A stretch of DNA of 64,000 nucleotides, taken from contig CBDCVR010000014.1 of assembly GCA_965223155.1 (NCBI GenBank), forward strand, positions 1,184,001 to 1,248,000, written 5' to 3'. A model generated the notes under the pieces. The model worked only from the letters and a program-made list of their open reading frames with translations. It made no database searches and was not told the origin of the DNA. Both the position numbers and the translations under genes were made by a program. Below are positions 1 through 64,000 of this stretch, one piece after another; the first letter of the stretch is position 1; each line of letters starts with the position of its first letter. The stretch comes from Candidatus Multivoradales bacterium (lineage in GTDB: Bacteria > Acidobacteriota > Thermoanaerobaculia > Multivoradales > JAHEKO01).

Positions 1-581
1 TCGGGGTCGTGCTGGGCGCCGCCGGCATCCTGTCGGTGGCGCTCGGCTTTGCCTCCCAGACCTCGGCGTCCAACCTGATCTCGGGACTTTTCCTTCTGGG
101 GGAACGGCCGTTCGCGATCGGGGACGTCATCCACGTGGGCGGCACCACCGGCGAGGTTCTGTCGATCGACCTGCTTTCGGTCAAGCTCCGGACCTTCGAC
201 AACCTGTTCGTGCGCATTCCCAACGAGACCCTGATCAAGTCCGAGGTGCGCACGTTGACGCGCTACCCGATCCGGCGTTTGGATCTCCACTTCGAGGTCG
301 CCTACAAGGAAGACATCGAACGGGTGCACGAGATCCTCCTCGAGCTGGCCGACGAGAACCCGATGTGCCTCGACGAGCCCAAGCCGCTCTTCGTTGTGCA
401 GGGCTTTGAGGAATCGGGCGTGCGCCTCCAGTTTTCGCCTTGGACCACGCAGCAGAACCTCGTCGAGCTCAAGACGTCGATCCAGACCGAGATCCTGGAG
501 CGCTTCCGCCGGGAAGGAATCGACATCCCCTTCCCGCACTGCGTGGTGCTTCCGGCCGGGGAGCCCGACCGCCGCGCCTGA
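1..581 (+). CDS. Small-conductance mechanosensitive channel (MscS family), 5'-truncated by window edge
   Basis: Motifs LGFASQ..SNLISG, PF.IGD.I, G.V..I.L, IPN, GIDIPFP. Confidence 0.9.
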   Translation, partial: GVVLGAAGILSVALGFASQTSASNLISGLFLLGERPFAIGDVIHVGGTTGEVLSIDLLSVKLRTFDNLFVRIPNETLIKSEVRTLTRYPIRRLDLHFEVAYKEDIERVHEILLELADENPMCLDEPKPLFVVQGFEESGVRLQFSPWTTQQNLVELKTSIQTEILERFRREGIDIPFPHCVVLPAGEPDRRA

Positions 582-593
582 CGGATTCGAAGC

Positions 594-1208
594 TCAGAGG
601 TCCGGCAGCTCGTCGACCAAGTTCTGCGCGCGAAGCTCTTCCTTCGTCTCGCTCCATCTGCGCGCGACGTGCTCCAGCTCGATGTAGAGCGTCGGAATCC
701 CATACCGTTCCCGAGCAACCTCTATTAGGTTCCGGTAGCGATTGTAGACGTAGATGACCCGGCTGCCGCTGATCTTGAACGCCAGCTTGTCGTGAATCGA
801 GCCGGCTCCCACGGCGGCGCAGAGGTCTTCGAAGTGATTGAGGTGGGTTTTCAGCCGAATGAAGGCCGGGCTATCGTCAAACAGAGCCTCGGCGGTACGG
901 CGACTCAAGCTCTCAAGGCGGCCACAGTCGTACTTCGTCTCCAACTCCAAGCAGATCTGGGTCTCGAGCTCTGCGTCATCCAATCGATCGTCGATCGCTC
1001 GCTGAGCCTGAAGCTTGTTCCAACTGTTCGACTGACGAAGCTGGCGTTCAACTAAGCGGATCTGGTTCTCGGTAAGTCCGATCTGGTTGGCCGCCAGCTG
1101 AACCTGCTTGGCAACGTAGACCAGCGAAAACAGAGCCGCGGCCGAGATGACTAGGCCAGCGAACGAAATCCAAACGTTCAGAGAAGGAACAATCGCATCT
1201 GGAAACAA
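594..1208 (-). CDS. Hypothetical protein with N-terminal TM helix (DUF4760-like)
   Basis: 204 aa ORF, visibly lower GC; N-terminal TM helix, LNHFEDLCAAV..G and Y.ELE..A.RW resemble DUF4760; TTG start uncertain. Confidence 0.6.
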   Translation of the reverse strand: MFPDAIVPSLNVWISFAGLVISAAALFSLVYVAKQVQLAANQIGLTENQIRLVERQLRQSNSWNKLQAQRAIDDRLDDAELETQICLELETKYDCGRLESLSRRTAEALFDDSPAFIRLKTHLNHFEDLCAAVGAGSIHDKLAFKISGSRVIYVYNRYRNLIEVARERYGIPTLYIELEHVARRWSETKEELRAQNLVDELPDL

Positions 1209-1471
1209 GGAAATCCCCGAGCTTCGCAGACTCCGAGTCTTCCCCGCGGCCCTGGGGCCGGAAACTTCGGGTTAGATGGTGTCGCGGTTCATCGTTGTCT
1301 GACAGTCGGTAACTGTTGGCAAAATATAGACTTCGGTGGATTTCATGTCAAGCAGCTCGCAAGGAAAATCAACGCAAACTCCATGCCACTCCGGGCCTGA
1401 AATACCGACAACGCCGCCGCCTGCATCTCTATTCCCATTGGGTCACTCGACCTCCAAAGCACGCCTCGCGG

Positions 1472-2272
1472 CTACGAGAACTCGGGGTCGCGCTTGGCGA
1501 CGAAGGCGTCGTAGGACTCCCGGAAGTTGGGATCCTCCATGCACGCGGCCTGGATCTCGACCTCGGCCTGGAGGGCGGATTCAAAGTCCATGGCCGCCTC
1601 GCGCAGCACCATCTTCTTGGTGACCTCGAGGCCGAACGATGGTCCCCGGGCCAGCCGCTCGGCCCAGGAACGCGCCAGGGCGGGCAGCTCGTCTTTCGCC
1701 GCCACCCGGTTGTAGAGGCCTATGCGATGGGCCTCCTCGGCGGAGACGAAGTCGCCCGTCATCAGGAGCTCCATCGCGCGCCCCTGGCCGACGATCCGGG
1801 GCAGGAGCCAGGCAGCGCCCATGTCGGCGCCCGAAAGGCCGACCTTGGTGAACAGAAAGGCGATCCTGGCGTCGTCGGCGGCGATGCGCACGTCGCAAGC
1901 GCTGGCGATAACCGCGCCGGCTCCGGCCACGAGGCCGTTCAGCGCCCCGACGATGGGGCGCCTGCAGCGCAGCATGGCCAGCACGAGCGCGCCGGTCTTG
2001 CGAGTGAAGTCCAACAGACCCTGGTAGTCCTTGCCGAAGAGCTCGCCGATGATGTCGTGGACGTCGCCGCCGCTGCAGAAGGCCTTACCCGCTCCGGTGA
2101 GGAGAATCGCCCGAACTCCGGGCTCGGTGTCCAGGGCTTCGAAGGCCAGCCGTAGCTCTTCGTAAACCTCGAAGGTCAGCGCGTTGTAGCGTGCGGGCCG
2201 ATCCAAGGTGAGAATCGCGACCCCCGAGCCGCCGTCCAGCTCGTAGCGGAAGCTCTTGGGCTCGAGGGTCAT
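1472..2272 (-). CDS. Enoyl-CoA hydratase/isomerase family protein
   Basis: LDRP..YNAL, AFCSGGDV, GAGAVIA.ACD.R; ATG 2272 overlaps the RidA stop (ATGA). Confidence 0.92.
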   Translation of the reverse strand: MTLEPKSFRYELDGGSGVAILTLDRPARYNALTFEVYEELRLAFEALDTEPGVRAILLTGAGKAFCSGGDVHDIIGELFGKDYQGLLDFTRKTGALVLAMLRCRRPIVGALNGLVAGAGAVIASACDVRIAADDARIAFLFTKVGLSGADMGAAWLLPRIVGQGRAMELLMTGDFVSAEEAHRIGLYNRVAAKDELPALARSWAERLARGPSFGLEVTKKMVLREAAMDFESALQAEVEIQAACMEDPNFRESYDAFVAKRDPEFS

Positions 2273-2721
2273 GGGCTCGTCTCCCCGGAATTCGACTCCG
2301 GCCTGCTCTTCGGGGAATCTCCAGGCAGCGCGGCCAGCGCCTGAATCTCGACCTTCGCGCCCCGATCCACTAGCGCCGAGACCTCGACCAGGGCCATCGC
2401 CGGATAGTGGCTGCCCATCGTCTCCCGGTAGCCCGCGCCCACCGGTCCGAGCGAGCTCAGATACTCCTTCTTGTCGGTCACGAAGATGGTGAGCTGAAGG
2501 ACGTGCTCGGCAACGCCGCCGGCCTCGGTCACTACCGCCAGGACGTTCGCCAGGGCCTGCCGGAACTGCTCGGAGAATTCCTCGGAGACGAGGCGCATCG
2601 AGCCGTCCCAACCGATCTGGCCAGCCACCGCCAAGAGGCGCGAGCCCGCTGGAGCCAGAACGCCATGCGAGTACCCGCGCGGCGCCCCCAGGGTCTGGGG
2701 ATTCACGATCTCGGGCCTCAT
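2269..2721 (-). CDS. RidA/YjgF/UK114 family protein
   Basis: GYSHG, VAGQIG, YPAMALVEV..L, VEIQA; ATGA overlaps on both sides. Confidence 0.9.
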   Translation of the reverse strand: MRPEIVNPQTLGAPRGYSHGVLAPAGSRLLAVAGQIGWDGSMRLVSEEFSEQFRQALANVLAVVTEAGGVAEHVLQLTIFVTDKKEYLSSLGPVGAGYRETMGSHYPAMALVEVSALVDRGAKVEIQALAALPGDSPKSRPESNSGETSP

Positions 2722-3497
2722 GCCTGGACACCGCCCCCGTCCAGCACAAGCGCCTGGCCGTTGACGCCGCCAGAACGAGAATCGCACAGGCCGAGCACCT
2801 GGAACGCCACCTCGTCGGCCGTGAAGATCCGTCCCTGGGGACTCGCGGCTTCGAGCCTCCTGCGGGCCTCGGCTTCGTCGAGGCCGGTCTTGCCCACGAT
2901 CCGCGCCACCGATTCGACCGTCATCTCGGTGTCAACGTAGCCGGGGCAGACGGCGTTGACCGTCACGCCCCGGGCCGCGACCTCGCTCGCCGCCGCCCGG
3001 GTGAAGCCCACCACCGCGTGCTTGGCGGCCACGTAGGCCGCGATGTACGGCGCGCCGATGCGGCCGGCGATCGAGGCGATGTTGACCACCCGGCCCCAAC
3101 CGGCTTCCAGCATGCCGGGCAAGAACGCTCGGGTGCAGAGAAACGTGCCGGTGGCGTTGACCGTCAGCAACCGGTTCCAGTCGTCGAGCGTGGTCTTGAC
3201 CAGCGGCGCCGAGTACGCGGTGCCGGCGTTGTTGACCAGAATGTCGATGTTCCCGAGCCGGTCGATCGCGGCTTCGGCCAGGGCTTCGACCTCCACCTCG
3301 CTGGCGACGTCGCAGGCAAGAGCGTGAGCTTCGCCGCCGGCTTCCCGGATCTCGGCGGCCACGGCCTCGATCTCGTCCAAACTCCGGGCCGAAACCGCCA
3401 CCGCGGCTCCTTCTCCCGCCAGCAGCCGTGCCACCGCCGCGCCGATGCCACGGCCTCCTCCGGTCACGACCGCCCGCCGTCCTGCCAGCACGCTCAC
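2718..3497 (-). CDS. Short-chain dehydrogenase/reductase (3-hydroxyacyl-CoA dehydrogenase-like)
   Basis: TGGGRGIG, NNAG, YVAAK catalytic motif, VNAVCPG. Confidence 0.93.
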   Translation of the reverse strand: MSVLAGRRAVVTGGGRGIGAAVARLLAGEGAAVAVSARSLDEIEAVAAEIREAGGEAHALACDVASEVEVEALAEAAIDRLGNIDILVNNAGTAYSAPLVKTTLDDWNRLLTVNATGTFLCTRAFLPGMLEAGWGRVVNIASIAGRIGAPYIAAYVAAKHAVVGFTRAAASEVAARGVTVNAVCPGYVDTEMTVESVARIVGKTGLDEAEARRRLEAASPQGRIFTADEVAFQVLGLCDSRSGGVNGQALVLDGGGVQA

Positions 3498-3509
3498 CTC
3501 GACAGAATA

Positions 3510-4304
3510 CTAAGTTTCGGTCGGACCCGCTCCGGTCTGACCTGCGGCTTCGAGCACCGCTTCCTCCAGAATGCGGCCGAGCACGGCGACCGTCTCGCGG
3601 CCCTCGGCGGCGCTGGCGGCGGCCGGGTCTCCGAAATAGGCCTCGGGGCCGCCGGCCTCGGCGAAGGTAGCCTTGCCCGCCTGGATCGCGGGAACCAGAG
3701 AAACCGGGTTGGGCGGCAGCTCTTCGCGGCCGGGCCGCACCAGGTCGGGGCGCTCGGCCAGGACGATCGAGCTCTCGTACTGGCCGGCGTGGCAGGCGCC
3801 GCTTCGGAACTCCTCGGTCAACCACAGCGCCCAGGGCTTGCGGGTCACGTCGGGAAAGACCACGCGGAGGGCGGCTGCCGGCCCAGCTTCGGCGACCGCA
3901 TCCGCCGCGGCCCGCAGCGAGGCCAGATGCGTGGGATCGAGATGGGCGTTGGCTATCGCCAGCCAGCCGATGCCGGCTCGACCCAGCGAGCGCGCGATGT
4001 CGGTGACGACCGCGGTGACCGTCTCCGGACGCAGGGACACCGTGCCCGGAAACTCGGCGGCAAAGGGCGCCGCGGTGTAGTCGAGCGCCGGCAACACCAG
4101 AGCCGTCCAGCCCCGCCGCTCGAGGCGCCGGGCGCCCTCCCGCGCCATGGCCTCGGCGATGACGCCGTCGGTGGCGAGCGGCAAATGGGGGCCATGCGCC
4201 TCGACCGCGCCGACGGGCAAGACCGCCACGACCGGAGTCGCGGTCTCTTTGCCGAGGTCGCGCACTTCGGTCCAGGAAAGCTCGGACCATCGTCTAGCGG
4301 CCAT
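3510..4304 (-). CDS. Creatininase/amidohydrolase family protein
   Basis: [36 protein letters not shown]. Confidence 0.9.
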
Positions 4305-4456
4305 CTCCGGAGTCTAGCCTGACCGCGCGAGCGGAACGCCTCGAGGAGGCTCCGCGTCGCGGGTGCCACGTCGTTCGGGGTCGATCGGCACCGATCCGTT
4401 CCAGTCCGAGCCAGTCCGAGCCAGTCTGTGGCAGGGCGATATGCTCCGAGCCACCC

Positions 4457-5641
4457 GTGGCGGACACGACCTTTCTCCAGTGGCCCTTCTTCGAGGACTC
4501 CCATCGGCGGCTTGCCGCGGAGCTGGAAGCCTGGTGCGAAACGCAACTGGGAGGCGCCGGCGACGATCCGGAGGACGTGGCCGGCGCGACCCGCGCACTC
4601 GTCAACTCCCTCGGCCGGGACGGCTGGCTGCGGCACGCGGTCGTCGCTCCGCACGGCGCCGGCACGGCTCTCGACGTGAGGACTCTGTGTCTTTGCCGGG
4701 AAACCCTGGCTCGGTATGACCCGCTCGCCGACTTCGCCTTCGCCATGCAGGGGCTCGGCAGCGGCCCGATCTCGCTCTTCGGAACCGACGAGCAGAAGGC
4801 CCGCTTCCTGCCCGGAGTTGCGTCCGGCGCGAGCCTGGCGGCCTTCGCCCTGTCCGAGGCCGAAGCCGGCTCCGACGTCGGCGCTCTGACGACCCGGGCC
4901 GTCGCCGATGGAGACGGCTTCGTTCTGAGCGGCGCCAAGACCTGGATCTCGAACGCGGGCATCGCCGGCCACTACGTGGTCTTCGCTCGGACCGACGAGC
5001 CGACCGAGGACGCGACCGGCACCCGCAATCTCGCGGCCTTCGTGGTCGAGGCCAATCGCGACGGGCTGGCGATCGAAGCGCCCATCGAAACCGTGGCGCC
5101 TCATCCTCTCGGCACGATCGGTTTCGATGGCTGCCGGGTGCCAAAGAAGAACCTCCTGGGCAAGCCCGGTGACGGCTTCCGGATCGCCATGGCGACACTC
5201 GACGTCTTCCGCTCGACGGTGGGCGCCGCCGCCCTGGGCATGGCCCGCCGGGCGCTCGAGGCGAGCATCGCCCGGTCCCGCGAGCGCCACGTCGGCGGCG
5301 AGCCGCTGGCCACGAGGCAGCTCATCCAGGCCAAGCTCGCGGACATGGCCCTCGACATCGACGCCGCGGCGCTCCTCGTCTACCGGGCAGCCTGGACCAA
5401 GGACACCACCGGCGATCGCGGCACCCGGGTGGCGGCGATGGCGAAACTCGCGGCCACCGAGGCGGCGCAACGTGTGATCGACGAGGCGGTCCAGATCCAC
5501 GGCGGCACCGGCGTCGTCAAGGGCGGGGTTCCCGAGAGGCTCTACCGAGAGATCCGCGCGCTGCGCATCTACGAGGGCACCAGCGAGATCCAGCGGCTCG
5601 TTATCGCCCGCCAGCTCTTGCGGGAGAATTCCCGGGCATGA
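4457..5641 (+). CDS. Acyl-CoA dehydrogenase
   Basis: [35 protein letters not shown]. Confidence 0.95.
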
Positions 5642-7977
5642 AGATCTCGGTCATCGGCGGCGGGCCCGGAGGCCTCTACTTCGCGCTTCTGGCCAAGAAA
5701 GAGTGGCCCGGCCACGAGATCACCGTCTACGAGCGCAACCGGCCCGACGACACCTTCGGCTTCGGCGTCGTCTTCAGCGACGAGACCTTGGGCATCTTCC
5801 AGGACTACGACGAGCCCTCGTACGAGGCCATCCGGCGGAACTTCGCCTATTGGGACGACGTCGAGATCGTCTTCAAGGACCGCTCCTTCCGGATCGCCGG
5901 CAACGGCTTCGCCGGCTGTTCGCGCCAATCGCTGCTACGGCTCCTGCAGGAGCGCTGCCGCGAGCTGGGCGTCGAGCTGGTCTTCGAATACGAGTTCGAG
6001 CCCGCCTTGCTGGACCAGGATCCATTCGCCGCGAGCGATCTCGTGGTGGCCGCCGACGGCATCAACAGCAAGATCCGCGAGGCGTTTCCGGACGAGTTCG
6101 GGACCACGGTCGACGAGCGCGAGAACATGTTCTGCTGGCTCGGATCGACGCGTGAGTCCGACGCCTTCGAGTACTTCTTTCGCGACAGCGGCCATGGACC
6201 GATCGTGGCCCACTGCTACCAGTACGAGCCGGGCCGTAGCACTTGGGTGATCGAGCTGTCAGAGGAGACTTGGCAAGGGCTCGGCTTCGACCGGCTGGAC
6301 GACGCCCAAGGCGAGCACATCCCGACCATCGAGAACCTCTTTGCCGACGTCCTGGACGGCCACCGGCTCCTCGACAACCGTTCCCTGTGGCGGCGGTTCC
6401 CCACCATCCGGAACCGTTCCTGGGTCAAGGACAACATCGCGCTCCTGGGCGACGCCAAGACCACCGCCCACTACTCGATCGGCTCGGGCACCAAGCTGGC
6501 CATGGAGGACGCCATCGGCCTACTGGAGGCCCTGCGCGCGCACTCGACCGTCCCCGAGGCGCTTGCCGGTTATCAGGAGCTCCGCGGCGACGAGGTGGGC
6601 AAGACCCAGCACGCCGCCGACGTGTCGCTGCGCTGGTTCGAGGCCATGGATCTCCATTGGAACCAGGATCCCGAGCAGTTCGCTTTCGGAGTCATGTCCC
6701 GCTCGAAGCAGATCACCTACGAGAACCTCCAGCTCCGGGATCGGGACTTCGTCGCCGTCGTAGACCGCTGGTTTCTGGACCGGGTCCGGGAGCAGGGCTT
6801 CGAGGTCGCCGAGGGCACGCCGCCGATGTTCACGCCCTTCCGGTTGCGCGAGATGGTCGTGCCCAACCGCGTGGTGGTCTCGCCCATGGCCCAGTACTCG
6901 GCCGTCGACGGGGTGCCGGGCGACTGGCACTTCCAGCACCTGGCGAGCCGCGCCTTGGGAGGGGCCGGCCTGGTGTTCGTCGAGATGACCTGTCCGTCGC
7001 CCGAAGCCCGGATCACGCCGGGCTGTACGGGACTCTGGAACGGCGAGCAGTGCCAGGCCTGGAAGCGCATCGTCGACTTCATCCACGCCGAAAGCGAGGC
7101 CAAGCTCTGCTTGCAACTGGGGCACGCCGGCCGCAAGGGCTCGACCCAGTTGGGCTGGGAGACCATGGACCGGCCGCTGCCGGACGGCAACTGGCCGCTG
7201 GTCTCAGCCTCGCCTCTGCCCTACCTCGACGACGTCAGCCAGAAGCCCGAAGAGCTTTCGGAAGACGGCATGCGGAGGATCACGGAGGAATTCGTGGACT
7301 CGGCGCAGCTGGCCGAGCGCGCGGGCTTCGACATGCTCGAGCTCCACATGGCCCACGGGTACCTGCTGGCGAGCTTCATCTCGCCGCTCACCAATCAACG
7401 CACAGACGCCTACGGCGGTTCAATCGAAAACCGGATGCGCTTTCCTCTGGCGCTCTTTCGAGCGGTGCGCGGAGCCTGGCCGGACTCGAAGCCCATGTCG
7501 GTCCGAATCTCGGCCGAGGACTGGGCCGAGGGCGGTCTTTCGACCGGCGACCTGGTCGCCTTGACCGGCCTGCTGGCCGAGGCCGGGGTGGATCTCATCG
7601 ACGTTTCCACCGGCCAGACCGTGCCTTGGCAGAAGCCGGTCTACGGCCGCATGTACCAGACGCCTTTCGCCGATCGCGTGCGCCACGCCCACGGCATCGC
7701 CACCATGGCGGTCGGCAACATCACCACCCCGGACCAGGTCAACACGATCGTGCTCCAGGGACGGGCGGACCTCGTCGCGATTGCCCGCGCGCACCTGACC
7801 AATCCGTACTTCACGCACCATGCCGCGGCCTGGTATGGCTTCGACGGACACTCCTGGCCCAAGCAGTACTGGTCCGGCCGCGACCAGGCGCTACGCCTCG
7901 CCGAACGCGAGCGCGAGGAGTATCAGCGGGACAAGGAAGCCCTCCGGCCCAAGAGCCACGCGGTCGAAGACTCCTGA
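5638..7977 (+). CDS. abmA: Bifunctional 2-aminobenzoyl-CoA (or salicylyl-CoA) monooxygenase/reductase
   Basis: N-terminal FAD monooxygenase ([31 protein letters not shown]) fused to an old-yellow-enzyme domain ([15 protein letters not shown]). Confidence 0.88.
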
Positions 7978-8016
7978 GCCGGCGCTGCTAGGAACCGGCG
8001 CCTCGAGTCCTGGAGG

Positions 8017-9555
8017 CTAGCCCGCCGCCTCGAAGTCGGCGCGGAGCTTGCCGCGGTCGATCTTGCCCAGGTGGGTCCGCGGCAGGTCCTCCATGAGGAC
8101 CACGGTGCGCGGATACTTGTAGGGCTCGAGCCGGTCGCGAGCCCAGGCCTGGAGCTCGGCTTCGAAATCCTCGGGCGCCGCGCCCGCGGCCACGACGAAG
8201 GCACACGGCTTGGCCAGCCCCTCGGCGTCCGCGACTCCGACCACCGCAACCTCGGCCACCGCGGGATGCGACACCAGGCAGTTCTCGAGCTCCTTCGGCG
8301 CCAGCCACTTGCCCGAGACCTTGAGCATGTCATCGCCCCGGCCGCAGTAGACGAAATAGCCATCGGCGTCCTGGCGGACCATGTCTCCCGAAACGAACCA
8401 CTCGCCGCGAAAGGCTTGCCGGGTCTTTTCCGGCCGCTGCCAGTAGCCGTGGGCCCGGGAGTCGCCCCGCACCCAGAGCAGACCCACCTCGCCCGGCGCG
8501 GCGTCACGCCCCTCCTCGTCCCGGACCCGGACTTCGAAGCCCTCAACCGCGGTTCCGAGAGTGCCGGGCCGAACCGCGCCCGGGTGATTGGTGAGGAAAA
8601 CGTGCCACATCTCGGCGGTTCCCAGGCCGTCCAGGATCTCGCTGTCGTAGGTCGCGACCCAGCGGTTGTACAGCTCTTCGGGTAGCGCCTCGCCCGCGCT
8701 GGTCGAGAACCGGAGCGACGAGAGATCTCGATCGGCGGCTCCGGGCGCGGCCAGGAGCTTGCCGATCATGGTCGGGACGTTAATCAGGATGGTCGGCCGG
8801 TGGCGCTCGATGGCGTCGAAGAGCCGCTCCGGGGTCGTTCGCTCCGGGAACAGAACCGCCGAGGCTCCGACCGCGAAGGGAAAGAGCAGATTCGAGCCCG
8901 TGGCATAGCCGAAGAAGAGCTTGGGAACCGAGAGCGTCCGATCCGTCTCCCGGTAGCCGAGAGCGCCCTTGGCGTAGAGCTCGGTGGTATTGACGAACGA
9001 GTTGTGGCTCTGCACGACGGCCTTGGGCTTGCCGGTGGTGCCGCCCGAGAACAACCACACCGCGGCATCGTCGGGATGGGACGGGAAGGTCTCGAGATCG
9101 GCCGGAGCGGCGGCGACCGCGGCCCGGAACTCGGCCGAATCGGCGACCAACGTCGCCAAGAGATGCGAACTGTCCGCCGAGGCTTCGACCAGGTCGGGAA
9201 GGGTCGCCCGTGCCGTCACCACGGCCCGCGCCCGCGTGTACTGGAGAAAGTAGGCCAGCGACTCGGCGCCCAGGTCGGGATTGACCATGACCACGACCGC
9301 GCCGATCTTCAAGGTGCCGAAAATCGCCGCCACCATCTCGACGCCATCGGGCAGGGCAAGGAGCACCCGCTCTTCCGGACGCACGCCGGCCTCGCGCAGG
9401 ATCCGGCCGTACCGGTTTGCCAGGTCCCGGACGTCGCCGTAGCTATGGGTCGAGCCGTCGACCACAAGCGCGGGAGCATCGGCCCGCCCCTCCTCGATCC
9501 GAGCATCCAGGAAGTACGAAGCCATGTTGCCGCCGGGCGCGGATACCGTGGTCAT
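8017..9555 (-). CDS. Benzoate/aminobenzoate-CoA ligase family
   Basis: SGGTTGKPK, KLFFGYATG, SAGEALP, DGLGTAE, GRGDDMLKVSG. Confidence 0.9.
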   Translation of the reverse strand: MTTVSAPGGNMASYFLDARIEEGRADAPALVVDGSTHSYGDVRDLANRYGRILREAGVRPEERVLLALPDGVEMVAAIFGTLKIGAVVVMVNPDLGAESLAYFLQYTRARAVVTARATLPDLVEASADSSHLLATLVADSAEFRAAVAAAPADLETFPSHPDDAAVWLFSGGTTGKPKAVVQSHNSFVNTTELYAKGALGYRETDRTLSVPKLFFGYATGSNLLFPFAVGASAVLFPERTTPERLFDAIERHRPTILINVPTMIGKLLAAPGAADRDLSSLRFSTSAGEALPEELYNRWVATYDSEILDGLGTAEMWHVFLTNHPGAVRPGTLGTAVEGFEVRVRDEEGRDAAPGEVGLLWVRGDSRAHGYWQRPEKTRQAFRGEWFVSGDMVRQDADGYFVYCGRGDDMLKVSGKWLAPKELENCLVSHPAVAEVAVVGVADAEGLAKPCAFVVAAGAAPEDFEAELQAWARDRLEPYKYPRTVVLMEDLPRTHLGKIDRGKLRADFEAAG

Positions 9556-9655
9556 GGGCGAGTTCCGTTTCTACCACCGCCCGCCGGAGGCGCCAAGACG
9601 GCGGCCCGGACCGGGCTCGCCCGGGCTCGAAACCGAACAAGCATAGAATTCTCGG

Positions 9656-12600
9656 GTGAGCCGCTCCCGCCAGTCTCTCGCCCAGCCTTCGAGCGGGCCC
9701 CGGACCAATCCGCTCGTGCGGTTCGCGGTCGAGCGGCGGGTGACGATGACGATGGCCGTTCTGGGCGTCTTCGTCCTGGGCTGGATCTCGCTCACGCGGC
9801 TGCCGCTCGAGTACCTGCCCAGCTTCTCGTCGTCTTCGATCACGGTCATCGCCAGCTACCCGTCCGCTTCCCCGGAGGAGGTGGAGCGTGAGGTGGTGCG
9901 GCCGCTCGAGGAATCGCTCGGCACGATCAACGGCATCGACGTCTTGGGCGCGAGCGCCACCGCCGACTCGGCCCGGGTGAGGCTCGAGTTCGTGGACGGC
10001 ACCGACATGGATTGGGCGGCGGTCGAGGTCCGGGACCGCGTCGACCGCGTTCGCCATCTCCTGCCCGACGATCTCGAGCGCATCTGGATCCGGCGCTTCC
10101 AATCGAGCGACATCCCGGTGCTGCGCTTCGATCTGTCGGCGCCGTGGCCCGAGGAACGCCTCTACAACTTCACCGAGGACATCCTGCTGCCGCGGCTGGA
10201 GCGGCTCGAAGGCGTGGCTCAGGTCGACATCGGCGGCACCCGCGCGCCCGAGCTTCAGATCAACATCGACCCGGACCGGCTGCAGGCTCATGGCGTCGGC
10301 CTGCGCGAGCTCCGCGCCGCTCTCGCCGACAACCACGTCAATCTCTCGGCCGGCGAGATCCGCGACGGCAACCGCAAGCTCCTGGTCCGGACGGTCGGCG
10401 AGTTCGAGAATCCGCGGGCGATCGCCGAGCTGCCGCTCCGGGCCTACGGGCTGCGGCTGGGCGACGTCGCGGACGTGGAGTACGCCTTCCCGGAGAAGGA
10501 GAACTTCAACTTCCTGAACGGCGTCGCCGCGGTCACCGTGTCGATCAACAAGACCTCGACCGCCAATCTTCTGCGGGTCGTCGAGCGAGTCAAGACCGAG
10601 CTCGCGACAATCGAACGGATGCCCGCCTCCGAAGGCTCCAAGTTCCGGATCTACCAGGACGCTTCGCTCGACGTGCAGAAGGGCCTGGGCCAGCTCCGCA
10701 ACGCAGGATTGATCGGCGGCCTGCTCGCGATCCTGGCCGTCTTCCTCTTCCTGCGCCGGCTCCAGACCACGGCACTCGTGGCCATCGCCATCCCGATCTC
10801 AGTGATCGCCACCTTCGTCCTGATCTTCATGCTCCGGCAGGCGGGAGTCCTGGACTTGACCCTCAACGTCATCAGCCTGGCCGGCCTCATGCTGGCTCTG
10901 GGCATGCTCGTGGACAACTCCGTCGTGGTCATCGAGTCGATCTTCCGGCACCGCAACGAGCTGGGCGAGGACGCGCGCACGGCGGCGCTCGCCGGCACCG
11001 CCGAGGTCGCCTTGCCGATCACCGCCTCGACCGCCACCACGATGTGTGTCTTCCTGCCCCTCATCTTCCTGTCCGGCGGAGCGCGCTTCAAGCTCTATCT
11101 GGCCAACATCGGCTGGACGGTCTGTATCGTCATGGTGGCCTCCCTGGTCGCGGCGCTGACGGTGGTGCCAATGGTCGCGGCGGTCATCTTGCGCGGCCAG
11201 AGCGCCCACAGCAGCCGCTGGGTCGAAGCTCTCCAAAGCAGCTACGGCCGCGTCCTGCGCCTGACGCTCCGCCATCGCTTCGCCTTCGTGGCGTCGATGC
11301 TGTTGCTCCTGGCGGGCACCTTCTATCTCTTCACCACCATCGAGCGCTCGTTTTCGGCGCGCTCGTTGGAGCGGCAGATCATCGTACGCGTGGATACGCC
11401 GCGCCAATATTCGCTCGACCAGACGGCCGCGCTTTACGACGAGGTGTATGAGCTCCTCGACGCCAACCGCGAGGAGCTCGAGATCGCCGACATCGCCTAC
11501 AACTACGACCGCTCCACCGGCCGCTCGCGAGCGAGCTGGCGGCGCAACCGCCAGTTTGACGTCTACCTCAAGGACGAGAGCGAAAGCCGCATGACGACCG
11601 CCGAAGCCACCGCCAAGCTGCGAACGCTTCTGCCCTCCAAGGCGGGCGTCGATCTGCGCATCGCCACCCAGGCCGGCCGCCACGGGACCTCGGGCGTCGA
11701 GATCAAGCTCATGGGCGACGATCCGGCCGTCTTGGAGCTCTTGGCCGACCGCGTCGCCCAGAGCCTGGCGGGCCTGCCCATGATCCGGGACGTGGACACG
11801 TCGCTCGAAAGCGGCGACGAAGAGATCCGGGTCGGTTTCAGCCCCGAGCGGACCGATCAGGCCGGTCTCACCGGCCAAGCCATCGCCGCCACCGTCGCCG
11901 GCGCCCTCTCGACGCGAGCCGTCACCCGCTACAAGACCGAGGATCGCGAGATCGGCATGGTGGTCCAGTACCGGCCGGAGGACCGGGAGACGCTCGAGCA
12001 GCTCAAGAACGTCCCGGTGCTCGCCACCCAGGCCGAGCTCCCGCTCGGCGCCCTGGCCGATTTCGAGACCGTGGAGGGGCCAAAGGCGATCGAGCGCGAG
12101 AACCGGCAGGCGCAAGTCACGGTCTCGGCCAATGCCATCGACGCCCGCTCGACCTTCGGCGCCATGCGCGCCATCGGCGGCATCCTGGGGTCTCTGCCCT
12201 TCCCGCCCGGCTACAGCTGGAGCTTCGGCCGCTGGAACCGCTTCATGCAGCAGGACCAGGACAGCGGCCTCTACGCCCTGCTGTTCGCCCTGCCCCTGGT
12301 GTACATGCTGCTTGCCGCTCTGTTCGAGAGTTTCGTCCAGCCTCTGGCGATCATGCTTTCGGTGCCCTTCGCTCTCTTCGGGGTCGCGGTCTCGATGAAG
12401 GTCGCGAACCAGCCCTGGGACACGATGACCATGCTCGGCCTCATCATCCTGCTGGGAGTGGTGGTCAACAACGCCATCGTCCTGATCGATCACATCAACA
12501 ACCTGCGCGCGGGCGGGCGGGCGCGAGACGAGGCCATCGTCCTGGGCGGGCAGCACCGCATGCGGCCGATCATCATCACCGCCGTCACCACGATCCTGGG

Positions 12601-12886
12601 CCTGTTGCCGATGATCGCTCCCTTCCTTCTGCCCCAAGTGTTCGGGGCGGTCGAGGGACGGGCCGCGAGCTGGGCTCCGATCGGGCTGGTGATCGTGGGC
12701 GGGCTCACCACCTCGACCTTTCTGACGCTCCTGATCTTGCCGACGGTCTACTCCCTGGTTGACGACGCTTCGATCTTCGCCCGGCAGGTCGCGAGCCTTC
12801 TGAGGCCGGAGATCGACGGACCCGCCGACCGGAACCGGGCCGACCGGGACCGGGACGGCTTGGAAGCCGAACCCCAAACGCTATAG
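9656..12886 (+). CDS. RND efflux permease subunit 1 (AcrB/SwrC-like)
   Basis: 1076 aa with two TM bundles; GMLVDNSVVV.E, GVVVNNAIV, RMRPI..T..TT. Confidence 0.93.
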   Translation: MSRSRQSLAQPSSGPRTNPLVRFAVERRVTMTMAVLGVFVLGWISLTRLPLEYLPSFSSSSITVIASYPSASPEEVEREVVRPLEESLGTINGIDVLGASATADSARVRLEFVDGTDMDWAAVEVRDRVDRVRHLLPDDLERIWIRRFQSSDIPVLRFDLSAPWPEERLYNFTEDILLPRLERLEGVAQVDIGGTRAPELQINIDPDRLQAHGVGLRELRAALADNHVNLSAGEIRDGNRKLLVRTVGEFENPRAIAELPLRAYGLRLGDVADVEYAFPEKENFNFLNGVAAVTVSINKTSTANLLRVVERVKTELATIERMPASEGSKFRIYQDASLDVQKGLGQLRNAGLIGGLLAILAVFLFLRRLQTTALVAIAIPISVIATFVLIFMLRQAGVLDLTLNVISLAGLMLALGMLVDNSVVVIESIFRHRNELGEDARTAALAGTAEVALPITASTATTMCVFLPLIFLSGGARFKLYLANIGWTVCIVMVASLVAALTVVPMVAAVILRGQSAHSSRWVEALQSSYGRVLRLTLRHRFAFVASMLLLLAGTFYLFTTIERSFSARSLERQIIVRVDTPRQYSLDQTAALYDEVYELLDANREELEIADIAYNYDRSTGRSRASWRRNRQFDVYLKDESESRMTTAEATAKLRTLLPSKAGVDLRIATQAGRHGTSGVEIKLMGDDPAVLELLADRVAQSLAGLPMIRDVDTSLESGDEEIRVGFSPERTDQAGLTGQAIAATVAGALSTRAVTRYKTEDREIGMVVQYRPEDRETLEQLKNVPVLATQAELPLGALADFETVEGPKAIERENRQAQVTVSANAIDARSTFGAMRAIGGILGSLPFPPGYSWSFGRWNRFMQQDQDSGLYALLFALPLVYMLLAALFESFVQPLAIMLSVPFALFGVAVSMKVANQPWDTMTMLGLIILLGVVVNNAIVLIDHINNLRAGGRARDEAIVLGGQHRMRPIIITAVTTILGLLPMIAPFLLPQVFGAVEGRAASWAPIGLVIVGGLTTSTFLTLLILPTVYSLVDDASIFARQVASLLRPEIDGPADRNRADRDRDGLEAEPQTL

Positions 12887-12904
12887 CCTCGGCCTCCTTC
12901 GGCA

Positions 12905-14284
12905 ATGATCAGGCACCGGCACCAGCGCTCTCTCAGACTCGGCCAACTCGGCCAACTCGGCCGACTCCGTCGCTTCGGCGGCTTCGGCCGCGGGGCGCTC
13001 CTGGGCGCCGGAACCGTACTCCTGGCCCTGGCGGCCGGGGCCTGCGGCGGCAGCGGCGGCGAACAATCCGCCGACCGGGGCCGTGAAGCCCGCGGCGGCG
13101 GCTCCGAGGCCACCCGACCGGATCGCTCCGGCCGATCGGACCAATCGGGCCAATCGGGCCAGGCGGGCCGACCCGGCCAGACCCAGGGCGGTGGCGGCGA
13201 ACGCGCGGGCCGGCGGCCCGGCGGCGGCCGCCCAGGAAGCGGCGGGCCGGGAGGAAGCTCGACCGCGATCCCGGTCGAAGTAGCGCCAGCCGAGCGGGCT
13301 TCGATCTCGTCCTACATCCAGGGCAGCGGGACGCTCGAGGCCGACAACGAGGTGGACATCGTCGCGCGCACGTCAGGTCCGATCGTCGAGCTCCGTACCG
13401 AGGAGGGCCGCCGAGCCGGTCGCGGGGAGCTCCTGGCCCGGATCGAAGACGACGAGGCTCGGGCCCAGCTCGAGATCTCGCGCGTGACCCTCGAGGAGGC
13501 CGAGAGCGCCTTCGAACGGGCCGAGAGCCTCAAGGCCAATCAGCTCATCAGCCCCGAGGAATACGATCGCGTGCGCTCGGAGCTCGACACCGCCCGGGCC
13601 CAGTTCACCGCGAACCGGCTCCAGGTTGACTACACCCAGATTCGGGCCCCATTCGCCGGGCTGATCGTCAACCGTTACGTAGACCGGGCCCAGCAGGTCG
13701 GCCCGGGCGCCGCGCTGTTTCGCATCTCGGATTTCGATCCCCTGCTCTGCCCGGTGCAGGTTCCCGAGCGCGAGCTGCCCAAGCTCGCCATCGGCCAGAC
13801 GGCCTATCTGACCGTCGAGGCTTGGCCGGACGAGCGCTTTCCCGCTCGCGTGCTGCGTTTGAGCCCGGTCGTCGACTCTTCGACCGGAACCATCAAGGTG
13901 ACCCTGGACGTCGACGGCAGCGGCCAGCTGCGCCCCGGAATGTTCGCCCGGGTCTTCCTCGAGACCGATACCCACGAGGAAGCGGTAGTGATCCCCAAAG
14001 CGGCGCTCTCTCTCGAGAGTCTCGGAGACGCGGTCTTCGTCTTGGACGGCGGCGTCGCCCGCCGGCGCGACGTCGTCTTGGGCTTCGAGGAGGGCGAATC
14101 GGTCGAGGTTCTCTCCGGCGTTGCCGTGGGCGAAGAGGTCATCGTCGTCGGACAGGACGGACTTGCCGACGGCACTCAGGTCCAGGTGCTGGCGCCGGTC
14201 GCGACCGAAACAAGCGCGGCGGCACCGGCCGGTGCCGATCGCCAATCCTCGTCACGACCCGCCACTGGATCCAAGGGCTCCTGA
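12905..14284 (+). CDS. RND periplasmic adaptor (membrane fusion protein), probable lipoprotein
   Basis: AAGAC lipobox-like motif, IRAPFAG, LRPGMF, lipoyl/hairpin layout. Confidence 0.92.
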   Translation: MIRHRHQRSLRLGQLGQLGRLRRFGGFGRGALLGAGTVLLALAAGACGGSGGEQSADRGREARGGGSEATRPDRSGRSDQSGQSGQAGRPGQTQGGGGERAGRRPGGGRPGSGGPGGSSTAIPVEVAPAERASISSYIQGSGTLEADNEVDIVARTSGPIVELRTEEGRRAGRGELLARIEDDEARAQLEISRVTLEEAESAFERAESLKANQLISPEEYDRVRSELDTARAQFTANRLQVDYTQIRAPFAGLIVNRYVDRAQQVGPGAALFRISDFDPLLCPVQVPERELPKLAIGQTAYLTVEAWPDERFPARVLRLSPVVDSSTGTIKVTLDVDGSGQLRPGMFARVFLETDTHEEAVVIPKAALSLESLGDAVFVLDGGVARRRDVVLGFEEGESVEVLSGVAVGEEVIVVGQDGLADGTQVQVLAPVATETSAAAPAGADRQSSSRPATGSKGS

Positions 14285-14337
14285 GATCCGGGGCTCGGAA
14301 TGGCGAACTCTCCGGCGCCGCGTCCGTAGTTCCTGGT

Positions 14338-14916
14338 ATGAGAACGACTTCGAACCAAGGTCCCACGCGGCTCGTGCTCGCGCTGACGGCCGTGCTCGCC
14401 ATCTCGTCCGCCCAGAGTGCCCTCGGCCAGCGCGGCGACTGCCGGGGAGCGGTGGCCACCACCTGGGAGATCCGGATCACGTCACCCGAGGAAGCGGGCA
14501 AGCCCCTGACGGTTTCGGGAACGGTCTTCGCCGCCGACGGCGAGACGCCGCTGCCCGGAGTCACGGTTTTCGTCTACCACACCGATGCCGAGGGCTACTA
14601 TTCGCCGAACGGCGCCGACGAGTCAGACGCTCGCCTGTGCGGAGTCATGAAGACCGACGCCCGGGGCCGGTACCGGTTCCACACGATCCGCCCGGCGAGC
14701 TACCCGGGAACGCGGATTCCGCAGCACGTCCACTTCGTGGTCTCCGGCGAGAACCTTCGAACCCAGCGCTTCGACCTGCACTTCGAAGGCGACCCCAGCC
14801 TTCGCGGCCGCCGTTCGAGCGGACGCTGGGCCAAGATCCAGCCGGTGACCGAGATGGAAGACGGCGGCCAGCAGGTGCTCAAGGACCTGCGGCTAGCCGC
14901 TCCAGCCTCGCGCTAG
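14338..14916 (+). CDS. Secreted intradiol dioxygenase-like protein
   Basis: Signal peptide; YHTDAEGYY, TD..GRY.F.TIRP.SYP, HVHF. Confidence 0.8.
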   Translation: MRTTSNQGPTRLVLALTAVLAISSAQSALGQRGDCRGAVATTWEIRITSPEEAGKPLTVSGTVFAADGETPLPGVTVFVYHTDAEGYYSPNGADESDARLCGVMKTDARGRYRFHTIRPASYPGTRIPQHVHFVVSGENLRTQRFDLHFEGDPSLRGRRSSGRWAKIQPVTEMEDGGQQVLKDLRLAAPASR

Positions 14917-14926
14917 CGGTTCCGGC

Positions 14927-15487
14927 TCAGCTCGGCCACAGCCAGCCGAACACGCCGGCGGTTACCAGTGCGTAGACGATCCCATCCGCGACGTGCTTCG
15001 CGGTGGTCGTCCAGGACTGGTACTTCCAGATCGAATCCACCAGGTTGCCGAGGGCGTAGCCGACGAGAGCAACCGTGCCGACGAAGCGGAAGACTGCCAG
15101 GTAATGAGCTCCGGGGCCAAGCGCCCGGCCCGCCACGTAGGCGGCGAAAACTCCAATCAGAAGGCAGTAGACGAACCACATCACCAGGTTGCTGCCCATC
15201 GAGATCGGCCCATTGGGGATCACGGTCATGACCGCCACCGGCCCCTCCTTGTACTTCTCCTGCATCTCGGGCGTGTTGAGATCCTTCATGTCGGCGGGCC
15301 GCGGGATCGAATAGTGTCCGGGCGCGACGCCCACGCCACGCAACGCCGCTCGCAGCTCGTCCTCCTTGGGGTGCATGGCGTAGTCGGAGTTGTGGTACCC
15401 GAGCACCATGTGAATGATCGAGCTGACCACGAAGACAAAGACGGCGGCGACCAGAATCGGCAGCCACAAAGCCGGTAGTGGAACCAT
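14927..15487 (-). CDS. Conserved hypothetical membrane protein
   Basis: About 4 TM segments; strong RBS GGAGGAGG before ATG 15487. Confidence 0.75.
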   Translation of the reverse strand: MVPLPALWLPILVAAVFVFVVSSIIHMVLGYHNSDYAMHPKEDELRAALRGVGVAPGHYSIPRPADMKDLNTPEMQEKYKEGPVAVMTVIPNGPISMGSNLVMWFVYCLLIGVFAAYVAGRALGPGAHYLAVFRFVGTVALVGYALGNLVDSIWKYQSWTTTAKHVADGIVYALVTAGVFGWLWPS

Positions 15488-15712
15488 GAATTCCTCCTCC
15501 TTGAAAGCCACCCGCTGGCCAACCGGCCAACCGGCGGCGAGTTCTCATCGCTGGTTGATCCAAGCTTACCAGCGCCCAGGATCACGACCGGCGGCGCGTG
15601 CTACGATCCCGTCCCGAAAGCCGACGCAGCCGGGTCCCGGGGCCGGTCCCGAGACCGGCTCCTGGAGCGCCGATCGAGCCGCGCCGCGCGAGCTCGGGCC
15701 GCCACCAAGGCC

Positions 15713-18700
15713 ATGAAGATCGTCGAGTTCTCAACCCGCCGCCCGGTCTCGGTCTTCATCTTCGCGCTTGCCGCAGTGGTCTTCGGCTGGGTGTCCTTTC
15801 AGCGGCTGGCCCTCGATCTCCTTCCCGACATCACCTACCCCTCGGTCACGGTTCGCACCGAGTTCGAAGGCGCGGCGCCGGTCGAGGTCGAGAACCTGAT
15901 CAGCCGCCCCATCGAGAACGCCGTGGGTGTCGTCAATAACGTGGTGCGGGTGTCGTCGAGCTCGCGCTCGGACGTCAGCGAAGTGGTGCTGGAATTCAGT
16001 TGGGGCACCAACATGGACCTTGCCGCCCTCGACGTCCGGGAGCGCCTGGACGTCTTGCAGCTTCCCCAGGAAGCCGAGCGGCCGGTCTTGCTGCGGTACG
16101 ACCCGGCGCTAGATCCGATCCTGCGCCTGGGTCTCGCGGGCGACGAGGACCTGATCCGGCTTCGTCTCCTGGCCGAGGAACAGGTCAAGCGAGCTCTGGA
16201 GCGGATCGAGGGAGTGGCCGCCGCGGTGGTCTCCGGCGGCCTCGAAGAAGAAATTCAGGTCCGCATCGACGAGCGCCAGCTCGCCGGCCAGGACCTGGAC
16301 GTTGGCCGCGTCGTCGAGCGGCTGGCCCAGGAGAACGTCAACCTGACCGGCGGCCGGCTGCGCGAAGGCCAGACCGAGTTCATCGTGCGCACGGTCAACG
16401 AGTACCTGCGCGCCCAGGACCTCGAAGACGTCATCCTCTCCTCCTCGGGTGGAGCCGTGCTGCGTCTGCGGGATGTCGGGCGGGTAGTGCGGAGTCACAA
16501 GGAGCGCGAGATCGTGACCCGCATCAACGGGCGCGAGACGGTCGAGATCGCGGTCTACAAGGAGGGCGGCACCAATACCGTCGCGGTCTCGGACGCGGTC
16601 CAGGATCGGATCCAAGAGATTTCCGCCCGGCTCAAGCAGTCCGATCCCAGCCTCGAGCTGGTGGTCGTTACCGACCAGGCCCGCTACATCCGGCAGTCCA
16701 TCTCGGAGGTCTTGAAGACCGCTCTCATCGGCGGACTCCTCGCCATTGCCGTGCTGTTCGCGTTTCTCAGGAGCTGGAAGACGACCGCGATCGTGGGCCT
16801 GGCGATCCCGATCTCGGTGGTGGCCACCTTCTTTCTCATGTACGCCTTCGGCATCTCGCTCAACATCATGTCGCTGGGGGGCCTCACCTTGGGCATCGGT
16901 CTCTTGGTCGATAACTCGATCGTGGTCCTCGAATCCATCCAGCGCCGCCGGGAGCGGGGCTTGAACGTGGTCGAGGCAGCCGAAGCCGGCACCGGAGAGG
17001 TCGGACGCGCCGTCGTCGCCAGCACCATGACCACAATCTGCGTCTTCGTTCCGATCGTCTTCGTCGAAGGCATCGCCGGCCAGCTCTTCGGCGATCAGGC
17101 CTTGACCGTTACCTTCTCGCTGGTGGTCTCGCTCCTGGTGGCGCTCACCGTGATCCCGATGCTGGCCTCGCGGCGGTTTCGGCCGGACGCCGGGCCCGGC
17201 GAGAAGCAAGCGCACGAAACCCCGCGCGTGGGGCGCGCTGCCCGAGCGACCGCCGCCGTGCTCCGGCCCTTCCTGGCCGTGACGCGCGCCGTGGCCGGCG
17301 CCGTCCACCGGTTGCTCGAACCCGTTCTCGGCGTCATCGCCAAACTGCTGGACCGGATCCGGGACGGGTACGGGGTCGTCCTGGACGGGGCCCTGGCACG
17401 GCCCCTGGTGGCCGTAGCACTGGCGCTCGTGCTTCTGGCGGGAACCCTCCTTCTCGCCCCCAGACTGGGCCGCGAGCTGGTGCCGGAGCTGGTGCAAGGC
17501 GAATTTTTCGTCGACCTCGAGCTGCCACCGGGAACCAACCTGGAGGTCACCGACCGCCGGATGCGTCACATCGAGCGCGCCGCCGCCGAGCTGCCTCGAA
17601 CCGCCACCGTCTACGCCATCGCCGGTGCCTCGAACGAGCAGGGAGGCTCGGCCGGCGAGACTCGCGAGAACATCGGCCAGATCACCGTGGTTCTTGCTCC
17701 ACCGACGGACCGGGAGCTGGAAGACGGGCTCATCGAGGAGCTGCGCTCGACCCTGGACGACCAGCAGGAGCTCGACTACCGCTTCGCTCGGCCTTCGTAC
17801 TTCAGCTTCCGCACGCCGGTCGAAGTCGAGATTCGGGGATTCAACCTGGGCGTTCTCCGGCGGCTGGCGGCCGAGTTGACCCGCACCATGGGCTCGATCC
17901 CCGGCCTCGAAGACGTCAAGTCTTCGGCCGAAGGAGGCAACCCGGAGCTTCAGATCCGATTCGACCGCACGCTCTTGGCAAAGTACGGCCTCTCGATTGC
18001 CGACGTCGCTCCCGTGGTCCGCACCAAGATCCAGGGAGCGGTCGCCACCGACATCCAGCGGCAGGACCGAGCCATCGACATCCGGCTTCAGGCGGCCGAG
18101 GAATACCGCAACAGCGCCGACGATCTGGCCCGGCTCATCCTGGCTCAAGCCGGCGAGACCCCGATTCCACTGTCAGCGGTCGCCCGGATCCAGGAAGTCG
18201 AAGGGCCGGCCGAGATTCGCCGCGCCGAAGGCGAGCGGGTAGCGCTTATCACCGCCAACCTCGCCGGCCGCGACCTGGCAAGCACTTCACAGGACATCCG
18301 CCGGGCCCTCCAAGCGATGGACATGCCGAGCGGTTTCGACTGGGAGATCGGCGGCCAGCAGCAAGAAATGGATGTTTCCTTCCGGTCGATGCGTCTGGCG
18401 ATCCTGCTGGCGATCTTCATGGTCTATCTCGTGATGGCCTCTCAGTTCGAGTCCCTCCTCCATCCCCTGGTGATTCTGCTGAGCGTTCCGTTCGCCCTGG
18501 TCGGGGTTCTCCTGGCGCTGTGGCTGGCCCGGGTGAATCTCTCGATCGTGGTCCTGATCGGAGCGATCCTCTTGGCCGGAGTCGTGGTCAACAACGCCAT
18601 CCTGCTGGTCGACTACGCCAACCGCCTTCGCCGCCGGGGAGAGAAGAAGATCGAGGCGCTACGCCAGGCCGGCCGCGTGCGGTTGCGCCCCATCCTGATG

Positions 18701-18871
18701 ACCACGTCCACCACGGTCCTGGGCCTGGTACCCATGGCCATCGGCCTGGGCGAAGGCTCCGAGCTCAGAAGCCCGATGGCCCTGACCGTGATCGGAGGGC
18801 TCCTGACCTCGACCCTGCTGACCCTGGTGCTGGTGCCCGTCGTCTACAGCCTACTCGACCGGCGGCCGTAG
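15713..18871 (+). CDS. RND efflux permease subunit 2
   Basis: 1052 aa; GLLVDNSIVV.E, SQFESLLHP, GVVVNNAIL, RLRPILMT. Confidence 0.94.
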   Translation: MKIVEFSTRRPVSVFIFALAAVVFGWVSFQRLALDLLPDITYPSVTVRTEFEGAAPVEVENLISRPIENAVGVVNNVVRVSSSSRSDVSEVVLEFSWGTNMDLAALDVRERLDVLQLPQEAERPVLLRYDPALDPILRLGLAGDEDLIRLRLLAEEQVKRALERIEGVAAAVVSGGLEEEIQVRIDERQLAGQDLDVGRVVERLAQENVNLTGGRLREGQTEFIVRTVNEYLRAQDLEDVILSSSGGAVLRLRDVGRVVRSHKEREIVTRINGRETVEIAVYKEGGTNTVAVSDAVQDRIQEISARLKQSDPSLELVVVTDQARYIRQSISEVLKTALIGGLLAIAVLFAFLRSWKTTAIVGLAIPISVVATFFLMYAFGISLNIMSLGGLTLGIGLLVDNSIVVLESIQRRRERGLNVVEAAEAGTGEVGRAVVASTMTTICVFVPIVFVEGIAGQLFGDQALTVTFSLVVSLLVALTVIPMLASRRFRPDAGPGEKQAHETPRVGRAARATAAVLRPFLAVTRAVAGAVHRLLEPVLGVIAKLLDRIRDGYGVVLDGALARPLVAVALALVLLAGTLLLAPRLGRELVPELVQGEFFVDLELPPGTNLEVTDRRMRHIERAAAELPRTATVYAIAGASNEQGGSAGETRENIGQITVVLAPPTDRELEDGLIEELRSTLDDQQELDYRFARPSYFSFRTPVEVEIRGFNLGVLRRLAAELTRTMGSIPGLEDVKSSAEGGNPELQIRFDRTLLAKYGLSIADVAPVVRTKIQGAVATDIQRQDRAIDIRLQAAEEYRNSADDLARLILAQAGETPIPLSAVARIQEVEGPAEIRRAEGERVALITANLAGRDLASTSQDIRRALQAMDMPSGFDWEIGGQQQEMDVSFRSMRLAILLAIFMVYLVMASQFESLLHPLVILLSVPFALVGVLLALWLARVNLSIVVLIGAILLAGVVVNNAILLVDYANRLRRRGEKKIEALRQAGRVRLRPILMTTSTTVLGLVPMAIGLGEGSELRSPMALTVIGGLLTSTLLTLVLVPVVYSLLDRRP

Positions 18872-18920
18872 CACGAGCACCGAGCCGGGAGCTCCCAGCC
18901 ACACCGGCCCGACCAACGGA

Positions 18921-18992
18921 ATCAACCGGATCAACCGGATCAACCGGTTCAACCGGATCAACCGGATTGGGCGGATCGGGCGGATCGGGCGC
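18921..18992. repeat. Intergenic 9-bp tandem repeat, 8 units
   Basis: (A/T)TCAACCGG x5 followed by AT(T/C)GGGCG(G/C) x3, between convergent genes. Confidence 0.9.
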
Positions 18993-19526
18993 CTACTGAG
19001 ACTCGGTGACGTCGATCTTGCAGACGATCCGGTCGCCGGCCGCGAGCTTGCCCTTCACCAGAACCGTCGCCTCGCCGATGATGGCGGAGCCGGTACCGGC
19101 CAGAATGCCCAGCGGGGAGACCTCGCGGTTCAAGAGCTTGGCCTGAATCCCGTTCTTGAGCTTGCCGCCGAGTTTCGGAACGTTCAACTGGGTGCCGCCG
19201 CCGCCCAGGAACTTGATGTTCGAAAAGGTGACCTTGTTGTTGCCGACGAAGTTTCCGTCGGCGTCCCTGCGGTCGCACTCGGCAAAGATCTCGTAGGTCA
19301 CCGACCCCGGCCGGTAGTGCGGAATCCAGATCCAGAAGATCTTCTGCTTCTTGAGCTTGCCCGCCTTGGTCACCTCGAGATCGAAGAATCCGCCATCCGA
19401 CTGATACAGAAACTGGGCCTCGGCACCCGTCGCCAGCACCACGACGAGCGCGAGTGCCCAGACCACGATCATCGCCGCCTTGCGCGCCGCTCCAGACTGC
19501 AATTTCGTCGATCCGATTCCAGGCAT
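18993..19526 (-). CDS. Hypothetical secreted protein
   Basis: RBS GGAGGGGAGG; signal peptide ending AEA; basic mature part that looks beta-rich. Confidence 0.7.
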   Translation of the reverse strand: MPGIGSTKLQSGAARKAAMIVVWALALVVVLATGAEAQFLYQSDGGFFDLEVTKAGKLKKQKIFWIWIPHYRPGSVTYEIFAECDRRDADGNFVGNNKVTFSNIKFLGGGGTQLNVPKLGGKLKNGIQAKLLNREVSPLGILAGTGSAIIGEATVLVKGKLAAGDRIVCKIDVTESQ

Positions 19527-19599
19527 CGCTTCCTCCCCTCCGGGTTGGTCGTTAGACTCGGCAGTCTATCGCATCCGTTGAGGAGCGCCCCCCCCACTC

Positions 19600-20655
19600 A
19601 TGCAACTCGGAATCGTAGGCTTTCCCAAGACCGGCAAGACCACGCTCTTCAACCTCCTGACCCGCTCCCAGGAGACGACCGACAAGTTCTCGCAGAGCTC
19701 GGAGGCCCACGTCGCGCTGTGCCGCGTGCCCGACGCCCGGCTGGACCGCTTGAGCGAGCTCTTCCAACCCAAGAAGCACTCGCCGGCGACGGTGCAATTC
19801 GTCGACATTCCCGGCGTTACCCGCCAAGAAGGCGCGGCCGATCTCAACTTGACGAGCTTGAAGGACGTCGACGCCCTGGTGCACGTGGTGCGCGCCTTCG
19901 AAGACGACGAGATTCCGCACCCCGAGGGCTCGATCGATCCGGCCCGCGATCTCGCCTCGTTCGACCTCGAGCTGGTGTTCGCGGATCTCGAGCTGGTGGA
20001 ACGGCGGCTCGAGCGCCTGGAGAAGAACAAGAAGCGCGGCCTCAGTGCCAACGAGAAAGCCGAGACCGAGCTTCTTGCCGGCACCATTCAGCCGGCGCTC
20101 GAGAGTGAAACGCCCGTGCGCGACCTAGAGCTGGCTCCAGACGACGAAAAGAGGCTCCGCGGATTCCAGCTCCTCTCCGCCAAACCCTTGCTGGTGGTGT
20201 GGAACACCGGCGAGTCGAACCTGGACGATCGAGCGCCCGCGCTCGGTGACTCGGTGCGGACGGTGGTGATGAGCTTGCCGATCGAAGAAGAGATCGCCCA
20301 GCTTCCGTCCGCGGAGCAGGCCGACTTTCTGTCCGACCTGGGGCTCGATGAAGCGAGTCTCGACCGGGTTCTGCGAGCCGGCTACGAGCTTCTAGGCTCG
20401 ATCTCGTTCTTCACCGTCGGCGACGACGAATGCAAGGCGTGGACGATTCGCCGGGGCACGAAAGCCCAGCAGGCGGCCGGCACCATCCACTCCGACCTGG
20501 AACGAGGCTTCATCCGGGCCGAAGTCGTCGACTCTGAGACGCTCCTGGAGCTGGGTTCCCTGACCAAGTGCCGCGAAGCCGGGCTCCTGCGGCTGGAAGG
20601 CAAGGACTACGTCGTCGAAGACGGCGAGGTCCTGCACGTGCGCTTCAACGTATAG
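19600..20655 (+). CDS. ychF: Redox-regulated ATPase YchF (Obg family)
   Basis: GIVGFPKTGKTT, FVDIPG, HVVRAF, TGS domain (AGTIHSDLERGFIRAEV), C-terminal RFNV. Confidence 0.95.
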   Translation: MQLGIVGFPKTGKTTLFNLLTRSQETTDKFSQSSEAHVALCRVPDARLDRLSELFQPKKHSPATVQFVDIPGVTRQEGAADLNLTSLKDVDALVHVVRAFEDDEIPHPEGSIDPARDLASFDLELVFADLELVERRLERLEKNKKRGLSANEKAETELLAGTIQPALESETPVRDLELAPDDEKRLRGFQLLSAKPLLVVWNTGESNLDDRAPALGDSVRTVVMSLPIEEEIAQLPSAEQADFLSDLGLDEASLDRVLRAGYELLGSISFFTVGDDECKAWTIRRGTKAQQAAGTIHSDLERGFIRAEVVDSETLLELGSLTKCREAGLLRLEGKDYVVEDGEVLHVRFNV

Positions 20656-20768
20656 CCAGCCCGAAGACCGTCCGGCGACCGGAGTGACCAGAGCAACCAG
20701 AGCAGGGCGGCCGACCGAGCCGTCGGCGGTCCCGGCTCGGCGCCAAGCGGGACGGCAGCTTCCGGATC

Positions 20769-21542
20769 TCAGAAAATCGCCAGATCCCGCGCCCGCCGCA
20801 GCACCTCGGCCCCCAACCTGCTGTAGGCCTGGGCGCCCGCCGACCAGCGCTCGTACTCGAAGACGGTCATGCCGTGACGGGTCGCCTCGGCCAGAGTTAC
20901 GTTGACCGGAATCGTGGCGCGAAAGACCTGGCCGCTGTAGGCACGGCGGATCTTGCGCACCAGCTCATCGGTCATGCGCGTGCGGTGATCCACCATGGTC
21001 AGCAGAATCCCGAGGAGACGGGGCTTCTGCCGCCGGGTGGCGCCGATCGCCTGCATTCCTTCCAGGAAGCGCCCGATCGCCTCCAGAGAAAGCTGATGCG
21101 GCAGAACCGGAAGGATGTAGCCGTCCGCGGCCTCCAGGGCGTTGCGGGTCAAGAGCGACAGGCCGGGGGCGCAATCCAGGATCACGAGATCGTAGTGGCT
21201 CCGGATCGGTCTCAGGCGCTCGGAGAGCTTGCGCTCGGGCGAGCGCTTGCGGGCGAGCGCAATTTCGACGGTGGCAAGGTCCATGGTGCCGGTCAGGAGA
21301 TCCAGGCCCCTGAGACCCGTATCGACCAGCGCCTCGGCTGCGGGCACCTCCCCGGCCAGAACGTCGGCGACGGACGGCTTGAGCTGCTCGCGCGGTACCC
21401 CCAGCGCCGTCGACGCGGAGCCCTGGGGGTCCAGGTCAACCAGTAGCACCCGGAGCTCGCTCATGGCGAAGGCCGCGGCCAGGTTGACCGCGGTTGTGGT
21501 CTTGCCGACTCCGCCCTTGACGTTGGTGAGCGCCAGGATCAT
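20769..21542 (-). CDS. ParA/Soj family ATPase (orphan)
   Basis: KGGVGKTTT, DLDPQG, DCAP; no parB adjacent. Confidence 0.92.
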   Translation of the reverse strand: MILALTNVKGGVGKTTTAVNLAAAFAMSELRVLLVDLDPQGSASTALGVPREQLKPSVADVLAGEVPAAEALVDTGLRGLDLLTGTMDLATVEIALARKRSPERKLSERLRPIRSHYDLVILDCAPGLSLLTRNALEAADGYILPVLPHQLSLEAIGRFLEGMQAIGATRRQKPRLLGILLTMVDHRTRMTDELVRKIRRAYSGQVFRATIPVNVTLAEATRHGMTVFEYERWSAGAQAYSRLGAEVLRRARDLAIF

Positions 21543-21729
21543 CGTTCCGCCGGCAAGTCTAGCGCTTCGGACAGGGCCAAGCGGGGCCGTTTGCAGAACC
21601 CCCAGGAGGGCCAGACCCATCGAGCCCGAGTCCCGCCGGCGCGCGGCGGCAATGTGAGAAGGTCGGACCAAGCCGGCGCGGTCCAATCCCGCTCGGGCCC
21701 CCAGGCTCTGGACTTCCGAGGAGACGAGC

Positions 21730-22416
21730 ATGCCCAAGACCCATTTCCGCCCCGCCCTCTTTCGCTTCTTGCGAGAGCTCAAGGCCAACAATGACCGCGA
21801 CTGGTTCAAGGCCAATCAGGAGCGCTACGAAGACGCGGTCAGGGAGCCGGCGCTGGCGTTCATCAGCGATTTCGGACCCAAGCTCGAGGCCATCAGCCCT
21901 CAGTTCCTGGCGGTGCCCAAGAAGGTGGGCGGTTCGCTCTTTCGCATCCACCGCGACGTCCGCTTCGCTCGGGACAAGAGCCCGTACAAGACCCACACCG
22001 GCATTCAGTTTCGCCACAAGCAGGGACGCGACGCCCACGCCCCGGGCTTCTACCTGCACCTGGAACCCGGCCGCTGCTTCGCCGGCGCCGGCATCTGGCG
22101 TCCGGACGGCGAGGCCACCAAGAAGATCCGGAGCTACATTGCCGCCAACCCGGCGACCTGGAAGCGAGCGGTCCATGGCAGCCGTTTTCGCGACACCTTC
22201 GAGCTTTCGGGAGACAGCCTCAAGCGACCTCCGCGCGGGTTCGATCCCGAGCACCCGTTGGTCGCCGACCTCAAGCGCAAGGACTTCATCGGAGTCGCCA
22301 AGATCAGCCAGAAGGACATCACCTCGGCCGGCTTCCTCAATCAGTACGCGGCTCTGTGCCGGCGGGGCGCGCCGCTCATCCGGGCTCTGTGCGAAGCGGT
22401 CGGAATGCCCTTCTAG
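21730..22416 (+). CDS. DUF2461 family protein
   Basis: FLRELKANNDRDWF, FRIHRDVRF..DKSPYK, LKRPPRGF..HP. Confidence 0.9.
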   Translation: MPKTHFRPALFRFLRELKANNDRDWFKANQERYEDAVREPALAFISDFGPKLEAISPQFLAVPKKVGGSLFRIHRDVRFARDKSPYKTHTGIQFRHKQGRDAHAPGFYLHLEPGRCFAGAGIWRPDGEATKKIRSYIAANPATWKRAVHGSRFRDTFELSGDSLKRPPRGFDPEHPLVADLKRKDFIGVAKISQKDITSAGFLNQYAALCRRGAPLIRALCEAVGMPF

Positions 22417-22432
22417 CCGCCCGTCGCCACGC

Positions 22433-23680
22433 TCACGACAAGCCCGGCAGACGCCACGCGGTCAAGCGCAGGCTGGCCTCGACTCCCTGCGGGGCCTCGT
22501 CCTCGCCAATTCCGTAGTAGCTCCTCAGTTGGTCCTCGAGCTGGGAGGCGAGCACCACCACGCCGCCGTCGTCCTGAGGCAAGAGATGGAAAGCGGCCGC
22601 CCCGTCCGGAAGCCGGTAGGCGCCGAGCTCCAGGCCCAACCGGCGGGCGCGGACGGCGGTCAGGGCTAGCCCGGCAAGCTCCTCGACGACCCGCAGCTTG
22701 ACCGCGCCGTCTCTCATGTTGGGGATGAGGATGTTCGCGATCACGGTCGTCGCTCGCGCTTTGTCCGCGGCGTTCTCACCGGTGGCGTCGGGCGGCGTCA
22801 GAAGCTCGGCCAGCGGCCGCCGGCTCCAGGCGGCGAGCTCGACCCAACGATTCGCGATCTCGGTCGCCACCTGCTTGGCGAAGACCGGATAGATCGGACC
22901 CGCGACCCGGGTCTCCTGCGGATGGAGATCGGGACGCTGGACGAAGCGCAGGGCAAACGCGCCCTCGGCGGCCAGCGCCTCCGCCACCCTGGGCTCGGCC
23001 AGGCGCCGGCGGAGCCGGTCCTCGACGTCGCCGAGGACACCGTCCCCGACGTCGGGCCGGGCCACGAGCTCATGGATGACCTCGAGCCAGGCCCGGTCGG
23101 CGACGACCGCCACCAGCGAGCCGACCAAATTGGGCTGACCGTGCAGACACGAGCTCAAGACCTCGAGGGTCGTCAGCGCCGATGCCGTCTCGTCCCAGTT
23201 CCCGCCATCCATTGCCGAGTAGGCCTGCGCGCGAAGCAACCGGACCGCCCGGATCGCCGGTTGCGACCAGCTCACCGCTTGACTCGGAAGGTCGTCCCAG
23301 ACGCAGCCGGATCGCCCGGCCGCGGCCCGCAGCCCGTCGAGCTCGGACCGATGGGCCGCAAGCCAGGCCACGACCGCGCGGCGATCGGTCTCGTCCCAAG
23401 CCGACGGCGGACCCAGGCCTTGAGGCTCGCCGTCGCCGGAAGCTTGCCCGACCGCGTCCAGAAAGCCCGAAACCTGGTTCGATTCGGGCTCGATCGCCGG
23501 CCGCAGATAGGTCGTATGGTCGGCCGGACCGACCTCTCGTTCGTAGCGCAGGACCGCATCCTCGTAGGCGCTCTCGGCGCGGGTCAGGAAGAGCCAGTAG
23601 AGAACGGACAGGAAGACGGCGCCCACCAGCGTCCAGACGAAGACGGTGCGCGCGAAGCGTCCCGGCCGCATGCCACTCAC
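22433..23680 (-). CDS. Hypothetical protein with N-terminal membrane anchor
   Basis: 415 aa ORF, single TM helix, TAGGCT -10 six nt upstream of GTG. Confidence 0.7.
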   Translation of the reverse strand: MSGMRPGRFARTVFVWTLVGAVFLSVLYWLFLTRAESAYEDAVLRYEREVGPADHTTYLRPAIEPESNQVSGFLDAVGQASGDGEPQGLGPPSAWDETDRRAVVAWLAAHRSELDGLRAAAGRSGCVWDDLPSQAVSWSQPAIRAVRLLRAQAYSAMDGGNWDETASALTTLEVLSSCLHGQPNLVGSLVAVVADRAWLEVIHELVARPDVGDGVLGDVEDRLRRRLAEPRVAEALAAEGAFALRFVQRPDLHPQETRVAGPIYPVFAKQVATEIANRWVELAAWSRRPLAELLTPPDATGENAADKARATTVIANILIPNMRDGAVKLRVVEELAGLALTAVRARRLGLELGAYRLPDGAAAFHLLPQDDGGVVVLASQLEDQLRSYYGIGEDEAPQGVEASLRLTAWRLPGLS

Positions 23681-23903
23681 GCCGGGAGCCTAGCAGCCCA
23701 TGGTCGAAGTCCAGAGGGTCGCGCGACAAGGTCCCCCCGGGCCGCATCCACGGCACGACGACGATTCGATGCGGTGCCTCGGAGACGGCCGGGAGCCCGG
23801 CCGACGTGCAGCAACCCATTCGTCGCCACGCCCGCTTCCCCGAGGGCGGTGAGCCCACGGGCGGATAGAATTCGCCCGGATCGTCGAATTGATACTCGAA
23901 CTG

Positions 23904-24251
23904 ATGCTCGAACTAATCTGCACCCGGACCTGAAGCACCTGTCGCAAGGCGGTCGCCTTGCTCGACGAACACGGCATCGACTACCGCTACCGCGAGTATC
24001 GTAAGGAGCCACTCTCGCAGGCCGAGATCGCGCGCATCCTGGACCTCTTGGGAGCCACGCCGCGCGACCTGCTGCGCACGCGCGATCGTGCCTACCGGGA
24101 GCTCGGCCTGACGGGGACCGAGACCGACGCCGCCTTGATTGCTTTCATGGCCGAGCATCCGACCCTGCTCCAGCGTCCCATCGCCGTGACCGAGACCAGC
24201 GCCGTTCTCGGACGCCCGGTCGAGAACCTCCTGAGCTTGACTCCGAGCTGA
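23904..24251 (+). CDS. arsC: ArsC/Spx-family reductase, probable selenoprotein (UGA at 23931-23933)
   Basis: MLELICTRT-U-STCRKAVALL...PTLLQRPI...LGRP; UGA sits at the catalytic Cys position. Confidence 0.8.
23941..23966 (+). promoter_or_regulatory. Bacterial SECIS-like hairpin
   Basis: GCAAGGC-GGTC-GCCTTGC perfect 7-bp stem; G-first loop 17 nt after UGA; extendable by GTC/GAC. Confidence 0.65.
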
Positions 24252-24270
24252 CGCGCCGGTCCCGGCGGCC

Positions 24271-25458
24271 TCAGGCCACGATCTCGAGCGCGTGGCTGCG
24301 CCGGAAAAAGACCAGCCGCCCCTCCTCGACGTCGATGTCCACGACGTCTCCAGGCTCGACGCTCTCGGCCGCGATCAGCCGCGACAGGGGGTCCACCAGC
24401 TCGCTCTCCACCGCCCGCCGCAAGGGCCGGGCTCCCAGCCGGAGGTCGGTTCCCCGCTCCACGATCCAGCGGCGCGCCGCCGGCGTCGGGCGGATCAGGA
24501 TCGGCACGCCGGCGTACTTCAGAGCGCGGTCGTGGACCTCGGCCAGGAACTTGTCGAAGATGGCTTCCAGATCCTCTTCCTCGAGCGCTGAGTAGACCAG
24601 CACCTCGTCGAAGCGGTTCAGGAACTCGGCGGGAAAGCTCTCCCGCGCCGCCTTGAGCGTCAGCTCCACCACGGCGTCGTCGGTCTCGGCCGTGGAGCGG
24701 TCGTCCCGGCCGAAGCCCACCGGTGCCCGTTCCAGAAAGCGGCCCAGCTCGGCACTGCCCACATTCGAAGTGAGCAAGATGATCGAGCCGGTGAGGTCGG
24801 TCGTCTGGTTGTTCCCCAGTGTCAACGTCCCGTCCTCCAGGACTCCCAGGAGCGCGTTCCACAACGCCGGATCGGCTTTCTCGATCTCATCGAAGAGCAA
24901 CACCGAAACGCAGGCGTCCGGGTCGCCGGCGACGATTCTCTCGGCCAGCGGCGCCTCAGCGGCCGGGCCGTCCTCTCCGGCCTTCTTGAGCCGGCGGTGC
25001 GGAGCGTCGATCAAGCCCTGGCTCAGCAGCGGCTCGGTCTGGTGCCCGACGTAGCCGGGCGGCGAGCCCAAAAGCTTGGCGATCTCGTGCCCATGGGCGT
25101 ACTCCTCGCAGTTGATCCGGGTCAGTGCCGTTTCGTCACCGAAACAGGCCTCGGCGACCGCTTTGGCGGTCTCGGTCTTGCCGACGCCGGTCGGCCCCAG
25201 AAGCAGGGCCGTCATCAGCGGCCGGCGTGGATCGCGCAGCCCCGAGAGCAGGCGCGACGATGAGCCGACCAAAGCCGCAATGGCCCGCTCCTGACCGATC
25301 ACCCGCCGGTCGAGCGCTTCGGCCAGAGGCTGGATCGCCCGCGCCGGCCGCTCGGTGTCGAGTCGTTCGCGCGGAGCTAGCTCGAGCAGCCCTTCGGCGT
25401 GACGCGACACCCGGAGATCGGTCGTACGTGCCTCAACATCGACCTCGAACTTGGTCAT
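24271..25458 (-). CDS. Stand-alone ClpA/ClpB D2-type AAA+ ATPase
   Basis: VIGQE.AI, GPTGVGKTE, KLLGSPPGYVG, LFDEIEKA, TSNVG, EFLNRFD, GARPLRR; no N or D1 domain. Confidence 0.88.
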   Translation of the reverse strand: MTKFEVDVEARTTDLRVSRHAEGLLELAPRERLDTERPARAIQPLAEALDRRVIGQERAIAALVGSSSRLLSGLRDPRRPLMTALLLGPTGVGKTETAKAVAEACFGDETALTRINCEEYAHGHEIAKLLGSPPGYVGHQTEPLLSQGLIDAPHRRLKKAGEDGPAAEAPLAERIVAGDPDACVSVLLFDEIEKADPALWNALLGVLEDGTLTLGNNQTTDLTGSIILLTSNVGSAELGRFLERAPVGFGRDDRSTAETDDAVVELTLKAARESFPAEFLNRFDEVLVYSALEEEDLEAIFDKFLAEVHDRALKYAGVPILIRPTPAARRWIVERGTDLRLGARPLRRAVESELVDPLSRLIAAESVEPGDVVDIDVEEGRLVFFRRSHALEIVA

Positions 25459-25651
25459 GGTAGGACCCCCATTGAGAAGAAGGTGAGGCCGACCAAGAAG
25501 GGCAAGGGCGCGATGGAAGCCGCTGGAACCGCCTTCGCACGGGCACCGGAGCCGGCATGCTCGCAAGCGGTAGCAGGACGCTTGCAAGCGCGCCGGATAG
25601 AGCGTGTACGAAGTGGGTTCCAGTGATTCTTCTCATCTCACCCGTTCTCTA

Positions 25652-25667
25652 CGCAACAGCCGTGCCG
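25652..25667 (-). promoter_or_regulatory. Putative sigma-54 -24/-12 promoter for the AAA+ gene
   Basis: Minus strand reads CGGCAC-GGCTG-TTGCG, with correct GG-N10-GC spacing. Confidence 0.55.
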
Positions 25668-25727
25668 GGGCCATGGCTTGCTAGCAGCGCGGGACGCCGG
25701 AACTTGACGGGGCGGACCCTGGCGGCG

Positions 25728-26432
25728 TCAGTCGAGCTCGAAGAGACGGCGAACTTCAGCCGGGACCTGGAAGGACTCCGTCTCCGAGCGCCGAGCCCGT
25801 AGAAACCGCACGGTCAGGGCATAGGCCTGGCGTTCTTGGGCAATGCGCCGGTACTCGAAGTCTTCCCGGGCCCAGCCGGCAACGTAGCGCCGCATGTACT
25901 CCTCGAAGCCCAGCTCCTCGTACTGCGTCAGGTGCACGAGCTCGTGAAACAGCAGGCCTTCGCTTGGCTCGAACCGGGCTGCGCCGTTCCTGGCCACCGG
26001 CCCAGCCACCAGGATGGTATCGATCAGGGCCAGCCCTGAGGCGTGGGCGAGGTCCAGCGGATAGGGCTCGCCCAGCCGGTCGAAGAGTCGGAACACTTCG
26101 GGATTCCGGAACCGTTCGACCACCGCGATCCGCGCGCCGTCCAGGACGCTTCGAGAAAAATAGGGCTCGAAGAGACGCCGCTGCGCGGACGACAGCGGCA
26201 GCGCGCGGTCCCTGTGGCGATCCCGCTCGTCCCGCACCCACTCGCTGAGCCCGGTCTCGAGACGCTCGATCTCAGCCGGCGTGAGTCGTCCGGGCGAGCG
26301 GCCGTCGCCGGCGTCGGCTTGCGGCTGGGAACAACCCAACCAGAATGCCGATACCGGCAGGACCGCGAGCACCACGGCGGCCAACCTCCCGAATGTCGTT
26401 CGGGTGGGACGAAGCGAAGAATCAACCGGCAC
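25728..26432 (-). CDS. Putative lipoprotein with HExxH zincin motif (DUF4157-like)
   Basis: WLGC lipobox-like motif, LLFHELVHLTQY, downstream E.QAY. Confidence 0.7.
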   Translation of the reverse strand: MPVDSSLRPTRTTFGRLAAVVLAVLPVSAFWLGCSQPQADAGDGRSPGRLTPAEIERLETGLSEWVRDERDRHRDRALPLSSAQRRLFEPYFSRSVLDGARIAVVERFRNPEVFRLFDRLGEPYPLDLAHASGLALIDTILVAGPVARNGAARFEPSEGLLFHELVHLTQYEELGFEEYMRRYVAGWAREDFEYRRIAQERQAYALTVRFLRARRSETESFQVPAEVRRLFELD

Positions 26433-26496
26433 CGCCGGATGGTACCTCGCCCTCCCGCGGGATCCCGTCCAGCCGGGATTCGACTACCATACGCGG

Positions 26497-27666
26497 ATGC
26501 AAGTTCGAACCCGACCCTCCTCGTTCCCGGACGCCGTCTTCTCGCTAGCCCTCCTGGTAGCCGTAAGCGCGCTGGCACCCGCTGCCGCCCGCGCGGATCA
26601 CCACGATCCCAATCCCCCGGCGCCCGGCTTCCTTCTCGAAGAGTCCCACGCCGAAGCGCTGGAGATCGCCGACCGCGTCATGGACCGCCTCGGCGGCCGC
26701 GCCGCGCTGGATCGAACGCGCTTCGTGACCTGGAAATTCTTCGGCCGGCGCTTCCACGTCTGGGACCGGCACTCGGGCGACATTCGTGTCGAAGGCACGG
26801 ACCGGGAAAGCGGCGAGACCTACCTGGTTTTGATGAACCTCGACTCCAAGAAGGGACGTGCCTGGCGCGAGGGTGCCGAGGTCGAGGGCGAGGCTCTGGG
26901 CACCCTGCTCGAGCTGGGCGAATCGGCCTGGATCAATGACAGCTATTGGCTCTTCATGCCCTACAAGCTCAAGGACACGGGTGTCGTGCTGCGCTACGTG
27001 GGCGAGGGCACGATGCTCGACGGCGGCACCGCCGACGTCCTCGAGCTGACCTTTCGCGAAGTCGGGAAGACGCCCGAGAACCGCTACCACGTCTACGTCG
27101 GACGGGACTCCGATCTGGTCGAGCAATGGGACTTCTACACCCGCGCCGAAGACGAGGAACCGCGTTTCCGGATTCCCTGGCGGAACTGGCGCCAGCACGG
27201 CGACATCCTGCTGTCCGACGACCGCGGCCGCGGCAAACACTCGGACCTGGCGGTGTTCGACGAGCTCCCGTCAGCGGTCTTCACCAGCCCCGAACCGGTG
27301 GACCTGGACTCCTTCCCGCGCGCGGCTTCGAGCCGCAGCCTGACCGGGCAGCCGATCTATGCCGTCGAAGGCGAGGTCGTCAAACCGGCGCTCCTCGAAT
27401 CAGCCGCGCCGCAGTATCCCGAAGCCGCACGCGACGCCGGCACCGAGGGCCTCGTCGTGGTCAAGACCGTAATCGGAGCCGACGGTTCCATCCGGGACGC
27501 CTGGGTCGATGAATCGCTCACCGAAGAGCTCGACGCGGCGGCGCTCGAAGCGATCCGCGCCTGGCGCTTCGAGCCCGCGACTCTGGGCGGCGAAGCGGTA
27601 CCCGTCTACTACACCCTGACCGTCAACTTCCAGTTGGACGGGGAGCCGGCCGAAGACTCCGACTAG
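26497..27666 (+). CDS. Secreted protein with an N-terminal DUF6503-like domain fused to a TonB C-terminal domain
   Basis: Signal peptide ending ARA; WINDSYWLFMPYKL.D.GV; C-terminal PQYPEAAR..G.EG.V, LDAAALEAIRAWRFEPA. Confidence 0.75.
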   Translation: MQVRTRPSSFPDAVFSLALLVAVSALAPAAARADHHDPNPPAPGFLLEESHAEALEIADRVMDRLGGRAALDRTRFVTWKFFGRRFHVWDRHSGDIRVEGTDRESGETYLVLMNLDSKKGRAWREGAEVEGEALGTLLELGESAWINDSYWLFMPYKLKDTGVVLRYVGEGTMLDGGTADVLELTFREVGKTPENRYHVYVGRDSDLVEQWDFYTRAEDEEPRFRIPWRNWRQHGDILLSDDRGRGKHSDLAVFDELPSAVFTSPEPVDLDSFPRAASSRSLTGQPIYAVEGEVVKPALLESAAPQYPEAARDAGTEGLVVVKTVIGADGSIRDAWVDESLTEELDAAALEAIRAWRFEPATLGGEAVPVYYTLTVNFQLDGEPAEDSD

Positions 27667-27735
27667 GCCGAAAGCCCTGAGCCGATCGGGAGCCGGTTGC
27701 CCAGCCCACCTGGCAGGTCGGCTGGGCGCCTGAGC

Positions 27736-28293
27736 CTACGACCGCCGCATCTGGCGCTTCGCCAGCTTGATCCGGCGCCGCGCTCGCTTCAAAGCAACAC
27801 GGTCTCCGGAGGCGAGGGCCTCGTCCCGCTTGGCCTTGAGCTCGGCCATGCGCGCCTTGGCCTCGCTCTTGACCGCCTGCGCGGCTTCTGCGGCAGCAGC
27901 GGCCTTGGCCTGGGCTTCGGCTTCGGCGGCAGCGGCGGCCGCCGCCTCGGCATCCGACTCGCCGGAGTCCCCCTCGTCTTCCGCGCTCTCGGTCTCTGAG
28001 GCGTCCTCCTCGGCAGACGCTTCGCCTTCGGATTCCGCCACGGGATCAGCAGCCGTGTCCTCGTCCCCCCCATCGGTGGGCTCCGCCTCGGAGGGCTCTG
28101 ATCCTGAGTCTTCGGTCGACTCGGCGGCGGCTTCGGCAGCCTCTTCGGCCGGCGATTCTTCAGGAGTCTCGGCCGCGGCCTCGTCGGACGATTCCTCTAC
28201 GGCCTCGGTGGATTCTTCGGTGGACGACGCTTCAGCGGTTTCTTCGGCCGCCTCGGCGGTTTCTTCGACTTCGGGTGTCTGCTCGTCAGACAT
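27736..28293 (-). CDS. Acidic low-complexity protein with basic C-terminal helix
   Basis: RBS GAGAGGAG; E/A/S-rich for about 140 aa, then an R/K-rich tail. Confidence 0.7.
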   Translation of the reverse strand: MSDEQTPEVEETAEAAEETAEASSTEESTEAVEESSDEAAAETPEESPAEEAAEAAAESTEDSGSEPSEAEPTDGGDEDTAADPVAESEGEASAEEDASETESAEDEGDSGESDAEAAAAAAAEAEAQAKAAAAAEAAQAVKSEAKARMAELKAKRDEALASGDRVALKRARRRIKLAKRQMRRS

Positions 28294-28387
28294 TGCGTGG
28301 ATCTCCTCTCACAAAAGAGCTTGGATCTTACCTTCCTTTCGGTCAGGATAGGTGATTCACGCCGTCAACTTCCCGGAGATCCCGTCC

Positions 28388-29368
28388 ATGCAAGAAACCG
28401 TTCGCGTCGCCATCACTGGAGCCGCCGGCAACATCGGCTACCAGCTCTGCTTTCGCATTGCGGCGGGCGACATGTTGGGACCGGATCAGCCGGTACGGTT
28501 GCAGCTCATCGAGATCCCTCCGGCTTTGGACGCCCTCCAAGGCGTCGTCATGGAGCTCAAGGACGGCGCCTTTCCGCTTCTGGATGGCGTGGTGGCCACG
28601 TCGGACTACGAAGAGGGATTTGCGGAGGCCGATTACGCCATCCTGGTGGGCGCCAAGCCGCGCGGCAAGGGCATGGAGCGCAAGGATCTTCTGGCCGACA
28701 ACGGTAAGATCTTCGGCCCGCAGGGCAAGGCGATCAACGACCACGCCGCCCGCTCCGTCCGGGTGCTGGTGGTGGGCAATCCGGCCAACACGAATTGCCT
28801 GATCGCCCAATCGGCCGCTCCGGACCTCGATCCGCGCCAGTTCACGGCGATGACCCGCCTGGATCACAACCGCTCGCTCAGCCAGCTCGCGGACAAGACC
28901 GGCGCCCACGTCGCGGGCATCAAGAAGATGACGATCTGGGGCAACCATTCGGCGACCCAGTATCCGGACGTCTCGCACGTGGAAATCGAAGGCCGGCCGG
29001 CCTTCGAGCTGATCGATCGGGACTGGTACGCGAGCGAGTTCATCCCCACCGTGCAGCAGCGCGGAGCCGCCATCATCAAAGCGCGAGGCGCGTCCTCGGC
29101 GGCGTCGGCGGCGTCGGCGGCGATCGACCACATCCGCTCATGGGCCCTGGGCACGCCCGAGGGCGACTGGGTGAGTATGGCGGTGCCGGCGGACGGCAGC
29201 TACGGCATCGAGCCCGGCATCGTCTACTCCTATCCGTGCACCACGAGCGGCGGCGGCTACGAGATCGTTCAAGGCTTGGAGGTCGACGCCTTCAGCCGCG
29301 AGCGCATGGACGCAACCGAGGCCGAGCTGCGCGAAGAGCGCGCGGCGGTCGAAGACCTCCTCGGCTGA
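28388..29368 (+). CDS. mdh: Malate dehydrogenase (dimeric type)
   Basis: [44 protein letters not shown]. Confidence 0.97.
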
Positions 29369-29375
29369 TTCTGCC

Positions 29376-30056
29376 GTGCGCGGCGAAGGCGTCATCAAGT
29401 TCTCCTTCGAGCACCAACCGGATCGTCTCGACTCCTCCCAGCTTCTGGACCTCGTCTGCCCGCTCATCGCGTGGCGGGAGATCCTGTCCCTGACCCGGCT
29501 CGTGGGCCAGGATCGCGACCGTTACGAAGGCGCCGGATACGGCAACGTGAGCGTGCGCGTCGGGCGTCCGGGCAAGGGCCTCGGGCGGCGGAGCTTCCTC
29601 ATCACCGGCACCCAGACCTCGGGCAAGCGCTGCGTCGGCCTTCCTGACTTCTGCATCGTCGAGCGCTACGAACTGGAGCGGAACCACCTGGTGAGCCGCG
29701 GACCGGTCAAGCCTTCGTCCGAGTCCCTGACCCACGGCGCCGTCTACGACTTGGGGCCACACATCCGGTGCGTTCTCCACGCCCACACCCCGGCGCTCTG
29801 GGCCCGGCGGCTAGACCTGGGGCTGCCCGAGACCGCGCCCGAGGTCGAGTACGGCACGCCGGCCATGGCTCGCGAGGTCCAGCGCCTCTACCGCGAGGGC
29901 CTGCTGGCCGAGCGCCGCATCCTGGCCATGGGCGGCCATGAGGACGGCATCGTGGCCTTCGGCCGAAGCCCCGACGAAGCCGGCGGCACCTTGATCCAAT
30001 GGCTGGCGCGAGCCTATGAGGCCGACTGCCGTCCCGGCGCCACCCTCTGCACCTGA
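29376..30056 (+). CDS. Class II aldolase/adducin family protein
   Basis: GYGNVSVR, PSSESLTH, LHAH, YGTP, MGGHEDG. Confidence 0.88.
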   Translation: MRGEGVIKFSFEHQPDRLDSSQLLDLVCPLIAWREILSLTRLVGQDRDRYEGAGYGNVSVRVGRPGKGLGRRSFLITGTQTSGKRCVGLPDFCIVERYELERNHLVSRGPVKPSSESLTHGAVYDLGPHIRCVLHAHTPALWARRLDLGLPETAPEVEYGTPAMAREVQRLYREGLLAERRILAMGGHEDGIVAFGRSPDEAGGTLIQWLARAYEADCRPGATLCT

Positions 30057-30073
30057 CCGCGCCGTACCGGAAG

Positions 30074-31342
30074 CTAGGGTGAGCCCGCGGTCAGGAGCTC
30101 GACCTCGAGCTTTCGACCGGCCCGATCCAAGGTAACGATGACCCGGCTTTCGGGCTTCCGCAGCCAACTCCGAACCCCGTCCAGCCCAAGCTCCGCGACC
30201 GGTCTGCCGTCGATCGCCACCAGGCGGTCGCCCAGCTCGATTCCTGCCCGCTCCGCGGGGCTCCCGGGCGCCACCGCCAGGGCCCGGATGCGGTCGAAAT
30301 CCTCGCCCTCGGAGGTCAAGAACAACCCCGAGGCATCCCACCGGATGGGCTCGTCCGCTAGCGCCGAGGGCTCCAGGATGAGGCGGCCGCGGGAGGCGTC
30401 GAAGATCGCGCGGAAACGCTCCAGGATGGCCGCTCCCAAAATCCCGTCGCGGTCGGGATTGCCATAGGCGCCGCGAGCGTCGGTGGGCGCGAGGGTCACC
30501 GGCAGGTCCTCGAGCTCGAGGCCGCCGAACTCCAATCCATCCAGAATCGCCAGATAGTGGCGAACCTCCCCGCCCACGCCGACGCCAACCGTCGTCAGCA
30601 CCTCGGCACCGACAAGCTCGCGCAGTTCATGCTTGTCTAGGAAAGGAGCCGAAAACCCGACCGTGCCGCGCGCGCCGGTGTCGACAATGAGCTCCGCCGG
30701 GAACCGCTGGCCGCCCGCCGCTACCGTCGCCTGGACCCGCCACTTGGCGTTGGCGTCCAGCCGCACCGGGAGCACCACGCCGCCGCCCGAGTACTCGAAG
30801 GTCTCGGGCTCGTGCAGGGTCATCGTCCGGTTCGGGTAATCGACGTCCACGACGAAGCGGCGGAAGAGGTCGGCACCGAGGAGACCCGACGAAGGATGGC
30901 CGTTGGCCCCCTGGGTGTTGCGCTCGAGGACCGCCACGGGACGCGAAGCCAGCTCGACGCCGGGTAGCCGCATGGCCGGCGCTCGCGCGAACGCAAATCG
31001 GAACTCGCCGCCACCCGCAGCTCCGTCGGCCGTTCCCCCGCCCCGCAGCTCGAGTCCCAGCCGCTCGGCGAGATCCCGGTCCAAGATCGAGACGTTGGCG
31101 CCGCTGTCGAGAAGGAGCCAGACCTCGCTGCCATCTTCGAGCTCGGCGCGAACGTGGACCTTGCCCGACGCCAGGCGGATGGGCATGGTCGCCGCCCGGG
31201 CGCTGGCTTCGGAGCCGGCACCGACTTCGAACTCGGCCTCGAGAGTGAAGTCCTGACCCAGAAGCGGATCGGAACCGAACCCTCCGAGCCCGGCAAAACC
31301 CACTCCGCCAAAGATGGCCAGAACGCGAATGATCGACTGCAT
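30074..31342 (-). CDS. Secreted aspartyl protease with two retropepsin-like lobes and a PDZ domain
   Basis: LLDSGA and IVDTGA, GLLG/GILG, PDZ motif SPAERAGIELGD. Confidence 0.88.
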   Translation of the reverse strand: MQSIIRVLAIFGGVGFAGLGGFGSDPLLGQDFTLEAEFEVGAGSEASARAATMPIRLASGKVHVRAELEDGSEVWLLLDSGANVSILDRDLAERLGLELRGGGTADGAAGGGEFRFAFARAPAMRLPGVELASRPVAVLERNTQGANGHPSSGLLGADLFRRFVVDVDYPNRTMTLHEPETFEYSGGGVVLPVRLDANAKWRVQATVAAGGQRFPAELIVDTGARGTVGFSAPFLDKHELRELVGAEVLTTVGVGVGGEVRHYLAILDGLEFGGLELEDLPVTLAPTDARGAYGNPDRDGILGAAILERFRAIFDASRGRLILEPSALADEPIRWDASGLFLTSEGEDFDRIRALAVAPGSPAERAGIELGDRLVAIDGRPVAELGLDGVRSWLRKPESRVIVTLDRAGRKLEVELLTAGSP

Positions 31343-31475
31343 GGAACTCTCCCTGTCGTTCTTTGGACACGGGTGGCCAAGACCCGGTTCCCGGCGTGAA
31401 ACGCGAACTTCTTCGCATCGAATACCATGCAAGGTGGACTCGGTGCCCCTCAGCTACACCGGTGTCCCATAGACG

Positions 31476-32525
31476 ATGGGCTCGCTTCTCTATAAGTCTC
31501 CGAAGAGCACGGTCTACTCTCTCGAGTCGATCGAGGGTCTTCTGGCGGCGGCCCAGGCGAACTGGCCGGAAGGCTTCATGCCGTTTTCGACCGGGGCGCC
31601 CGCGTACGTCGAATTCAAGTTCAAGAAGGCACTCCCGCGCCTCGACCTCTCCGACCATCTGCACCTGAAGAAACTCTGGGTCTCGGTCTTTGCCCCGAAA
31701 TCGGCCGACCTGAGTGACCTGGTCCTCCGGCTTGGCAGGGAGCGGCCCGGCAACTGGCCAAGTTCCGCCGAACTGAGTGCCTCTACCAGAGTCGCCACTC
31801 TCCCAGAGCACAAGCCGACCACCGGGAGCGTGATCAAAGTCAGGTTCATCGGCGATCCGGAGCGGGACATCTCGTTCGGCATCGATTCAGGCCTCGTCCC
31901 GAGCGCCAAAGATTCGGCCGACTGGCTCGCGGGGGCCGCGGAAGCCGTCGGTCTGCCGTGGACGATCGATTGGCTCGACGACGAAACCTATTACGCTTCC
32001 GGACCGATCGAAGCCGAGCTCTTCTTCTATGGCGGCAGGATCCAAGATCGAGACGGCGTGCGGCTTCGAACCAACCCAGACTTCGTCGGCTGTACGCTCG
32101 CCGGCAAGACCTATCAAGACACTCCTCGCCCGCTCGCACGGGCTCTCGGCTATTGCCAGCCGAGTCGCGTCTTCTCGGTCAAGTGGTTTGTCCTGGCTAA
32201 GGACCCTAAGAAGACGGGGCTCGCGCGCCGCGTTTATAACGATCTCGTCGAACTGGACTGGCCCATCGCACGAGGCAACGCCCTGCTGACGGCAGAACTG
32301 GATCAACTGGCCGGCATCGAAGACCTCAGGACAGTCGCGGCCCAGACCGGAGGGGTGTTCCAAACGACGCTATGTGCGTTCGACGCCTATGACGAGTGGT
32401 GTGAGATCCAGGTCGTCACCACCGCCGACGGGCACTCGCTGGAACTGTCGACGCCCCTCTACGACGAGATCGCTGAGATCAACAAGACCCTGGGAGTCGA
32501 GTTCGAGTTGGAGGGCTATCAGTGA
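31476..32525 (+). CDS. Hypothetical protein
   Basis: 349 aa ORF filling the gap between its neighbours; lower GC; no recognised motif. Confidence 0.7.
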   Translation: MGSLLYKSPKSTVYSLESIEGLLAAAQANWPEGFMPFSTGAPAYVEFKFKKALPRLDLSDHLHLKKLWVSVFAPKSADLSDLVLRLGRERPGNWPSSAELSASTRVATLPEHKPTTGSVIKVRFIGDPERDISFGIDSGLVPSAKDSADWLAGAAEAVGLPWTIDWLDDETYYASGPIEAELFFYGGRIQDRDGVRLRTNPDFVGCTLAGKTYQDTPRPLARALGYCQPSRVFSVKWFVLAKDPKKTGLARRVYNDLVELDWPIARGNALLTAELDQLAGIEDLRTVAAQTGGVFQTTLCAFDAYDEWCEIQVVTTADGHSLELSTPLYDEIAEINKTLGVEFELEGYQ

Positions 32526-32585
32526 CGCTGCGGCCGTTCCTTCGGCGCCGAGCGGACCTTGCCAGACACCAACCGGACGGCTCGG

Positions 32586-34829
32586 CTAGTTGTAGGTGAC
32601 GGTGACCGCCGTGTCGGGGTCCGTGTAGTCGAAGAGCACCGCTTCCTCGCCGATGTCGCGGAGTCTCTTGTCGATAAGCGTCAGCACCTTCTCGCGCCGC
32701 TTGAAGAGGGCGGCGATCTCGAACTCCCCGAGGTAAGGGCCGAGCCGCTTGGTCACGAGGTCGCGGTCCAGGTTCCGGATCCGATTCAGCAGCCGGCGTG
32801 AGACCCGCCGGATGCGGTCGGGGCCGGGAAGGCTCCGGGAACGGCTGAAGGCGCGGGTGTGATCGATCAGCCAGAACCCGCCCGACTCGTCAAAGAGCAT
32901 GTTGCCCTGATTGCGGTCGATGTTGTTGATCAGGTTGTCGAAGACCCACATGTCCGAGATCCTGCGCCGAGCCAGGAGTGTTACCGGCTCGTTGTCGCCG
33001 CCGGCCTCGCGGCGCTCGGTCTCGCTCACGGTCTTCTCGATCCATAGTTGGACCGAGCCCTTCTTGCCGTCCAGGTGGCGAAGAGCCGCGGGGGGTATGT
33101 AGTCCAGTCCCAGAAGGCGGCTCAGCTCGTAGGCGGCCACGTTGTTCTCGTAGGCGTCCCGAAAATACATGATGACCTCGCCGTTGGCGAGCCGCTTGCG
33201 CTCTTCGACGACGTTGACGTCGTGAAAGACGGCGTGGGCGCGAACGCCGTCGCGCTCGAGGGTCAGCTTCTTGGGTTTGGTGACCCCGGTGCCGATATCG
33301 CGGGCTGCGACGATCTCGGCCTCGCGCAAGAACTCCAGGACCTCGGCGTCGCTGCAAAACGGTAGGCGCCCCTCGTCCGGAGCCGCCCAGCTTCGCGGAC
33401 AGTCCGCGGACGGGGTCTCCGGAGTCGCAACCGAATGAGCGGCCACCGAGCCGGTCCGGGTGGCTTCCGCGGCCGGCGGCACCCCGGCCTCGACGGCAGA
33501 CTCGCCGTCCCCTCTGGGTTCCCCCGCCGGTTCGGCAACCGGCGCCGTGGCCGGCCCCGGCGGGGCCGCGTCCGAGATCGCCTCCGTACCCTCGCGGAAG
33601 ACCACTCGGCCATCCAGGTAGACGGCTGAAACCCGGTCGCCGACGATCTCCAAGGCCGCCGGTCTGCCTTGTCCCTCGGCGGCGTAGGCCATGGCGGTAT
33701 CGATCAAGTAGACCCGTCCGTCGAATCGCTCCCGGATCTTGCCCGGCTGCGGGGTGTGTCCGACGACGACACGTTCGCCGCCAAAGGTCTCGAAAATCGT
33801 GGTCAGCGGGCCCTCGGCACTGTCGTCGTCAGGCCACCGGGCGTAGCCCCGGAACCAGAGGGGCCCCCGGCCGTCGAACAGCATCCATCGGTTGGCGTTG
33901 GGCAGGCGCTCCCGGATGGCAGAGAGCTTCTCCAGGCTGCGCTTGACACGGGGATCCGAGCGCCTCGGCGCCAACTCGGCAAGACGCGCATCGAGAGCGC
34001 AGTAGGTATCCGCCAGGGTTGAAAACGGCAGCACCACCCCCTCTCGCATCAGCGTCTCGCGGTCGGCGTCGTACTGCAGAAGCTCGTCCCGCGCGGCCGC
34101 GTTGATCTCCTCCAACGACTCGAGCTCCATGTCCACGAGCTCATGGCTCAGGCCTCCGTGCAGGAAGATCGTCCCGCCCACGCGCGCAACGACCGGCCGC
34201 TCGCGCAACCACTGTCCGTAGCTGCCCCCCGGTCCGATCGCCTCCTGGTACTCCACGAAACCCAGGGGATGGGCGGCCATCCAGTCGTCCTTGGTGGCCG
34301 AGGCGGCCGCGGCGCAGGCCGGAAAGCTGCGCTTCCAGCCGGTCCAGCGCCGGTAGGCCTTCTTGCGCACGCTCTCGGACTCATCGGTCACGAAGGCCGA
34401 CGAGATCGTGGCCCAGGTTTCGAGTGGCGTGGAGTGCTCGTCGAAGAGCCCGATCAGATTGTTGGCCTCGTGATTCCCCAGGGTGGCGACGACCTGCCCG
34501 CCGGCGGCTTCGGCCTCCGTCTGAAGCCGCCGCACGACGTCCAGGGTCTCGCGGACGCGGCCGCCGCGATCCATGAGGTCCCCGGTTTGCACCAGGACGC
34601 TCTCGCCGCCGCTCCAGTGCCCGTCCTCGTCCACCATCTCCGCCGCCCGCAGGATGTCCAGAAAGCCATCCGGGGTGCCGTGGACGTCGCCGACGGCCAC
34701 GATGCGCCGCGACTCGGCGCCCGTCGGCGCGGCGACGAGAACCGCCACGGCAAGGAGCGCCGCGAGCCTGGCCGCTCGCCGGGCAAGCGTCCGCACGCGG
34801 TCTCCAACGAGGATCGTTCCGTACCTCAT
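32586..34829 (-). CDS. Secreted Shewanella-like metallophosphatase fused to an atypical kinase-fold domain
   Basis: Signal peptide; GDVHG, GDLMDRG, GNHE, HGG, GPLWFRG, GHT, IDT; P/A-rich linker; VAAYELSRLLGL..P, GSVQLW, DNLINNIDRNQGN, LIDH..AF. Confidence 0.85.
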   Translation of the reverse strand: MRYGTILVGDRVRTLARRAARLAALLAVAVLVAAPTGAESRRIVAVGDVHGTPDGFLDILRAAEMVDEDGHWSGGESVLVQTGDLMDRGGRVRETLDVVRRLQTEAEAAGGQVVATLGNHEANNLIGLFDEHSTPLETWATISSAFVTDESESVRKKAYRRWTGWKRSFPACAAAASATKDDWMAAHPLGFVEYQEAIGPGGSYGQWLRERPVVARVGGTIFLHGGLSHELVDMELESLEEINAAARDELLQYDADRETLMREGVVLPFSTLADTYCALDARLAELAPRRSDPRVKRSLEKLSAIRERLPNANRWMLFDGRGPLWFRGYARWPDDDSAEGPLTTIFETFGGERVVVGHTPQPGKIRERFDGRVYLIDTAMAYAAEGQGRPAALEIVGDRVSAVYLDGRVVFREGTEAISDAAPPGPATAPVAEPAGEPRGDGESAVEAGVPPAAEATRTGSVAAHSVATPETPSADCPRSWAAPDEGRLPFCSDAEVLEFLREAEIVAARDIGTGVTKPKKLTLERDGVRAHAVFHDVNVVEERKRLANGEVIMYFRDAYENNVAAYELSRLLGLDYIPPAALRHLDGKKGSVQLWIEKTVSETERREAGGDNEPVTLLARRRISDMWVFDNLINNIDRNQGNMLFDESGGFWLIDHTRAFSRSRSLPGPDRIRRVSRRLLNRIRNLDRDLVTKRLGPYLGEFEIAALFKRREKVLTLIDKRLRDIGEEAVLFDYTDPDTAVTVTYN

Positions 34830-35260
34830 CACGCCTCTCCGGCCTCGCCGTCGACCGCCGGACGATCCAGCAGTCTGCGAAACAGGGCCTTGACGATCTC
34901 GATGTTGTTGGCCAGGAGATCGAAAAGATCCTCGGCGTCGATCGCCAGCACCGCCAGGGAATCTCCGGCCACGGCATCGCTCTCGCGCAACCTTCCGCTC
35001 AGGATCTCGCGCACGCCGAAAGCGTCGGGCTGGGCGATCCGGATCTCCCCGCCGGCGCCATCGCGCAGCCGGGCGCCACCCTCGACGACGCAGTACATGC
35101 GATCGGCCGGATCGTTGGCTTGGTAGATGGTCTGGCCGGCCTCGAAGGTCTCGAAGTGCACGATGCCCGAGATGCGCAGGATCTGCTCGGCCGAGCAGGT
35201 CGAGAAGAGTCCCACTCTTTGGAGGAAGACCACGGTTTCGATGCGTGTCGGTTCTCTCAC
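34829..35260 (-). CDS. Stand-alone cyclic nucleotide-binding domain protein
   Basis: LF, G.TIY..ND....Y.V.EG, FG..E.L....R...AVA; overlaps both neighbours. Confidence 0.85.
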   Translation of the reverse strand: MREPTRIETVVFLQRVGLFSTCSAEQILRISGIVHFETFEAGQTIYQANDPADRMYCVVEGGARLRDGAGGEIRIAQPDAFGVREILSGRLRESDAVAGDSLAVLAIDAEDLFDLLANNIEIVKALFRRLLDRPAVDGEAGEA

Positions 35261-38079
35261 CTGACCTCCCGGAAACTGGATTGCAATTGTCCCGCCACCC
35301 AGGTGGCGGTCTCACCGACGAAGGCGTCTTCGGCGCTCGTAAGCTCGCGCACCCGCTCCAGCATGGCGGTATCTCCGGAGCGTCCCACGGCAAAGAGCGC
35401 GGCGACCGCCAGAAACGTCCAGTCGGCATCCTGCTCGGCGGCCGGCTCGAGACACCGTTCGAGCACGTCGGGGCGCGTCGTTCTGGCCACTCCCAGAAGC
35501 TCGCGCCCGTGCACCAAGGCATCCGCCTCGGTAGGCTGATCCAGCACACCCATGACGGTCCGGCGCATGCCCGCGTCCAGACAGTTGTCCAGAAACTCGA
35601 GCGCGCTTCCCCTCTCGACCGCCCGCTTACTCGCCAGCCCGCGGCGCACGGCCGCTACGTGCTCCGGGGGCATCGACAAACTCAAGAGCCCAAAGACATT
35701 GTCAAGATGCTCGCATGCGCGCTCGTGCAGGAGCTGTCCGAGGAGCGCCGTCGGCTCGCCTCCTCCAGAGAGGGCCTCGACCTCCTCCAGGCGCCGGCAA
35801 TAGCGGCCAAGCTCCTCATGGATCTGGACCGAGACCTGGGTCGCGTGGCCGGGGCCGGTGACGTCCTCGCGGGCGGTGACCAGAGCCTCGACCGTCTTGC
35901 GGCGCAAGAAGGGATCCTGCTGGTGACCCAGATTCTCGAGCAGGCTCACCGGCCCGTCGCGGGTACCCAGAAGCGCGATGGTCTTGGGCAGCGCCCGGCG
36001 CACCCACATGTGCTCGTCGGTGTCGTTCAAGAAGTGAAGCAACGAGGGCAGCACCGGCTCACCAAAGGCCACTAAAGCCTCACGGACGGTGTGCTTCAAT
36101 CTCCGGTTGCGGAGCAGGCTGATCAAGGTCGGAATGTAGATCGGGGTCCAGCCGTCGCGCACGATCCGCCGGCGCACCGCACCGATGGCTTCGGCCACCA
36201 CCCGCCAATCCCGGTCGTAGAGGAGCCGCATGAGCTCGCTCTGAAAGGTTGGCTCGGCGAGCGCGCCCAGGCAGCGAGCCGCCTCGATACGGACCTTGGG
36301 CTCGGCATCGAGCAGCATGTCGGCGAGCGACCGCTTCGCCGCCTCCGGCACCTCGCCGTCCTCGCCGGCGAGACAGACGATCGCGGCCGCCCGGATGGCC
36401 GGGTCGGGATCGGCCAGGCGCGGACGCATGAGCTCGCCGACCGCCTCGTGGCGCAGGTGCGCCAGGACCCGGATCGCCGCCGCCTGGACCTCGACGTGCT
36501 CGTCGCTCAAACGCTTCTCGATCAGCGGCAAAGCGTCTGCGCGGCGGGCGCTCGCCAGAATCGACAGGGTCCGGCGGCGCACTTCGGGGTCGTCGTGGTA
36601 GAGCAGCAGCGGCGGCACCAGCCGGCCCTTGCCGTGGGACGCCAAGAGATCCAGGCTATGGAGCACCTGGCGAGGATCGGCGCTCCCCAGAGACTCGACC
36701 AGGATCTCCAGGGTGGCGGCGTCGGAGAAATCGATGGGCGTCGCTTCCTGTTCCCGGCGGCTGTCGAGCCGACCATGAAAGGCCCGCACGTATTCCCGGT
36801 AAAGACCGGGCAGAAGCAGCAGCCAGATCGAGAGAATGCCCAGGTTGAGCCACCCTGCCTGGACCGGGCTCGCCCAACCCAGGGCCACCGGCAGGAGAAG
36901 AAGGGCCGCCAGGCCCTTGCCGCCGCGCTGCAACAGGACGTCGATCACGGCCTTGGCCCGCACCCGCAGGTCCTCGGCCACCGGCACGAACAGCAGCTCC
37001 CGCGTCGACTGGTCCAGGGAGTAGCGCAAGCCGTTTTCCCCGACCTTCAGAGCCAGTCCGGCAAAGAGCAGCGCGGCCGGCCAGAAGCTTGCCGCCAGGA
37101 CCAGAGCGGCGGTGCCGGCGAGCAGCGACGTCGGCAGCACCCGGAGCGCGAAGCCGACCCCGAGCGAGCGATGGATGCGCGAGGTCCACAGGATCTGGAA
37201 CACCGCCGCCGCCACGCCCATCACGCTGTAGAAATTGCCGAAGAAGGCCGTCCGGTCGGCGAGCCCGGACGTGGCGCGCTCGACCACCCAGTTGAATTGC
37301 AGATCCACGACCTGGGCGGCGATCATCGACAGCATCAGGACCGCCGAGACGCGGCGCAGGAACCGTGAGTCCCAAACCTCGCGTAGGCCGGCGGCGACCC
37401 GCTCCTTGCCGGACGCCTTGCGCTCCCCGTCCTCAGTCTCGCCGCCGCCATCGGCCAGAAACGCCGACGCCGCCGCCAGGGCCAGAAGAGCGGCCGCGGC
37501 CAGCAGGGTGGCGCGGACTCCGGCGGCGGCCGAAACCAGGCGCGCCACCTGGCCGCCCGCGATCCCGCCCAGGATGGCGCCGGCTCCGAGAAAGCCGAAC
37601 AGGCGCTTGGCCTGGCGGGGGTCCAGGACCACTCCGGCCACCGACCAAACCAGGCTCAGGTTGAGACCGATCGCGACCGTGATCCAGAGATAGAAGGCGA
37701 AGGGCACCCAGGGCTCGGACAACCCGAAGAGCCACCAGAAGGCCACCAGACTGGCGGCCGAGCCGGTCGCCGTGAGGCCCAGGACCTGGGCCGGCCGGTA
37801 GCGGGCCAGCAGAGCCTCGTAGACCTTGAGCGCCGGGAACGAGACCACCGGCACCAGCAGGTACACCCAGGGTAGCCGCTCGGCGCCGAAGGCGTCCAGA
37901 AACGATGCCTGGCGCACCGTCTTGGCCACGTACTGAAAGGTGAGCGAAAAGAAAAAGCCCAGAAACAGCAGGATGGCGAGCCGGGTTTCTCCCGCCCGGA
38001 GATCGACGCCGAGCGCGCGGACAAACGGGCGCAAGGTGAATCCGGCCGGGCCGGTTTCTGGGTCTCGGCGCGACGCCAT
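35257..38079 (-). CDS. Npt1/Npt2 (TLC ATP/ADP translocase-like) transporter fused to HEAT repeats
   Basis: About 12-TM N-terminal half with RQAKRLFG, RYSLD..TRELLF.P, RAKA.ID...R.GK; C-terminal L.D.DP.VR..A repeats. Confidence 0.85.
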   Translation of the reverse strand: MASRRDPETGPAGFTLRPFVRALGVDLRAGETRLAILLFLGFFFSLTFQYVAKTVRQASFLDAFGAERLPWVYLLVPVVSFPALKVYEALLARYRPAQVLGLTATGSAASLVAFWWLFGLSEPWVPFAFYLWITVAIGLNLSLVWSVAGVVLDPRQAKRLFGFLGAGAILGGIAGGQVARLVSAAAGVRATLLAAAALLALAAASAFLADGGGETEDGERKASGKERVAAGLREVWDSRFLRRVSAVLMLSMIAAQVVDLQFNWVVERATSGLADRTAFFGNFYSVMGVAAAVFQILWTSRIHRSLGVGFALRVLPTSLLAGTAALVLAASFWPAALLFAGLALKVGENGLRYSLDQSTRELLFVPVAEDLRVRAKAVIDVLLQRGGKGLAALLLLPVALGWASPVQAGWLNLGILSIWLLLLPGLYREYVRAFHGRLDSRREQEATPIDFSDAATLEILVESLGSADPRQVLHSLDLLASHGKGRLVPPLLLYHDDPEVRRRTLSILASARRADALPLIEKRLSDEHVEVQAAAIRVLAHLRHEAVGELMRPRLADPDPAIRAAAIVCLAGEDGEVPEAAKRSLADMLLDAEPKVRIEAARCLGALAEPTFQSELMRLLYDRDWRVVAEAIGAVRRRIVRDGWTPIYIPTLISLLRNRRLKHTVREALVAFGEPVLPSLLHFLNDTDEHMWVRRALPKTIALLGTRDGPVSLLENLGHQQDPFLRRKTVEALVTAREDVTGPGHATQVSVQIHEELGRYCRRLEEVEALSGGGEPTALLGQLLHERACEHLDNVFGLLSLSMPPEHVAAVRRGLASKRAVERGSALEFLDNCLDAGMRRTVMGVLDQPTEADALVHGRELLGVARTTRPDVLERCLEPAAEQDADWTFLAVAALFAVGRSGDTAMLERVRELTSAEDAFVGETATWVAGQLQSSFREVR

Positions 38080-38114
38080 GATTTGGCACTCCGACCACGG
38101 TCGGGGACTTCGGC

Positions 38115-38120
38115 ATTATA
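38115..38120 (-). promoter_or_regulatory. -10 element (TATAAT) of the Npt operon
   Basis: Perfect TATAAT 35 nt upstream of ATG 38079 in a high-GC context. Confidence 0.55.
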
Positions 38121-38147
38121 GGCGCTGCTCTGCGGCGTATCCGCTGG

Positions 38148-38789
38148 ATGCATCCGGCCGGAGTTGCCGCAGGCGCCCCGCCGCCGTACAGTCACGTCGT
38201 GCGCCGGCCGGAGCCATCGAAGCAATCGGAGCCAGCTGAGCCAGCTGAGCCAGCGGAGCCAGCTGAGCCAGCGGAGGCATCGGAGCAGGGCACCGTCTCG
38301 GATTGGGACATCGTGCCGCTGACCCGTCCCGACTTCGAGCAGATCTTGAACGAGTTTTCTTCGTTCTGGGACACCGAGGCCACCCGCCCGCGGCATCATC
38401 CGATGTTCCTCGAGGAATTCGGCGACTCGGCCTGGGTGATTCGCGACCCCGACCAGCCGGCGCCCACGGTCGCCGCCTATCTTCTCGGTTTTCTCGCCCA
38501 GACCGCTCCCTACGCCTACGTCCACATGGTGGCGGTGCGGCGCGGCTACCGGCGCCGCGGCCTGGCCGAGAGCCTGTACCGGCATTTCATCGAGTTCGCT
38601 CGCCGCAGCGGCTGCAGCCAGCTCAAGGCGACCGCGGATCCCGGCAACCATCGTTCGATCGGATTCCATAGGGCCCTGGGTATGGCCACCATCGGCGGCA
38701 CCGCCGACTCCGCCGGCACCGTCGGGGTGGTCGCGGACTACGGTGGCCCCGGCATCGATCGGGTGGTCTTCACCCTGGAGATCGCCTGA
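38148..38789 (+). CDS. GNAT family N-acetyltransferase
   Basis: YVHMVAV...YRRRGLA..LY, N.RSIGFH..LG; start uncertain; N-terminal (EPA)5 repeat. Confidence 0.85.
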   Translation: MHPAGVAAGAPPPYSHVVRRPEPSKQSEPAEPAEPAEPAEPAEASEQGTVSDWDIVPLTRPDFEQILNEFSSFWDTEATRPRHHPMFLEEFGDSAWVIRDPDQPAPTVAAYLLGFLAQTAPYAYVHMVAVRRGYRRRGLAESLYRHFIEFARRSGCSQLKATADPGNHRSIGFHRALGMATIGGTADSAGTVGVVADYGGPGIDRVVFTLEIA

Positions 38790-38818
38790 GCGGCCTCTCG
38801 GAGCACCGGGCGCGGGAG

Positions 38819-39487
38819 GTGGAGATTCCGCTCGCCGGCGGCGCCCGGGTCTCGGGTCTGCTCATCCGGCCGGACGACGCCCGAGCGCTCTACGTCTTGG
38901 GCCACGGCGCCGGTGCGGGCATGACCCACCCGGTCCTCGAGACCCTGGCAGCCCGATTCGCCGCCGCCGGCATCGCGACCTTGCGCTATCAGTTTCCCTA
39001 CATGGATGCGGGACGCCGAGCGCCCGACCGCCGGCCGGTGCTACTCGACGCGGTCGAGGCCGCGGCGGCCCGAGCCGCGCGGCTCGCACCCGAGCTGCCC
39101 CTGGTCGCCGGCGGCAAGTCGATGGGCGGCAGGATGGCCTCGATGGCGGCGGCCGAGAACCGGCTTGCCGCCGTCTCGGCTCTTGTCTTCGTCGGTTTTC
39201 CGCTCCATCCGGCCGGACGGCCCGGCACCGAGCGCGCAACCCACCTCGAGCGGGTCGGAAGGCCCATGCTCTTTCTGCAAGGAACCCGGGACCGGCTCGC
39301 CGACCTCACTCTGCTCGAGCCCATTGTGCGCGGCTTCGGCCCGCCCTCGCGGACCCACGTCGTCGAGGACGCCGATCACTCCTTTGCCATGACCAAGCGC
39401 AGCGGGCGCACCAGGGACGAGGTCCTGGACGAGCTCGCGGTCATCACCGCGGCCTGGATCGGCGAGGTCGTGGCCGGCGCCGCCTAG
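38819..39487 (+). CDS. Alpha/beta hydrolase family protein
   Basis: HGAGAGM, GGKSMGG, QGTRD, ADHSF. Confidence 0.9.
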   Translation: MEIPLAGGARVSGLLIRPDDARALYVLGHGAGAGMTHPVLETLAARFAAAGIATLRYQFPYMDAGRRAPDRRPVLLDAVEAAAARAARLAPELPLVAGGKSMGGRMASMAAAENRLAAVSALVFVGFPLHPAGRPGTERATHLERVGRPMLFLQGTRDRLADLTLLEPIVRGFGPPSRTHVVEDADHSFAMTKRSGRTRDEVLDELAVITAAWIGEVVAGAA

Positions 39488-39591
39488 CGACGGTAGCGAC
39501 CAGCTCGGATCGACTTCGAAGCGGCTCGAATCGGCTTCGAGTTGACTTCGAATTGACTTCAATCCCGGGGGGATCAGTCTATGCTAGGTCG

Positions 39592-40581
39592 ATGAGCAGC
39601 AGCGTCTCGGTGGGCCTCAATGCCGTAGTCATCGCGGTCACGGATGAAGAGCCCCGAGTGTTGGTCCTAAGACCGGCCGACGGTGCCCGGCCCTCCCCCC
39701 TGCCCTTCGGCCCGCTCGAGCCAGATGCCCATCGCACCCTCGAGCTGGGACTTCGAGCGTGGGTCCGGGAGCGCACCGGCCTGGACCTCGGCTACGTCGA
39801 ACAGCTCTACACCTTTGGAGACCGCAACCGGCAGCGGCAGGAAAGTCACTCCGAACGCGTGCTCTCGATCGCCTACCTGGCGCTGGTCAACGAGCCCGCG
39901 GGCGGCGCGGAAGGGGTCTCGTGGCGACCGGTGTACAGCTATCTACCGTGGGAGGACTGGCGCGAAGGACGGCCCGCCGTCCTCGACCGGCGCATCATTC
40001 CGGCGCTGCGCGGCTGGGCCGATCGCGGCGGACACAGCGCCGACCGGCGGGCGAAGCGCGAGCGCCTCGAGATCACCTTCGGACGGGCCGGCGCTCCATG
40101 GAATGGCGATCGCGTGCTCGAGCGCTACGAGCTCCTCTACGAAGCCGGCCTGGTTGCCGAGGCGGCGCGGCAGGAAGGCGGCGGCGAGGGTGCCGGTTCC
40201 GGAGAGTCCGGGGAGGACGCAGAACTCGGGGAGCCGGGGTTCGGCCGCGAGATGCCGTTCGACCACCGCCGCATTCTGGCCACCGCGCTCGGACGCCTGC
40301 GCGGCAAGATCCGGTACCGGCCGGTGATCTTCGAGCTCATGCCGCCGACCTTTACCCTCTTCCAGCTCCAGCGCACGGTCGAAGCTCTGGCGGGCGTACG
40401 CCTGCACAAGCAGAACTTCCGGCGGCTCGTGGACAAGGGCGGCCTGGTCGAAGGCACCGGCCGCATCGAGCGCAACACCGGCGGCCGGCCCGCTGAGCTC
40501 TTCCGGTTTCGCCACGAGGTGCTGCGGGAGCGTCCGGCTCCGGGCGTCGGCCTGCCCGGGCACCGCGGTCCGGGGGCTTGA
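39592..40581 (+). CDS. nadQ: Nudix-related NAD biosynthesis regulator NadQ (COG4111)
   Basis: LGYVEQLYTFGDR, LPWEDWR, VLERYELLYEAGL, DHRRILATA..RLRGK..YRP, LHKQNFRRL; directly upstream of nadABC. Confidence 0.85.
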   Translation: MSSSVSVGLNAVVIAVTDEEPRVLVLRPADGARPSPLPFGPLEPDAHRTLELGLRAWVRERTGLDLGYVEQLYTFGDRNRQRQESHSERVLSIAYLALVNEPAGGAEGVSWRPVYSYLPWEDWREGRPAVLDRRIIPALRGWADRGGHSADRRAKRERLEITFGRAGAPWNGDRVLERYELLYEAGLVAEAARQEGGGEGAGSGESGEDAELGEPGFGREMPFDHRRILATALGRLRGKIRYRPVIFELMPPTFTLFQLQRTVEALAGVRLHKQNFRRLVDKGGLVEGTGRIERNTGGRPAELFRFRHEVLRERPAPGVGLPGHRGPGA

Positions 40582-40606
40582 CGGCCGCCCCAGACCTTCT
40601 TATACT
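40578..40606 (+). promoter_or_regulatory. Sigma-70 promoter of nadABC
   Basis: TTGACG (40578-83), 17-bp spacer, TATACT (40601-06). Confidence 0.8.
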
Positions 40607-40674
40607 CAAATTCAGCATTGATCCGGCCTCGGCCGGCTTCTCTTGACTCCCAATAATACTCAATCCGAGAATAA
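40600..40674. promoter_or_regulatory. Two 21-bp NadQ-type operators
   Basis: TTATACTCAAATTCAGCATTG (40600-20) and TAATACTCAATCCGAGAATAA (40654-74), imperfect ATRCTC-N5-GAGYAT palindromes. Confidence 0.7.
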
Positions 40675-40683
40675 GAGGTCCCC

Positions 40684-41727
40684 ATGTCCACCCCCCAACT
40701 CGCCCCGCAGGACCCCAACCCGCAGCTCGCGTACACCCCGGAGGTGGCCGCCGCCACGGCCGCGGTCCGGGAGCGTCTCGAGGGAGTGCTGCCGGCCATG
40801 GAATGGCCGGTGCACGCGCCGCTCATCGCCGCCATCAACCGGCTCAAGGTCGAGCGCAACGCCGTCGTCCTCGCCCACAACTACCAAACGCCGGAGATCT
40901 TCCACGGTGTCGCCGACCTCTCCGGCGACTCGCTGGCGCTCGCGCGCCAGGCGGCCACGACCGACGCCGACGTGATCGTCCTCTGCGGCGTCCACTTCAT
41001 GGCCGAGACCGCCAAGATCCTCAACCCGGACAAAACCGTTCTCATCCCCGACTTGGAGGCCGGCTGCTCGCTCGCCGATTCGATCACCGCCAGCGACATT
41101 CGCCTCCTCCGCCAGCGCTATCCCGGCATCCCGGTCGTGACCTACGTCAACACCTCCGCCGAGGTCAAAGCGGAGTCGGACATCTGCTGCACTTCGGCCA
41201 ACGCCGTCGAGGTGGTCGAATCGCTCGGTTCGGAGCGCGTCATCTTCTTGCCCGACGAGTACCTCGGTCGCTGGGTCGCCAGCCAGACCGACGTCGAGAT
41301 CATCCTCTGGCACGGCCACTGCGAGGTCCACGAGCGCTTCACCGGCGACCAGCTCCGCGCCTACCGCGGCAATCTCGAAGGAGTCCAGATCCTGGCCCAT
41401 CCCGAATGCCCGCCGGACGTCCTCGCCGAGGCCGACTACGTAGGCTCGACCTCGGGCATGATCCAACACGTCGGCGCCACCCGACCGGCCCGCGTCGTCA
41501 TGATCACCGAGTGCTCGATGAGCGACAACGTCGCGGTGCACTACCCGGACGTCGAGTTCGTGCGCCCGTGCGCGCTCTGCCCGCACATGAAGCGGATCAC
41601 CTTGCCCAAGATCCTGAGCGCGCTCGAGACCCTGCGGCACGAGGTCCAGGTCGATCCGGCCGTCGCCGACGGCGCCCGCCGCGCGGTCGAGCGCATGCTC
41701 GCCGTGGGCCGCGGACCCGCGCGATGA
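40684..41727 (+). CDS. nadA: Quinolinate synthase
   Basis: [39 protein letters not shown]. Confidence 0.97.
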
Positions 41728-43361
41728 CTCGCGCCGCCCGAGACCGGCCGCGACAATCGCCCGACGCGGTCGAGGTGGTCGATCTGGTGGTCGTGGGCGC
41801 CGGCGTCGCCGGGCTCTCGGCCGCCCTCGCCAGTCCCGATCTCGAAGTCCGGCTCATCACCCGCGGCGAGCTGGGCCGCTCGGGAGCGAGTCCACTCGCC
41901 AAGGGAGGCATCGCCGCGGCGGTTGGAGCCGGCGACAGCCCCCTCGACCACGCCGCTGACACCGAAGCCGCCGCCGCCGGCCTGGCCGACCCGGAGATCG
42001 TGCGCCTTCTGACCCGGGAAGGTCCGACCGAGATCGCACGGCTCTTGACCCTGGGCGCGCGCTTCGACCGCGATCCGGAGGGCCGTCTAGCGCTGGGCCG
42101 CGAAGCGGCCCACGGCCGCCACCGAATCCTCCACGCCGGCGGCGACGCGACCGGCGCCGAGGTAGTCCGCGCTCTGGTGGCCGCCGCACGCGCCCGAACC
42201 GGACTCGAAGTCGAAGAACGCACCGAGGTTCTCGACCTGGTGATCGAGCACGGCCGGGTCGCCGGGGTCGCCACGCGCTCCGAGGACGGGCGCATCAAGC
42301 TTCTGCTGAGCCACGCCACCGTCCTTGCCACCGGCGGCCTAGGCGCCGCCCACGCACGCACCACGAATCCCCCGGAATCGATCGGCGAGGGCCTGGCGAT
42401 GGCGGCGCGCGCCGGCGCGCGCCTGGCCGATCTCGAGTTCGTCCAGTTCCACCCCACCGCCCTCGACGTCGGAGCCGATCCCATGCCGCTTCTGACCGAG
42501 GCCCTGCGCGGCGCCGGGGCGACGCTGGTGGACGACGCCGGCCGGCGCTTCCTCAAAGAGGTTCATCCGTCGGCCGAGCTGGCCCCGCGGGACGTCGTCA
42601 CCCGGGGAATCTGGCGGTTGCACCAGGACGGCGGCCGCGCCTATCTCGACGCCACGTCCCTCGGAACCGAGCTCTTCGAGCGCTACCCGGCGGCCGCAGC
42701 GGCCTGCCGCGCCCACGGCCTGGATCTCGGCGCGGCTCCCGTCCCGGTCTCGCCGGCGGCTCACTACCACATGGGCGGCATCGCGGTGGACTCCCGCGGC
42801 CGCTCGTCTCTGGCCGGACTCTGGGCCTGCGGCGAGGTGGCACGTACCGGGGCTCACGGCGCCAACCGGCTGGCCAGCAACTCGCTCCTGGAAGGACTGG
42901 TCTTCGGCGCGCGAGTGGGTGCGGACATCGCCCGGCGGGTCGCGGACTTGGGCCCGAGGCCGGTGCGCGTCGAAACGGTCGAAGACGCCGCCAACCAGAT
43001 CCCGGCCGAGCGGGCCGTTGAGCTTCGGGCCGCAATCCGCCGCACGCTCTGGAACGACGTTGGCGTCGTGCGCGACCGCGACGGCCTGGAGCGCGCCGCC
43101 AGGCTCTTCAAGGAGCTCGAGCGCTCCGATTCCGGACGGCACCGCTCGATCCGCAATCTGGTCACCGTTGCCCAGCTGGTCACGGCCGCCGCCCTGGCCC
43201 GCGAGGAGAGCCGCGGCGGCCACTTCCGAACCGATTTCCCCAACCCCGATCCGCGCCATCGAGTCAGTCTCTCCCTGCGTCTGGATCCGGCCTCCGGCGC
43301 CCTCGCGATCGAGCGAATTCCCATCCGTTCGACTCCGACCCATAGGAAGACCGCATCATGA
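41724..43361 (+). CDS. nadB: L-aspartate oxidase
   Basis: [43 protein letters not shown]; ATGA overlaps. Confidence 0.95.
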
Positions 43362-44215
43362 CCGCCGACCTCTCGCTCGATCCCGTCCACTACCGGGAGC
43401 TGGTACGCCGCGAGCTGGCCGCCGACTTGGGCCAGGCCGGCGATCGAACCACCGACTCGATCGTGCCGGCCGATATCGTGGCCTCGGCAACCGTCGTCGC
43501 CCGGAGCCCCGGCCGGCTCTGCGGCCTCGAGGTTGCCCTCGAGGCCTTTCGCTTGCTCGACCCCGAGACGGCCTGCGAGCGCCTCCACGCCGACGGAGAC
43601 GACGTCGAGGCCGGCGCGGCGCTGGCTCGCGTTTCGGGCAGGGCGCGGAGCCTGCTCACGGCCGAGCGCACCGCCCTCAACTTCTTGGGACATCTGGCGG
43701 GCATCGCCACCTCCACCCGCGAGCTGGTGGGCCGCATCGAGGGCACCAAGGCCCGGGTGGCCGACACCCGCAAGACCACGCCGGGCCTGCGCGCGCTCGA
43801 GAAGCACGCGGTCCGGGCCGGCGGTGGCGTCAACCACCGCTTCGGCCTCTACGACGCCGTCCTCATCAAGGACAACCATCGGGAGATCGCCGGCGGCGTC
43901 GGCGCCGCCATCCGCGCCGCCCGCTCGACCCTGGGCCACATGGTCAAGCTGGAAGTCGAGGTGGATACGCTAGACCAGCTCGCCGAGGCGCTCGCCGAAG
44001 GGGTCGATGCCGTGCTGCTCGACAACTTCTCGCCCGCCGATCTGCGGCGGGCGGTGGCGGCGATCGACGGACGAGCCTTGGCAGAAGCCTCCGGCGGCAT
44101 CGGGCCCGAGACCATCCGCGCCGTAGCCGAGACCGGCGTCGACCTCATCTCGGTCGGCTGGATCACCCATAGCGCGCCCGCTCTGGACGTGGCTCTCGAC
44201 TTCGAGAGCCGCTAG
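43358..44215 (+). CDS. nadC: Quinolinate phosphoribosyltransferase
   Basis: ERTALN, DTRKTTPG, NHRFGL.D, KDNH, EVEVD, LLDN, EASGG. Confidence 0.97.
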   Translation: MTADLSLDPVHYRELVRRELAADLGQAGDRTTDSIVPADIVASATVVARSPGRLCGLEVALEAFRLLDPETACERLHADGDDVEAGAALARVSGRARSLLTAERTALNFLGHLAGIATSTRELVGRIEGTKARVADTRKTTPGLRALEKHAVRAGGGVNHRFGLYDAVLIKDNHREIAGGVGAAIRAARSTLGHMVKLEVEVDTLDQLAEALAEGVDAVLLDNFSPADLRRAVAAIDGRALAEASGGIGPETIRAVAETGVDLISVGWITHSAPALDVALDFESR

Positions 44216-46377
44216 TTCCGCCAGGCCACGGTCAGCGCCAGCGAGCGCTCGGTGGCCAGCGGCACGCGCCGGTCGGCGGAGTTGAAATAGGACTCGTCCA
44301 GGAGGTTCGAGCCCCGAAGGCTGACGGTCAGGCCTTCGGCGGCGGCATAGGCCACCGAGCCGGTGACCACGTTGGCCGCCGGAATCGCCTTCTCACCGCT
44401 GCCCGGATCCGACTTGGCGAACCGCCGCTCGAAGCGTGTTCGCCAGCTCCACCTGCCGCGCGTCTGGCTCCAGCCTAGATGCACCCGGTCGGAGGGCACG
44501 TCGGCAAGGGCCGCGCCGCCTTCGGCCTTTCCCGAGATCCGATGGCCACCGAAACTCAGGGAGGCGGCGCTCGAGACACGCCAGGCGCCGTCGAGCTCGA
44601 CTCCCTCGATCCGTCCCGAGCGCAGGTTGACAAAGGTGAGCTCGCCGGACGCCACCTCGACGCGCTCGATGTAGTCGTCGATCTCGTTCCGGAAAGCCGC
44701 CGCGCTCAGGTAGAGCTCGCGTCCGAACCAGCGCAGGCCAAGGTCGGTGTTCAGGGAACGCTCCGGATCGAGTCCCGGGTTGCCGGCCACGAATCCGCGC
44801 CCCGTGGTGCCCTCGAAATACCGTTCCGAGAGCGACGGGAAGCGGAGACCCGTACCCGCGTTGGCGGCCAGCTCGAAGCCGCTGCCGAGAGGAACGACCA
44901 GGCCCGCGAAGGCGCTCGCCGCCGTATCGGAGGTGTCGGCGGCGCCGGCATTGCCTTGACGCTGGTGAGCGAGGCGGCCGCCGGTCACCAGCTCGACCCG
45001 CCCGCTCGAGCCCAGATCGCGCTCGAAGGCGGCGTAGAGACCCAGCTCCTTTTCGTTGGCGCCCGACAGGGTCTCCTGCTCCAGCAGCAACCGTCCGGAC
45101 GGGTCCCGACCGGTCTCGCGCGCGGTCACCCCGGTGCGAGCGTAGAGATCGCCGCCCCAGCGCGCCTCCCACGGCCCCAGCTCGCTTCGTTTCTGGACGT
45201 TGATACCCCAGTCCAGAGCTTCGTTCGAGATCCGGCTGACGCTGGTCCCGGCCTCGCCGGCGTCCTCGACCCGCGTCTCCAGCGTGTTGGGATGCGCCCA
45301 GGCTTCGAGCTTCCAGCCGCCTACGCCCCGGGCGGCAAAGCGCACCAGGCCATGCTCCTCCGAAGGGTAGACCGTGACCCGTGCGGGAGCATCGGTGCTG
45401 GCCTTGCCGATGTCTTTCCCCACCGAGGCGAGCGCCAGCAGCTCGAAGACGACGCCTTCCCGGCGCCAGCTTCGAGCAAACGAAGCCGACGATTGCTCGA
45501 ACCCCGACACTAACCGCTCGCCGCTCGGCGTTTCGGCATCCGAGGCTCGGCGCACCGCCAGCCCGACGCTCCAGGCGGCCTCGGAGGCGGCGTCGGCTCC
45601 CCGGCCCGGCGCCCCCCAGCCGAGGGTCGTAAAGGCCTCGCTGCCGGCGGTCGCGAAACCGCTCTCGACCGACAGCTCCTCGAAGCGGCGGGGAACGAGC
45701 TGCACGACGCCGCCCAGGGCGCCGGAGCCCCAGAAAGTGGAGGAGGGCCCCCGAACCACCTCGACCGAGTCGAGAAGCAGCGGGTCGAGGAAGGACGCCG
45801 ACACTCCCGCCCGGCGCTCGCTGGTGATCCGCATGCCCTCGACCAGGGTCAGCACCCGCTGGCGCGAAACGCCGCGCACCGAATAGGTCTGAAACAGGCC
45901 GCCCTGGCCGTTCTGGGAAACCGCCGGGGCCTGGCTCACCAGATCTCCGACCACGCTCGGCAGCGTCGCGATCTCTCCCGGCTCGATCACCGAGGTCGCA
46001 ACGCTGATCGGCGCGAAGCGCTCGCCGCCTCGCGAGGCCGACACCGCGACGGTCTCGAAGACCTCCTGCTTGGGCCGGAGCTCAATGGCGAGCGGCACGC
46101 CGTCGCCGGCAGCGACCTCCCGCTCGACCTCCAGGAAGCGAGGGTGCGTCGCCACCAGCGAGAGCGGCGGATCGAGCTCCAGCAGGAATCGTCCGGCGCC
46201 GTCGGTGTGGGTCGCTACCTCCGTGCCGTCCGCGTCCGGCGCCGCGATCCGCACGTGCTCGATCGGCTCCCCGGACACGGTCGCGACCCGGCCGCGCACC
46301 TCGGCCCGGGCAGACGCCGGCAAGAGCGCCGCCACGGCGATGCCGCAGAGCAGCCAAACCTGATTCCTGGATTCCAT
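44212..46377 (-). CDS. TonB-dependent outer membrane receptor
   Basis: Signal peptide, plug motif VEVVRGPSS..WGSGALGGVV, GNP.L.PE, NLLD..Y, aromatic residue near C-terminus. Confidence 0.9.
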   Translation of the reverse strand: MESRNQVWLLCGIAVAALLPASARAEVRGRVATVSGEPIEHVRIAAPDADGTEVATHTDGAGRFLLELDPPLSLVATHPRFLEVEREVAAGDGVPLAIELRPKQEVFETVAVSASRGGERFAPISVATSVIEPGEIATLPSVVGDLVSQAPAVSQNGQGGLFQTYSVRGVSRQRVLTLVEGMRITSERRAGVSASFLDPLLLDSVEVVRGPSSTFWGSGALGGVVQLVPRRFEELSVESGFATAGSEAFTTLGWGAPGRGADAASEAAWSVGLAVRRASDAETPSGERLVSGFEQSSASFARSWRREGVVFELLALASVGKDIGKASTDAPARVTVYPSEEHGLVRFAARGVGGWKLEAWAHPNTLETRVEDAGEAGTSVSRISNEALDWGINVQKRSELGPWEARWGGDLYARTGVTARETGRDPSGRLLLEQETLSGANEKELGLYAAFERDLGSSGRVELVTGGRLAHQRQGNAGAADTSDTAASAFAGLVVPLGSGFELAANAGTGLRFPSLSERYFEGTTGRGFVAGNPGLDPERSLNTDLGLRWFGRELYLSAAAFRNEIDDYIERVEVASGELTFVNLRSGRIEGVELDGAWRVSSAASLSFGGHRISGKAEGGAALADVPSDRVHLGWSQTRGRWSWRTRFERRFAKSDPGSGEKAIPAANVVTGSVAYAAAEGLTVSLRGSNLLDESYFNSADRRVPLATERSLALTVAWRN

Positions 46378-46475
46378 CTCGAGTCGCTCCCTGCTGCCAA
46401 CAGCGGATCCGGACGCCGATGCTTCGGGCAGGCGCAGTACAATCTCACACCCCGGCGCCTCCTCCAATTCGGTCC

Positions 46476-47420
46476 ATGCAGCCATCGATCCAACTCCTCG
46501 ACCTCGGCAAACGGTACGGGGATTTCCGTGCCGTGGATGGCCTGTCTCTGGACGTCCCGAGCGGCCGGATCTTCGGCCTGCTGGGTCCCAACGGCGCCGG
46601 CAAGACCACCACGATCCGGATGCTTATGGACATCATCGCCCCGGATACGGGGAGCGTGAGGTTCTTCGGCCGCGAGCGCACGCGCGCGGACCTGACGCGC
46701 GTCGGCTACCTGCCCGAAGAGCGCGGCCTATACCGCAAGATGACCGTCACCGACCAGCTCGTTTTTCTGGGCGAGCTCCACGGCATGAGCCGCAAGGCCT
46801 GCCTGCCCGAGGTCGCGCGCTGGCTCGACCGGGTCGAGCTCGCCCACACCGCCAAGCAGAAGGTCGAGGAGCTTTCCAAGGGCATGCAGCAGAAGATCCA
46901 GCTCGTCGGCACCCTGCTCCACGATCCCGAGATCGTGGTTCTGGACGAACCCTTCTCAGGGCTCGACCCCATCAACCAAGGCCTCTTCAAAGACGTGCTG
47001 GCCGAGTACCGAAGCCGCGACAAGACCATCCTGTTCTCGACCCACGTCATGGAGCAGGCCGAGAAGCTGTGCGATGCGATCGCCCTCATCTCGCGCGGCA
47101 AGGTAGTCCTGGCTGGAGCGCTCGATGAGATCAAGCATCATTACGGGGGCCTCTCCTACCGAGTCGCGGCCCGCGGCGACCTGGGTGCCGTCTCCGAGAT
47201 CGAAGGTCTCGAGTCCCACCAACTCCACGACGGCTTCGCGCGGCTCATCCTCCATCCCGAGGCCGATCCGGCGGCGGTGCTCAGGGCCCTGACCGAAAGG
47301 CTCGACGTCACCGAGTTCCGCTCTGAAGCCCCCGAGCTCGGGGAGATCTTCATCGCCGCCGTCGGCGCCGCCGAGGCCGCCGTGGCAGAAGAGCCAGAAA
47401 ACCGGGAGAGCGCGGCATGA
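46476..47420 (+). CDS. ABC-2 type transporter ATP-binding protein
   Basis: GPNGAGKT, LSKGM, LDEPFSGLD, STH. Confidence 0.95.
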   Translation: MQPSIQLLDLGKRYGDFRAVDGLSLDVPSGRIFGLLGPNGAGKTTTIRMLMDIIAPDTGSVRFFGRERTRADLTRVGYLPEERGLYRKMTVTDQLVFLGELHGMSRKACLPEVARWLDRVELAHTAKQKVEELSKGMQQKIQLVGTLLHDPEIVVLDEPFSGLDPINQGLFKDVLAEYRSRDKTILFSTHVMEQAEKLCDAIALISRGKVVLAGALDEIKHHYGGLSYRVAARGDLGAVSEIEGLESHQLHDGFARLILHPEADPAAVLRALTERLDVTEFRSEAPELGEIFIAAVGAAEAAVAEEPENRESAA

Positions 47421-48691
47421 ACGGCACCGCGATCATCGCCAAACGCGAGTACCGGGCCCGGATCCGGAGCAAGGGCTTCTGGATCTCGACCGTGGCCTTG
47501 CCGGTGATGATGGCGGCCTGGCTGGTCCTGCCCAGCCTGGTGCTTTCCAAGGCGCGCGGAGCCCAGCGTTTGGCGGTGGTGGACCTGACCGGCGAAGTCG
47601 GGCCGGACCTCGAAGCCGAGCTCGGCGGGCTCTCCCGCGAGGCCGAGGAACAGATCGCCTTCGACGTGCGCCACGAGGCGCCGTCCGGCGATCCCGCGGA
47701 GCTTCGGTCTCGGCTGGACGGCCAGATCCTGGCCGGCGAGATCGACGCTTGGCTCTGGATCGACCAGCAGGCGATCGACGACGGCATAGCCGAATACCAC
47801 GCCCAGAGCGTCTCGAATCTCATCACGCAGCGCCTTCTCGAGCGCGCCCTGTCTCGCACCGCCCGGCGCGTCCGCATTCGCCAGGCCGGCATGGACCCGG
47901 ACACGGTCGAGGCCCTGAGCCGGTCCATGGATCTCGACACCGTGCGGGTGAGCTCCGAGGGCGCCAAGAAGGAGCGCGGCTTAGGCGGCTTCGCCCTGGC
48001 CATCGGTCTTTTCATGACGCTCTACATGACGACGCTGATCTACGGCCAGCAGGTAATGCTCGGCGTCCTGGACGAGAAGAGCTCACGGGTGGTCGAGGTC
48101 GTCGTCTCCTCGGTCAGGCCGATCGAGCTGCTGGCGGGCAAGCTTCTCGGTGTCGGCCTGATCGGCCTTACTCAGCTTGGAATCTGGCTGGCCACGGCGA
48201 TCGCGCTTACCGCGCCCGGGCTCGTAGCCGCGGCCTCGGTTCTGAACGGAGGCGCGGGCCTGCCCAGGATCACGCTGCCGATCGCGATCCACTTCGTGCT
48301 GCTCTTTCTCCTGGGCTACTTTCTCTACGCCTCGTTCTACGCCATGGTCGGCTCGGCCTTCAACAATCCCCAGGAGGCCCAGCAGCTCGCGAGCCTCGCC
48401 GTCGTCTTCATCGTACTGCCCTGGATCTTCTTCATGCCCATCTTGAACGACCCCGACTCGACCCTCGCGGTCGTAACCTCGCTCATCCCGCCCTTTACGC
48501 CGTCGCTCATGATGCTGCGGATCGCCACCAAGATGCCGCCCACCTGGCAGATCCTGCTGGGCTACGTGCTTACGGCGGCGGCCTGCGTCGTTTCGCTTTG
48601 GATCTCGGCGCGCGTCTACCGTATCGGGATCCTCATGTACGGCAAGAAGCCCACGTTCCGCGAGATCTGGCGCTGGATGCGCTACGCCTAG
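47417..48691 (+). CDS. ABC-2 type transporter permease (NatB/YhaP-like)
   Basis: REY..R.RSKGF, EKSSRV.E, L.GK, YR.GILMYGK; ATGA overlap. Confidence 0.92.
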   Translation: MNGTAIIAKREYRARIRSKGFWISTVALPVMMAAWLVLPSLVLSKARGAQRLAVVDLTGEVGPDLEAELGGLSREAEEQIAFDVRHEAPSGDPAELRSRLDGQILAGEIDAWLWIDQQAIDDGIAEYHAQSVSNLITQRLLERALSRTARRVRIRQAGMDPDTVEALSRSMDLDTVRVSSEGAKKERGLGGFALAIGLFMTLYMTTLIYGQQVMLGVLDEKSSRVVEVVVSSVRPIELLAGKLLGVGLIGLTQLGIWLATAIALTAPGLVAAASVLNGGAGLPRITLPIAIHFVLLFLLGYFLYASFYAMVGSAFNNPQEAQQLASLAVVFIVLPWIFFMPILNDPDSTLAVVTSLIPPFTPSLMMLRIATKMPPTWQILLGYVLTAAACVVSLWISARVYRIGILMYGKKPTFREIWRWMRYA

Positions 48692-48798
48692 CCGACGTTT
48701 CTCGCCGGGGCCGCCACCGCTTGCCACCGGGTTCGCCCGGATTACCGGGGTAGAATCCCGCCAGTTCTCGAAACCGGTCTTCGGAAGGAGCCGCCAGC

Positions 48799-50385
48799 GT
48801 GCAATTCGTCAGCTTCCTGGGTCTTCTCGCACTTCTCCTCCTGGCCTGGGCGCTCTCCGAGCATCGCAGCCGGGTCAACTACCGCACCGTCGCGTGGGGC
48901 CTGGGGATCCAGTTTCTCTTCGCCGTCATCATCCTGCGCGAGGACATCTGGAGCTTCGTCGGCATGGCGGTACTGGCTGCGCTGATCGCCACCTACGCGC
49001 TGAGCCGCGACGGCAACGCCGGCTGGCCGCGGGTAGCGGCCAAGATCCTGGCCCTCGGCGCCGCCGCGGCGCTAGCCACCTGGCTCGCGCCCCAGGCCCT
49101 GGGCTGGTTGCTGCTGGCGATCGTCGCCGCGCTCGTTGCCAACAGCCGCTTCGGCTTCGCCCGCCATCTGCAGCCGGCGCTGACCGGACTCCTGGTCGCG
49201 ACCGGGGTCGGTTATCTGGCCGTCCGGGGCTTGCACGGGCAACTCATCTTCACGCGCTTCGGCGCCCAAGTTTCCGAGTTTCTGAACCTGTCCGACTACG
49301 GCGCCCGCTTTCTCTTCGGCAAGCTCACCGACGTCGAGAACTTCGGGTTCCTGTTCGCCTTCAAGGTCCTGCCGCCGATCATCTTCTTTGGCGGCATCAT
49401 GTCGGTCCTCTACTACCTGGGCGTCATCCAGAAGGTCATCGAATCGATCGCCCACTTCATGCGCTGGACCCTGGGCACCAGCGGCGCCGAGACCCTGTCC
49501 TGTTCGGCCAACATCTTCGTCGGCCAGACCGAGGCCCCGCTCCTGATCCGCCCCTTCCTGCCCAACATGACGAATTCGGAGCTCCTGACCATCATGGTCG
49601 GCGGCTTCGCAACGATCGCCGGTGGCGTCCTGGCCGGGTACATCGCCTTCGGCGTGCCGGCCGCGCACCTGGTCGCCGCCAGCGTCATGTCGGCGCCCGC
49701 GGCCCTGGTCATCGGCAAGATCATCTATCCCGAGACCGAGCACTCCGAAACCGCAGGTGACGCCAAGCTGCCGGACATCGACGCCGGCGACAACGTCATC
49801 GAGGCCGCCACCAACGGCATCGCCGACGGGCTCAAGCTCGCGGTCAACGTGGCGGCGATGCTCCTCGGCTTCATCGCCCTGATCGCGGTGCTCGACGTCA
49901 TCCTGAACTGGGCCGATTCTCTGATCGATGGCAAGCTGTTGGGCGGCGCCATCGTGACCTACTCGAGCGGCGGCCTGTCGCCGGTGACTCAGGAGTTTGC
50001 CGGCTACTTTCCGGGCTCGCTCCAGACGCTCTTCGGCAACCTCCTGAAGCCGCTGGCCTTCCTCATGGGCGTGCCCTGGTCCGACGCGGCCCAGGTGGGC
50101 AACCTGCTCGGCATCAAGCTCTCGCTCAACGAGTTCGTGGCCTACGGCCAGCTCGGCAACTACATCCGCGAGGGCGTGCTCTCCGAGCGCGGCCGGATCA
50201 TCGCCACCTACGCCCTGTGCGGCTTCGCCAACTTCTCGTCCATCGGCATCCAGATCGGCGGCCTGTCGGCCATCGCGCCCGACCGCCGAAGCGATCTCGC
50301 CAAGGTCGGGCTCAAGGCGATGCTCGGCGGCGCCATCGCCTCCTGGACGACGGCGACCATCGCCGGCATGCTGTTCACCGGCTGA
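48799..50385 (+). CDS. Concentrative nucleoside transporter (NupC/CNT family)
   Basis: FAFKVLP.IIF, NIFVGQTEAP, GFATIAG, SVMSAP, NEFVAY, YALCGFAN.SS. Confidence 0.93.
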   Translation: MQFVSFLGLLALLLLAWALSEHRSRVNYRTVAWGLGIQFLFAVIILREDIWSFVGMAVLAALIATYALSRDGNAGWPRVAAKILALGAAAALATWLAPQALGWLLLAIVAALVANSRFGFARHLQPALTGLLVATGVGYLAVRGLHGQLIFTRFGAQVSEFLNLSDYGARFLFGKLTDVENFGFLFAFKVLPPIIFFGGIMSVLYYLGVIQKVIESIAHFMRWTLGTSGAETLSCSANIFVGQTEAPLLIRPFLPNMTNSELLTIMVGGFATIAGGVLAGYIAFGVPAAHLVAASVMSAPAALVIGKIIYPETEHSETAGDAKLPDIDAGDNVIEAATNGIADGLKLAVNVAAMLLGFIALIAVLDVILNWADSLIDGKLLGGAIVTYSSGGLSPVTQEFAGYFPGSLQTLFGNLLKPLAFLMGVPWSDAAQVGNLLGIKLSLNEFVAYGQLGNYIREGVLSERGRIIATYALCGFANFSSIGIQIGGLSAIAPDRRSDLAKVGLKAMLGGAIASWTTATIAGMLFTG

Positions 50386-50437
50386 GCGAAGGCTCAGCCT
50401 AGGTCCGACCGCGGACGGCGGTTGGAGACGGCCTCAA

Positions 50438-50572
50438 GGCCAACGCTTTCTCTAGGATGTCGCACTCCTAGCGTACCCGCGACAACTCTCCCTGCAGACG
50501 ACGAATCTCCTGCTCTTCGGTCGTCGGCGCACGACCCTCTTGACCTCCGGTGAGCTTCTTGCGCCAGCGCCG
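50438..50572 (-). pseudogene. IS3-family OrfA remnant
   Basis: RRWRKK...EEQEIRRLQGELSRVR*ECDILEKALA, with an internal stop. Confidence 0.7.
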
Positions 50573-50600
50573 GTCTTCTGGTCGCCATGGTGTGAGGGCC

Positions 50601-50735
50601 GTCTAACCCCTCGCTGCACCGGACACCGTCCCGCGTGCTCCCGAGCCGCGTGTAGACTCGAGGCAGTGGTAGGGTCCGGAAACGTAGTTCTCGTTAGCAT
50701 CGGAGGCGGTGTCGGTGAGCTCAAATCCGTTAGAT
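50601..50735 (+). repeat. Integron attC site 1 (intact cores)
   Basis: R'' GTCTAAC, L'' GCTGCACCG with one extra base, L' CGGTGAGC, R' GTTAGAT. Confidence 0.85.
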
Positions 50736-50750
50736 GCCGGAGTTGAGGCG

Positions 50751-50990
50751 TTGAGCCCTACGATTTTCCGTGAAGGCCCCTTCAGGTTCTTCTTTTTTTC
50801 GCGGGAGGAGTCGCGGTTGCATGTCCATATCGCCTCATCAGATGGCGAGGCCAAGTTCTGGCTAGAACCAGAGGTCGAATTGGCAAAGAATTTCCGCCTG
50901 AGCGAAAAGGACATCCGTCGAGTCCGACAGCTTATACTTGAGCGTGAGAGCGAGATTCGAGATGCTTGGAACAGTCACTTCGGCAGCTGA
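50751..50990 (+). CDS. DUF4160 family protein (putative toxin), cassette-borne
   Basis: PTIFR.G.FRFFFFSREE...HVH....GEAKFWL.P; W..HFG. Confidence 0.88.
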   Translation: MSPTIFREGPFRFFFFSREESRLHVHIASSDGEAKFWLEPEVELAKNFRLSEKDIRRVRQLILERESEIRDAWNSHFGS

Positions 50991-51219
50991 GGTCACCAAT
51001 ATTTCACGCCATGGGTTTTGGCTACTGCTAGACGACCGTGAGCTGTTTCTGGCCTTCGAGGAGTTTCCTTGGTTCAAAGGCGCACCGGTCGAAGCGATTC
51101 TCGAGGTTGAGAGGCCTCAACCGCATCATCTGTTCTGGCCAGCCCTCGACGTCGATCTCGCCGTCGACTCAATCGAACATCCGGAGCGCTATCCGCTAAA
51201 AGCGAAGCTCGGCATCTAG
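50962..51219 (+). CDS. DUF2442 family protein (putative antitoxin), cassette-borne
   Basis: EVTNIS.HGFW, FPWF, L.WP.LDVDL; stop codon lies inside R'' of attC2. Confidence 0.88.
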   Translation: MLGTVTSAAEVTNISRHGFWLLLDDRELFLAFEEFPWFKGAPVEAILEVERPQPHHLFWPALDVDLAVDSIEHPERYPLKAKLGI

Positions 51220-51349
51220 CCAATCGCTGCACCGAACACCGCCCCTCACTTCGCTACACCGGGTGTAGGCTTCAGGTCAGTCGTTAGCTTCAACGAGTAG
51301 TTCTCGTTAGCGCAGGAGGCGGTGTCGGTGAGCTCAAGATCCATTAGCT
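51214..51349 (+). repeat. Integron attC site 2 (both cores mutated)
   Basis: Similar to attC1 (TCGCTGCACCG, GTAGTTCTCGTTAGC, GGAGGCGGTGTCGGTGAGCTCAA) but R'' is ATCTAGC and R' is ATTAGCT. Confidence 0.8.
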
Positions 51350-51352
51350 GGC

Positions 51353-51500
51353 GAGTTATCGTCAAATGTTGCGTACGGCTGACTCAGGCGGCGATCCGGT
51401 TCTTGGCTTCTCCGTCAACGAACTGGACTCCTCGGACAACGTTGGCCATTCGCCTGTAGCCCTGTAGACGGCGCCATCTTGTCTCGGCGCTCAGGCAGCA
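51353..51500 (-). pseudogene. IS256-family 3' remnant with terminal repeat
   Basis: AETRWRRLQG...VVRGVQFVDG...IAA*, followed by CCGTACGCAACATTTGACGATAACTC. Confidence 0.65.
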
Positions 51501-51606
51501 CGAAAAGCGGTGACAGATGAGATGAGTCGGTCGGTCTCCAGCTGGGACACTGTGCCAGTTGGAGATAACCAAGAATCGGCATCAGAGCCGAGAAAGGAGA
51601 CCGACC

Positions 51607-52620
51607 ATGGAGTATCTTGGCATCGATGTTCACTCGAAGTACAGCGAGGTGTGTGGCGTATCAGAAGACGGTGAGGTGACGGTTCGCCGGCGGGTTCCGA
51701 CGACCGAGACGGGCCTGCGAAGGTTCTTCGCCAATCGGGAACGCTCGCAGGTGACGCTCGAGAGCGGTCCGGTCACACCCTGGGTCTATCGACTGCTGTC
51801 TGAGCTCGGCCATGAGGTGATGGTGGTCAATCCACGCCGGGTACGTCTGATCGCGGAATCGACCCTGAAGACGGACGGAATCGACGCCGAGATCCTGGCT
51901 CGTTTGAGCCGGTTGGATCTGGGTTTGCTTCGACCAGTCTACCAGCGCACAGGTGAGGCCCAAGAGCTTCGGACGCGTCTTCGGGTCCGAACGAGTCTGG
52001 TGAAGACCAGGACCTCGCTGATCAACTCCGTACGCGGAACGCTGCGGGCACAGGGCTACCGAGTGCCCTCATGTCCGGCGAAGAGCTTCGTGGCTCGGTA
52101 CGCGTCGATGTCGGTCGAAGCCGGCCTGTTGGGAGCGCTCGAACCTCTGGTAACGACAATCGGCGAGCTGACCGATCGGATCCACCATCTCGAAGACGAC
52201 CTCATCTCCGAGTCGAGATCAAACGAGCTGGTCCGTCGGCTGCAGACGGTTCCTGGTGTGGGGCCTCTGGTGAGCCTTGCGTTCGTCGGCTGGATGGATC
52301 GTCCGGATCGGTTCGAGAAAAGCCGCGACGTCGGAGCGTGTCTGGGCTTGAGACCGTCGCTTCGCAGCTCAGGAGGGCATGAGGTCAGGGGCCGGATCAC
52401 TCGCGAGGGCGACTCGGAGATGCGCAGACTCTTGGTGCAGGCAGCTCATGCGGCGTTGAACTGTCGCAAAGAGTCGTCACTCAAGAGATGGGCTGAGGGC
52501 CTGGTCGAGAGGCTGGGTAAGGGCAAGGCCGTGGTCGCGCTAGCTAGGAAGATCGCGGTGTTGCTCCACAGGCTGTGGGTGACAGGTGAGAGCTTCCGAG
52601 CCTTTCCCAAGGCAGCGTAG
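51607..52620 (+). CDS. IS110-family DEDD recombinase/transposase
   Basis: GIDVH, LESG, KTDGIDA, TVPGVG, GL.P...SSG, RRLLVQAA, VALARK. Confidence 0.96.
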   Translation: MEYLGIDVHSKYSEVCGVSEDGEVTVRRRVPTTETGLRRFFANRERSQVTLESGPVTPWVYRLLSELGHEVMVVNPRRVRLIAESTLKTDGIDAEILARLSRLDLGLLRPVYQRTGEAQELRTRLRVRTSLVKTRTSLINSVRGTLRAQGYRVPSCPAKSFVARYASMSVEAGLLGALEPLVTTIGELTDRIHHLEDDLISESRSNELVRRLQTVPGVGPLVSLAFVGWMDRPDRFEKSRDVGACLGLRPSLRSSGGHEVRGRITREGDSEMRRLLVQAAHAALNCRKESSLKRWAEGLVERLGKGKAVVALARKIAVLLHRLWVTGESFRAFPKAA

Positions 52621-52649
52621 AAGAGATAACTAGACGACCAACAAGCAAG

Positions 52650-52815
52650 GACGGATTGAGAGGTTCGATGACTCCGAAAGTATCCTTGGTGGCCCCGACA
52701 CCGTGTGACAGATGGGAGCATCGATTCCTAAACGGACGCAAAACTCACCATGCACCGGTTCAAAGAAGAACCCTACAGAGTGCGAATAGAAGCTCGTCCC
52801 AAGCCTCGATCCAAA
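52650..52815 (+). ncRNA. Putative bridge/seek RNA of the IS110 element
   Basis: Two stem-internal loop-stem modules whose loop strands match the target and donor junction sequences; RNA ends approximate. Confidence 0.75.
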
Positions 52816-52911
52816 CCTAAGGAAAACTACAAAAAGAAGAAACGAAACTCTTGACGCCAACCGACCGACTCATAGAAGGATACTTATTCCGCTAGATCGA
52901 AGCCCTGAGAA

Positions 52912-53031
52912 TTGCGGCGCCACTCACGTACCGGCAGGCCGCTGGGATCGGAGCAGTTCGTCAAGGACCTCGAGCAAACGACCAAGAGGCGTCTTAGACC
53001 CCGGAAGGTCGGTAGGAAGCCAAGGGCCTAA
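52912..53031 (+). pseudogene. C-terminal remnant of a REP-associated (RAYT-like) Y1 transposase
   Basis: LRRHSRTGRPLGSEQFVKDLEQTTKRRLRPRKVGRKPRA*. Confidence 0.7.
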
Positions 53032-53197
53032 TGGGTAACCTGTCACCGATTTACGCCAATTGCCAAGAGAAGGAGCAATTGAGCGTAGAAGAGAGTCGCA
53101 AACAGGACCGATAGCCTCCGCATCGCTCCAATGCCGTGAACTAGATACTCGTTCCAGAGGTACCGTGGAATACGGAGCTCGATCGGGGCGCAGAAAA

Positions 53198-53494
53198 CTA
53201 GGCGCCTGCCTGAAGACCTAGCGCCTGCCGTGCCTTGCTCACCGCGGCCTCTATCTCGTCCTCGCCCTTGTAGTGCGGAACTTCCTTCCGTTCCTCCGGA
53301 TACGGCGAGTACCAAACGACCTCACTAAACAGAGCCTCGATCACGGCCAGCTCCTCGGGAGAGAAGTCCGTCTGTTTGAGCCGAAAGTTGTAAAACGACT
53401 CGACAGCGGCACAGAATTCCCAGTAGGTGATCTCGTCTCCCAGGTCCTTCTCCAGCAACCGAAAAAGCTCGGCCCGTCCGTCGCTAGCGATCAC
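53198..53494 (-). CDS. Small acidic protein, possible orphan immunity protein
   Basis: 98 aa, acidic and aromatic, helical-looking, lower GC; family assignment is an impression only. Confidence 0.5.
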   Translation of the reverse strand: MIASDGRAELFRLLEKDLGDEITYWEFCAAVESFYNFRLKQTDFSPEELAVIEALFSEVVWYSPYPEERKEVPHYKGEDEIEAAVSKARQALGLQAGA

Positions 53495-53755
53495 GCTGAA
53501 GCGCCGGTCGTAGGCGTAGAGACACCCATGGATCTAGGATCCCTAGCAAGTTCTTCCGAAGCGAGCTCCCCTACCAGTGGCAGGATCGAAGATACCCTGC
53601 CCGCTAGAGCGGCTTGCAACGTTCGCGACAAACCGGCCCTTCATCCCTAGCTCCTCACTGGAATTTCGTCTGAAATTCGAACATTTCACCCGTCCGGGCA
53701 TTGGTAGGCGTGGACTTCAAGGTCTTGGGCGTCGGCTGCCTTGGACTTGGTGCTG

Positions 53756-55537
53756 CTAGCTGTACAGAGCCTCGATCTCGGGCTCGAACTTGGCGAAGAC
53801 GACTCGGCGCTTGAGTTTCATCGTCGGAGTCAGCTCGCCGCCCTCGATGGTGAACTGACCCGGCAGGATCTTGACCTTTTTAATGGTCTCGACCTTGGCC
53901 AGCGAGCGGTTGACCACGGCGACCTGGTCTTCCAGCCAGGCCGCGAACCGCTCGCAGCCGGCGGCCTCTTCCGGCGTCCGGGCGGGACTGCCGGCCTGCT
54001 CGGCATCGGCAGCCAGGCGCTCGGGATCCAACGTCACGAGCGCGGTCAGGTAGTTTCGCCCATCGCCGATGACCGCCGCCGCGGCGACTATCGGAATCCC
54101 CTTGAGCTTGGCTTCGAGCTCCGCCGGGCTGATGTTCTTGCCGCCGGAGGTGATGATCAGCTCCTTCTTGCGGTCGGTGATCTTCAAGAAACCGTCGTCG
54201 TCGAAGTGACCGATGTCTCCTGAACGAACCCAGCCGTCCGCGGTCAGGGTCTCGGCCGTGGCCTCGGGATTCTTAAGGTAGCCCAGAAAGACGTGGGGGC
54301 CGCGCATCAAGACTTCGCCGTCCCCGGCGATACGAATCTCGGTACCCGGCAGCGGGAAGCCGGCTTTGCCGGTGCGGTAGCGATCGGGGCGGGAGATGGT
54401 CCCCGGACCAGTGACCTCGCTCATGCCGTAGATCTCTAGGATCGGAATACCCAGGGACAGGAAGAACTCGAGCGTGTCCAGGGTGATCGGCGCCGCCGAG
54501 GTGGCGCAAACCCGGGCACGATCGAGGCCCAGCTTGCGCCGCACCTTGGAGAAGACCAGCCGGTCCGCCAGGCTGTAGAAGGCGGGCAGCGGCCGGCCCT
54601 GTTGCTGGGCGTAGCCGCCTTCCAGGCCCTTGCGGCGCGCCCAGGCCGCGATCTTCTTCTTCAGCCCGGTCGACTCGGCGCCCGCTGCCGCCACCGCCGC
54701 CTGGATCTTCTCCCAAACCCGCGGTACGCCCAGGAAGACCTGCGGGCGCACCTCGGGCAGGTTCACGCCCAGCTTCTCGATGCTCTCTGCAAACCAGCAG
54801 CAGGCGCCGACGTGCATGGGACCGTGGAGCGAAACCATCTGCTCGGCGATATGGCTCATCGGCAGGTAGCTCAGGAAGTTGTCCGAAGGCACGACCTCCA
54901 GCTGCTCGACCACGGCGGCCGCCGTCCACAGGATGTTGCTGTGCGACAGCATCACCGCCTTGGGCGGCCCGGTGGTTCCCGAGGTATAGATCAGGGTGGC
55001 CAGGTCGTTCGGCTGTTGCGCCGCGATGCGCTCGTCGAGAGCCGCTTCGGAGACCCCCTCGCCCCGATTCAAAAGCTCGGACCACGACAGCACGAAGTCG
55101 CCATCGCCCTCGCCTTCCATCACGATCACCGCCGCCAGCCGCGGCAGCCGGCCGCGAATCTCCAGGAACTTGGCGAGCTGGTCTTGGTTCTCGACCACCG
55201 CCACGCGGGCGCCGGCGTGATCGGCGATGTAATGGCACTGCTCCGCCGAGCAAGTCGTGTAGATGCCGGCGGGTACGCCGCCGGCCAGGATCGCGCCGAT
55301 ATCGGCGACGAACCACTCGCGGCGGTTGAAGCCGAGGATGGTGACGGTGTCACCGGGCTCGAGACCCAGCGCGAGGAAGCCCCGGGCGGCCCGGCGGGTC
55401 TCGGTCCGGTACGCCTCCCAGCTGGTCTCACGCCAGACGCCGTCGCGTTTGGTCCGCATCGCCGGCGCCTCTCCGCGCTCGGAAGCGATCCATTCGAAGT
55501 AGCTCGAAACGGTGGTTGGACGGTCGCTCTCAGTCAT
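53756..55537 (-). CDS. Long-chain fatty acid-CoA ligase
   Basis: IYTSGTTGPPK, YLPMSH..E, VPRVWEK, YGMSE, DRKKELI.TSGGKN, ELTPTMKLKR. Confidence 0.93.
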   Translation of the reverse strand: MTESDRPTTVSSYFEWIASERGEAPAMRTKRDGVWRETSWEAYRTETRRAARGFLALGLEPGDTVTILGFNRREWFVADIGAILAGGVPAGIYTTCSAEQCHYIADHAGARVAVVENQDQLAKFLEIRGRLPRLAAVIVMEGEGDGDFVLSWSELLNRGEGVSEAALDERIAAQQPNDLATLIYTSGTTGPPKAVMLSHSNILWTAAAVVEQLEVVPSDNFLSYLPMSHIAEQMVSLHGPMHVGACCWFAESIEKLGVNLPEVRPQVFLGVPRVWEKIQAAVAAAGAESTGLKKKIAAWARRKGLEGGYAQQQGRPLPAFYSLADRLVFSKVRRKLGLDRARVCATSAAPITLDTLEFFLSLGIPILEIYGMSEVTGPGTISRPDRYRTGKAGFPLPGTEIRIAGDGEVLMRGPHVFLGYLKNPEATAETLTADGWVRSGDIGHFDDDGFLKITDRKKELIITSGGKNISPAELEAKLKGIPIVAAAAVIGDGRNYLTALVTLDPERLAADAEQAGSPARTPEEAAGCERFAAWLEDQVAVVNRSLAKVETIKKVKILPGQFTIEGGELTPTMKLKRRVVFAKFEPEIEALYS

Positions 55538-55943
55538 CGCGTTCCTCCTGGCCTGTGGCCTTCCGCGCTCGCAGTTCGAAGCCACGCAGGATGACGAACG
55601 CCACCAGGGCGATGAGAAAGACCACCAGGAGCATCCAGGCAAGGCTCCCCAGGGTCTCGATCACCGTCCGGTAGACCTCGAGGGTCCAGCGCTCGGAAGT
55701 CAGCGCCACCGGCTTGGCGTCACCGTAGCCGGTCACGAAGGTCTGTAGCTGGTGGATCTTGACGCCGCCGGAGACACCGACCACGTAGATCGCGAACTTG
55801 ACGTAGCGATGCCACGCGGAGCCCAGATCCTCGGCAACGATCCGATCCAGGATCTTGCGGATCGGCCGGTCGAAGATGCGGGCGACTACGGCACAGCAGA
55901 TGAGCGAAACCAGCAGGGTTACGGTCAGCAGCGTTATGAACAT
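55530..55943 (-). CDS. Hypothetical 3-TM membrane protein
   Basis: RBS AAGGAGG; three hydrophobic segments; overlaps the ligase start. Confidence 0.75.
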   Translation of the reverse strand: MFITLLTVTLLVSLICCAVVARIFDRPIRKILDRIVAEDLGSAWHRYVKFAIYVVGVSGGVKIHQLQTFVTGYGDAKPVALTSERWTLEVYRTVIETLGSLAWMLLVVFLIALVAFVILRGFELRARKATGQEERDD

Positions 55944-56217
55944 CCTCGTGACCTCCTTTCGCCTGCCGCTGACGGTCCGGCACACGCGCACCGGGGCCCC
56001 GTCGCAGCCGATCGAACTGGAAGGCACCGATTCTACGATGACTCAGACTGGCACGCTGCCCGTCCGGCCCGACCTCGACTTGGCCGAGCGCCCGTGCGAC
56101 CGCCAACCTCTCCGGCGACTCGCTCGCGCTCACTCGCCAGCCGGCTACGATTGACGCCGACGTGGCCGTTTTTCTGCGGCGTCCACCTTGATGGCCGGGT
56201 GGTAGGCTCCGCACATC

Positions 56218-57822
56218 GTGAGCCCAGGGTCGGAAGTGCACGGACCGGGAGCCGCGAGAGGCCGGCCGCTCGACGGGATCTCGAGCTCCGGAGGAGGCAA
56301 CGCGGGCCGCCGGAAAGCCCGGCTCCGCCGCTATCAGCAAGCCTGTCGTAGAGCCCCTCGGGGAGCCCTGGTGCTACTGGCGAGCGCGCTTCTGGCCTGT
56401 GGCACTGTCGCCCCCCCTGGCCCGTCCGACCCGGTCCGACCTGCCGAAGGCGGTAGCGAGTCTTCGTCGACACTGCTCATCACCGGCGGCACGGTGGTGA
56501 CCGTCGATCCCCGCGATCGGATCATCCCCGACGGCGCGGTCGCGGTCGCTAAGGGACGGATCGTGGCCGTCGGCACCACGGCGGCGCTCGAGGCCCGCTA
56601 TCCGGCGGCCCCGCGGCTCGACGCCCGGGGAGCGTTCGTCATCCCGGGACTCGTCAACACCCACACCCACGTCCCCATGGTGCTCTTTCGCGGCCTCGCC
56701 GACGACCTCGAGCTCATGGACTGGCTCGAGAACCACATCTTCCCGGCCGAGGCCCGTCACGTCGATGAGGAGTTCGTGCGCTGGGGAACGCGCCTGGCGT
56801 GCGCCGAGATGTTGCGCGCCGGCACGACCACCTTCGTCGAGATGTACTACTTCGACGACGTCATCGCCGAAGAAGCCGAGCGCTGCGGCATGCGGGCGGT
56901 GGTCGGCGAGACCCTGATCGACTTTCCGGCACCCGACAACAAGACCTGGGACGAAGCCGTCGCCTATACCCGCAGGTTCGTGAAGCGCTGGCGCGGCCAC
57001 GAGCGGATCGTGCCGGCGGTTGCCCCCCACTCGCCGTACCTGGTCTCGGCCGAGCACTTGCGCCAGACCCAGGCCCTCGCGGTCGAGCTCGACGCGCCGC
57101 TTCTCATGCACGTGGCCGAGGATCGCTCAGAGGTCGCCACCATGGTCGAGCGCACGGGCATGACCTCGATCGCCTATCTCGACTCGCTCGGACTCGCTAC
57201 CGACCGGCTGCTGGCCGCTCACGTGGTGTGGCCGACGCCCGAGGAGATCGCGCTTCTTGCCGAACGCGGCATCGGAGTTGCCCACTGTCCCCAGTCCAAC
57301 ATGAAAGTCGCAGCCGGTATCGCACCGGTCCCGGCGCTTCTCGACGCCGGCGTCGCCGTCGGCCTGGGCACGGACGGCGCCGCCTCGAACAACGACCTCA
57401 ACCTGTGGGAAGAGATGGACACGGCCGCCAAGATCCACAAGGTCACGGCCCGGGACCCCACGGTCGTGTCCGCCCGGGAGGCTTTCCGCATGGCCACGAT
57501 CGGCGGCGCCGCGGCCATCGACCTGGACGCTGAGATCGGCTCGATCGAGGTCGGCAAGTGGGCCGACTTGGTCGTGGTCGGCGCAGACGGTATTCATCAG
57601 GAGCCGCAGCAGCCGGAGCAGGCGGAGCAGGCGGAGCAGGCGGAGCAGAACACCTACTCGACGCTGGTGTATTCGACCAAGGCGTCAGACGTACGCACGG
57701 TTCTCGTCGCCGGCCAGATCTTGGTCGACGGCGGCGAAGTTCGCAGCGTCGACCTGCCCACGGTCGCCGCCCGGGCGCGCGCGTACCGCGAAGCGATCCG
57801 GGCCGGACGGAGCAATCCCTAA
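56218..57822 (+). CDS. Amidohydrolase (MTA/SAH deaminase family), possibly a lipoprotein
   Basis: PGLVNTHTH, APHS.Y, HVAE, HCPQSNMK, GTDGAASN; LLAC lipobox-like motif; start uncertain. Confidence 0.88.
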   Translation: MSPGSEVHGPGAARGRPLDGISSSGGGNAGRRKARLRRYQQACRRAPRGALVLLASALLACGTVAPPGPSDPVRPAEGGSESSSTLLITGGTVVTVDPRDRIIPDGAVAVAKGRIVAVGTTAALEARYPAAPRLDARGAFVIPGLVNTHTHVPMVLFRGLADDLELMDWLENHIFPAEARHVDEEFVRWGTRLACAEMLRAGTTTFVEMYYFDDVIAEEAERCGMRAVVGETLIDFPAPDNKTWDEAVAYTRRFVKRWRGHERIVPAVAPHSPYLVSAEHLRQTQALAVELDAPLLMHVAEDRSEVATMVERTGMTSIAYLDSLGLATDRLLAAHVVWPTPEEIALLAERGIGVAHCPQSNMKVAAGIAPVPALLDAGVAVGLGTDGAASNNDLNLWEEMDTAAKIHKVTARDPTVVSAREAFRMATIGGAAAIDLDAEIGSIEVGKWADLVVVGADGIHQEPQQPEQAEQAEQAEQNTYSTLVYSTKASDVRTVLVAGQILVDGGEVRSVDLPTVAARARAYREAIRAGRSNP

Positions 57823-57903
57823 CAGCCCCGGCGTCCTGTGCGCCAAGGGTAGACGTGGTGGCACTCCAGGCGGCCGCTTCGGGGCCGGGTAGACTCGGCC
57901 CCC

Positions 57904-58632
57904 ATGTCCATCCGACTCCTCCTTCTTCAGACCCGGGAGCCGGACGATCCCGTGCTCGAGGAAGAGCGCCGTTCGTTCGCCGAGAAGACCGCGCTTGAGT
58001 TGGACCGCATCGCCGCCCACGACCTCTTGAGCGGTCCTCCCGGATGGGATCGAATCCGGCGCTTCGACGGCCTCCTTATCGGCGGCAGTGGCGACTACTA
58101 CGTGTCGAAAGCGCACTTGCCGAACTTCGAGCAGCTCCTCGGATTCTTCGGCGAGGTCGTCACCCTGGGGTTCCCGACTTTCGCGTCCTGCTTCGGATTC
58201 CAGCTCATGACCGCGGCTCTCGGCGGCCGGATCGTGCACGACACGGCGTCGATGGAGGTCGGCACCTACGAGCTCCGGCTTACCGAGGCAGGACAGTCGG
58301 ACCCGCTTCTCGGCACCCTGCCCGAGAGCTTCATGGGCCAGCTCGGCCGCAAGGACCGGGCCGAGACCCTACCCGAAGGCTTCGAGAACCTGGTCACCAG
58401 CGATCGCTGTCCGAACCAGTGTTTCCGGGTTCCGGACCAGCCCATCTGGGCGACCCAGTTTCACCCCGAGCTGGATGGCCACACCAACCGGGGCCGCTAT
58501 CTACGCTATCTCGAGGGCTACGCCGAGCACCTGACGCCGGCCGAGCAGAAAGCCGCCCTCGAACGCTACCGGGACAGCCCCGAGACCGAGAAGCTGATGG
58601 CCCGCTGGGTGGATCTGGTCTTCCGCAGCTGA
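57904..58632 (+). CDS. Class I glutamine amidotransferase
   Basis: GGSG, SCFGFQL, QFHPE. Confidence 0.9.
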   Translation: MSIRLLLLQTREPDDPVLEEERRSFAEKTALELDRIAAHDLLSGPPGWDRIRRFDGLLIGGSGDYYVSKAHLPNFEQLLGFFGEVVTLGFPTFASCFGFQLMTAALGGRIVHDTASMEVGTYELRLTEAGQSDPLLGTLPESFMGQLGRKDRAETLPEGFENLVTSDRCPNQCFRVPDQPIWATQFHPELDGHTNRGRYLRYLEGYAEHLTPAEQKAALERYRDSPETEKLMARWVDLVFRS

Positions 58633-58666
58633 GTGGGCTGAGCCAGCTAAACCGAGCTGAAGCAGG

Positions 58667-59431
58667 CTAGCCGTCGCCGTCGGTGGGTGCCGCGCGTATC
58701 TGCTCCAACATCTGCTGAACGCGCTCGTTGTCCGGGTCGAGGGCCAGCATCCGCTCCAAGGTGGCGATCGCCCCGTCCCGGTCCCCTGCCTGCTGTTGCG
58801 CCTGAGCCAGCGTGCCCAGGGTCCAGGCGGATTCCGGGAAGAGCTCCAGGTTGCGCTGGAGAAGGACGATGGCCGCACCTGGATCCTCGCGCCCGACCGC
58901 TTCGGCCGTCCGTACCAGCGTCCCCTCGCCAAAGTCGTAGGTGTGGCTGCCGTAGTGCTTCTCTCGCAGCTCGCCGTAGCGGCTCAGAGCGGCCTCAGCG
59001 CCGCCTGAGGCGACCTCTCGGGCCAGGAGGTCTTCGAGCTGCTCCGGCAGCAGGGCGCCGCGATGACAAGTCACACAGCGCACCACGACCGGCTCGGCAC
59101 CGTCGGTGACGGTTTCGGCGACCTGCTCGTTGATCGAGCGAACCATCCGCATCATCGCGCGGGCGGCAAGCTTCGCGGCCTTGTCGTCCGAAGCGAAATC
59201 AAACGTGGACAGGGGCTGGCCCTTCTCGCCGACGTGGCAGTGCTGGCAACGGACTCCTAGCCCACGGGAGAAGCCGCGCATTGCTCCGAGGAGTTGGCGG
59301 GTGTCGATGTCCTCAGGGAAAACCTGGAGGTTCTTGGGTTCGGGCGGCCACTGGGCGACGAGCGGACCGGCCGCAAGCAGCACCAACGCAAGCGTCGGCA
59401 GCATCTTTTCCAAAGGACGGGTTCGGTTCAT
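58667..59431 (-). CDS. Periplasmic diheme c-type cytochrome with C-terminal TPR
   Basis: Signal peptide; NLQV, LGVRCQHCH, K..AR.M..M, CVTCHRG; TPR-like tail. Confidence 0.85.
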   Translation of the reverse strand: MNRTRPLEKMLPTLALVLLAAGPLVAQWPPEPKNLQVFPEDIDTRQLLGAMRGFSRGLGVRCQHCHVGEKGQPLSTFDFASDDKAAKLAARAMMRMVRSINEQVAETVTDGAEPVVVRCVTCHRGALLPEQLEDLLAREVASGGAEAALSRYGELREKHYGSHTYDFGEGTLVRTAEAVGREDPGAAIVLLQRNLELFPESAWTLGTLAQAQQQAGDRDGAIATLERMLALDPDNERVQQMLEQIRAAPTDGDG

Positions 59432-59740
59432 GAATCTCTCCTTCCCTTGACGGTGGTTGCGAATAGGTACGGATCCTACCCGGTTCGGTTTCGACCTCGT
59501 CTTGAACCAGCTCGCGTCCGGTCGGTCAAAGAGAAGCGCCCTTCGGCCCAGAAGCGTGCAGGCCTTGCGGTTCACGAACAGAAGTTGCTCGACCGGCGCC
59601 ACCTAGCCCGATCCCGAGCAACGCTTTTCCGACCCCTCCCAGGCCGGCGACGTCTCCGCTCCCAGTGACGACACAGGTCCGGGGATGCCGACGATGCTCG
59701 GATCTTACGGCTGACGTTACAAGAAACCCCGGGAGGCACC

Positions 59741-60406
59741 ATGACTCGATCCAGAAGGGCAACTGGCGGAGCCAGCGCATCGGCGGTTTGGCTGATTCTC
59801 CTCATCCTGCTTCTCATCATCCTCCTGCTGATCCTGCGCAACTGTGAGTCTCCACCCGGGGAGGATCCCCAAGAACCCGTGGATAACAAGGTCGTGTTCG
59901 TCACCAGCCAGACCTTCTCTGGCAATTTGGGGAACTTCGCCGGCGCCGATGCCAAGTGCCAGGCCGCGGCCGAAGCGGCCGGACTCTCGGGCTCCTTCAA
60001 GGCCTGGATCAGCGGGCGGCCGGACTGGACCGGCAACGGCGGCGGCACCCAGAACGTGGCCCAGCGCATGACTCATTCGTCCTCACCGTACGTGCTGACC
60101 ACCGGTACCAAAGTCGCCGACGACTGGGCCGACCTGACCGACGGCTCGCTCGACCACGGCATCGACCGGGACGAGAACGGCGCGACTGCGTCGGGCTCGG
60201 TCTGGACCAACACCAAGACCGACGGCGACGCCTTCGACCACCGGCGCGACTGCGGCCCCGGCGGCTCGCAGAGCGACGTCTGGGGTTCGGCAGATCAGTT
60301 CGAATCGGGCCACTTCGGAACCGCCGGCGACAGCGGCGCCACCTGGACCACCAACACCAACACCGGCTGCAACAACTCCTTCCGCCTCTACTGCTTCGAG
60401 CAGTAG
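59741..60406 (+). CDS. Membrane-anchored DUF1554-like extracellular domain protein
   Basis: FVTS..FSGNLG...GADAKCQ..A, FKAWIS, VWT.T, C....RLYCFEQ. Confidence 0.75.
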   Translation: MTRSRRATGGASASAVWLILLILLLIILLLILRNCESPPGEDPQEPVDNKVVFVTSQTFSGNLGNFAGADAKCQAAAEAAGLSGSFKAWISGRPDWTGNGGGTQNVAQRMTHSSSPYVLTTGTKVADDWADLTDGSLDHGIDRDENGATASGSVWTNTKTDGDAFDHRRDCGPGGSQSDVWGSADQFESGHFGTAGDSGATWTTNTNTGCNNSFRLYCFEQ

Positions 60407-60451
60407 CGCGATCCGCGAGCTCGCGACGGGCGCCTCCCCGCGTCCGCCGCT

Positions 60452-62260
60452 CTACTTGCGTCGGTTGGCGGCCAGGATCTTCTTGCGCAGCCGGAAGGTT
60501 TCGGGCGTCACTTCGATCACCTCGTCTTCGGCCAGAAACTCGATCGCCTGCTCGAGCGACAGCGCCCGGGGCGGCACCAACCGCACCAGAACATCGGCCG
60601 AAGCCGCGCGCATGTTGGTGAGTTTCTTCTCCTTGGTGATGTTGACGTCCAGGTCGCCCGGCCGCGAATGCTCGCCCACGATCATGCCCTCGTAGACCTC
60701 GGTGCCCGGCCCCACGAAGAACACGCCTCGGGGCTGGAGATGATCGACGGCAAAGGCCGTGACCTTGCCGGCCCGGTCGGCTACCAGTGTGCCAGTTGCG
60801 CGCTGGCTGATCTCCCCTTCCCAGGGTCCATAGCGTTCAAAGACATGGTTCATGATGCCGGCGCCCCGGGTATCGGTCAAGAAATCGGTGCGAAAGCCGA
60901 TGAGGCCGCGAGTGGGCACCTCGAACTCCAGCCGCACCCGGCCGCTGTCGTGGTTGACCATGCCCATCATGCGGCCGCGCCGATTGCCCAGGCGTCGGGT
61001 CACGACCCCGACGTGCTCCTCGGGGCAGTCGATGGTGAGCTTTTCGATGGGCTCCACCAGCACCCCCGACGCGTCCCGATGGGTGAGCACCTGCGGCCGG
61101 CCGACCGAAAACTCGTAGCCCTCGCGCCGCATCATCTCGATCAGGATGGCGAGCTGGAGCTCGCCTCGGCCGGCGACCTCGTAGCCGTTGCCACCGGGCG
61201 CGTTCTGGACCCGGATCGAGACGTTGGTCAGAGTCTCGCGCTCGAGCCGCTCCTTGAGCTTGCGCGAGGTGAGGTGCCGGCCGGAACGGCCGGACAGCGG
61301 CGAATCGTTGACTGAGAACACCATGGCCATGGTGGGCTCGTCCACGGTCACGGCGGGCAGGGGCTCCGGGCGCTCGAGGTCGGCCAGGGTCTCGCCGATC
61401 GAGACCGTTTCGAGGCCGGCCACCGCCACGATGTCGCCGGGCCCAGCCGAGGCGATCTCGACCCGTCCCAAGCCGTCGTAGCCGTAGAGGCGGGTCACCT
61501 TCACGGTCTCGGCGCCACCGTCGAGCCGGCACCGGGCGACCGTATCCCCCGGCGCCAGCCGACCCTGGACGATCCGGCCGATCGCCAGCCGGCCCACGTA
61601 CTCGTCGTGGTCCAGCGTCGTCACCAGGAGCTGCAACGGCCGGTCGGGATCGAACTCCGGCGCCGGCACGGTTCGGAGGATCTCTTCGAAGAGCGGGCGC
61701 AGCGTCTCGTCCGGGCCTTCGGCTTCCGTCCGGCAGACGCCGTCCTTGGCATTGGCGTAGAGCACCGGAAAGTCGAGCTGGTCGTCGGCCGCGTCGAGAT
61801 CGATAAAGAGATCGTAGACTTCGTCCAGAACCTCGGCCGGGCGGGCATCGCCGCGGTCGATCTTGTTGATGACCAGGATGGGCGCGAGGCCGGCCTCGAG
61901 GGCTTTCCGCAACACGAACCGCGTCTGAGGCAGCGGACCTTCGGCGGCATCGACCAGCAACAGCACGCCATCGACCAGCTTCAGGGTGCGCTCGACCTCG
62001 CCGCCAAAGTCCGCGTGACCCGGGGTGTCGACGATGTTGATGTGCACGTCGCCGAACCGGACGGCCGTGTTCTTGGCCATGATCGTGATGCCCTTCTCGC
62101 GCTCCAGATCGATCGAATCCATGACCCGATCGTGGATCTCCTGGTGCTCCTGGAAAATGCCGCTCTGCCAGAGCATGGCATCCACCAGGGTCGTCTTCCC
62201 ATGATCGACGTGGGCAATGATGGCGAGATTGCGCAGATCGTCGCGCCGCGAAGTAGCCAT
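60452..62260 (-). CDS. typA: Translational GTPase TypA/BipA
   Basis: [46 protein letters not shown]. Confidence 0.97.
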
Positions 62261-62292
62261 GATCGTTCCTTGGGGTGCTTCGATTTCTGGGG

Positions 62293-63654
62293 CTACTCGA
62301 TGTAACCCAGGGACCTCAGCTCCTCGAGTACTTCGTCGTCCAACTCGGCCTCGCCAGCGGTGGCCCGCTCCAGCGTCGCGAGCACCCGGTCCAGGGAACC
62401 CGCCATCCGCCGCGCGCGATCCGGGTCCTGGGAACCGAGATCCCGAGTCTCGGCAAAGTCCCGCTCCAGGTCGTAGAGAGCGGACTTGCTTCGTCCGGGA
62501 GACCAGATGAGCTTGAACGGCCAGCGGATGAGGGCCTGTTTCTCGGCTCCGTAGAGCGTGCGCTCGGCGATCAGCAGGCGCTCGGAAGCCGCCGCTTGGC
62601 GGTTCAGAAGCGACCGGCCGGAGAATCCCTGCGGGACCTCGAGACCCGCCGCGTCGAGCAGGGTCGGTCCCAGGTCAAGTAGTGTCACCGGCTCGCGAGA
62701 CCGTCCCGCCGAGATGCCGGGTCCGGACAGAATGAGCGGCACTTGCAAGAGCTCGTTGTACACCGTGTGCCCGTGCTCGAAGCCGCCGTGCTCGCCGAAC
62801 TCTTCGCCGTGGTCCGAGGTCAAGAAAACCACCGGCTCGTCTCCCGCTTCGCCCAGGCCTTCCAGCAGGCGGCCCAGCTCCCGGTCGGTGAAGGCGATCT
62901 CTTCATCGTAGGCCGCTGCGAAGGCGTCGAGGTCGATCGGCTCGCCGGCTCGGAGCGCGGCGCGTACCTCCTTGAGCTCTCCCGAGCGAAGGGTTCGCTT
63001 GCCGAGGAAGCTGCCCCGAAACCCCTCGGGCGCGGCGTACGGCCAGTGGGGATCGAAGATGTGGACCAGCAGAAAGTAGGGGCCCTCCCGGTCCGCGATC
63101 CACTGAAGCGCCAGGTCCACCACCTCGTCGGCGCGGCGCGACTTCTTGCCCCTGCCCGGCGCGTAGTCGTAGCTGTCGAATCCCCGGTCGAGCTCGAAGC
63201 GAGGATGCAGGAAGGAATTGTTGATGAGAGCCCCGGTGGCATAGCCCTCGGCCGAGAAGATCTCAGCCAGAGTGACGATGCCGTCGCCCAGGCGCTGGAA
63301 CCTTTGGTTGTGCGGCGTGCCCTCGGGCAGCTCGTCCTTTCGATCGACGCCGGCGCCGTGCTCGGTCGGCAACCGGCCGGTCAGCATCGAGGCGATCGAG
63401 GGAAGCGTCCAGGGCGAGGGCGCGAAGGCGTGCTCGAAGACCGCGGCCGAGGCGGCCCAGCGATCGATCGCGGGGCTCGTCGGCCGCTCGTAGCCGTAGG
63501 CTCCGAGATGGTCGGCCCGGAGCGTGTCGACCACGACCAGGACCACGCTGGACGGACCGGCCGGCGCGCAGCCGGCCGCGACTCCCACGCCCAGAGCGGC
63601 GAGTGCCAGAAGCGCCGCTCCCAAGAGGCCGCGGATTCGGGTAGAAGCCGGCAC
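62293..63654 (-). CDS. Sulfatase-like / alkaline phosphatase superfamily lipoprotein
   Basis: [37 protein letters not shown]; C-terminal LRSLGY. Confidence 0.9.
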
Positions 63655-63659
63655 GGGTA

Positions 63660-64000
63660 CTAGTTCAAGTATCCGAGCGAGCGCAGCATCTCGACCCGCT
63701 CCTCGTCCGGCGTCGACTCGTCGATCGATTGCCGCAGCGCCCGCCGATTGACCAGGCGCTCGTAGGTCGGAACGGTCCGCACCGGAAATCGCTCGAGAAA
63801 GTCGGGAGCCAGGATCTCCTCCAACACCCGGCCGGGGAGGTCCTCGGGCACCGGCAAGCCCATGAGGGCCAGGGTGGTCGGCACCAGGTCGTAGATCGAT
63901 GCCTCGACCCCGTCGGCGGCGACGACCGGCCCTCCGGAGGCGATGAAAATGCCTTCCAAGTGGTGCACACCAGGCTGCCCCACGGTCACGACACCACCCC
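63660..64000 (-). CDS. Alkaline phosphatase superfamily protein, C-terminal part (truncated by window edge)
   Basis: H..EGIFI.SG, D..PT.L.LMG.P....L.GR.L, LRSLGY. Confidence 0.75.
   Translation of the reverse strand, partial: GGVVTVGQPGVHHLEGIFIASGGPVVAADGVEASIYDLVPTTLALMGLPVPEDLPGRVLEEILAPDFLERFPVRTVPTYERLVNRRALRQSIDESTPDEERVEMLRSLGYLN

What the first reader, a model, noticed from the sequence alone, without database searches (positions are those of the whole stretch)
52650..52815. Readable bridge/seek RNA whose guides match the element's own target and donor
Seen: removing the IS at the AG cores (51515-16, 52877-78) gives the target AAGTATC-CT-GTCAC on the minus strand. In the 3' non-coding region, AAGTATCCT (52678-86) equals the left half plus core, and GTGACAG (52705-11) is the reverse complement of core plus right half. 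They form an internal loop between an outer stem TCGATG(A)CTCC/GGAGCATCGA and an inner hairpin TGGTG/CACCG. A second loop (stems GGACG/CGTCC, GCAC/GTGC, GGTTC/GAACC) carries ATAGAAG (52786-92), a perfect match to the circle junction, and AACTCACCA (52742-50), a 6/9 match to the other donor half. Established: IS110/IS1111 recombinases are RNA-guided, with the RNA downstream of the gene in IS1111 members. Inference: a complete, probably uncatalogued programmable recombinase with a CT core.
Basis: partly seen in the sequence, partly recalled or inferred. Interest (0 to 1): 0.8.

Follow-up and report, generated by a model that had tools for sequence, protein, structure and literature searches.

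The report
IS1111-type insertion sequence bridge RNA
This is a recently active mobile element of the known IS1111 (IS110-family) type, whose non-coding 3' region encodes a guide RNA that spells out both the element's genomic target and its own joined ends, so it is a well-documented new member of a known class and not a new kind of system.

Summary
Window 51517-52878 is a 1362-bp IS110-family element of the IS1111 type. The genome carries 14 near-identical full copies, one copy split by another IS, and two copies of an 81%-identical sibling.

- **Target:** All 15 occupied sites read GGTGAC-AG|IS|GAT(A/G)C. Two loci also exist as empty alleles whose flanks abut exactly.
- **RNA:** The 3' non-coding region (about 52649-52799) folds into a structure backed by strong covariation across 29 homologues (94.8% of cells paired; 22 of 30 pairs with compensatory changes).
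- **Guides:** The two target guides change in step with the flanks in seven close relatives and 17 distant ones. The right donor guide covaries with the right end. Support for the left donor guide (6/9 match) is modest.
- **Correction:** The stem closing the second loop is more likely the upstream GGACGG (52649-54) pairing with UCGUCC (52794-99), a terminal helix enclosing both loops.

No RNA data were available. Bridge/seek RNAs of IS110/IS1111 elements have been published since 2024, so this is a new member of a known kind. One lead remains open: three sibling elements insert an AG-core donor into AC-core targets.

The parts
51509..51516 (+). Left flank: target half GGTGAC plus core AG (51515-16)
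   Evidence: Identical in 15 of 15 occupied sites. The RNA segment 52705-11 has the same sequence.
51517..52878 (+). The insertion sequence (1362 bp, counting one copy of the AG core at its right end)
   Evidence: 14 full copies at 99.9-100% identity, one copy split by another IS, and two copies of an 81%-identical variant. Empty alleles define the ends.
51522..51535 (+). Left subterminal inverted repeat ATGAGTCGGTCGGT, preceded by the 5-nt terminal extension ATGAG (51517-21)
   Evidence: 14-bp exact inverted repeat with 52860-73.
51607..52620 (+). Transposase/recombinase gene (337 aa)
   Evidence: Pfam PF01548 (E 8.5e-25) and PF02371 (E 4.5e-21). NCBIfam NF033542 'IS110 family RNA-guided transposase', 241 bits against a cutoff of 140. 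D7, E52, D90, D93 and S255-G256 align with the DEDD and Ser-Gly residues of IS621/ISCro4.
52649..52799 (+). Bridge RNA, long form (151 nt), closed by terminal helix P1 (GGACGG 52649-54 with UCGUCC 52794-99)
   Evidence: Covariance models R1/R2. Across 29 homologues, 94.8% of cells are paired and 22 of 30 pairs show compensatory change. P1 is 90.7% paired, with 5 of 6 pairs compensatory. The true RNA ends are not known.
52665..52724 (+). Target-binding arm: outer stem 52665-75/52715-24 and inner hairpin 52687-91/52699-703
   Evidence: Outer stem: 8 of 10 pairs with compensatory change. Inner hairpin: 3 of 5.
52678..52686 (+). Left target guide (LTG) AAGUAUC-CU, complementary to the + strand of the right flank AG-GATACTT
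   Evidence: 9/9 match here. It changes with the right flank in relatives: own match 6.92 of 9 against 4.0 when flanks are permuted, 0/2000.
52705..52711 (+). Right target guide (RTG) GUGAC-AG, same sequence as the left flank plus core
   Evidence: 7/7 match here and in all 6 close-family RNAs scored (GUGACAG, GUGCCAG and GUUCCAG each match their own flank). Own match 6.22 of 7 against 3.9 permuted, 0/2000.
52742..52750 (+). Left donor guide (LDG) AACUCAC-CA, a 6/9 match to the left end read on the minus strand (ATCTCAT-CT)
   Evidence: CUCA/CCCA/CCUUA/UCCA in the RNA follow ATGAG/ATGGG/ATAAGG/ATGGA at the left end. The permutation support is weaker: 0/2000 with all rows, 2/2000 without L026, and 121/2000 for distant rows only.
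52752..52783 (+). Donor-side stem GCAC/GUGC (52752-55/52780-83) enclosing hairpin GGUUC/GAACC (52757-61/52768-72)
   Evidence: Hairpin: 5 of 5 pairs compensatory. GCAC/GUGC: 1 of 4 (GCGC/GCGC variant); the rest are invariant.
52786..52792 (+). Right donor guide (RDG) AUAGA-AG, same sequence as the right end plus core
   Evidence: 7/7 match here. AUAGAAG, AUGGAAG, ACAGAAG and AUAGAAA each match their own right end. Own match 6.85 of 7 against 6.08 permuted, 0/2000.
52851..52856 (+). TTGACG, a -35-like hexamer just upstream of the right inverted repeat
   Evidence: CTTGAC is conserved in all close relatives. Read directly, in a circle it would lie 18 nt upstream of GAAG|AT, which spans the junction. 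Its function is inferred only.
52860..52873 (+). Right subterminal inverted repeat ACCGACCGACTCAT, followed by AGA plus core AG (52877-78)
52879..52885 (+). Right flank: target half GATACTT
   Evidence: GAT(A/G)C in 15 of 15 occupied sites; positions 6-7 vary.

Best explanation
Window 51517-52878 is an intact, recently active insertion sequence of the IS1111 group of the IS110 family. Its DEDD/serine recombinase is guided by a roughly 150-nt RNA transcribed from the 3' non-coding region on the coding strand.

The RNA has a terminal helix enclosing two arms.
- **Target-binding arm.** Its internal loop carries AAGUAUC-CU, which pairs with the + strand of the future right flank plus core, and GUGAC-AG, which pairs with the minus strand of the future left flank plus core. 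Together they specify the REP-like site GGTGAC-AG-GATAC.
- **Donor side.** AUAGA-AG and AACUCAC-CA pair in the same two-strand manner with the abutted right and left ends of the excised circle.

Recombination at the shared AG (CT on the other strand) inserts the element without a target duplication.

What is shown here:
- the element and its copies;
- the exact target and the empty alleles;
- the conserved RNA structure;
- the co-variation of three of the four guide segments (LTG, RTG, RDG) with their DNA partners, with only modest support for the fourth, the LDG.

What is inferred from the published IS621, ISEc11 and related systems:
- that the RNA is made, probably co-transcribed with the gene from a junction promoter and then processed;
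- that it binds the recombinase;
- that the serine (S255) and the DEDD residues carry out strand exchange through a circular intermediate.
For: (1) **Copies and sites.** There are 14 full copies (12 at 100%, 2 with a single difference), one split copy and two copies of an 81% variant. All 15 occupied sites read GGTGACAG|IS|GAT(A/G)C.

(2) **Empty alleles.** Flanks of the C11 copy and of the split C7 copy map contiguously onto C14 at 574424/574423 and 366092/366093.

(3) **Unoccupied targets.** The genome holds 17 further exact GTGACAGGATAC sites. My own arithmetic expects about 0.5 by chance.

(4) **Protein.** It matches PF01548 and PF02371 and NF033542, and shows PDB homology to ISCro4 and IS621 (E 3e-10 and 6e-10) with the catalytic residues aligned.

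(5) **Natural reprogramming.** In the sibling variant, one MAG and five metagenome contigs (78-86% aa identity), the LTG and right flank change together:
- AAGUAUCCU with GATACTT;
- GAGUAACCU with GCTACTC;
- GAAAUGGGU with AC-CCGTTTC;
- GAAGCCUCU with AGGCTTC;
- GAAGUGGGU with AC-CCACTTC.

The RTG equals the left flank in 6 of 6 RNAs scored. The donor-side segments and the IS ends stay constant.

(6) **RNA family.** A covariance model built from the close family finds the RNA downstream of the gene in 27 of 42 further loci at E<0.01.

(7) **Structure.** In 29 aligned sequences, 94.8% of cells are paired against 72.9% in shuffles, and 22 of 30 pairs show compensatory change. No shuffle (0/500) and no slid version comes close.

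(8) **Strand.** U-G pairs, for example 18 of 27 at pair 43/125, fit the + strand only.

(9) **Copies of the RNA.** All 17 copies in the genome lie inside IS copies.

(10) **Guide order.** It agrees with the published IS1111 seekRNAs.
Against: - No RNA evidence was obtained. No listed sequencing run is on record as RNA.
- No sigma-70-like promoter was found in 51400-53000.
- Folding energy is not better than shuffles, and the opposite strand folds at least as well (z -1.42).
- The left donor guide matches only 6/9. Its covariation signal is weak among distant homologues (121/2000).
- In ISEc11 a short RNA holding only the target matches sufficed for movement (PMC11187229), so a donor-binding role for the second part is not proven for IS1111 members.
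- The homologues are related to one another, so the permutation counts overstate independence.
- The alignment used for the pair counts was fitted to the model structure.
Confidence: 0.9

Rival explanations
1. Only the first arm is a functional guide (a short seekRNA). The second part (52734-52799) is a scaffold or processing signal, and the element's ends are recognised by the protein through the subterminal inverted repeats. The matches to the circle junction would then be incidental or reflect shared ancestry of the sequence.
For: The LDG matches 6/9 only, and its permutation signal is weak among distant rows (121/2000). In ISEc11 the 82-nt RNA with the target matches supported movement better than the 154-nt form, and the role of the long form was left open (PMC11187229, passages). 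IS1111 members have long inverted repeats that IS110-type elements lack.
Against: The RDG follows the right end through four states (AUAGAAG, AUGGAAG, ACAGAAG, AUAGAAA), with 0/2000 permutations reaching the observed match. LDG changes (CCUUA with ATAAGG, UCCA with ATGGA) follow the left end. The donor-side helices are kept by compensatory change. Durrant et al. report donor-complementary loops in IS1111 members (PMC11208160, passages).
Confidence: 0.08
2. No RNA is involved. The internal matches are target-like DNA carried inside the element (captured half-sites or protein-binding sites), and the conserved pairing reflects DNA cruciforms or chance.
For: No expression data. Folding z-scores are not significant, and the minus strand folds slightly better.
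Against: The two half-sites lie on opposite strands, 18 nt apart, in the two sides of one internal loop. They change with the flanks in independent elements. U-G pairs are strand-specific. The protein family is experimentally RNA-guided (PMC11187229, PMC11208160, PMC11208158).
Confidence: 0.01
3. The element is a genuine IS1111-type element but is no longer mobile in this organism. The copies would be the product of a past burst, and the RNA is not currently made.
For: No circle-junction joint appeared in the contigs laid (contigs drop rare forms). No RNA run is listed.
Against: 12 copies are 100% identical and 2 differ at one position. Two loci are polymorphic (occupied and empty) within one assembly. 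The reading frame and catalytic residues are intact.
Confidence: 0.05

Closest known systems
IS1111-family elements with seekRNA (ISEc11, ISPa11, ISKpn4, ISPst6; Siddiquee et al. 2024, PMC11187229)
   Same: A DEDD transposase of about 340 aa with the GL-P----SG motif; subterminal inverted repeats with short terminal extensions; the long non-coding region downstream of the gene. The guide complementary to the top strand lies 5' of the guide for the bottom strand. The long RNA form is about 150 nt. There is no target duplication, and relatives show natural reprogramming.
   Different: Different target (GGTGAC-AG-GATAC in a REP-like repeat) and a different host lineage (the closest named relative is an Acidobacteria MAG). 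Protein relation to those named elements was not measured here. Expression and activity are untested.
IS621 bridge RNA and recombinase (Durrant et al. 2024, PMC11208160; Hiraizumi et al. 2024, PMC11208158; PDB 8wt6)
   Same: There are four guide segments (LTG, RTG, LDG, RDG), each including a 2-nt core that reads CT in the frame used for IS621. The LTG is 7+2 nt and the RTG 5+2 nt. The catalytic D, E, D, D and S-G residues are conserved. It targets REP-like repeats. LD position 7 tolerates mismatch there and is mismatched here.
   Different: The RNA lies at the 3' end, not the 5' end, and the guide order relative to the gene is reversed. A terminal helix encloses both arms here, in place of the 5' stem-loop followed by the two loops described for IS621 (passage). 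The inverted repeats are long (14 bp). Protein similarity is distant (E 6e-10).
REP-targeting IS110-family elements of Pseudomonas putida (ISPpu9, ISPpu10; PMC12288879 and bioRxiv 10.64898/2026.03.19.712850, search listings only)
   Same: Multi-copy elements inserted into repeated extragenic palindromic sequences, with a small RNA gene beside the transposase gene.
   Different: I saw only the abstracts. No solo RNA copies exist here: 17 of 17 RNA copies lie inside IS copies, whereas ISPpu9's Ssr9 has extra copies.

Membership tests
IS110 family, IS1111 group | DEDD (RuvC-like) N-terminal domain plus the family-specific C-terminal Tnp domain | tested here: met
   PF01548 E 8.5e-25 and PF02371 E 4.5e-21; NF033542 at 241 bits against a cutoff of 140.
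IS110 family, IS1111 group | Catalytic D, E, D, D and the Ser-Gly of the GL-P----S(t)G motif | tested here: met
   D7, E52, D90, D93 and GLRPSLRSSG with S255-G256 align to the IS621/ISCro4 chains. The residue roles come from PMC11208158 and the motif from PMC11187229.
IS110 family, IS1111 group | Subterminal inverted repeats of 7-17 bp with short terminal extensions | tested here: met
   14-bp exact repeat 51522-35 / 52860-73, 5 nt from each end. The 7-17 bp range is from PMC11208160.
IS110 family, IS1111 group | Longer non-coding region downstream of the transposase gene | tested here: met
   90 bp upstream against 258 bp downstream of the ORF.
IS110 family, IS1111 group | Sequence-specific insertion in one orientation without a target-site duplication | tested here: met
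   15 of 15 sites. Two empty alleles abut exactly with a single AG.
IS110 family, IS1111 group | Circular intermediate with abutted ends | tested here: inconclusive
   No joint appeared in the contigs of four runs. Contigs drop rare forms, so this says nothing either way.
Bridge RNA / seekRNA | Structured RNA encoded in the non-coding end, with helices kept by compensatory change | tested here: met
   94.8% of cells paired, 22 of 30 pairs compensatory, 0/500 shuffles.
Bridge RNA / seekRNA | Two loop segments matching opposite strands of the target, overlapping at the core, and covarying with the target | tested here: met
   9/9 and 7/7 matches here; 0/2000 permutations for both segments.
Bridge RNA / seekRNA | Two loop segments matching the donor (circle junction) and covarying with the ends | tested here: met
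   The RDG criterion is clearly met (7/7 match, 0/2000). The LDG only partly meets it (6/9 match; 0-2/2000 with all rows, 121/2000 for distant rows only).
Bridge RNA / seekRNA | RNA is transcribed and bound by the recombinase; guide changes redirect insertion | not testable with these tools
   No RNA run is listed. This needs bench work.
Any Rfam 15 family | Match to a curated covariance model | tested here: not met
   Only three chance-level hits (E 0.62-6.4, far below the gathering scores) in 51300-53100, none in the RNA region.

The most novel reading that the evidence does not exclude
In this clade the donor and the target need not share the full 2-nt core.

- **Guide and junction.** Three sibling elements (the variant-B copy at C15:372322 and metagenome loci L053 and L055) have a left target guide ending in GU, not CU. 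In all three the left junction reads AG and the right junction reads AC.
- **Empty sites.** The genome holds unoccupied GTTCC-AC-CC(C)TTTC sites.
- **Reading.** An AG-core donor appears to enter an AC-core target. In all three cases both junctions carry the sequence expected for the product of exchange of the strand that corresponds to the IS621 'top' strand. The RTG's AG would then act like a handshake guide for the donor-derived core.

This would mean either a one-base effective overlap or a resolution that follows one strand.
Probability: 0.3. Interest if true: 0.5.

Novelty: new member of a known kind. Interest (0 to 1): 0.3.

Why it matters
RNA-guided IS110/IS1111 recombinases are being developed as genome-writing tools, and few IS1111-type members have been worked out. 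This element comes with unusually complete natural documentation:
- 15 identical-target insertions;
- occupied and empty alleles of the same loci;
- a sibling in the same genome with re-written target guides but unchanged donor guides and ends;
- a family alignment that fixes the RNA structure and three of the four guides firmly, the left donor guide (LDG) more tentatively.

This makes it a ready candidate for bench characterisation from a lineage (its nearest named relative is an Acidobacteria MAG) not represented among the characterised systems. For annotation, it shows that the 258-bp 'non-coding' tail is a gene. It does not change what is known about the class.

Tried and rejected
**Searches that gave nothing useful**
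- Rfam 15: nothing relevant.
- Promoter and terminator scan of 51400-53000: 0 promoter-like sites, and one terminator-like site on the minus strand inside the left end (no more than in shuffles).
- Single-sequence folding: energies are not better than shuffles on either strand, so thermodynamics neither supports nor decides the strand.
- Sequencing runs: no RNA holder listed.
- Laying contigs of four runs: no joints and no circle junction. Depth over the IS is about 12 times that of the flanks, in what may be the source sample. No support either way for expression or circles.
- Genome-contig scan: only one close relative. The metagenome scan gave six, two of them truncated before or within the RNA.
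- ISfinder could not be consulted, so 'uncatalogued' is untested.
- Supplementary files of the papers were closed. Durrant's Supplementary Table 5 and Siddiquee's supplementary figures might already list or draw this RNA architecture.

**Readings considered and rejected**
It is 66.0% paired, against 90.7% for the terminal helix (the alignment was fitted to the terminal helix). In a free best-helix test it does no better than permuted tails (4.0 against 3.93, 202/500). The 5' partner does better (5.29 against 4.59, 0/500). In this one element both pairings remain possible.
- I considered that the tandem flank repeats in the metagenome contigs were assembly artefacts. I rejected that as the sole cause, because the same pattern occurs in the long contigs of this genome.
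- I considered an alternative register for the left donor guide on the inverted repeat (ACUCA with ACTCA). Distant homologues with ATGGG ends favour the terminal register.

**Unpublished genomes**
Row L026 comes from unpublished genome G152. It is included, and the permutation test was repeated without it. G024, also unpublished, appears only as a listed match.

Full report
**The element.** The ORF 51607-52620 (+) encodes a 337-aa protein.
- It matches Pfam DEDD_Tnp_IS110 and Transposase_20.
- It matches the NCBIfam equivalog 'IS110 family RNA-guided transposase' (241 bits, cutoff 140).
- Its nearest solved relatives are the ISCro4 and IS621 recombinases (E 3e-10 and 6e-10). D7, E52, D90, D93 and S255-G256 align to the DEDD and Ser-Gly residues. 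Hiraizumi et al. show those residues to be catalytic (passages).

A 14-bp exact inverted repeat lies 5 nt inside each end, at 51522-35 and 52860-73. The non-coding stretch is 90 bp before the gene and 258 bp after it. These are the features that Siddiquee et al. (sections 6, 9 and 13 and passages) and Durrant et al. (passages) use to define the IS1111 group.

**Copies and target.** The window's genome is 4.0 Mb in 15 contigs. It holds the following:
- 12 copies identical to window 51517-52878;
- 2 copies with one difference each (a substitution at 52533; an extra A near 52816);
- 1 copy split by an unrelated 1369-bp IS;
- 2 copies of a variant that is 81% identical;
- a 40-bp fragment of the left end.

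All 15 occupied sites of the main variant read GGTGAC-AG on the left. On the right they read GATAC (14 sites) or GATGC (1 site); the next two positions are free.

For two copies on small contigs, the two flanks map onto the large contig C14 side by side, at 574424/574423 and at 366092/366093. The same loci therefore exist both empty and occupied in this assembly.

Seventeen further exact GTGACAGGATAC sites are unoccupied; by my own arithmetic about 0.5 would be expected by chance. They sit in a repeated, partly palindromic sequence family, as is usual for REP-targeting members of this IS family.

**The RNA matches.**
- AAGTATCCT (52678-86) is the reverse complement of AG+GATACTT.
- GTGACAG (52705-11) equals the left flank plus core.
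- ATAGAAG (52786-92) equals the right end plus core.
- AACTCACCA (52742-50) matches the left end plus core, read on the minus strand, at 6 of 9 positions.

**Natural reprogramming.** The strongest test came from relatives: the sibling variant in the same genome, one Acidobacteria MAG (85% aa) and metagenome contigs (78-86% aa). In these the RNA is alignable base for base, and the guide positions change exactly as the flanks do.

| Left target guide (LTG) | Right flank |
|---|---|
| AAGUAUCCU | GATACTT |
| GAGUAACCU | GCTACTC (8/9) |
| GAAAUGGGU | AC-CCGTTTC (8/9; 9 counting rU:dG) |
| GAAGCCUCU | AGGCTTC (9/9); AGGTTTC in a second contig (rG:dT) |
| GAAGUGGGU | AC-CCACTTC (9/9) |
| GAAAAGGGU | AC-CCTTTTC (9/9, read); AG-CCTTTCC (7/9) |

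The right target guide (RTG) is GUGACAG, GUGCCAG or GUUCCAG. It equals the left flank in 6 of 6 RNAs scored.

The donor-side segments and both IS ends are invariant in this close family. That is what a bispecific guide predicts when only the target is re-written.

**The wider RNA family.** A covariance model built from six close sequences, using the undisputed helices only, found one match at E<0.01 in 27 of 42 further loci. Each match lies downstream of a transposase only 30-45% identical to this one.

On an alignment of 29 sequences:
- 94.8% of cells form standard pairs, against 72.9% in shuffles and 31-45% in slid controls;
- 22 of 30 pairs show changes on both sides;
- all five measures exceed 500 of 500 shuffles.

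Two caveats apply. The alignment was fitted to the model, and the sequences are kin.

U-G pairs (18 of 27 at one pair) fit the coding strand only.

For 16-26 loci whose ends I could locate by the inverted repeats, each guide matched its own DNA better than the DNA of other loci. Mean matches were:

| Guide | Own | Permuted | Permutations reaching own (of 2000) |
|---|---|---|---|
| LTG | 6.92 | 4.0 | 0 |
| RTG | 6.22 | 3.9 | 0 |
| RDG | 6.85 | 6.08 | 0 |
| LDG | 5.62 | 5.18 | 0 |

Without the one row from an unpublished genome the result holds. With distant rows only, the LDG falls to 121/2000.

The LDG assignment rests mainly on CUCA, CCCA, CCUUA and UCCA following ATGAG, ATGGG, ATAAGG and ATGGA at the left end. 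The base next to the core and the second core base are usually mismatched. Durrant et al. report that LD position 7 is the mismatch-tolerant one in IS621 (passage).

**A correction to the structure.** GGACG occurs twice. Across distant homologues the 3' tail pairs with a segment upstream of the target arm, with covariation:
- CGCC/GGCG
- UGCC/GGCA
- CACC/GGUG
- UUCC/GGAA
- CUCC/GGAG
- CGGC/GCCG

The evidence is as follows:
- The terminal helix is 90.7% paired, with 5 of 6 pairs compensatory.
- In a register-free test, the 5' partner beats permuted tails (0/500) and the middle partner does not (202/500).
- The minimum-energy fold of 52647-52801 also closes with 52649-54/52794-99.

The RNA is therefore best drawn as a terminal helix enclosing the target arm and the donor-side stem-loop. 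The donor guides then lie in the junction between them.

**How it most likely works.** This part is inferred from the published systems. The junction of the excised circle would bring the conserved TTGACG (52851-56) 18 nt upstream of GAAG|AT, which spans the joined ends. A junction promoter of this kind is reported for the family (passages). The gene and the RNA would be co-transcribed and the RNA processed. The recombinase-RNA complex pairs the four guides with both strands of target and donor and exchanges strands at the AG/CT core through a phosphoserine intermediate.

None of this was observed here. No RNA run was listed, and contigs showed no circle junction.

**Novelty.** Bridge RNAs and seekRNAs of IS110/IS1111 elements were published in 2024. 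Durrant et al. state that a bridge RNA was predicted in 93.0% of ISfinder IS1111 members, in the right end. NCBI's own family model already names the protein RNA-guided.

This particular clade has no close relative among:
- 400 genomes sampled from its phylum (44% aa or less);
- the 5000 best plasmid records (all below 60% identity, the listed top rows 36-37%).

It is therefore a new member of a known kind. Whether ISfinder lists it could not be checked.

**An open lead.** In the three elements whose LTG ends in GU, the left junction reads AG and the right junction reads AC. Unoccupied GTTCC-AC-CC(C)TTTC sites exist in this genome. This suggests that donor and target cores differ at one base, and that both junctions keep the product of one particular strand. 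Three cases are too few to test it.

Noticed in passing
G000 C7:11414-12782; also C14:571680-573048, C11:5667-7035, C13:299689-301056, C15:374678-376045; window 51356-51496: A second, unrelated 1369-bp IS with five full copies. It encodes a roughly 400-aa transposase that looks IS256-like; that label is recalled, not tested. One copy splits a copy of the IS1111-type element, with about 10 bp repeated at the break. A 141-bp, 89%-identical fragment of its end lies about 20 bp left of the element in the window.
   Followed up: partly
Left flanks of occupied and empty target sites genome-wide (e.g. C14:303470-303511, C15:715708-715749); loci L053, L054, L057: 11 of 32 target sites carry a tandem duplication of 8-15 nt (at most 1 mismatch) ending 0-5 nt before the core, against 210 of 20000 random positions. 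Some of the 32 are the same locus on two contigs. In metagenome relatives L054 and L057 both flanks show such 16-nt duplications that include the half-site. The cause is unknown: it could be slippage in REP-like repeats or a footprint of recombination.
   Followed up: partly
G000 C11:2530-4691 vs C14:574024-574851; C7:10045-13586 vs C14:365693-366393; C7:3700-5861 vs C14:359349-361509: The small contigs C7 and C11 are alternative versions of regions of contig C14 that differ by presence of the IS (two loci) or share it (one locus). The sequenced population is therefore polymorphic for insertions.
   Followed up: yes
G000 C13:299287-299326 (locus L016/L019): A solo, inverted 40-bp left end with its own GGTTCC-AG flank lies about 60 bp after the right end of a variant-B copy. 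It is a remnant of another insertion.
   Followed up: no
G000 C15:372322-373688; loci L053 and L055; empty sites at zero-based start offsets 185511 (+ strand), 1144104 and 1146312 (reverse-complement strand) of C14, as listed: In elements whose left target guide ends in GU, the right junction reads AC while the left junction reads AG. Unoccupied sites with an AC core exist. Donor and target cores seem to differ at one base.
   Followed up: partly
window 53035-53046 (minus strand): An unoccupied near-target, GTGACAGGTTAC (one mismatch, in the left-target half), lies 157 bp to the right of the element in inverted orientation. The guide of relative L050 (GAGUAACCU) would match this variant.
   Followed up: no
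window 52653-52660 with 52805-52812: GGAUUGAG can pair with CUCGAUCC just outside the modelled RNA (minimum-energy fold). L054 keeps it as GGAUCG/CGAUCC, the variant-B RNA weakens it, and L055 lacks the 3' part. It competes with the terminal helix for G52653-54. It may be an alternative or precursor conformation.
   Followed up: no
window 52851-52856 and the ends 52875-78 + 51517-18: CTTGAC is conserved in all close relatives and TTGAC-like sequence in several distant ones, just upstream of the right inverted repeat. In a circle it would sit 17-18 nt from GAAGAT, formed across the junction, giving a possible junction promoter.
   Followed up: no
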